Below are positions 1-27,465 of a stretch of DNA of 27,465 nucleotides, one piece after another. Below the pieces are notes generated by a model. The model saw nothing but the letters and a program-made list of their open reading frames with translations, ran no database searches and was not told the DNA's origin. The translations under genes were made by a program, and so were the position numbers. Numbering within the stretch: the first letter of the stretch is position 1; each line of letters begins with the position of its first letter. The DNA is taken from the sequence record SRR31156797_1970. One strand, given 5' to 3'.

Positions 1-90
1 GATATTGCTGCGAAAAGGCATACACAATACACTATGACAGCCGGCGATATCACGGAGAATCTGGGAAGAGCCTTCAGGAAAATATCTTAA
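1..90 (+). CDS. nnr: C-terminal end of NAD(P)H-hydrate dehydratase/epimerase (YjeF/Nnr), 5'-truncated by the window edge
   Basis: Frame 1 reads DIAAKRHTQYTMTAGDITENLGRAFRKIS*, which matches the typical YjeF C-terminus (GD.AA......AxDI...LG.AF). Not in the ORF track. Confidence 0.65.
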   Translation, partial: DIAAKRHTQYTMTAGDITENLGRAFRKIS

Positions 91-150
91 TCGATGAATG
101 TGCTTATCCTAAACTTATGCACACATTTCGCTAAAAAGGAATTTATCGAT

Positions 151-158
151 TACTTTTG
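151..158 (+). promoter_or_regulatory. Bacteroidota sigmaA -7 element for the restriction-modification pair
   Basis: TACTTTTG matches TAnnTTTG and lies 22 nt before the ATG at 181. Confidence 0.55.
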
Positions 159-180
159 AACTATTCAAAATCAATTTTAA

Positions 181-810
181 ATGAGTTGGGAAGAATATAT
201 ACCTTCAGATCTTGCTAAATTATATGAGGTCCATGATTTCAGGCATGCCTCTGCAATTTTGTTCAACGAATTTCAAGACCAATTCCAGGAAGTCTGTGAT
301 GTATTGAGAAGCTTCAGGTTCACAATAGACGATATTAAAAGGGCCGGAGGAAATGAAAGTACAATTCCTAAAAAGTTTTCGGAATTTTTACGTCCAAAGA
401 ATTGGGCTGAACAGCAACTTCATGCTAAACTTGTTGTTGACGATGACGTTGTAAGTGTTGACACGCACAAGATAGACTACCTCAAAGGTAGGATTGCTTT
501 TGATCTTGAGTGGAATAGTAAGGATCATACTTTTGACAGAGATTTGTATGCATTTAGAGCATTTTTTGAATACAATAAAATCAGCCTTGGCATCCTGGTT
601 ACCAGAAGTAATGAACTTGACCCATGGTTCAATTCACTTGGGTCTTATACTGACAAATACGGTACCCAAAGATTGTACAAATCTAAATATGGAGCAAGTA
701 CAACACATATTGGGAAATTGTTGCCAAGAATCAAGGCAAACAGAAATGGTGGATGTCCCATTTTGGTTTTTGGGATAACTACTAAACTTTTAATGGCTGA
801 GGAGGAATAA
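181..810 (+). CDS. BglII/BstYI-family type II restriction endonuclease
   Basis: 209 aa; GGNES, THKIDYLK...AFDLEWNSKD..FDRDL (PD-(D/E)xK-type core), KYGASTTH, GGCPILVFGI; adjacent to a methyltransferase. Confidence 0.85.
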   Translation: MSWEEYIPSDLAKLYEVHDFRHASAILFNEFQDQFQEVCDVLRSFRFTIDDIKRAGGNESTIPKKFSEFLRPKNWAEQQLHAKLVVDDDVVSVDTHKIDYLKGRIAFDLEWNSKDHTFDRDLYAFRAFFEYNKISLGILVTRSNELDPWFNSLGSYTDKYGTQRLYKSKYGASTTHIGKLLPRIKANRNGGCPILVFGITTKLLMAEEE

Positions 811-811
811 T

Positions 812-1519
812 ATGACAGTTATTGACGATTTTAAAAATTTTGCTTCTGATAATAGTTTTGCAACCATACTTGCCGATCCACCATGGCAATTTCAAAATAG
901 AACAGGAAAAATGGCACCTGAACATAAACGCCTGAGTCGGTACCCTACATTAACTTTGAAAGAAATTTGTGACATTCCAGTTAAGGATTATACTCAGGAT
1001 AGAGCCCATCTTTATTTATGGGTTCCAAACGCCTTGGTTGGTGAAGGGCTTAAAGTATTGGAAAGCTGGGGGTTTAAATATAAAAGTAACATCATTTGGT
1101 ATAAAATTAGAAAAGATGGTGGCCCTGACAGACGTGGTGTAGGTTTTTATTTCCGTAACGTTACGGAGATGATTCTTTTTGGCGTTAAAGGTAATAATGC
1201 AAGAACTTTACAACCCGGAAGAACTCAGGAAAATATTATTGTCTCACGCAAACGGGAACACAGCCGGAAACCAGACGAACAATATGAACTCATTGAATCA
1301 TGCAGCTGGGGTCCCTATCTTGAAATGTTTGCACGGGGAAATCGGGATAATTGGCACTGCTGGGGAAACCAGGCTGAAGATTATTATCCGACATGGACTA
1401 CCTATAATAATCACTCACAGAAAAAAGCTAAAGCCAGTTTAAAGGGGGACAGTAAACCACTAAAAAACAAACAGCTGCAGCTGCTCGAGCCAAAACCCAA
1501 ATACAAAAAACAGGGATAA
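812..1519 (+). CDS. MT-A70-family adenine-N6 methyltransferase
   Basis: ILADPPW catalytic motif, HLYLWV, WGFKYK, REHSRKP, YLEMFAR, WGNQ; starts 1 nt after the endonuclease stop. Confidence 0.9.
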   Translation: MTVIDDFKNFASDNSFATILADPPWQFQNRTGKMAPEHKRLSRYPTLTLKEICDIPVKDYTQDRAHLYLWVPNALVGEGLKVLESWGFKYKSNIIWYKIRKDGGPDRRGVGFYFRNVTEMILFGVKGNNARTLQPGRTQENIIVSRKREHSRKPDEQYELIESCSWGPYLEMFARGNRDNWHCWGNQAEDYYPTWTTYNNHSQKKAKASLKGDSKPLKNKQLQLLEPKPKYKKQG

Positions 1520-1539
1520 ATTTTCATTATCCCTGTTTT
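1505..1539. terminator. Probable bidirectional intrinsic terminator between the convergent MTase and V-ATPase operon
   Basis: Perfect 13-bp inverted repeat AAAACAGGGATAA (1507-1519) / TTATCCCTGTTTT (1527-1539), with T-runs on both strands. Confidence 0.8.
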
Positions 1540-1706
1540 AATCCTATAATTTTATTATCGAATATTCCTGTAATCCGTGAGCATGAAGAAAGCTCACTGA
1601 ATATCATCCATTGTTATCCCTTCCGGAAGCAGGCTGTATGTTAACGAAAATCATCAAAAGCCCCACAATCCGTGATGAAAAATGGAGCCAATTTTAGAAT
1701 TTTCTT

Positions 1707-2156
<450 letters not shown>

Positions 2157-2190
2157 TTAACTTTTTGTAAAATTTTTATTTATAAATCTT

Positions 2191-4008
2191 TTATGATGTT
2201 TCTATTTTGCTAAAAGGCTTGTATTTGGCTCCACCACCTCCGAAGCCTGCGTTTTTATAGAACTCTACAAAGGTCAAACGCAGTGGGTGAACGAAAGACC
2301 CAAGCGCAGCCATGAAAAAATTTAAGCTATGCCCGAAAAGGAGAATCAATACAACAACTACGGCGCCGGCAATTCCTCCGCCTACACCCTGACTTGACTC
2401 CATCGCAAGTTGATTAAAAACATTCCCCAAAATGGCACTGGATATTCCAAGCGCAAATAATCGAATGTATGAAAGCACATCACCCAACAAGCCAGAAACC
2501 ATATTATAAGTGTTCCAAATTCCTGTTCCTAAATTGAGGAAAATGTTTTTGCCGGGGCTATTGAAGAGTAATGCCGGGATAGCTCCGGCTACAAGTGTGA
2601 TTTTCCATATCATATCACCGAAGTCACTGATAATTAAATCAAACTTTGTCATAACAAAGAACGGTATGGTGAACATGACAATCAAAATCCAGCCAAACTG
2701 TGAAACAGCATATTTCCATCCGAATTGCACAATTTGGTTTGCTGCTTTGAGAAACATACCAAATAGTACCTGGACATATCCCAAACCCAGCGCCAGCAAC
2801 ATCATTTGGTCGTTGTTCAGGACAAATTGCTCCTGGTAGGTCTTAAGCCATGGCCAGGGTTGATCGGCAAGCATAATTCCAAAAAATGTACCCCCAACTA
2901 TCCCCATAATTGTAGTAGAAAGACCAAGTAAAAACCCAAGGATCAGGAGTGGTTTTATTTTTGGCGATGCTTTCATCAGCGCAATAAGAGTGCCCAGCAT
3001 AATTAATAAACCATATCCTGCATCGCCAAGGCAAAATCCAAAGAAAAGCATGTAAAAAGGTGCGAAGAAGGGTGTAATATCTAACTCCCTGTAATTGGGT
3101 AACGAATAAAGGTTTCCAATGGGCTCAAACAAACGACTGAACTTTCCGTTCTTAAGCATAATCGGAACTTTATCCTCTTTTGTAGGATTATCAATGATAA
3201 AGAAAATTCCCTGCTCATCCAGAAAATCACTGACCTCTTTCAGTTTCAATTTCGGCACCCAACCCTCGATAATCTTGAGTCTGTTATCAACTTCGTTCGT
3301 GGCATTTTGCTTTACATTATCAAAAGATATCCGGTCTTCCGTAGCATTCCGGGCTTCAATGAGCTTAGGCAGGTAAGCATGTGCATGTTCGCGGAAGAAA
3401 TTTTCAGTGGATTCGATTTTTGACTTGAGTTCTTCAATCTCTTTTTCAACCTCTACGGCAGGCCTGTCCGGCGCTCGAACCTCGTCGGCATCCAGTTTGA
3501 TTTCTTCCCCATCGCGTTGCACAACAACAAAAAAAGTTTGCCCTTCTCTTTCATTGATGATCTCGAGGTAATATTCATCCTGCCAGTCTGGCTGAAAACG
3601 GTGTTGTGATATGCTAAAAAATCGCAGTTTAAAACCCCTTGCTTCAAGTTTCATTAAAGTGTCAGGTGAAAAAGTACCCCATGGGCTTGATACCTTATAC
3701 TGTTTTTCAAGAATGGCAATCCGTTGCTTCAGATCATCCAGCTCTGACTGGGTCTGAAGCACAATTTTCAGGATTTTTCCCGGCATGAGGTTGGTTTGTT
3801 CAGGTGTATCTTTTTGTTCGAGAGCCTTGAGAAACCTAATCACACGGTCGAATTGCTGAACCCTTTGTATCTCGCAATTGGTGTCCTCGTCAGGCTCAAT
3901 CCCCCGGTCCACAATGTCCACCACTCCAAGCTGTTGCAATGATTTAAGGAATTTGTGAAACTCCTTGTGGTGGATCAGCATCGAATATTTTTTCATGGGG
4001 AGTATCAT
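2191..4008 (-). CDS. ntpI: V/A-type ATPase subunit I
   Basis: 605 aa; FFGFCLGDAGYG, DVLSYIRLFALG, HPLRLTFVEF; ATGA overlap with subunit D. Confidence 0.95.
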   Translation of the reverse strand: MILPMKKYSMLIHHKEFHKFLKSLQQLGVVDIVDRGIEPDEDTNCEIQRVQQFDRVIRFLKALEQKDTPEQTNLMPGKILKIVLQTQSELDDLKQRIAILEKQYKVSSPWGTFSPDTLMKLEARGFKLRFFSISQHRFQPDWQDEYYLEIINEREGQTFFVVVQRDGEEIKLDADEVRAPDRPAVEVEKEIEELKSKIESTENFFREHAHAYLPKLIEARNATEDRISFDNVKQNATNEVDNRLKIIEGWVPKLKLKEVSDFLDEQGIFFIIDNPTKEDKVPIMLKNGKFSRLFEPIGNLYSLPNYRELDITPFFAPFYMLFFGFCLGDAGYGLLIMLGTLIALMKASPKIKPLLILGFLLGLSTTIMGIVGGTFFGIMLADQPWPWLKTYQEQFVLNNDQMMLLALGLGYVQVLFGMFLKAANQIVQFGWKYAVSQFGWILIVMFTIPFFVMTKFDLIISDFGDMIWKITLVAGAIPALLFNSPGKNIFLNLGTGIWNTYNMVSGLLGDVLSYIRLFALGISSAILGNVFNQLAMESSQGVGGGIAGAVVVVLILLFGHSLNFFMAALGSFVHPLRLTFVEFYKNAGFGGGGAKYKPFSKIETS

Positions 4009-4610
4009 GAGCCCTCCATTTCTTTTTGTTCTAACCTGCTTTTTACTATTTTCTGTGCCGCTTTCGAAAGATTTTCCTCATCTTCCATAAACCGCTTGAT
4101 TTTCAATATGGCCTCTTCATAGCCAGGGATCTGAACCTTTTCATAAAGGTTCACTTTTTGTGTTGTCTTTTTCCTGGCAAAATCCAGTAGCTCCATCTTT
4201 CGTACAAACACATCCCTTTCAAGACCAATCTTTGCCAGTCGCTTGATCAGATCGATTCCATCAAGAAACCAGGCAGGTTTATTAAACAGACTGAATTTTT
4301 TAATTTCAAATTCTACGCCATCAAGAACCGGTGTTTTAACGCCGGCAATCTTTTTTACGGAGAGTTTCACATCCTTAACTGAGACGAGCGTTGGATCAAA
4401 TTCACTCCAGAGCCGCAAAAGCTCATGGCTCTCTTCCTTATTTTTCTCCAATTCCCTATTCAAACGCTCAGCCTCATTTTTGGCTTTCTTCACTTCAATC
4501 CGCAATGCCGACTCCTTATTTTTTAATGTAGGGAGTGCATTCTGCCTGATCTTCAACTGCTTGTTGAGATTTTGGAGTGATGTTTTATTATAATGAAATT
4601 TTATTGCCAT
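4005..4610 (-). CDS. ntpD: V/A-type ATPase subunit D
   Basis: ALPTLKNKE, KTTQKVNLYEKVQIP; position in the operon. Confidence 0.95.
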   Translation of the reverse strand: MAIKFHYNKTSLQNLNKQLKIRQNALPTLKNKESALRIEVKKAKNEAERLNRELEKNKEESHELLRLWSEFDPTLVSVKDVKLSVKKIAGVKTPVLDGVEFEIKKFSLFNKPAWFLDGIDLIKRLAKIGLERDVFVRKMELLDFARKKTTQKVNLYEKVQIPGYEEAILKIKRFMEDEENLSKAAQKIVKSRLEQKEMEGS

Positions 4611-4649
4611 AAATGATCATTATCAGATTCAGAAAAAACATACTGAAGG

Positions 4650-5978
4650 CTATGCATCTTCATTTGGCCAGTACTTATCGGTTATTTCTTTCTTAATTCC
4701 TACCTCTGCTGGCGTGAAGTATTTCTTAAAGAGACCCCAGGTACGGTCGAGCATTTCGTCGGCTCCGATATTCACATCAATGGCCAGCAAATCGTTTGAA
4801 TAGGCTTGAGCAAAATTGAGTGCCCGTTCATCAAAATCAGTGAGATCGAAACCATTTTCAAGCTTTGTTTTTGCGTTGGCAGCCTCAGCATAGAGCTTAA
4901 TAGCGGCATTCATCACCTGAGCGTGATCCTCGCGCGTATCTTTTCCAATCACATTTTGTTTCAGCCTTGAAAGACTCCTGAACGGATCAACAATAACCTT
5001 GGCAATATCCGTATCGCGCCTCAGGTACAACTGCCCTTCAGTAATGTAACCCGTATTATCGGGAATGGCGTGGGTAATATCACCACCAGAAAGTGTGGTA
5101 ACGGCTATAATTGTGATTGATCCACCGGCTGGGAACTGCACCGCTTTTTCGTAGATACGGGCAAGGTCGCTGTACAGGGAACCAGGCATACTGTCCTTGG
5201 AGGGTATTTGATCCATCCTGTTTGAAACAATGGACAGTGCATCGGCAAACAAGGTCATATCCGTTAACAGGACAAGCACAGTTTCGTTTTTCTCCACCGC
5301 AAAATACTCAGCTGCTGTTAGCGACATATCCGGAATGAGTAATCTTTCAACCGGAGGATCGTCCGTGGTATTTACAAAGCTGATGATGCGATCCAAAGCT
5401 CCGGCATTATCAAACACATTCTTGTAGAACAGGTAGTCATCGTTGGTGAGCCCCATTCCGCCAAGGATAATTTTATCAGCCTTGGCGCGGAGCGCTACCA
5501 TGGCCATTACCACATTAAACGGCTGATCGGGGTCTGCAAAAAACGGGATTTTCTGCCCTGTAACCAGCGAGTTGTTCATATCGATCCCGGCAATGCCGGT
5601 AAATATCATGTTACTGGGTTTCTTCCGCTGTACCGGATTCACAGAAGGGCCACCAATCTCAACTTCACGACCTTCAACTTCCGGGCCTCCGTCAATTGGA
5701 TTGCCATAAGCATTGAAAAACCTGCCGGCCAGATCATCACTAACATGTAAAGTAGGAGCTTTTCCTAAAAATGTAACTTCTGCATTGTTCGGAATACCTT
5801 CTGTACCGCCAAACACCTGAAGTGTTACACTGTTTCCAAGAATTTTAACCACCTGCGCGAGCCGTCCACCAACAAGTGCCAACTCATCATATCCAATGCC
5901 TGTAGCTGTTAGAGTACAGGTAGCCTTGGTAATCTGGTCGATCCTGGTATATATTTTTTGAAATGCCTGAGTTTCCAT
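4650..5978 (-). CDS. ntpB: V/A-type ATPase subunit B
   Basis: GQKIPFF, PGSLYSDLA, DITHAIPDNTGYITEGQ, SLSRLK. Confidence 0.97.
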   Translation of the reverse strand: METQAFQKIYTRIDQITKATCTLTATGIGYDELALVGGRLAQVVKILGNSVTLQVFGGTEGIPNNAEVTFLGKAPTLHVSDDLAGRFFNAYGNPIDGGPEVEGREVEIGGPSVNPVQRKKPSNMIFTGIAGIDMNNSLVTGQKIPFFADPDQPFNVVMAMVALRAKADKIILGGMGLTNDDYLFYKNVFDNAGALDRIISFVNTTDDPPVERLLIPDMSLTAAEYFAVEKNETVLVLLTDMTLFADALSIVSNRMDQIPSKDSMPGSLYSDLARIYEKAVQFPAGGSITIIAVTTLSGGDITHAIPDNTGYITEGQLYLRRDTDIAKVIVDPFRSLSRLKQNVIGKDTREDHAQVMNAAIKLYAEAANAKTKLENGFDLTDFDERALNFAQAYSNDLLAIDVNIGADEMLDRTWGLFKKYFTPAEVGIKKEITDKYWPNEDA

Positions 5979-5999
5979 ACAATTCTATTTTTTCCTGGT

Positions 6000-7763
6000 T
6001 TATGCGGTCTCAGCGACTGTTCTTTTTTCAAGAAGTTCTTTCAGTTCAACTTCAAAATTTTTGAATTCGTCAGATTGAAATTCTGAGTAGTTCATCTGCT
6101 TGAGCAGGTTTATCACGCTCCTGAAATATTTATTGACATCCTCGAAGTTCTCAAACTCATAATCATCTTTAATGATTTCCATGATCATGTCCATCATGTA
6201 TTTCTGACGATCGATTGGTGTTGACGAATCAATCTTATCAAACGCATCCTGTTGCAGAATCACAAAATCAAATACTTCAGACTTCCAGTAGCGAACATGA
6301 TATTCAACGGGGACGCCATCATCACCCAAAATATTGATTTGCTCGGATGCTTCCTTTCCACGAATCAGCAGGTTGCGTGCATATTGCAGCTGATCGAACC
6401 ATTTGTCGGAAACATTTTCACGCAGGTACTCGATAAACTCGTCATACTCAAGATATTTCGAATACGATTCGATGGGGTCAACCGCCGGATAGCGTTTGCT
6501 GTCTGCACGTTGTTGTGAAAGGGCATAAAAACAACGAGCCGCTTTCTTGGTTGACTCCGTTACAGGTTCTTTGAGGTTTCCACCGGCAGGAGATACCGCA
6601 CCAATAAATGTGATGCTACCTGTTTTGCCATTTGGCAGATAAACATAACCAGCGCGTGAATAGAAGTTTGAAATGATCGCCGGAAGGTCCATCGGGTAGG
6701 CATCCTGGCCTGGAAGTTCCTCCATCCGGTTCGACATTTCACGCAGGGCCTGAGCCCAGCGAGATGTTGAGTCAGCGAGCATCAGGATCTTCAAACCCAT
6801 CGAACGATAATACTCTGCGAGCGTCATGGCGGTGTAAACAGAGGCCTCACGTGCAGCTACCGGCATGTTTGAGGTATTGGCGATGATGGTGGTTCGTTCC
6901 ATGAGTTTGCGGCCGGTACGCGGATCTTCAAGTTCCGGGAATTCTGTAAAGATCTCAACCACCTCGTTAGCACGTTCACCACACGCAGCCACAATAATCA
7001 TATCTGCTTCGGCATGCTTTGACAAGGCGTGCTGCAATACTGTTTTCCCGGTTCCGAACGGGCCTGGAGTAAATCCGGTACCCCCCTCTACAATCGGGTT
7101 CAACGAATCGATACACCGAATGCCGGTTTCCATAATTTTAAAAGGACGCGGTTTTTCGGAGTAAGCCCGAATGGCTACCTTCACCGGCCATTTTTGAACC
7201 ATGGTAATTATACGCTCTTTTCCCTGTGTATCTTCAACGGTGGCAATGGTATCATGAATGGTATATTGCCCTTCTTTGGCAACATCCTTCACCGTGAATT
7301 TTCCGTTGAATTTAAACGGAACCATGATTTTATGTGGAATCCAGTTTTCTTTTACCTCACCAAGCCATGATCCGGCCTGAACCAGATCACCAGCTTTAGC
7401 CAGCGGCTTGAAATCCCAGAGTTTGTCATCCTCCAGCGGATTGGTATATTCGCCGCGCTTTAGGAAGACATCTTTCATTTTATTGAGGTCATTCTGAAGT
7501 CCGTCAAAATTTTTGGACAGAATGCCGGGCCCCAGGGTAGCTTCCAGCATATGGCCCATGAACTCCACGGTATTCCCAATTTTCAGGTTCCGGGTACTTT
7601 CGAAAACCTGAACATAAGCATTGTCGCCCATCACCTTGATGACCTCAGCCATCAATTTTGTGTCACCCAGTTTTATAAAACAAATCTCATTTTGTGCTAT
7701 CGGCCCATTGGCCTCAACAATCACAAGATTTGATATAATTCCTGCTACTACACCTTGTGTCAT
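6000..7763 (-). CDS. ntpA: V/A-type ATPase subunit A (catalytic)
   Basis: Walker A GPFGTGKT, CGERANE, NTSNMPVAAREAS, DSTSRWAQALRE. Confidence 0.97.
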   Translation of the reverse strand: MTQGVVAGIISNLVIVEANGPIAQNEICFIKLGDTKLMAEVIKVMGDNAYVQVFESTRNLKIGNTVEFMGHMLEATLGPGILSKNFDGLQNDLNKMKDVFLKRGEYTNPLEDDKLWDFKPLAKAGDLVQAGSWLGEVKENWIPHKIMVPFKFNGKFTVKDVAKEGQYTIHDTIATVEDTQGKERIITMVQKWPVKVAIRAYSEKPRPFKIMETGIRCIDSLNPIVEGGTGFTPGPFGTGKTVLQHALSKHAEADMIIVAACGERANEVVEIFTEFPELEDPRTGRKLMERTTIIANTSNMPVAAREASVYTAMTLAEYYRSMGLKILMLADSTSRWAQALREMSNRMEELPGQDAYPMDLPAIISNFYSRAGYVYLPNGKTGSITFIGAVSPAGGNLKEPVTESTKKAARCFYALSQQRADSKRYPAVDPIESYSKYLEYDEFIEYLRENVSDKWFDQLQYARNLLIRGKEASEQINILGDDGVPVEYHVRYWKSEVFDFVILQQDAFDKIDSSTPIDRQKYMMDMIMEIIKDDYEFENFEDVNKYFRSVINLLKQMNYSEFQSDEFKNFEVELKELLEKRTVAETA

Positions 7764-7814
7764 GTATTGATTATTAAATGTTTGTCAAAAAAAAATCTGA
7801 CTAAGAATGTCTGA

Positions 7815-8264
7815 TTATTGTTTCAAATCGAACTGTTGTCCTTCTCCAACCCAGGTCCAGTTTTCTGATTCTTCGTTCCAGATAAATTCACCTTCCTCAC
7901 CACTGTTTTCGCCGGTTAGCTTTTCAACATGAACCTTATTTTTCTCGGCTGTTAATTTATAGGTATCATCACCATTTTGAACAATTTGTGTTTCTTTTTC
8001 ACCATCCTGCATGGCAAGCGGGTTATCGCCAGACCAAAATTCTATGGTGTTTAGAACAATACCATCGGCAAGAATTGTTACAGCATAAACCGGGATAATT
8101 ACAAAGGCCAGAAACACCAGTTCGGAGCCCCATTTCCCTCCAACTTCATTTTTGTTCCAGCTGTATAGATTATTGGTGAGCTGGAATGAGCCAATACATC
8201 CTTGCTGCGACATGGTTACAAATAAAAATGCGAATGCTAATAAAACTGTTTTTACTTTTTTCAT
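7815..8264 (-). CDS. DUF3332-family putative lipoprotein
   Basis: Signal peptide ending QQG-C; GCIGSFQLT..LY.WN...KW..ELVFL....PVY....AD..VLNTIEFWSG.NP signature. Confidence 0.8.
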   Translation of the reverse strand: MKKVKTVLLAFAFLFVTMSQQGCIGSFQLTNNLYSWNKNEVGGKWGSELVFLAFVIIPVYAVTILADGIVLNTIEFWSGDNPLAMQDGEKETQIVQNGDDTYKLTAEKNKVHVEKLTGENSGEEGEFIWNEESENWTWVGEGQQFDLKQ

Positions 8265-8272
8265 GATTTGTA

Positions 8273-9136
8273 TTATTTTCTTTTAACATATTGTAAATTA
8301 AACTCCTGCGGTAGCTCAAAGCTTTCGCCCAAACTCGCAAGAAGTTTATCAAATAATTTCCTTCCGGTTTCCTCATCTAATTTCATCCAACGTTCAACCA
8401 TTTCCAACTGCAGCATGAACCCCAATAGTTTCTCCACAGTAAAATAGTGAAAGAATGTTTGATCATCAATCCACTCCCATTTCAACTGGTCGAGAGCTTT
8501 TTCGCGATCAGTTAGGGATTCTGAATTCTCCCAGGCTGCCAGAATTTTTTCAATTTCAGGAAATTCCTGCGTCAACCCAAAATCGGTTGAATTGCTTCGG
8601 AGAATATGTTCTGTCACCAAATTTTTACCCACGAGCTGGCCTTCAGGTGAAATTTCATGATCGCGACAAGCAAGTGCTGTGGTAATATTTTGCAAGCTAA
8701 GTTTAAATTCAAACCAGGCCTTAAGAAAATGATTTTCTGTTTTTAAAAGGTAATTAAAAAAGTCGTTATCCAATTCGGTTTCCCAGGATGTATTACTATT
8801 TTCGCGTTCCCCCGATTTATACTTTACAATGAAACTGGATAAGTAAGGCAGTAACCGATTTTCAGGATACTTGATTTCATCTTCCATCAAATCGCGCGGA
8901 TAATTACCATAATCAAAGAACTTCTGATATTTCTTCATCAACAGGTTGAGCAGGTTTGCGTTATCATATTTCAGAAACAGAAATGAAACCAGCTTGAAGT
9001 CATCAGGATGAAGATTGACCTCAAACTCATTTTTAAAGTGCGCAACGGTGGCTTTTTGTCTCCCTTCATCCAACAAAAGATCGGGCAACCCGGCAACCAA
9101 ATAATAATAGTTTCGCTTAATCTGCATACCCGTCAT
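8273..9136 (-). CDS. DUF2764-family protein (V-ATPase subunit C-like)
   Basis: NYYYLVAGLPDL N-terminus; W..ID..TFFHYF..EKLL; ERW..LD.E.G; ATG directly follows the subunit E stop. Confidence 0.85.
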   Translation of the reverse strand: MTGMQIKRNYYYLVAGLPDLLLDEGRQKATVAHFKNEFEVNLHPDDFKLVSFLFLKYDNANLLNLLMKKYQKFFDYGNYPRDLMEDEIKYPENRLLPYLSSFIVKYKSGERENSNTSWETELDNDFFNYLLKTENHFLKAWFEFKLSLQNITTALACRDHEISPEGQLVGKNLVTEHILRSNSTDFGLTQEFPEIEKILAAWENSESLTDREKALDQLKWEWIDDQTFFHYFTVEKLLGFMLQLEMVERWMKLDEETGRKLFDKLLASLGESFELPQEFNLQYVKRK

Positions 9137-9751
9137 TTAGTCTTCAGCAAAAAATTTACGTGTTCTTGGACGAAGGTATTGCTTAAAAAACCGGGAGAAA
9201 TCCTCATCCGTAAAGCTCAGTTTATATCCACCATTCTTCGGCCCGAGTTTAAATCCGCTCTTTATTCCTTCCTCAAAATTGATCTCCAGGCCTCCCTTTA
9301 TCTTTTCAGCAACCTGTTTTTTGAGGAAACCTTCCAACTGAGCATGATCTTTTTCAGAAAGAAAAAACATAACATCTTTACCTTCTTTCTCAATTTTATC
9401 CCAGTTTTCAGCCATTTTTAGCATCAGGTTTTTTACAAAATCCTTATCACTAAAACTTTTACCTACAACTTCATTTATGGCGGCATCATCCATAATGTCT
9501 GAAATTCGCTGCCTGATGGTATTGATGGCCTGCTTTGTTGAAAGGTTAAGTTCTGACTCTGTATTCTTTTTCAGTTCTGCCGCATCTTTTTTGGCTTTCT
9601 CTGATATCTGTTCTGCCTCCTTCGTGGCAGCTTTAAGCATTTCATCAGCTTCCGATTTTGCTTTATTCACAATTTCTTCAGCTTCATGTTTTCCTTTTTC
9701 CAGGCCTTCCTGGTAGATTTTATTGGTGAGTTCCTGAAGTTTCTCGTTCAT
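9137..9751 (-). CDS. ntpE: V/A-type ATPase subunit E
   Basis: KLQELTNKIYQEGLEKG coiled-coil N-terminus; GFKLGP..GGYKLSF; YLRPR. Confidence 0.9.
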   Translation of the reverse strand: MNEKLQELTNKIYQEGLEKGKHEAEEIVNKAKSEADEMLKAATKEAEQISEKAKKDAAELKKNTESELNLSTKQAINTIRQRISDIMDDAAINEVVGKSFSDKDFVKNLMLKMAENWDKIEKEGKDVMFFLSEKDHAQLEGFLKKQVAEKIKGGLEINFEEGIKSGFKLGPKNGGYKLSFTDEDFSRFFKQYLRPRTRKFFAED

Positions 9752-9777
9752 TGGACTTGAATTTCGTTAAATCGTGG

Positions 9778-9785
9778 CAAAAATA
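9778..9785 (-). promoter_or_regulatory. sigmaA -7 element of the V-ATPase operon
   Basis: Minus-strand TATTTTTG, 26 nt upstream of the ntpE ATG. Confidence 0.6.
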
Positions 9786-9867
9786 GAATATTTTGGTTCT
9801 TTATGTTATACACTTAACAACTCTTAAATAACTCTGATATTAGCTTTTAATAAAATTTGAAGATTTG

Positions 9868-11811
9868 CTAATTATTTGATTTTCTTTTTTGGTCTTCTAA
9901 CTCTCTTCTGATGGCATTTTTCATTTTCGTCAGGTTTTCATTCCCTTTTTTCCGATCAATTTTTTTAAAATAATAATCAGCTTTCTCCCATTCGTCCAAT
10001 TGCATGTAAGTGGATGAAATGTTTACCAGCGCCTGGTAATAATCCGGCAAAACCTGAAGTGCAACCAAAAATACATCCTTTGCTTTCTGGTATTCCTGCA
10101 ATTGAAAATATGTTCTTCCTAAATTGTTAATAACCTGTACATGCGTTGGATGAGCTTCAAATGCTTTTTGATAAGCCTCATTTGCTTTTTCAACATTTTC
10201 CAGTTTTGAATAGGCTAAACCGCTGTACCATGCTATGGGCATGGCTTCGGCATCCAGCGTTTTAAATGTTGAAGGAATTGTTTGCGATATATCCAGTAGT
10301 TTATCCCATTGTTTTGTGCGATGATAATTACGAGCCTTTTTCACCTTTGTCTCCATAGTTATTACCGAGGTGGCGTAAATTACACCATAGCCAAGAATCG
10401 CAATTGCAACAATTACAGGAATTGTAAGGTTAAGCTTAATGTTTTTACCATGCCAGCTCCTCTGATAAACTGCAGTTACTGAGGCAATGATCAATGCCAG
10501 GTAGACCTGGTGATTCATTCTTTCAAGTGGAAAAGTAAACAGCGCAACTACCATATAGGCTATCAGTCCGAAAATCATGAACAATGCCAGGTAAAAATCA
10601 TTTCTATTTTTACTGTTCCGGATAATTGATGTACACATCATTAATGTCCAGACAAATACCCCCAGTAAGACCAGAATTCCGAATATCCCTTTTTCAGAAA
10701 TCACCCACAGGTAATCGTTGTGTGGTCTGAGCCAGTTTAACTGGTTTTTGGTAAATCCTGTTTGCCCAAAATAATATCTCGAATTAATTTTCCAGTTGCC
10801 TGCTCCAACGCCAGTCACAAAATGATCCTTTACAAGGTCGATGGTCAGGTTCCAGGTTTTAACCCGGTGTATGTTGTTTTCTTCATTAGGATTGGTGATA
10901 TTTTTAAGCTTATAAATTATTGAATTCTCATCCTTAGCTTCGGTAAAGTACAGGATACTGGTTAAGCCTAATATTCCAACAAGTACGCTGACCCCGGCAA
11001 TTTGACGCAAACGAACTGGAATATTGACTTTCCTGCCACTGATAACCAAAAAACCAAACACAACAACTACTCCCACAGCCATACCAACCCACACCGACCT
11101 GGTTTGCAGGACAAACAAAGCCAGCATTATAAATATGACAATGGCAATAAATCCTGTACGCAATAGTCCTTTCGACTTGTAAACACCTAAACCCAGAAAT
11201 GGTAACATCATCATCAATGCGATCGAAAACTGGTTTTTATGTGCCATGTTACCCCTGACGCTGTATATCCAGGGCAGATTTGAAGAATCCCTTTCTGTCT
11301 TGGCTAAAAGAACAAAGGCATTGTATTCACTAACTCCAACGCCTATTAGATAGATCGCAGGAATGATAAAGAATAACGGGAGTTTTTTCTCCCACTGTTC
11401 TGTATTTGATAGCATCAGGGTCATGACTATCGTAAGGATCAACACCCCAAATGTTTTATTTAGGTCGTAGTTGCCTTCGCGCGGATTGATTGCAAAAGTC
11501 ATCGAAATAGCTGTGATGAGGAAATAGCCGGCTATGAAATAAAAGATTGGATTTCGAATGGAAGCGTATTCAATTTTTGATCGTGCCCTGAAAAACAGGA
11601 AATACACAAGACTTAAAATCAGGACCAGATTTACAAATAGAAGCCTGGGGTGTATGGCGGGATCTAATCCTGCACGGTAATAAACAAACGGCAACCCGAT
11701 AATAAGCAGTCCAAAAAAAAGCATGAAACCAATGTCCCGGGCTTTTGTTTTTTGAGACTGCTTTAGTCTTACAGCCTTTTTGCGGTTTTTCGACTTCTTA
11801 TTACTTCCCAT
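9868..11811 (-). CDS. O-antigen ligase/Wzy_C-family membrane protein with C-terminal TPR repeats
   Basis: Many TM segments; TRSVWVG, R..TW, GVGAGNW, PHNDYL motifs; TPR-like NNLGRTY...EYQKA repeats. Confidence 0.85.
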   Translation of the reverse strand: MGSNKKSKNRKKAVRLKQSQKTKARDIGFMLFFGLLIIGLPFVYYRAGLDPAIHPRLLFVNLVLILSLVYFLFFRARSKIEYASIRNPIFYFIAGYFLITAISMTFAINPREGNYDLNKTFGVLILTIVMTLMLSNTEQWEKKLPLFFIIPAIYLIGVGVSEYNAFVLLAKTERDSSNLPWIYSVRGNMAHKNQFSIALMMMLPFLGLGVYKSKGLLRTGFIAIVIFIMLALFVLQTRSVWVGMAVGVVVVFGFLVISGRKVNIPVRLRQIAGVSVLVGILGLTSILYFTEAKDENSIIYKLKNITNPNEENNIHRVKTWNLTIDLVKDHFVTGVGAGNWKINSRYYFGQTGFTKNQLNWLRPHNDYLWVISEKGIFGILVLLGVFVWTLMMCTSIIRNSKNRNDFYLALFMIFGLIAYMVVALFTFPLERMNHQVYLALIIASVTAVYQRSWHGKNIKLNLTIPVIVAIAILGYGVIYATSVITMETKVKKARNYHRTKQWDKLLDISQTIPSTFKTLDAEAMPIAWYSGLAYSKLENVEKANEAYQKAFEAHPTHVQVINNLGRTYFQLQEYQKAKDVFLVALQVLPDYYQALVNISSTYMQLDEWEKADYYFKKIDRKKGNENLTKMKNAIRRELEDQKRKSNN

Positions 11812-11978
11812 TTCTTCTGTTGGCTTTCTTATGGTTTTCCCCTTGTATATTTCTTAAAGAGTCAAGTTACTGCTTTTGCTTATCCCTGAGTTCCTTCAGG
11901 ATTATTTTTTTTATTTCAGAAGTTCTATCCCGGTATTTCAGTTGCCTGATAGTTTTGAAGCTTTTTAATATTCCTCAA

Positions 11979-11986
11979 CAAATATA
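11979..11986 (-). promoter_or_regulatory. Possible sigmaA -7 element for the O-antigen-ligase-like gene
   Basis: Minus-strand TATATTTG about 170 nt upstream of the ATG; no well-spaced -33 element seen. Confidence 0.35.
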
Positions 11987-12027
11987 GACGGCTTTGACAA
12001 ACTTTAGGAAGATAAATGAATTACTTG

Positions 12028-13182
12028 TTACTTTTTTTTAAAAAGCAACTGAAATGTTGACATTAGAAAAGGTCCAGGCGGAAGCGAAGAAATTATTTTC
12101 ATATCATTGGAAAAGCCTCCTTCTTCGTCCAGAAACCTGAAAAGCTGTTTAATGCTGTTATTTTTAAACATGTACGAAAAAAGTTTTTCTGCAAGGTGTC
12201 CCCTGTTTTTTAGAATATTCAACAGCACAGCATCATAAAACCTGTATTTTGACGAAGAATTTGCGGTTATAACCGGTGTCCTTCCTTTCTCCAGCGCCCT
12301 TACAATGGCCTGCGTGTGTTTCTGGATTCTTGTGAAAGTGTAGCCTGAACTGGGTTTCGAGCTGCCTCCAAGCGACCCGATATTGATGGTATGTTTTCCC
12401 ATTGTAGCCGGAAATTTATAATCTGTCATGGGGATTACACCAAACTCCTGATCAACAATTTTATATTCCCCAATTTGTAAAACTTCGCTGATATGTTTTT
12501 TAATAGCTTCATCATATTTTTGCGGTTCGAGCAAGTTTTCAGAAAACAGGGTGTATTCGATCAGCGCCCGACTTTTATGATGAGGGACTACATAGAAAAA
12601 ACGCATAAAACCATCCTGTGCAGTTCTGAAGTCGAACATGGTAAATGCATCAGGATCAAAAGCTGCGTTTGGTGTTTCGATTACCCAGCCTTTAAAATGT
12701 TGCCTGAGGTAGAGTTTTGATTTTACAGCTTTTACAATTTCATGCTCTTCATAAATGCTGTTAAAGGCCAGATTTGCTTGAAAATCCCCCTGATTTGTTG
12801 AAACTTCTACTCCGGCTTGTAAATCAGAAAAACCTGTGACTGAAGCATTCAGGAATTCAAAATTGGGAAAATCCCTGAGGTGGTTTTTGATAAACCGGTA
12901 AAAATCAATTCCCTGGATTACGGAATACTGGTAATCACCCAGTTCGGATTTTTGCCTATAAAAATTACTTTCAAAGTTGAGTTTTTTAAACCGGTTGCTG
13001 ATGATTTCATTAAATGGAGAAGCCTTACTGTGCCAAAAGCCCCAGGTGCGGTCGTTTTGGTTTTTTTTATCTTTATCAATGATCAGCACCTGTTTATGTT
13101 TAAGTGCTGAGTTACTCAGATAATATGCCAGGCTTAGTCCGGCAGCACCACCCCCGGTTATAATAAAATCATAGTTTTTCAT
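12028..13182 (-). CDS. Lycopene cyclase family (CrtY-like) FAD-dependent protein
   Basis: YDFIITGGGAAGLSLA Rossmann motif, NDRTWGFW, QHFKGW.IET, MFDFR, EFGVIPM, KPSSGYTF. Confidence 0.85.
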   Translation of the reverse strand: MKNYDFIITGGGAAGLSLAYYLSNSALKHKQVLIIDKDKKNQNDRTWGFWHSKASPFNEIISNRFKKLNFESNFYRQKSELGDYQYSVIQGIDFYRFIKNHLRDFPNFEFLNASVTGFSDLQAGVEVSTNQGDFQANLAFNSIYEEHEIVKAVKSKLYLRQHFKGWVIETPNAAFDPDAFTMFDFRTAQDGFMRFFYVVPHHKSRALIEYTLFSENLLEPQKYDEAIKKHISEVLQIGEYKIVDQEFGVIPMTDYKFPATMGKHTINIGSLGGSSKPSSGYTFTRIQKHTQAIVRALEKGRTPVITANSSSKYRFYDAVLLNILKNRGHLAEKLFSYMFKNNSIKQLFRFLDEEGGFSNDMKIISSLPPGPFLMSTFQLLFKKK

Positions 13183-13187
13183 CAGCT

Positions 13188-14081
13188 TTATTCAACAAGA
13201 AGCAAAGCAAGGGCATATTCCACTTTACCTTCATCCAGCCATCTTTTGGCTAAAAGTTGCAGTTCCTCTTCAAGATGAATAGGATCGCTTTTTAATTCTG
13301 AACATAAACCCTGCACCTCTTTTTCTGATTTGATATTCTGGATGTCTTCTGTACCGGGAAGTTCCTCAACATTTCCAAGTCGTCCAAGGTCGTTACCGGT
13401 GAGCACTTTGCTGAATTTTATTTTTTCAGGCAGGTTATCAATTCCAATTCCTTTTCTTGCCAAAGGCTTCTCAACCTCAAAAAGGCTTTCGCCAAACGCT
13501 TTCACGTAATAATCCCCGGCATGACGGCCAACCAGCCTGATTTTTTCAGGATGTGGAAGCCCGTTATCTCCCAGAATTTTTTCATGAAAATGGATCATTT
13601 TGATCTCGCAAATCACAAGGTTTGCTGATCCACCCCTTTCGCTGGTTTCAATTACATCGCGTACCACACACTCAAACTGAACGGGTGATTCCTTCACCCT
13701 GAATGGCCTTATGGTTTCTGAGGGTAGCGGGGTAAATCCCGCTTTGATAAACTCATTCACGCCTTTGTCATATTCAGTGCTGGCAAGACTGGCCTGTTGT
13801 ACAATTTCATAGTTTACCACGTTGATCACCACCTCCGGTACTTCTTTCACATTTTGGTAAGTATGTTTGGTGGTATTGTCGCGGCCACGCCTTGAGGGAG
13901 AAAAAATCAATGTAGTCGGGTTAATCCCAAAAGCGTTGAAAAAGCTAAAGGGAGCCAGGTTCGGGTTGCCATCCTTATCGATGGTGCTGGCAAAGGCAAT
14001 AGGCCGGGGAGCTATTGAACCGAGAATAAATTTATGTAATTGAGGCCCCGCAAGTTCTGTGGGAGATACCTTTTTGATCAT
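13188..14081 (-). CDS. Flavin reductase family protein (DIM6/NTAB-like) with Bacteroidota C-terminal extension
   Basis: IAPRPIAFAST...GNPNLAPFSFFN, KHTYQN, RVKESPVQFEC, VGRHAGDYY. Confidence 0.85.
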   Translation of the reverse strand: MIKKVSPTELAGPQLHKFILGSIAPRPIAFASTIDKDGNPNLAPFSFFNAFGINPTTLIFSPSRRGRDNTTKHTYQNVKEVPEVVINVVNYEIVQQASLASTEYDKGVNEFIKAGFTPLPSETIRPFRVKESPVQFECVVRDVIETSERGGSANLVICEIKMIHFHEKILGDNGLPHPEKIRLVGRHAGDYYVKAFGESLFEVEKPLARKGIGIDNLPEKIKFSKVLTGNDLGRLGNVEELPGTEDIQNIKSEKEVQGLCSELKSDPIHLEEELQLLAKRWLDEGKVEYALALLLVE

Positions 14082-14090
14082 ACGAGTCGA

Positions 14091-14131
14091 TTGTTGGTGT
14101 TGGTTATTCGTTATTGGTTATTCGTTATTTC
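14091..14131. repeat. Degenerate heptamer tandem repeat (TTATT[C/G]G)
   Basis: ttgttgg-tgttgg-ttattcg-ttattgg-ttattcg-ttatttc, ending 9 nt upstream of the flavin reductase ATG. Confidence 0.8.
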
Positions 14132-14235
14132 CAACTTGCTGAAGGTTCTGCGGGATATCCAGACCGCTAAAACTATTTTTCCAGTATCCATATTTGGCAA
14201 GATAAAATTTATAGCAAAGTGATTTGTCTAGCTTG

Positions 14236-14318
14236 TTTTTGACGCTGGAATATTCATCGGACGATTCCAGGTCAGGGTGTGACTTTCAATGGTGCGAGGC
14301 ACATTGAAACGTCAAAAA
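14236..14318. other. Unassigned structured element: perfect four-way junction or alternative two-hairpin fold
   Basis: TTTTTGACG/CGTCAAAAA encloses CTGGAAT/ATTCCAG, GTCA/TGAC and TTTCAAT-g-GTGC/GCAC-ATTGAAA, with no unpaired junction bases. Confidence 0.55.
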
Positions 14319-14419
14319 AAATAAAAAAAAGTTCGACATAAATTATCGGTAATTTACAAAGCAGTTAGTCAGAATTCGGTTATAGGTTACTATGAAATCG
14401 GAAATATACCAACCCACCC

Positions 14420-15706
14420 TTAAAAATCTCTGGCAGGCAGGATGGTAGTTCGGCATTCACCGAATCCAACTCTAACTCCCTCCTTCTCAGCAAAGCCCTT
14501 CATAACAATGGTGTCATGATCCTGGATAAATTTCCGCTCGGTCCCATCCGGCATTTGCAATGGCTTTGTTCCTTTCCAGGAAAGCTCGAGCATAGAACCA
14601 AAAGCTGATGGTGCCGGCCCGCTTATCGTTCCGGAGGCATACATGTCGCCGACATTGATGTTACACCCGGTAACCGTTTGGTGTGCCAACTGCTGAAACA
14701 TGTTCCAGTACATGTGTTTGAAATTTGACCTGCAAACACGGTGTGGTTTGAAGTTCTCATTTTCAAGCAAAACATCCAGTTTGATGTCGTAGTTCGAAGG
14801 GCCGTCAAATTTAAGGTATGGAAGCACCTCAGGCTCCTGTTTTGGGCCCTCAACCTTGTATGGCTCAAACGCATCCAGAGTTACTACCCATGGAGAAATA
14901 ACCGAAGCAAAATTCTTCGACAAAAAAGGCCCCAGTGGCACATATTCCCATTTTTGAATATCACGGGCTGAAAGATCGTTGAAAAGCACAAGTCCAAAAA
15001 TATGATCAGCAGCACCCTTCGGAGAAACCCGATCGCCTAAACTGGTTGCTTTTCCTGTAATGAAAGCCATTTCGAGTTCAAAATCCAATAACCTTGAAGG
15101 GCCAAAAGATGGTGAATCCTGATCGTTGGATTTGGTTTGGCCTACCGGCCGATGAACGTGAGTACCCGACACCACGATAGATGATGCCCTGCCATGATAG
15201 CCAACCGGGATGTGTTTCCAGTTGGGAAGCAACGCATTTTCGGGATCCCGAAACATTTTGCCAACATTGGTAGCATGCTCTTTACTTGAGTAAAAATCGG
15301 TGTAATCGCCCACTTCAACGGGCATCAACACTTCAACCTCATCAATGTGGTGAAAAACACCTTCACGAAAGTCATCAGTATTCCAAATTTCCTCATTTTC
15401 GTAAGTAAAAATATCTGAAAGCTTATCCCTCACTGCTCTCCATATGGGTTTTCCGAGTGCAATAAATGCATTTAAACTGGACTGTTTGAATACACCTGGG
15501 CTCGAAATACCCTCATCAATCAGGTAGCCTTTTTCGGCAATTGCAGCCAGGTCGATCACATGGTCTCCTATCCGGGTGCCGGCTCTGGGTGTTGTTCTGT
15601 TCCTGGGTTTAAATATCCCAAATGGAATATTTTGAATTGGAAAATCACTTCCATCCTCCACCATCAACCAACTTTTCAATTTCGGATTATTTGCTTTTAT
15701 CATCAT
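14420..15706 (-). CDS. fahA: Fumarylacetoacetase
   Basis: SDFPIQNIPFG, GDYTDFYSS.EHATN, YHGRASS, LDFELE, RDIQKWEYVPLGPF, GFGEC. Confidence 0.97.
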   Translation of the reverse strand: MMIKANNPKLKSWLMVEDGSDFPIQNIPFGIFKPRNRTTPRAGTRIGDHVIDLAAIAEKGYLIDEGISSPGVFKQSSLNAFIALGKPIWRAVRDKLSDIFTYENEEIWNTDDFREGVFHHIDEVEVLMPVEVGDYTDFYSSKEHATNVGKMFRDPENALLPNWKHIPVGYHGRASSIVVSGTHVHRPVGQTKSNDQDSPSFGPSRLLDFELEMAFITGKATSLGDRVSPKGAADHIFGLVLFNDLSARDIQKWEYVPLGPFLSKNFASVISPWVVTLDAFEPYKVEGPKQEPEVLPYLKFDGPSNYDIKLDVLLENENFKPHRVCRSNFKHMYWNMFQQLAHQTVTGCNINVGDMYASGTISGPAPSAFGSMLELSWKGTKPLQMPDGTERKFIQDHDTIVMKGFAEKEGVRVGFGECRTTILPARDF

Positions 15707-15811
15707 TTTATTATTGTCCGTTAAAAATGGATGTTCACTTAAACCAATTTATGAAATAATCGGCATAAGCACCTCATAATTAAATAATTTAAATTTAAAA
15801 TCGCAGTGAAA

Positions 15812-16921
15812 TTATAAAGTACCTCTGCGCTCCTGTTCAAGTTCGATGGATTCGAATAAGGCCTTAAAATTACCCTTACCAAACGACCGTGCTCCTTTAC
15901 GCTGAATGATCTCATAAAACACAGTTGGACGATCTTCAACAGGTTTGGTAAAAATCTGAAGCAGGTACCCTTCATCGTCACGATCAACCAAAATACCCAG
16001 ATCGTGTAATTGTTTAACCTGTTCATCAATATCACCAACCCTATCCAGCAAAGTTTCGTAATAGGTATCAGGCACCCTGAGGAACTCTACGCCCCGATCA
16101 CGAAGTTTTGAAACTGTGTCCATGATATCGTCTGTAGCCATGGCTACATGCTGCACTCCGGCACCGGCATAAAAGTCGATGTACTCCTCGATCTGAGATT
16201 TTTTCTTACCTTCTGCAGGCTCATTAATGGGAAATTTGATGCGTTCGTTTCCGTTGGACATTACCTTGCTCATCAAAGCTGTGTAATCCGTGGAAATATC
16301 TTTATCATCAAACGATACGATTTGCTTAAAACCCATGACGTTGGCATAAAAATCAACCCATTTATTCATCTGGCCCCAGTCCACATTTCCCACCATGTGA
16401 TCAACGTATTTCAGCCCAACATCTTCAGGCTGGTAATGGGGTTCCCATTTTTGGTAACCCGGCAGAAACGGGCCATTGTAATTTTTTCGTTCAACAAAAA
16501 TATGAACCGTATCACCATAAGCACGAATTCCTGAGGTAACTACCTCTCCGTGCTCATCTTTATCCACTTTTGGCTCGAAATAAGATATGGCCCCTCGTTT
16601 GGTGGTTTCTTCGTATGATTTTCTCGCATCATCAACCCACAATGCAACCACTTTTACGCCATCGCCGTGCTTGATTTGATGGCCGGCAATTTCACTTTCA
16701 GGATATAATGCCGTGGTAAAAACAAACCTGATCTTATCCTGTTTCAAAACGTAGGATGCGCGATCCTTCAGTCCGGTTTCCAGTCCGGCATAAGCCAAAG
16801 GCTGAAACCCAAAAGCTGTTTGATAATAGTGTGCAGCCTGCTTGGCATTGCCCACATAAAACTCAACATAATCCGTCCCGTTGATCGGAAGAAAATCTAC
16901 TTCATTATTTTGTGTTGTCAT
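15812..16921 (-). CDS. hppD: 4-hydroxyphenylpyruvate dioxygenase
   Basis: Fe ligands in DHMVGN, GVQHVA and FYEIIQR; FGKGNFKALFESIE. Confidence 0.97.
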   Translation of the reverse strand: MTTQNNEVDFLPINGTDYVEFYVGNAKQAAHYYQTAFGFQPLAYAGLETGLKDRASYVLKQDKIRFVFTTALYPESEIAGHQIKHGDGVKVVALWVDDARKSYEETTKRGAISYFEPKVDKDEHGEVVTSGIRAYGDTVHIFVERKNYNGPFLPGYQKWEPHYQPEDVGLKYVDHMVGNVDWGQMNKWVDFYANVMGFKQIVSFDDKDISTDYTALMSKVMSNGNERIKFPINEPAEGKKKSQIEEYIDFYAGAGVQHVAMATDDIMDTVSKLRDRGVEFLRVPDTYYETLLDRVGDIDEQVKQLHDLGILVDRDDEGYLLQIFTKPVEDRPTVFYEIIQRKGARSFGKGNFKALFESIELEQERRGTL

Positions 16922-16970
16922 ACTGCTTAATTTGTTTGGGAAAGTTGATTAAATGTTTAAAAAACATCTT

Positions 16971-18128
16971 TTACTCAACCCATGATTTATAATAGTTTTT
17001 GTCTTCAATTTTTAGTGCGTCTTCTGTGAGTTTCAAGGGCCTGAAGGTATCCACCATCACAGCCAGTTCAGGTGTTTCTTTTTTTCCGATGCTTTTTTCA
17101 ACCGTTCCCGGATGTGGCCCATGGACGATCCCGGTCGGATGGAGTGAGATCATTCCTTTTTCAACATTTTTGCGACTCATAAATTCCCCATCCACGTAGT
17201 AGAGCACCTCATCAGAATCCACATTGCTGTGATTGTAAGGTGCCGGGATGGATTTAGGGTGATAGTCATACAACCGCGGTACAAATGCACATACCACAAA
17301 GGTTGGCGTTTCAAAGGTTTGATGAACCGGCGGTGGTTGGTGTACCCGACCTGTGATCGGCTCAAAGTCATGGATGGAGAACGCATAAGGATAGAGGTAT
17401 CCGTCCCAACCGATCACATCAAAAGGATGTGTTTCGAAATGGTAGGGCCAGATATGATCGTCTCGTTTGATTTTCACCAGGAAATCGCCTTTTTCGTCAA
17501 AAGTTTTGAGGTTTTGAGGCTTTCGAATATCACGTTCACAAAACGGTGAATGCTCAAGCAATTGCCCCACCTTGTTCATGTATCGCTTCGGAAAAGAGAG
17601 TGATGTAAACGACTCGACAATAAATAGGCGATTATCCTCAGTATCGAACTCCAGTTGATAGATTATACCTCTTGGAATGATGAGGTGATCACCATAGCCA
17701 AACCTGATTTGACCATACATCGATTTGAGGGTGCCTTCTCCGCGGTGCACAAAGATCATTTCGTGGGCACCTGAATTCTTAAAAAAATAATCTGTCATCG
17801 ACTTGCGGGGCGCTGCCAGGCTGATATACACATCATCATTGACGAGCACATACTTGCGACTATCCAGATAATCGTCTTCGGGGTCCACATTGAAGCCCAG
17901 AAAACTCCTGTGTTGCATGTTTTGCTCTATGGCCACTTTTGGAGCAACACTATATTCGGGGTTTATTTTAGTGACTCGCGTTGGTTCCCAGGTGTGATAG
18001 ACAAGGGAATAAATATCAGAGAAACCTTCGGTTGAAACCAGTTGCTCGGCGTAGAGGCTGCCGTCCGGTTTTTTGAATTGTGTGTGTCGTTTATGGGGAA
18101 TTTTACCAAGTGTGTGATAATGAGGCAT
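16971..18128 (-). CDS. hmgA: Homogentisate 1,2-dioxygenase
   Basis: HPFDVIGWDG, HQPPPVHQTF, PYNHSNVDSDEVLYY, HGPHPG. Confidence 0.95.
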   Translation of the reverse strand: MPHYHTLGKIPHKRHTQFKKPDGSLYAEQLVSTEGFSDIYSLVYHTWEPTRVTKINPEYSVAPKVAIEQNMQHRSFLGFNVDPEDDYLDSRKYVLVNDDVYISLAAPRKSMTDYFFKNSGAHEMIFVHRGEGTLKSMYGQIRFGYGDHLIIPRGIIYQLEFDTEDNRLFIVESFTSLSFPKRYMNKVGQLLEHSPFCERDIRKPQNLKTFDEKGDFLVKIKRDDHIWPYHFETHPFDVIGWDGYLYPYAFSIHDFEPITGRVHQPPPVHQTFETPTFVVCAFVPRLYDYHPKSIPAPYNHSNVDSDEVLYYVDGEFMSRKNVEKGMISLHPTGIVHGPHPGTVEKSIGKKETPELAVMVDTFRPLKLTEDALKIEDKNYYKSWVE

Positions 18129-18158
18129 GTTGCAAACTATTTAGAACGCGTTTAGCTG

Positions 18159-18166
18159 CAAAAGTA
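18159..18166 (-). promoter_or_regulatory. sigmaA -7 element of hmgA-hppD-fahA
   Basis: Minus-strand TACTTTTG(CA), 30 nt upstream of the hmgA ATG. Confidence 0.65.
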
Positions 18167-18302
18167 AGCAATAGCGAGGTGTTGCTCAGGGATGGCTTAT
18201 TAAAAATTGTTAAGCCATTTTTAAGACAAAAATGAATAAGATCAAGGTTGGATTTCCTGATAGGTAGATAGGATTTAGCTACAACCCTTTTTCAATAACA
18301 CT

Positions 18303-19367
18303 CTAATTCCTCCGGCCAAAATCTGAAAGGTTGGTGCGGATGGTGATGTAGTTGGGGGAACCGTTCAGATGGTATGTTGCCCTGGAGTATTCAATCTGGA
18401 ATTTGGAAACCTTGATGGCCAAACCCCAGGAGAAACCAACTGTTCCCATTTTGTTATAAACCCCTAATTCCTGGCGGCGCTGATAATTGTACCCAAACCG
18501 AATGGAGAAAAACTTGCTTGGGATAAACTCACCACCTATTACAACATGGCGCATGGCTTTATCTGCAAAATCACTAAAACCATCCTCCTCCTGAACTTCC
18601 CCGGTTATCGGGTCAACCTGCTGGTCAGGGTCGTTGGGATCATCATAGGTCAAATCCCATTTTTGCAGGTTAGTTAAAAGAATCGAGTATCTGAAAGGCA
18701 GATGCTTCAGCTTTTGGGAAAGCCCAAGATTGATCTCAAAAGGCAGACTTTCGTAATTTCCTGAACGGTATGGCTTAAGTTGAGAACCAATGTTTCTGGC
18801 AACAAGCGAAACAGTGAGATTTTTCTTTGAATTGTGGTAGGACCCGGCAATGTCAACAGCCACACCGTAGGACTGGTAGTCTTCAAGGCCAGAATAGATC
18901 ATTTTCAGGTTTGCTCCGATTGAAAACAATGAATCCAGCTGCCTACCCCACCCCAGGCTTAGGGCCATTTCATTGGCTGCAAAAGTTCCAAAGGTTTGGC
19001 CGGTTTCATCAGCATAGGTAAATTCACCATAATTCAGGTATTGCATGGTGGCTGTATAGGTACCCACCTTATTAAAACTTTTGGCGTAGGTGGCATGACC
19101 ATAATTGATGTCTGTGTAATAATCCACAAAACTCAGGGCAAGGTTATTGTCCATTTCCGGAGAAATGACCGATGGGTTAAAAAGCGCCTGGGTAACATCA
19201 CCATCCTTTACAGCCAGGAAATTTCCACCCATAGCTGCAGCCCGTGCAGAACTGGGCATGTTTAAAAACCTGTAAACACCATCACCGCCAATTTGCCCAT
19301 GAGCGTCCGGAAATATGAGTAAGCTAAAGAGTAGGAATATGAGGTAGAAGTAGTTTATTTTATTCAC
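18303..19367 (-). CDS. porQ: Type IX secretion system beta-barrel protein PorQ
   Basis: Signal peptide then Q-IGG..VY.FLN.P.SARAAAMGG; NPS; RH..IGGE; RFGYNYQRRQEL; GTG start. Confidence 0.8.
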   Translation of the reverse strand: MNKINYFYLIFLLFSLLIFPDAHGQIGGDGVYRFLNMPSSARAAAMGGNFLAVKDGDVTQALFNPSVISPEMDNNLALSFVDYYTDINYGHATYAKSFNKVGTYTATMQYLNYGEFTYADETGQTFGTFAANEMALSLGWGRQLDSLFSIGANLKMIYSGLEDYQSYGVAVDIAGSYHNSKKNLTVSLVARNIGSQLKPYRSGNYESLPFEINLGLSQKLKHLPFRYSILLTNLQKWDLTYDDPNDPDQQVDPITGEVQEEDGFSDFADKAMRHVVIGGEFIPSKFFSIRFGYNYQRRQELGVYNKMGTVGFSWGLAIKVSKFQIEYSRATYHLNGSPNYITIRTNLSDFGRRN

Positions 19368-19494
19368 CGGATATCTTGTTTTAGATCATTAAACTGGCAA
19401 ACGCTGAGTTGCTCAAATAATTGTTGGAACGCTTAAAAGATGGACTTTTTACCTGAAAGGTTGCGCCAATTTAATAACCCTAAAAAATTTATAA

Positions 19495-19528
19495 ATAAAA
19501 AGCGACCCGGATATCTTTCCGGGCCGCC
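19495..19528 (-). terminator. Intrinsic terminator after the thioredoxin-family gene
   Basis: Minus strand GCGGCCCGGA-aagata-TCCGGGTCGC followed by TTTTTATTT. Confidence 0.85.
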
Positions 19529-19551
19529 TTACATTACATATTTTCAGCAAA

Positions 19552-20160
19552 TTATTTTTTAGCCTTAATGGTGCATCCGATTGCCTTGGTGAAGTTATTC
19601 TTCACTTTTTTACCATTTTTCAGATTTGCAATCGCATCCTCCACAAACTTTTCCTCCACATATTCAGCATCCTGGTAGTTATCATCAATGGCACCAATAT
19701 ATGCTACTTCGAAAAGCCTTCCCCGGTTCTCAAGTAAAAATACATGTGGCGTTCTGGTTGCTCCGTATTCCGGATATACTTTTTGATCGTCATCAAAAAG
19801 GTAGGGAAACGGAAAGTCCTTTTCCTGGGAGCGTTCAATCATTTTCTCGTATGAATCAGCAGGTTGAACTGCCGGATCGTTTGGGTTGATGGCTATTACC
19901 GGAAATCCCTCGGGAGCATACTTTTTGTGCAATTCAATAATTCTGTCTTCATAAGCCACCGAATAAGGGCAGTGGTTACAGGTAAATATTACGATCACAC
20001 CGTCATAGTCGTCATAATCCGTAAGGGATATCATTCTGCCATCCACATTTTTGAGCGTGAACTCTGGTGCCTTATCTCCTACCTCAACCCCACCTTCCTT
20101 GGCGGTGACAGTACATCCAATGATGAACAAGGCCATAAATACAATAATCGCGTTTTTCAT
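19552..20160 (-). CDS. Exported thioredoxin-family (AhpC/TSA-like) protein, probable lipoprotein
   Basis: IIG-C lipobox, VGDKAPEFTL, FTCNHCPY, GATRTPH.F, YIGAIDD, AIGCTIK. Confidence 0.88.
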   Translation of the reverse strand: MKNAIIVFMALFIIGCTVTAKEGGVEVGDKAPEFTLKNVDGRMISLTDYDDYDGVIVIFTCNHCPYSVAYEDRIIELHKKYAPEGFPVIAINPNDPAVQPADSYEKMIERSQEKDFPFPYLFDDDQKVYPEYGATRTPHVFLLENRGRLFEVAYIGAIDDNYQDAEYVEEKFVEDAIANLKNGKKVKNNFTKAIGCTIKAKK

Positions 20161-20219
20161 TTTGATATCAGTTTTAAGTTATACTTCGAATTTGAAAAAT
20201 TCTCTCATAAATTCTCTTG

Positions 20220-20705
20220 TTATTGATTATGGAATTTGAGCATTTCAGTTTCCAGTTCCTCGTAAGTGAAAGATTGCTCGTAAAATTCACGTTCCTTTCC
20301 GCGGTAAATTACCGTGGCCGGAATCGCACCTGACCATTCGTTACTCACCTTGTCAATCCACCTGTTACTTCTCGGATCATTTAACAAAATCACCGAAGAC
20401 TGTAATTCGCGTTCCTTGATGAATGGTATCAGCTTCGTATCGAAATGCTTGATGAAATCAAGGCTGACAAGCAATACTTTCACTTTTTCATCAGCATAAG
20501 TTTTGTTAAGTTTTTCGAATGCAGGCAACTCCTTTACACAAGGTTTACACCAGGTTGCCCAAAAGTTCACAACATAGGTGGTGTCTGTATTCCGGTTAAG
20601 ATAGGGTTCAAAACCATCGAAATCAACTACACGGACTTTTGGCTGGGCCAATGCACTCGCAGAATAAATGAATGAAAATAATATGACAATTGTCAAAAAT
20701 CGCAT
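20220..20705 (-). CDS. TlpA/ResA-family thiol-disulfide oxidoreductase
   Basis: Signal peptide; VNFWATWCKPCVKELP; WSGAIPAT (cis-Pro loop). Confidence 0.9.
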   Translation of the reverse strand: MRFLTIVILFSFIYSASALAQPKVRVVDFDGFEPYLNRNTDTTYVVNFWATWCKPCVKELPAFEKLNKTYADEKVKVLLVSLDFIKHFDTKLIPFIKERELQSSVILLNDPRSNRWIDKVSNEWSGAIPATVIYRGKEREFYEQSFTYEELETEMLKFHNQ

Positions 20706-20751
20706 ATGATGAATTTGATGGTGTAAACGAAATTCAGGCGAAAAGGTTTAG

Positions 20752-20790
20752 CAAAAGAAAAGGAGCCACAAAATTAATTCGATGGCTCCC
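20752..20790 (-). terminator. Intrinsic terminator after the TonB-dependent receptor
   Basis: Minus strand GGAGCCA-N14-TGGCTCC followed by TTTTCTTTTG. Confidence 0.75.
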
Positions 20791-20834
20791 TTCATTATAT
20801 TGGAGTTAATCCATTCACAAATCAATTCATCATC

Positions 20835-23240
20835 CTAGAATTTCAGTGAAACGCCAGCCAAAAAGTTTATGGTTGCCTGCGGATAAAAGCCATTCATCAT
20901 GAACTCCTGATCTTCGTAGTAATATCGGTAAACCCAGGCATTGGTTTCGTATTTTTCGTTAAGCACATTCGAAACATTCAAAAACAAACCCAGCTGATTC
21001 ACAAAACCGGGATTAAAAGTGTAATTGATGTGGATGTCGTTCACAAAGTACGGATCCAACGAACGGGTATCGCTTGAGGTATTGTCGATGTATTGTTTAC
21101 CCACATATTTTGATATTACTTTCAGGTTTAGATTTTCTACAGGTTCAAAACTTATAACACTGTTGGCTATGATCTCCGGTGAAAACGAAAGGTCTGTTTC
21201 ACCAAGTTGATCGTTGATTTGCTCATAGGGAGGGCTCCAGTTATCCACATATGATTCGAAAGCTTTAATTTTATTTTTACTAAACGAAACGTTACCTTCC
21301 CACGATACCAATTCTGATATTTTCCAGCCTACAACCAGTTCCAGGCCTGTACGATAACTTTCTGGCACATTGGTAAAAATGGCTGCACCAACATTGTTAA
21401 TCTCGCCGGTTAGCACCAATTGATCTTTGTAATCCATATAAAACAAGTTGGCGTTTACCCGAAGTTTATTTGCACTGTAGTTATATCCCAGTTCATAGTC
21501 TATCAGTGTTTCTGCCTCAGGCTGGTGCCCATCATCTGCATCTCTGAAATCACTTCGGGTTGGCTCACGATGGGCTACTGCAAATGAAAAATAGACCTGG
21601 GTGTTTTGGTTCAAATCATACAATCCGCCAAATTTTGGGTTGAAAAAAGCGAAATCATGTTCCTGAGAAATATCCCTTAAGTCATCATGAGTTCCATCAA
21701 TTTCATATTGAATGCCCCTGAATTGAAGATCGGCATACACTTTGAGCGAATTGGCCATATGGTAGTTTACCTTACCAAAAACATTGTACTGCATTTTGGT
21801 TCCGGTATTTTCATACCACTTTCTGTCGATGGATCCGTTGCTGGCATACTGCGCCCAAATCACTGTTCCATAGTGTCCTCCCTCGTAGTAGTTCCAGCTT
21901 CCGCCAAATGAAGCAGTTAGTTTTTTATAGTTGTTAAAGTTTCCCGAAAACGTAACACCATAAAAATCATTATCCAGGTATTTACGCCTGATTAAATCTG
22001 TGCTTGTAATGGTATCCGTGCCGATCATCACATTATCCAAACCATAATCAGAAAATGGTTCATCCGGATAATAACTTTCATAATAGCCATAACCCCTCAC
22101 GTAAAACAGTGCAGCATTCAGATTGAGGTTTCTGTCTAGCTTATGAGAAAAGATCAGTTGGTAGTGATCCTGCTGGTAATTATCCGTTTGATTATCGTAA
22201 TATTTCAGGTTTCCTTCTTCATCATGATATTCGCCTGCCGGGTTATAGGTACGATTGGTTTCAAGGCTGTCGCCGGGAACGCCATACCAGGCCTGGTAGG
22301 TTTTCTCTCTACCCGAAAACACATTCAGTTTAGCAATTGTGTTTTCACCATAGTACCCACCACTCACAAAAAACGATTTCAGATCGGAGGAAGCACGGTC
22401 GATATAGCCATCGGAAGTAATCTTGGATAAACGGCCATCAATGGTAAACCTGCCGTTTATCAATCCTGTCCCAAATGTGAGGCTGTTTTTAAAGGTGTTA
22501 AAACTTCCGGCTGAAGAATTCAACTCAGCATAAGGATCAGCCTTCAGTCCCAGGGTTTTCACATTGATACTGGCACCAAACGCCGCCGCACCATTTGTTG
22601 AGGTCCCTACCCCGCGCTGGACCTGGATATTATCGACCGAAGTAGCAAAGTCGGGCATATTGACCCAAAACACGCCCTGGGATTCCGGATCGTTTAGCGG
22701 AATTCCATTTACTGTTACGTTGATTCGTGTAATGTCAGTCCCACGAATACGAATTCCGGTGTAGCCGATTCCTGCTCCGGCGTCAGAAGTCACTACTGCT
22801 CCCGGTGTGGTTTCCAACAATACGGGCAGGTCCTTTCCTAGATTTTGCTCCCTTATCTCTTTTTCACCAACAACTTCGTAGGTTTTTGGGGCATCTCTTG
22901 GAGCACGTGTCGCAGTGATCACAATTTCATCCTCGAGGAAGGCACGTGGAGAAAGTTCAATTTTAAGCTCGGCATTTTCCTCCAGCTTCACTTCCCTGAT
23001 ATTTGTTTCATACCCCAAAAATGTTGTTTTTAGCATGTATTCCCCGAGCTTCAATCCTTTAATGGAAAATTCGCCTGATTGGTCACTAACAGCATTGCTG
23101 TAAGAATCCTGGATAACAATATGTGCCCCTGGAAGGGCTTCACCGGTTTCGGCATCCGAAACCTTACCTGCAATTTTTAATTGTGAAAATGCAGAAAACT
23201 GTGCTGTGCTTAACAACACGAAAATCAAAAACTTTTTCAT
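20835..23240 (-). CDS. TonB-dependent receptor, probably for thiamine
   Basis: N-terminal carboxypeptidase-regulatory-like domain, plug (RINVTVNGIPLND.E, QRGVGTSTNGAAAFGASIN), C-terminal Phe; TPP riboswitch upstream. Confidence 0.92.
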   Translation of the reverse strand: MKKFLIFVLLSTAQFSAFSQLKIAGKVSDAETGEALPGAHIVIQDSYSNAVSDQSGEFSIKGLKLGEYMLKTTFLGYETNIREVKLEENAELKIELSPRAFLEDEIVITATRAPRDAPKTYEVVGEKEIREQNLGKDLPVLLETTPGAVVTSDAGAGIGYTGIRIRGTDITRINVTVNGIPLNDPESQGVFWVNMPDFATSVDNIQVQRGVGTSTNGAAAFGASINVKTLGLKADPYAELNSSAGSFNTFKNSLTFGTGLINGRFTIDGRLSKITSDGYIDRASSDLKSFFVSGGYYGENTIAKLNVFSGREKTYQAWYGVPGDSLETNRTYNPAGEYHDEEGNLKYYDNQTDNYQQDHYQLIFSHKLDRNLNLNAALFYVRGYGYYESYYPDEPFSDYGLDNVMIGTDTITSTDLIRRKYLDNDFYGVTFSGNFNNYKKLTASFGGSWNYYEGGHYGTVIWAQYASNGSIDRKWYENTGTKMQYNVFGKVNYHMANSLKVYADLQFRGIQYEIDGTHDDLRDISQEHDFAFFNPKFGGLYDLNQNTQVYFSFAVAHREPTRSDFRDADDGHQPEAETLIDYELGYNYSANKLRVNANLFYMDYKDQLVLTGEINNVGAAIFTNVPESYRTGLELVVGWKISELVSWEGNVSFSKNKIKAFESYVDNWSPPYEQINDQLGETDLSFSPEIIANSVISFEPVENLNLKVISKYVGKQYIDNTSSDTRSLDPYFVNDIHINYTFNPGFVNQLGLFLNVSNVLNEKYETNAWVYRYYYEDQEFMMNGFYPQATINFLAGVSLKF

Positions 23241-23307
23241 TTTTCAATTGATTTTTAGTCCAACAATGAATTAAAAATCAATAGAGGAAAAATAAGGTCA
23301 TGTAAGC

Positions 23308-23388
23308 CATATCCCTTCGCCGGCACTACCCGGATCAGGTGCAATGGGTATGATCTCAGCCCGTTGTTTGGGGCACCCCTATTGGATT
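23308..23388 (-). ncRNA. TPP riboswitch
   Basis: Minus strand GGGGTGCCCC...GGGCTGAGATCATACCC...ACCTGATCCGGGTAGTGCCGGCGAAGGGA carries the conserved CTGAGA, ACCTGA and GCGNAGGGA motifs. Confidence 0.95.
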
Positions 23389-23394
23389 CAGGTG

Positions 23395-23402
23395 CAAATT
23401 TA
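23395..23402 (-). promoter_or_regulatory. sigmaA -7 element for the riboswitch/receptor transcript
   Basis: TAAATTTG(CA) just upstream of the aptamer. Confidence 0.7.
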
Positions 23403-23439
23403 TAAATTTCCTGACATTCTTTTTCCGATTTGAGATATT

Positions 23440-24123
23440 TCAGGTTTTGTTAGGATTTGACAGGTCAGGAAATTTGGGATCAAAGGCTTCCACCAAAACA
23501 TGCCTTGCCAGATCGAGTGTCGGGCAATTGGCATGGTCGATTATTTCTGAATCTGATGTGCATAATAACCCAGCACTCGCCTGTATCAACAGATCATCCA
23601 CTTTCGCAGTAATTTTAATGTTGGGCTTGTTTTTCCAGCCTGATGTGAATTGATGAAGGTTTTGAACGACTGACTTCGTGGCAGAACCTGTGTTGTCAAC
23701 CAGGAAACCAATTTTGTTTTGCCTATAAGTTTTCAGGTAAGAGATGATTAAATCAATTGCTTTCGGAATTTTTGGGTTATTTTCCAGTTCACCTCTTTTT
23801 TGAGCAGCATCCCGCAGAAAACCATCCATCGATAAAAACACAGGTAAACCCAGCAGGTAGGATGATACCGTTATTATTACATTCATTGCATCTATATAAA
23901 ACGTATCAAATTGTTCCGGATTTTTAACTGTTTTCTTCGCTCTCAATTCAGCTGTTGATTGAGCTACTATTCCCCGGTACAGCAAAGTCCGCTCAACTGA
24001 AGACAATCCATACCTGTTACCAATGAGATCAAGAAAGCGTTTTGGCGAATAATTCCGCTCAGTTAAATATTGGTAATCCTTCAGCGCATTTTGGAAATCC
24101 GGATGTATCTTAGAAAACTTCAC
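23440..24123 (-). CDS. DUF434 domain protein with a C-terminal PIN/NYN-like region
   Basis: YL.ERNY....LDLIGNRYGL...ER..LYRG; YIDAMNVIITV, DGFLRD, VDD.L, TSDSEIID; GTG start. Confidence 0.75.
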   Translation of the reverse strand: MKFSKIHPDFQNALKDYQYLTERNYSPKRFLDLIGNRYGLSSVERTLLYRGIVAQSTAELRAKKTVKNPEQFDTFYIDAMNVIITVSSYLLGLPVFLSMDGFLRDAAQKRGELENNPKIPKAIDLIISYLKTYRQNKIGFLVDNTGSATKSVVQNLHQFTSGWKNKPNIKITAKVDDLLIQASAGLLCTSDSEIIDHANCPTLDLARHVLVEAFDPKFPDLSNPNKT

Positions 24124-24154
24124 AGGATAAAAATAGTGCTTTGATGCGAATCAT

Positions 24155-24162
24155 TAAATTTG
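24155..24162 (+). promoter_or_regulatory. sigmaA -7 element of aroQ
   Basis: TAAATTTG(C), 16 nt upstream of the ATG. Confidence 0.65.
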
Positions 24163-24178
24163 CGGAAAATTTATTCAC

Positions 24179-24598
24179 ATGAAAATCATCATCATCAATG
24201 GCCCGAATTTAAACCTGCTGGGGAAAAGAGAAAAAGAACACTACGGTGAGCATAATTTTGAAAACTATTTTACTCATCTGAGAATATTATTCCCAAAGGT
24301 TGAACTGCAATACTTTCAATCAAACATTGAAGGTGAAATAATTGACAAGTTACACGAAACGGGCTTTACTTATGATGGTATCATTCTGAATGCCGGAGGC
24401 TATACCCATACTTCGGTGGCCATTGGCGATGCGGTAAAATCGATTACAACTCCGGTTGTAGAAGTACATATTTCAAATATTTTCAACCGGGAAGATTTCA
24501 GGCATGTTTCCTACATTGGCCCAAACGCTCATGGCAGTATAATTGGATTTGGGTTGAATGGATACAAACTCGCACTCCAGTCATTTCATAAAGATTAA
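24179..24598 (+). CDS. aroQ: Type II 3-dehydroquinate dehydratase
   Basis: INGPNLNLLGKRE..YG, QSNIEG, LNAGGYTHTS, EVHISN...REDFRH.S. Confidence 0.97.
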   Translation: MKIIIINGPNLNLLGKREKEHYGEHNFENYFTHLRILFPKVELQYFQSNIEGEIIDKLHETGFTYDGIILNAGGYTHTSVAIGDAVKSITTPVVEVHISNIFNREDFRHVSYIGPNAHGSIIGFGLNGYKLALQSFHKD

Positions 24599-25614
24599 AC
24601 ACTGAATTTTTCAGGCTTCAGGGTTTTAAAATGTTTCACACCTTTAAAAAAATGTGCTACCACAACATTACCAACATAAATCTGTGAAACGTTGCGCTGC
24701 CGGATTGATTTTCGTTTTAGCCTGTTCTTTTTCAGCGAAAAATAAAAGCCCAGGTGCGCCCGCACAACAGCACCAAAATGTCGCACACCACCATCAATAA
24801 GGAATTTTATGGCTGCCAATAAATCAAGGAAAAACCGGGTAATGAAAACGGCATACAACTGATTTGCAGGCAGGTTTTTATAAAGCATGGTATTGTTATT
24901 CCGGATGTTCAGGTAGGTTTTTTTTGGAGATGATTTGTCCAAAGAACCTCCCCCAACATGATAAACAGTGGAGTTGCCACAATACATAACTTTGTATCCT
25001 AGTTGCTTGAACCGCCAGCAAATATCGATTTCCTCCATGTGTGCGAAAAAATCCTCATCGAGGCCACCGGCTTCTTTAAAGTAATCAGCCCGAACAAACA
25101 TGCATGCCCCACTTGCCCAAAAAATTTCGGCTGTATCGTCATATTGTCCTGAATCAATTTCCATGCATTGAAATATCCTTCCACGGCAAAATGGATAACC
25201 ATACCGATCGATAAATCCGCCGCCTGCACCGGCATATTCAAACTTATCACGATTTTTAAAGGATAAAATCTTTGGTTGACAAGCTGCTATGGAAGGATCA
25301 CTATCCATCAGATCGATCACTGGTGAAATCCAGTTTTGAGTAACCTCAATATCAGAATTCAAGAGGATAAAATAAGTAGCATCAATTTGAGCAAGTGCCC
25401 TGTTGTAACCACCTGCGTAACCATAATTACCTCCGGTGTGAATTATTTTCACATCCGGAAAATTACCTTGAAGATAGGCAATTGAATCATCAGTTGACTG
25501 GTTATCAGCGATGATTACCTCGGCAATACCCTTTGCGGACTCAAGGATGCCGGGAAGGAATGCTTCGAGGAACAACCTGCCATTCCAGTTCAATATCACA
25601 ATTGCGGTCTTCAT
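24595..25614 (-). CDS. Glycosyltransferase family 2 (rhamnosyltransferase-like)
   Basis: IVILNWNG, ADNQSTD, LLNSD, WASGACM, FFAHMEEID.CWR, YHVGG; ATG at 25614 (TTG at 25617 possible); 4-nt convergent overlap with aroQ. Confidence 0.92.
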   Translation of the reverse strand: MKTAIVILNWNGRLFLEAFLPGILESAKGIAEVIIADNQSTDDSIAYLQGNFPDVKIIHTGGNYGYAGGYNRALAQIDATYFILLNSDIEVTQNWISPVIDLMDSDPSIAACQPKILSFKNRDKFEYAGAGGGFIDRYGYPFCRGRIFQCMEIDSGQYDDTAEIFWASGACMFVRADYFKEAGGLDEDFFAHMEEIDICWRFKQLGYKVMYCGNSTVYHVGGGSLDKSSPKKTYLNIRNNNTMLYKNLPANQLYAVFITRFFLDLLAAIKFLIDGGVRHFGAVVRAHLGFYFSLKKNRLKRKSIRQRNVSQIYVGNVVVAHFFKGVKHFKTLKPEKFSV

Positions 25615-25622
25615 CAAGGCGT

Positions 25623-25630
25623 CAAAGGTA
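25623..25630 (-). promoter_or_regulatory. sigmaA -7 element of the GT2 gene
   Basis: Minus-strand TACCTTTG, 8 nt upstream of the ATG. Confidence 0.55.
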
Positions 25631-25679
25631 CAAATAACACCCTTTTGAAGAAACTGAAATGGCGGAGGTATGAATTTGT

Positions 25680-27212
25680 TTAGCGCGGATTGTTGTAATA
25701 ATCACCTGACTGGCCACCATATTTATCACCATCAGGAAGTGTGGCTCCATGCTGGAATCGATAGTGCAACTCTGCCTGCCAGTTTTCGTTCTGTATTTCG
25801 CCAGGCACATTGGAGTGGATCAGTTTATAATCATTGAGTGCGATGTGAACGTTGGCAAATACAAATTTCCTGTTCCTTAGATTGAGTTCGTCAAGCGTGT
25901 AATAATGCCAAATCTGGTAAGGTACAGCACCTGCATCAGGCACATTTGTTCCACCATCATTGATCGTCATCCCAGAAGTACTGGCATCAAATGGCCTGTC
26001 GGTAATGGTGTTGGGAGGACCATATTTTAGATAAACCCTACCCATATCAGTTTTGTAGCCTTTTTGCCCTTTTGTTCCCGGAGCACCAAATTGCTCATTC
26101 ACAAGGTCAACAGCACTCAGGTATTGCTTCCAGGCATATTCCGGATTCAATTCATCACGATCAAGCCAGAAATTAAAGAAAAATCGTTGCATCATCTCCA
26201 GGTCAGCTTCACCCTGATCTACCTGGTATTTAACAAAATTCAATTCCATATCTGTAGATATCGGGCCAATATAATCGATGTACATTCGAAGTGTATCTTT
26301 ACTCTTAATTTTTGAAACAAAAGAACTTTGCGCCGAAACCCCGGTATAATCAGAGTAATCTGGTGCCACGTCCGGATTATTGCGCTGGAAAAAGATTTTA
26401 TTTGTAGCCAACACTTCATTCTGCCTGTCACGGGCTTCAACTACAAGTTTGTAATTTCCTGAAGGCAACTCATCAATCTTTAAATTCGCAAACAATATGT
26501 TTACCGGCTGCGTTTTTTCCCTTTTGAAACTGGTGAATTTATTAAGTTTTTTCCCGGTTTCATATGCTTCCAGGTAATAATTAACCAGGAACTGACTATT
26601 CGTTCCAAGTACATTTTCGGTATTGTAAATTTCAGTATAGAAACTCAATGTATTGACCCCATCAGGTATGTAATTATTTACATATGGCACAAGGTCGTAA
26701 CCACTTTTTGTTAGTTGATTTGGTTCGGAGGTCTCGGTGTAAGATTCAACCAGTTGGATACCTGATACAACAACTTCATTATTAGGAAAATCAACTACAA
26801 CAGTCTGGTTGGTAGGATCCGGCGCATACGTGCTGTTCATATCGCGTATCTGAATTTCAAGATTATAAGTTCCATTGGGTAACTGAAACCTTTGCATATC
26901 AACAAAATTACTCCTGATATTCGTGGTATCATCAAATTGCGGGCTCAGCAATTCATATTTATCATAATTTACCACAGCTGAATCCTTGCTAAATATCAAA
27001 GACACCTCAACCTTACCCTGGAATTTCCCGTTTGACAATTTTTCATATTCCACAGAGTTTCCAAGCACCGAAAGATAGGTTTCAACGTACGGCCCGTCTG
27101 TCGGACTCCAGAATCTTGCATATAAAAACTGGGCCTGAATAAATTTTGGGGTTTGCGCAATTACCGGGCAGGAGAGTATCAATATTAAGATAATAAGTGA
27201 AATTTTTCTCAT
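25680..27212 (-). CDS. GWxTD domain-containing exported protein
   Basis: Signal peptide from MRKISLIIL (ATG 27212; upstream ATG at 27233 less likely); FFFNFW..RD, N.QF..GYKTDMGRVYLKYGPPN, PYQIWHY. Confidence 0.85.
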   Translation of the reverse strand: MRKISLIILILILSCPVIAQTPKFIQAQFLYARFWSPTDGPYVETYLSVLGNSVEYEKLSNGKFQGKVEVSLIFSKDSAVVNYDKYELLSPQFDDTTNIRSNFVDMQRFQLPNGTYNLEIQIRDMNSTYAPDPTNQTVVVDFPNNEVVVSGIQLVESYTETSEPNQLTKSGYDLVPYVNNYIPDGVNTLSFYTEIYNTENVLGTNSQFLVNYYLEAYETGKKLNKFTSFKREKTQPVNILFANLKIDELPSGNYKLVVEARDRQNEVLATNKIFFQRNNPDVAPDYSDYTGVSAQSSFVSKIKSKDTLRMYIDYIGPISTDMELNFVKYQVDQGEADLEMMQRFFFNFWLDRDELNPEYAWKQYLSAVDLVNEQFGAPGTKGQKGYKTDMGRVYLKYGPPNTITDRPFDASTSGMTINDGGTNVPDAGAVPYQIWHYYTLDELNLRNRKFVFANVHIALNDYKLIHSNVPGEIQNENWQAELHYRFQHGATLPDGDKYGGQSGDYYNNPR

Positions 27213-27251
27213 ACTAACTTGCTTTAAAGTCATTTACAATACATAATTGAT

Positions 27252-27259
27252 CAAAAGTA
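27252..27259 (-). promoter_or_regulatory. sigmaA -7 element of the GWxTD gene
   Basis: Minus-strand TACTTTTG. Confidence 0.5.
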
Positions 27260-27377
27260 AATCCATCTGAAACATCAGCCAAAACTTAAAAAGTAAATGG
27301 TTTACAAGCATCAGTTTACGGTACAATAAAATAACTAAAAAACTGAGCATTTGTTACTGAAAAAAAAACAAAAAAAA

Positions 27378-27407
27378 TTTGGGAAATTTAAAAAAAGTGT
27401 ACTTTTG
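27378..27407 (+). promoter_or_regulatory. tRNA promoter (-33 TTTG, -7 TACTTTTG)
   Basis: TTTG 27378-27381 and TACTTTTG(CA) 27400-27407, with A-tracts upstream. Confidence 0.75.
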
Positions 27408-27419
27408 CACCCTCTTTAC

Positions 27420-27465
27420 GGAGAGATGGCAGAGCGGTCGAATGCGGCGGTCTTGAAAACCGTTG
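27420..27465 (+). tRNA. tRNA-Ser(TGA), 3'-truncated by the window edge
   Basis: GGAGAGATGGCAGAGCGGTCGAATGCG followed by anticodon arm GCGGT-CTTGAAA-ACCGT. Confidence 0.93.

What the first reader, a model, noticed from the sequence alone, without database searches (positions are those of the whole stretch)
14236..14318. Unassigned 83-nt perfect four-way junction with an alternative fold, downstream of the tyrosine-catabolism genes
Seen: P1 TTTTTGACG(14236-44)/CGTCAAAAA(14310-18), P2 CTGGAAT(14245-51)/ATTCCAG(14264-70), P3 GTCA(14271-74)/TGAC(14280-83) and P4 TTTCAAT-g-GTGC/GCAC-ATTGAAA(14284-309). All pairs are Watson-Crick and the junction has no unpaired bases. TGAC and GTCA each occur twice, so the sequence can instead form two separate hairpins, TGAC-g-CTGGAAT/ATTCCAG-GTCA and TGAC-TTTCAAT../..ATTGAAA-c-GTCA. 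No U-tract follows on either strand, so it is not a plain terminator. I do not recognise it as a tRNA, SRP RNA, hammerhead, NiCo or yybP element. Inference: a cis-regulatory RNA switch for the flavin reductase/cyclase genes, an sRNA, or a MITE/REP-like element with 9-bp terminal inverted repeats.
Basis: partly seen in the sequence, partly recalled or inferred. Interest (0 to 1): 0.7.

Follow-up and report, generated by a model that had tools for sequence, protein, structure and literature searches.

The report
Inverted pair of REP repeat units
The 83-base "four-way junction" is two inverted copies of a short palindromic repeat (a REP doublet) that is scattered through this Bacteroidales genome and its relatives, so it is an ordinary selfish-DNA insertion and not a switch for the neighbouring genes.

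Summary

The element is not a locus-specific RNA switch. Its two hairpins are inverted copies of one 35-nt unit, with 24 of 35 bases identical and the bulges in register.

- **Other copies in the same run.** Other contigs of the run that holds this DNA match only parts of the element.
- **Copies in relatives.** A covariance model built from units in related genomes finds tens of copies per genome. It hits 17 of 23 genomes of the closest family, 8 of 151 in an order sample and only the reference genome in a 151-genome phylum sample. Most copies are inverted pairs with the tagged ends outward.
- **Covariation.** It supports the two separate hairpins, not the four-way junction.
- **No synteny.** The orthologous spacer carries no unit in any of the 16 genomes of that family that have the downstream gene, including one with 88% protein identity.
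- **Cognate transposase.** In several relatives the same units flank a divergent REP-associated tyrosine transposase gene.

Verdict: this is a REP doublet (REPIN-like) of a family I did not find described. It is a new member of a known kind, of modest interest.

The parts
14236..14318 (.). Whole REP doublet (REPIN-like), 83 nt. It holds two inverted units, a 5-nt spacer, and outward tags TTTTTGACG and CGTCAAAAA.
   Evidence: Sequence. The two model hits together span 14235-14319. 21 doublets of 81-98 nt with the same plan occur in related genomes.
14240..14274 (-). Left REP unit, 35-nt core, read on the - strand. Its apical stem is partly decayed compared with the family consensus.
   Evidence: Model R1 scores 53.8 bits, E 1e-11, at 14235-14279 on the - strand. 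It is 24/35 identical to the other unit when one is reverse-complemented, against 17/35 in direct orientation.
14275..14279 (.). 5-nt spacer (GGGTG) between the two units.
   Evidence: Sequence. Spacers in other doublets run from about 3 to about 25 nt and differ in sequence.
14280..14314 (+). Right REP unit, 35-nt core, read on the + strand. Its apical stem is GTGC/GCAC where the family mostly has GTCC/GGAC.
   Evidence: Model R1 scores 58.5 bits, E 7e-13, at 14275-14319 on the + strand. The opposite strand scores only 8.4 bits.
14319..14335 (.). A-rich flank (A8TA8 together with the unit's own A-run). It is not part of the repeat.
   Evidence: Other contigs of run X1 that match the element diverge after 14316 or 14319 (table 7). 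Flanks of other doublets tend to be T-rich on the left and A-rich on the right.
14420..15706 (-). Upstream neighbour: fumarylacetoacetase. Its stop codon lies 101 nt before the element in the direction of transcription.
   Evidence: Pfam FAA_hydrolase and FAA_hydrolase_N.
13188..14081 (-). Downstream neighbour: flavin-reductase-like protein. Its start codon lies 154 nt after the element.
   Evidence: Pfam Flavin_Reduct. Orthologues follow fumarylacetoacetase directly in relatives.

Best explanation
The element is a REP doublet, that is, two inverted copies of a palindromic repeat of about 40 nt. Read with its tag at the 3' end, each unit consists of:
- a 3-4 bp foot (GAC/GTC);
- a 7-bp arm;
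- a bulged base;
- a 4-bp apical stem (mostly GTCC/GGAC) with a 3-4 nt loop;
- the motif CGTC followed by an A-run.

The left unit lies on the - strand and the right unit on the + strand, so the tagged ends face outward. This is why the ends read as a 9-bp inverted repeat, and why a four-way junction can be drawn.

The family is non-coding, mostly extragenic and present in tens of copies per genome in one family of Bacteroidales. In relatives the same units flank a divergent REP-associated tyrosine (HUH/Y1) transposase gene.

What is shown and what is inferred:
- **Shown:** the repeat identity, the doublet plan, the conserved hairpins, the lack of synteny, and the transposase adjacency in relatives.
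- **Inferred, mobility:** the transposase probably spreads the units as single-stranded DNA hairpins, and this copy landed in a spacer that is short or absent in more distant relatives.
- **Inferred, local effect:** if the copy is transcribed with the tyrosine-catabolism genes, its two stable hairpins would at most protect the upstream message from 3' exonucleases or damp read-through into the flavin-reductase-like gene. I rate a selected local function as unlikely, about 15%.
For: **Inverted copies of one unit.** The two hairpins are 24/35 identical in inverted orientation and 17/35 in direct orientation, with the bulges in register. Model R1 scores them 58.5 bits (+) and 53.8 bits (-).

**Multi-copy in the holding run.** Of 13 contigs of X1 laid, one covers the whole 901 nt with no difference. 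At least four others match only 14237-14273, 14268-14319, 14280-14317 or 14281-14316, and have mean depths of 357-568 against 330. Their loose ends show variant copies of both units.

**Copies in related genomes.**
- BLAST of the 83 nt found 8 of 401 genomes of the order at E<=0.01, including a full-length 71% match.
- R1 found 30, 12 and 10 matches in three genomes.
- R1 hit 17 of 23 genomes of the closest family, with 1-83 matches each and only 150 candidates scored per genome.
- R1 hit 8 of 151 genomes in an order sample, and 1 of 151 in a phylum sample, the reference genome only.

**Hairpin covariation.** In 37 units, 91.7% of cells are paired, 10 of 15 pairs change on both sides, 71 such cells were counted against 18.5 in shuffles, and 0 of 500 shuffles reach the covariation score.

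**Doublet plan.** 21 doublets of 81-98 nt share the plan T-run, GACG, unit, spacer, unit, CGT(C/T), A-run.

**Extragenic position.** 25 of 27 sites lie outside ORFs of at least 100 aa. Of 17 spacers with both neighbours called, 11 are unidirectional, 4 convergent and 2 divergent.

**Not syntenic.** There are 0 R1 hits in 15 orthologous loci and none in the G321 locus or the four closest metagenome loci. The spacer ranges from 6 nt to about 340 nt among relatives.

**Transposase link.**
- An ORF in G062 carrying NHFH and YIHNNP motifs is flanked by R1 doublets on both sides and holds an R1-like unit inside it.
- Homologues occur in 18 of 23 family genomes.
- R1 units lie beside the gene in 4 of 23 such loci, including the two best-scoring homologues.
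- NCBIfam 'REP-associated tyrosine transposase' matches at E 8e-15 to 5e-13.
- The best PDB match is E. coli TnpA-REP, 4ER8, at E 0.005.
Against: - The window's own genome is not held. Its copy number and its transposase gene could not be checked directly, and no homologue lies in the 27-kb window.
- Run X1 may be the source of this DNA and its contigs may include other organisms. Summed depth is not a copy number.
- The transposase association is partial. 19 of the 23 homologue loci have no R1 unit within 1.5 kb. One genome with a close homologue (G414) has no R1 match, and some repeat-rich genomes have only distant homologues.
- The NCBIfam scores of 49-55 bits are below the model's 80-bit cut-off.
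- No mobility event, empty site or target duplication was seen.
- Nothing is known about transcription.
- The first 10 units used to build the model were picked with a folding-energy filter, and the later alignments are fitted to the model. Both lean towards the hairpin.
Confidence: 0.85

Rival explanations
1. It is a cis-regulatory RNA, either a riboswitch or an attenuator. It would sit in the transcript between fumarylacetoacetase and the flavin-reductase-like gene and toggle between the four-way junction and the two hairpins.
For: Two near-isoenergetic folds exist. It lies between two co-oriented genes that are adjacent in relatives. Folding is well above shuffles.
Against: - It has no Rfam match, even at E<=10.
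- It is absent from the orthologous spacer in 16 related genomes and 4 metagenome contigs.
- The same unit occurs between unrelated genes in tens of copies.
- Across 21 doublets the pairs specific to the four-way junction are not kept. P3 has 12 mismatches in 63 cells and P1 has 3 mismatches plus 11 G-U, while the intra-unit feet are Watson-Crick in 124 of 126 cells.
Confidence: 0.03
2. It is the same repeat, but this copy has been co-opted. Its hairpins would stabilise the 3' end of the homogentisate-pathway message or partly uncouple the downstream gene, as some enterobacterial REPs do inside operons (recalled knowledge).
For: - It lies 101 nt after the stop codon of the upstream gene on the transcribed strand.
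- The hairpins are stable on that strand, at -27.8 kcal/mol.
- Of 17 spacers holding units, 15 are unidirectional or convergent, so the unit would be transcribed there.
- Relatives have the two genes 6-21 nt apart, which suggests co-transcription.
Against: The closest relative (88% identity) manages without it. No expression data exist. The location pattern is equally expected for a neutral insertion that avoids promoters.
Confidence: 0.12
3. It is a classical MITE, a deletion derivative of a DDE-type insertion sequence, recognised through its 9-bp terminal inverted repeats.
For: It has 9-bp perfect terminal inverted repeats and a small size.
Against: - The terminal repeats are simply the ends of two inverted units.
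- Single units occur alone: 6 of the 13 regions that were picked as single best hits.
- No flanking direct repeat appears in 21 doublets.
- The neighbouring enzyme in relatives is a Y1/HUH type, which makes no target duplication (the last point is recalled).
Confidence: 0.03
4. It is an intrinsic, possibly bidirectional, transcription terminator for the tyrosine-catabolism genes.
For: It has strong GC-containing hairpins downstream of a gene.
Against: The T-run lies before the hairpins and the A-run after them on both strands, which is the reverse of a terminator. The terminator scan lists nothing at this position.
Confidence: 0.03

Closest known systems
REPINs (REP doublets forming hairpins) with their RAYT transposases. 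Sources seen: Bertels & Rainey 2011, PMC3116915 and PMC3337134 (search-listing abstracts only); Quentin et al. 2018, PMC6006769 (passages).
   Same: - Short imperfect palindromic units.
- Two units in inverted orientation with a short spacer.
- Tens of extragenic copies.
- The same units flank a single-domain HUH/Y1 transposase gene in relatives.
- The transposase carries NHFH and YIH(Q/N)NP motifs, like Quentin's Bacteroidetes subclasses 2.4 and 2.6.
- One copy has a unit inside the transposase gene between the two motifs, a trait described for subclass 2.4.
   Different: - There is no 5' GTAG or GTGG tetranucleotide. The conserved end is CGT(C/T) plus an A-run at the 3' side.
- The stem has three segments with two bulges.
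- The host is Bacteroidales, not Proteobacteria.
- Pfam Y1_Tnp misses the enzyme (0 hits for two homologues, 17.5 bits for the third).
- The transposase could not be sought in the window's own genome.
CGTC-tagged REPs (Di Nocera et al. 2013, PMC3733652; abstract, passages and section 16 read; figures not held).
   Same: - A CGTC motif at one end of the palindrome.
- Units mostly paired with the tags outside, the paper's 'HH dimers'.
- Heterodimers of two unit subtypes.
- Location between unidirectional and convergent genes.
- The paper reports such repeats in one Bacteroidetes species.
   Different: - The paper's families have 8-9 bp stems, 4-5 nt loops, an unpaired tag, a CCA tail and no linked transposase.
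- Here the stem is 14-15 bp with bulges, the loops are mostly 3-4 nt, three of the four tag bases pair with the foot, and the tail is an A-run.
- Here a RAYT-like gene is flanked by the units.
- I could not verify on which side of the hairpin the paper's tag lies.
Enterobacterial BIMEs, made of Y and Z REP types in alternating orientation (recalled; also mentioned in PMC6006769 passages).
   Same: Doublets are often built from two unit subtypes. Here the feet are GAC/GTC and AAC/GTT, and 14 of 21 doublets are mixed.
   Different: The sequences are unrelated. No protein-binding motif between the units has been identified.

Membership tests
REP / REPIN | Short (about 20-40 nt) imperfect palindromic unit with a conserved hairpin | tested here: met
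   The core is 35 nt. In 37 units 91.7% of cells are paired and 10 of 15 pairs show compensatory change.
REP / REPIN | Many dispersed, mostly extragenic copies in one genome | tested here: met
   Relatives carry up to 83 matches per genome, and 25 of 27 sites lie outside ORFs. In the run holding this DNA, other contigs match parts of the element. The window's own complete genome is not held.
REP / REPIN | Two units in inverted orientation separated by a short spacer | tested here: met
   In the window the units are - then + with a 5-nt spacer. 21 further doublets share the plan.
REP / REPIN | A cognate RAYT gene flanked by the same units (REPtron) | tested here: inconclusive
   Met in relatives G062, G410, G403, G406, and weakly in G415. 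It could not be tested in the window's own genome, and 19 of 23 homologue loci lack units.
REP / REPIN | 5' GTAG/GTGG guide tetranucleotide at the foot | tested here: not met
   The alignment of 37 units shows (G/A)AC at the 5' foot and CGT(C/T) plus an A-run at the 3' end. There is no GTAG.
CGTC-tagged REP super-family (Di Nocera 2013) | Unpaired CGTC motif at one end | tested here: inconclusive
   CGT is present in 35 of 37 aligned units, but GTC pairs with the GAC foot and only the C is bulged. The side of the tag in the paper's figures could not be seen.
CGTC-tagged REP super-family (Di Nocera 2013) | Stem of 8-9 bp, loop of 4-5 nt, 3-nt CCA tail | tested here: not met
   Here the stem is 15 pairs in three segments, the loops are mostly 3-4 nt and the tail is an A-run.
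CGTC-tagged REP super-family (Di Nocera 2013) | Dimers with the tags outside predominate | tested here: met
   Searches gave 11 and 13 -/+ pairs. The only close +/- pair seen is inside one trimer.
MITE | Terminal inverted repeats plus a target-site duplication | tested here: not met
   Inverted ends are present, but no flanking direct repeat appears in 21 doublets.
Intrinsic terminator | GC-rich hairpin followed by a T-run on the transcribed strand | tested here: not met
   The A-run follows the hairpins on both strands, and the scan lists no site here.
Any Rfam family | Match at or near the gathering score | tested here: not met
   The best overlapping match is a Plasmodium RUF1 model at 19.6 bits against a gathering score of 70, E 0.39.

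The most novel reading that the evidence does not exclude
This doublet belongs to an undescribed REPIN-RAYT system of Bacteroidales. Its features would be:
- The REP unit is a three-segment bulged hairpin ending in CGTC plus an A-run, instead of starting with GTAG.
- Doublets are often built from two foot subtypes.
- The transposase is so divergent that Pfam's Y1_Tnp model misses it.
- The transposase can itself carry a unit in-frame.

If the CGTC end is the cleavage or guide motif, this would give a CGTC-ended REP family a dedicated transposase. A 2013 survey did not find one for its CGTC families.
Probability: 0.45. Interest if true: 0.45.

Novelty: new member of a known kind. Interest (0 to 1): 0.3.

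Why it matters
- **For this window.** The finding removes a false lead. The striking junction is a by-product of two inverted repeat units, not a regulator of tyrosine catabolism or of the flavin-reductase and cyclase genes.
- **For the repeat family.** It documents a REP family, with a usable covariance model, in a group of uncultured Bacteroidales. REPIN-RAYT systems have mostly been studied in Proteobacteria.
- **For genome scans.** Such repeats break metagenome assemblies; several copies and transposase fragments sit at contig ends. They also mimic structured RNAs, so recognising them improves both annotation and motif discovery.
- **For the transposase question.** The link to a divergent tyrosine transposase offers a testable case of how REPs without a GTAG tag are recognised.

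Tried and rejected
- **No genome or earlier notes.** No whole genome is held for the window. Earlier-findings look-ups by sequence and by genome returned nothing.
- **Rfam.** Nothing relevant at the locus. The whole window holds only a TPP riboswitch.
- **Repeats in the window.** No second copy of the element. R1 finds only the two units, and the next best hit is 15 bits.
- **Distant relatives.** The spacer found only poly-T words in 80 fumarylacetoacetase loci at no more than 68% protein identity. Only a 35-nt leader match appeared in 80 metagenome loci.
- **Named relatives.** The element is not found in five MAGs titled Bacteroidales. R1 is not found in five further named relatives.
- **Sequencing runs.** No RNA holder is listed. 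Run X2 laid nothing.
- **Pfam-detectable Y1_Tnp genes.** R1 gave one 28-bit hit in 40 loci. That hit is a different palindrome by eye. Y1_Tnp occurs in 21 of 23 family genomes, including 5 of the 6 without R1 matches, so it does not track the repeat.
- **Empty site.** The window spacer and the spacer of the 88%-identical relative align only over the last 25 nt or so before the start codon, so no empty site could be defined.
- **Target duplication.** None was seen.
- **Promoter.** The recalled Bacteroidetes promoter consensus (TTTG, 17-23 nt, TAnnTTTG) has no exact match in the spacer. It has 3 matches in the window against 2.4 expected. The sigma-70 scan gave one weak site on the - strand at 14200-14172.
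- **Literature.** Four searches found no paper describing this family. Subscription journals are not covered. The supplements of PMC3733652 gave species names only.
- My first unit-finding script was too strict and printed an edge artefact. It was replaced.

Full report
**Observation.**
The 83 nt fold much better than dinucleotide shuffles on both strands. The + strand gives -30.0 kcal/mol (z -4.26) and the - strand -27.8 kcal/mol (z -6.21), with 0 of 200 shuffles as good in each case.

With DNA parameters a four-way junction is the minimum (-22.3). T5 precedes the element and A8TA8 follows it on the + strand, so no hairpin is followed by a T-run on either strand. The terminator scan lists nothing at this position.

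**Setting.**
Both neighbours lie on the - strand: fumarylacetoacetase (14420-15706) upstream and a flavin-reductase-like gene (13188-14081) downstream. Hydroxyphenylpyruvate dioxygenase and a homogentisate-dioxygenase-like gene lie further upstream, and a lycopene-cyclase-family gene further downstream. The spacer is 338 nt.

Rfam has no match for the element. The only Rfam family in the window is a TPP riboswitch at 23295-23390 on the - strand.

**The two hairpins are one unit, twice.**
Each hairpin core is exactly 35 nt and is closed by TGAC/GTCA. Reverse-complementing one and laying it on the other gives 24 of 35 identities without gaps, with the two bulged bases in register. In direct orientation the figure is 17 of 35.

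The differences inside the stems are compensatory: CTGGAAT/ATTCCAG against TTTCAAT/ATTGAAA. The element is therefore an inverted doublet of one palindromic unit.

**It is a dispersed repeat.**
No whole genome is held and the window has no further copy. One public run (X1, kept as contigs, possibly the source of this DNA) holds the region.

Thirteen of its contigs were laid at 80% likeness or more:
- One contig (51,592 nt, depth 330) covers all 901 nt without a difference.
- Contigs of 79, 1,025, 141,392 and 15,630 nt (depths 568, 358, 356, 375) match only 14237-14273, 14268-14319, 14280-14317 and 14281-14316.
- Their loose ends show variant copies of both units with a different linker.
- The copies diverge from the window after 14316 or 14319.

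Summed depth is not a copy number, and other organisms may contribute. Even so, the element is clearly not unique in that sample.

**Relatives.**
Fumarylacetoacetase relatives in species-representative genomes reach only 67-68% identity. They are MAGs titled Bacteroidales and share no spacer sequence with the window.

BLAST of the 83 nt against 401 genomes of that order gave 8 genomes at E<=0.01. One was a full-length 71% match, and several were 79-84% matches to one half. From ten units found this way I built alignment A1 and covariance model R1. The ten were picked with a folding-energy filter, which is a bias.

R1 results:
- 30, 12 and 10 matches in three genomes, with only 150 candidates scored per genome.
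- Matches in 17 of 23 genomes of the taxonomic family of G321 at E<=1e-4, with 1 to 83 each.
- 8 of 151 genomes in an even sample of the order at E<=1e-6.
- Only G321 itself among 151 genomes in a phylum sample. This also serves as a specificity control.
- 0 of 5 further named relatives.

That family contains the closest relative of the window's organism. G419 has a flavin-reductase-like protein at 88% identity and G421 one at 80%.

**Structure conserved by covariation.**
In a model-fitted alignment of 37 units from the window and three genomes:
- 91.7% of cells form standard pairs, against 77% in shuffles and 23-46% with slid partners.
- 10 of 15 pairs change on both sides.
- 71 cells carry double changes, against 18.5 in shuffles.
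- 0 of 500 shuffles reach the covariation score.

The foot itself covaries: GAC/GTC in 22 units and AAC/GTT in 12.

In 21 doublets, 14 combine the two foot types. Pairing counts:

| Pairing | Watson-Crick | G-U | Mismatch | Cells |
|---|---|---|---|---|
| Intra-unit feet | 124 | 0 | 2 | 126 |
| Junction P1 | 49 | 11 | 3 | 63 |
| Junction P3 | 49 | 2 | 12 | 63 |

What is conserved is the pair of separate hairpins. The four-way junction is possible in the window's copy only because both of its units have the same foot type.

**Family anatomy.**
All 21 doublets are 81-98 nt. They read T-run, (G/A)ACG, unit, GTC, a spacer of about 3 to about 25 nt, (G/A)AC, unit, CGT(C/T), A-run. The left unit is always on the - strand and the right on the + strand, so the tags face outward.

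Of 13 regions that I fetched as single best hits, 7 proved to be such doublets and 6 were single units. No flanking direct repeat was seen. Left flanks tend to be T-rich and right flanks A-rich.

With a crude ORF call, 25 of 27 sites lie outside ORFs of 100 aa or more. Of 17 spacers with both neighbours called, 11 are unidirectional, 4 convergent and 2 divergent.

**Not syntenic.**
Fumarylacetoacetase is followed directly by the flavin-reductase-like gene in relatives, but the spacer length varies widely:
- 6 and 8 nt in distant metagenome loci;
- about 21 nt in G321;
- about 55 nt in L084/G420;
- about 230 nt in G419;
- 260-270 nt, with quite different palindromes, in L081 and L083/G421.

R1 finds no unit in 15 orthologous loci, nor in G321's locus or the four closest metagenome loci. 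The window's spacer aligns with G419's only over the last 25 nt or so before the start codon. The doublet is thus a recent, lineage-specific arrival in a fast-changing spacer.

**A cognate transposase in relatives.**
Genes detectable with Pfam Y1_Tnp are common, in 21 of 23 family genomes, but they do not sit next to the units. R1 gave one 28-bit hit in 40 loci, and that hit is a different palindrome.

Inspecting clusters of units gave a better lead. In G062 a 180-codon ORF (P0001) is flanked by R1 doublets 13 nt upstream and 143 nt downstream. It contains an R1-like unit between its NHFH and YIHNNP motifs. It stops at a TAG where homologues have the W of DYPWTSY, so this copy may be broken.

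Further evidence on the homologues:
- Homologues occur in 18 of 23 family genomes.
- R1 units adjoin the gene in 4 of 23 loci examined: both sides in G410 (an intact 228-aa ORF), 17 nt after the stop in G403, a contig-end fragment in G406, and weak units on both sides in G415.
- In G419 a C-terminal fragment lies at a contig start, with a doublet about 870 nt away.
- These proteins match NCBIfam 'REP-associated tyrosine transposase' at E 8e-15 to 5e-13, 49-55 bits, below the 80-bit cut-off.
- Pfam does not match them.
- Their best solved relative is E. coli TnpA-REP, 4ER8, at E 0.005.
- No homologue lies in the window.

The motifs resemble those that Quentin et al. tabulate for the Bacteroidetes subclasses 2.4 and 2.6. 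That paper says their genes are flanked by long or atypical structures with copies elsewhere in the genome, and that subclass 2.4 carries REP insertions inside the gene (PMC6006769, passages read).

**Comparison with known kinds.**
The element works like a REPIN, a REP doublet presumably mobilised in trans by a RAYT. It does not carry the GTAG tag that defines classical REPs.

It resembles the CGTC-tagged REPs of Di Nocera et al. (PMC3733652; abstract, passages and section 16 read) in several ways: the end motif, the predominance of doublets with the tags outside, heterodimers, and location. It fails that paper's dimensions, which are 8-9 bp stems, 4-5 nt loops and a CCA tail. It also fails the paper's statement that CGTC repeats lack a linked transposase.

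Four literature searches found no description of this family.

**Mechanism, with odds.**
- Identity as a dispersed REP-type doublet: about 0.9.
- Spread by the RAYT-like enzyme acting on single-stranded hairpins: about 0.6. This is inferred from adjacency and from what is known of the enzyme family.
- Any selected role of this particular copy for the neighbouring genes: about 0.15. If the copy is transcribed, its hairpins could shield the upstream message or damp read-through.
- A ligand-sensing switch: under 0.05.

**Verdict.**
The finding is of modest interest.

Noticed in passing
window 23295-23390 (-): TPP riboswitch, 67.6 bits against a gathering score of 54.3.
   Followed up: no
window 14100-14129: A tandem repeat lies in the leader just before the start codon of the flavin-reductase-like gene. 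It has a 14-nt unit x2.1, or a 7-nt unit x3.9, and is A/C-rich on the coding strand. Similar A/C-rich repetitive leaders precede the orthologues in L081, L083 and G419. Other contigs of run X1 also match 14098-14128, where summed depth is 882 against 330.
   Followed up: partly
L081 about 2230-2500; L083/L300 spacer; L302 spacer: The same fumarylacetoacetase to flavin-reductase spacer holds quite different palindromes in other species. One is a perfect GC-rich hairpin of more than 20 bp with a TTCG loop in L083/L300. Another is a CCCGATAG..CTATCGGG hairpin in L081. The spacer looks like a landing pad for several repeat families.
   Followed up: partly
L213, L225, L231, L216 (genome G293): In G293 the unit is part of a longer composite repeat. 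That repeat also carries a CCCGATAGTTATCGGG-type hairpin, the palindrome type seen in L081's spacer.
   Followed up: no
L319 1927-3662 (G422:C7): Two doublets with identical model scores flank a 306-aa YhcG-type PDDEXK nuclease gene. This may be a duplicated or mobilised segment.
   Followed up: no
L315 2478-3140 (G062:C4): The RAYT-like gene carries an R1-like unit in-frame between its HUH and Y motifs. It has a TAG where homologues have a conserved tryptophan, and the frame continues with recognisable C-terminal sequence.
   Followed up: partly
L287, L292, L296 (G405, G420): Doublets of one subtype sit inside a larger inverted repeat whose arms are shared between loci. This suggests nesting in a longer element.
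   Followed up: no
L318 2846-3148 (G418:C918): A ParE-toxin-family ORF lies between REP units on a 3.6-kb contig.
   Followed up: no
window 14625-14717, 13927-14005: Other contigs of run X1 match short parts of the two flanking genes at under 90% likeness (table 8). These are probably paralogues or other organisms.
   Followed up: no
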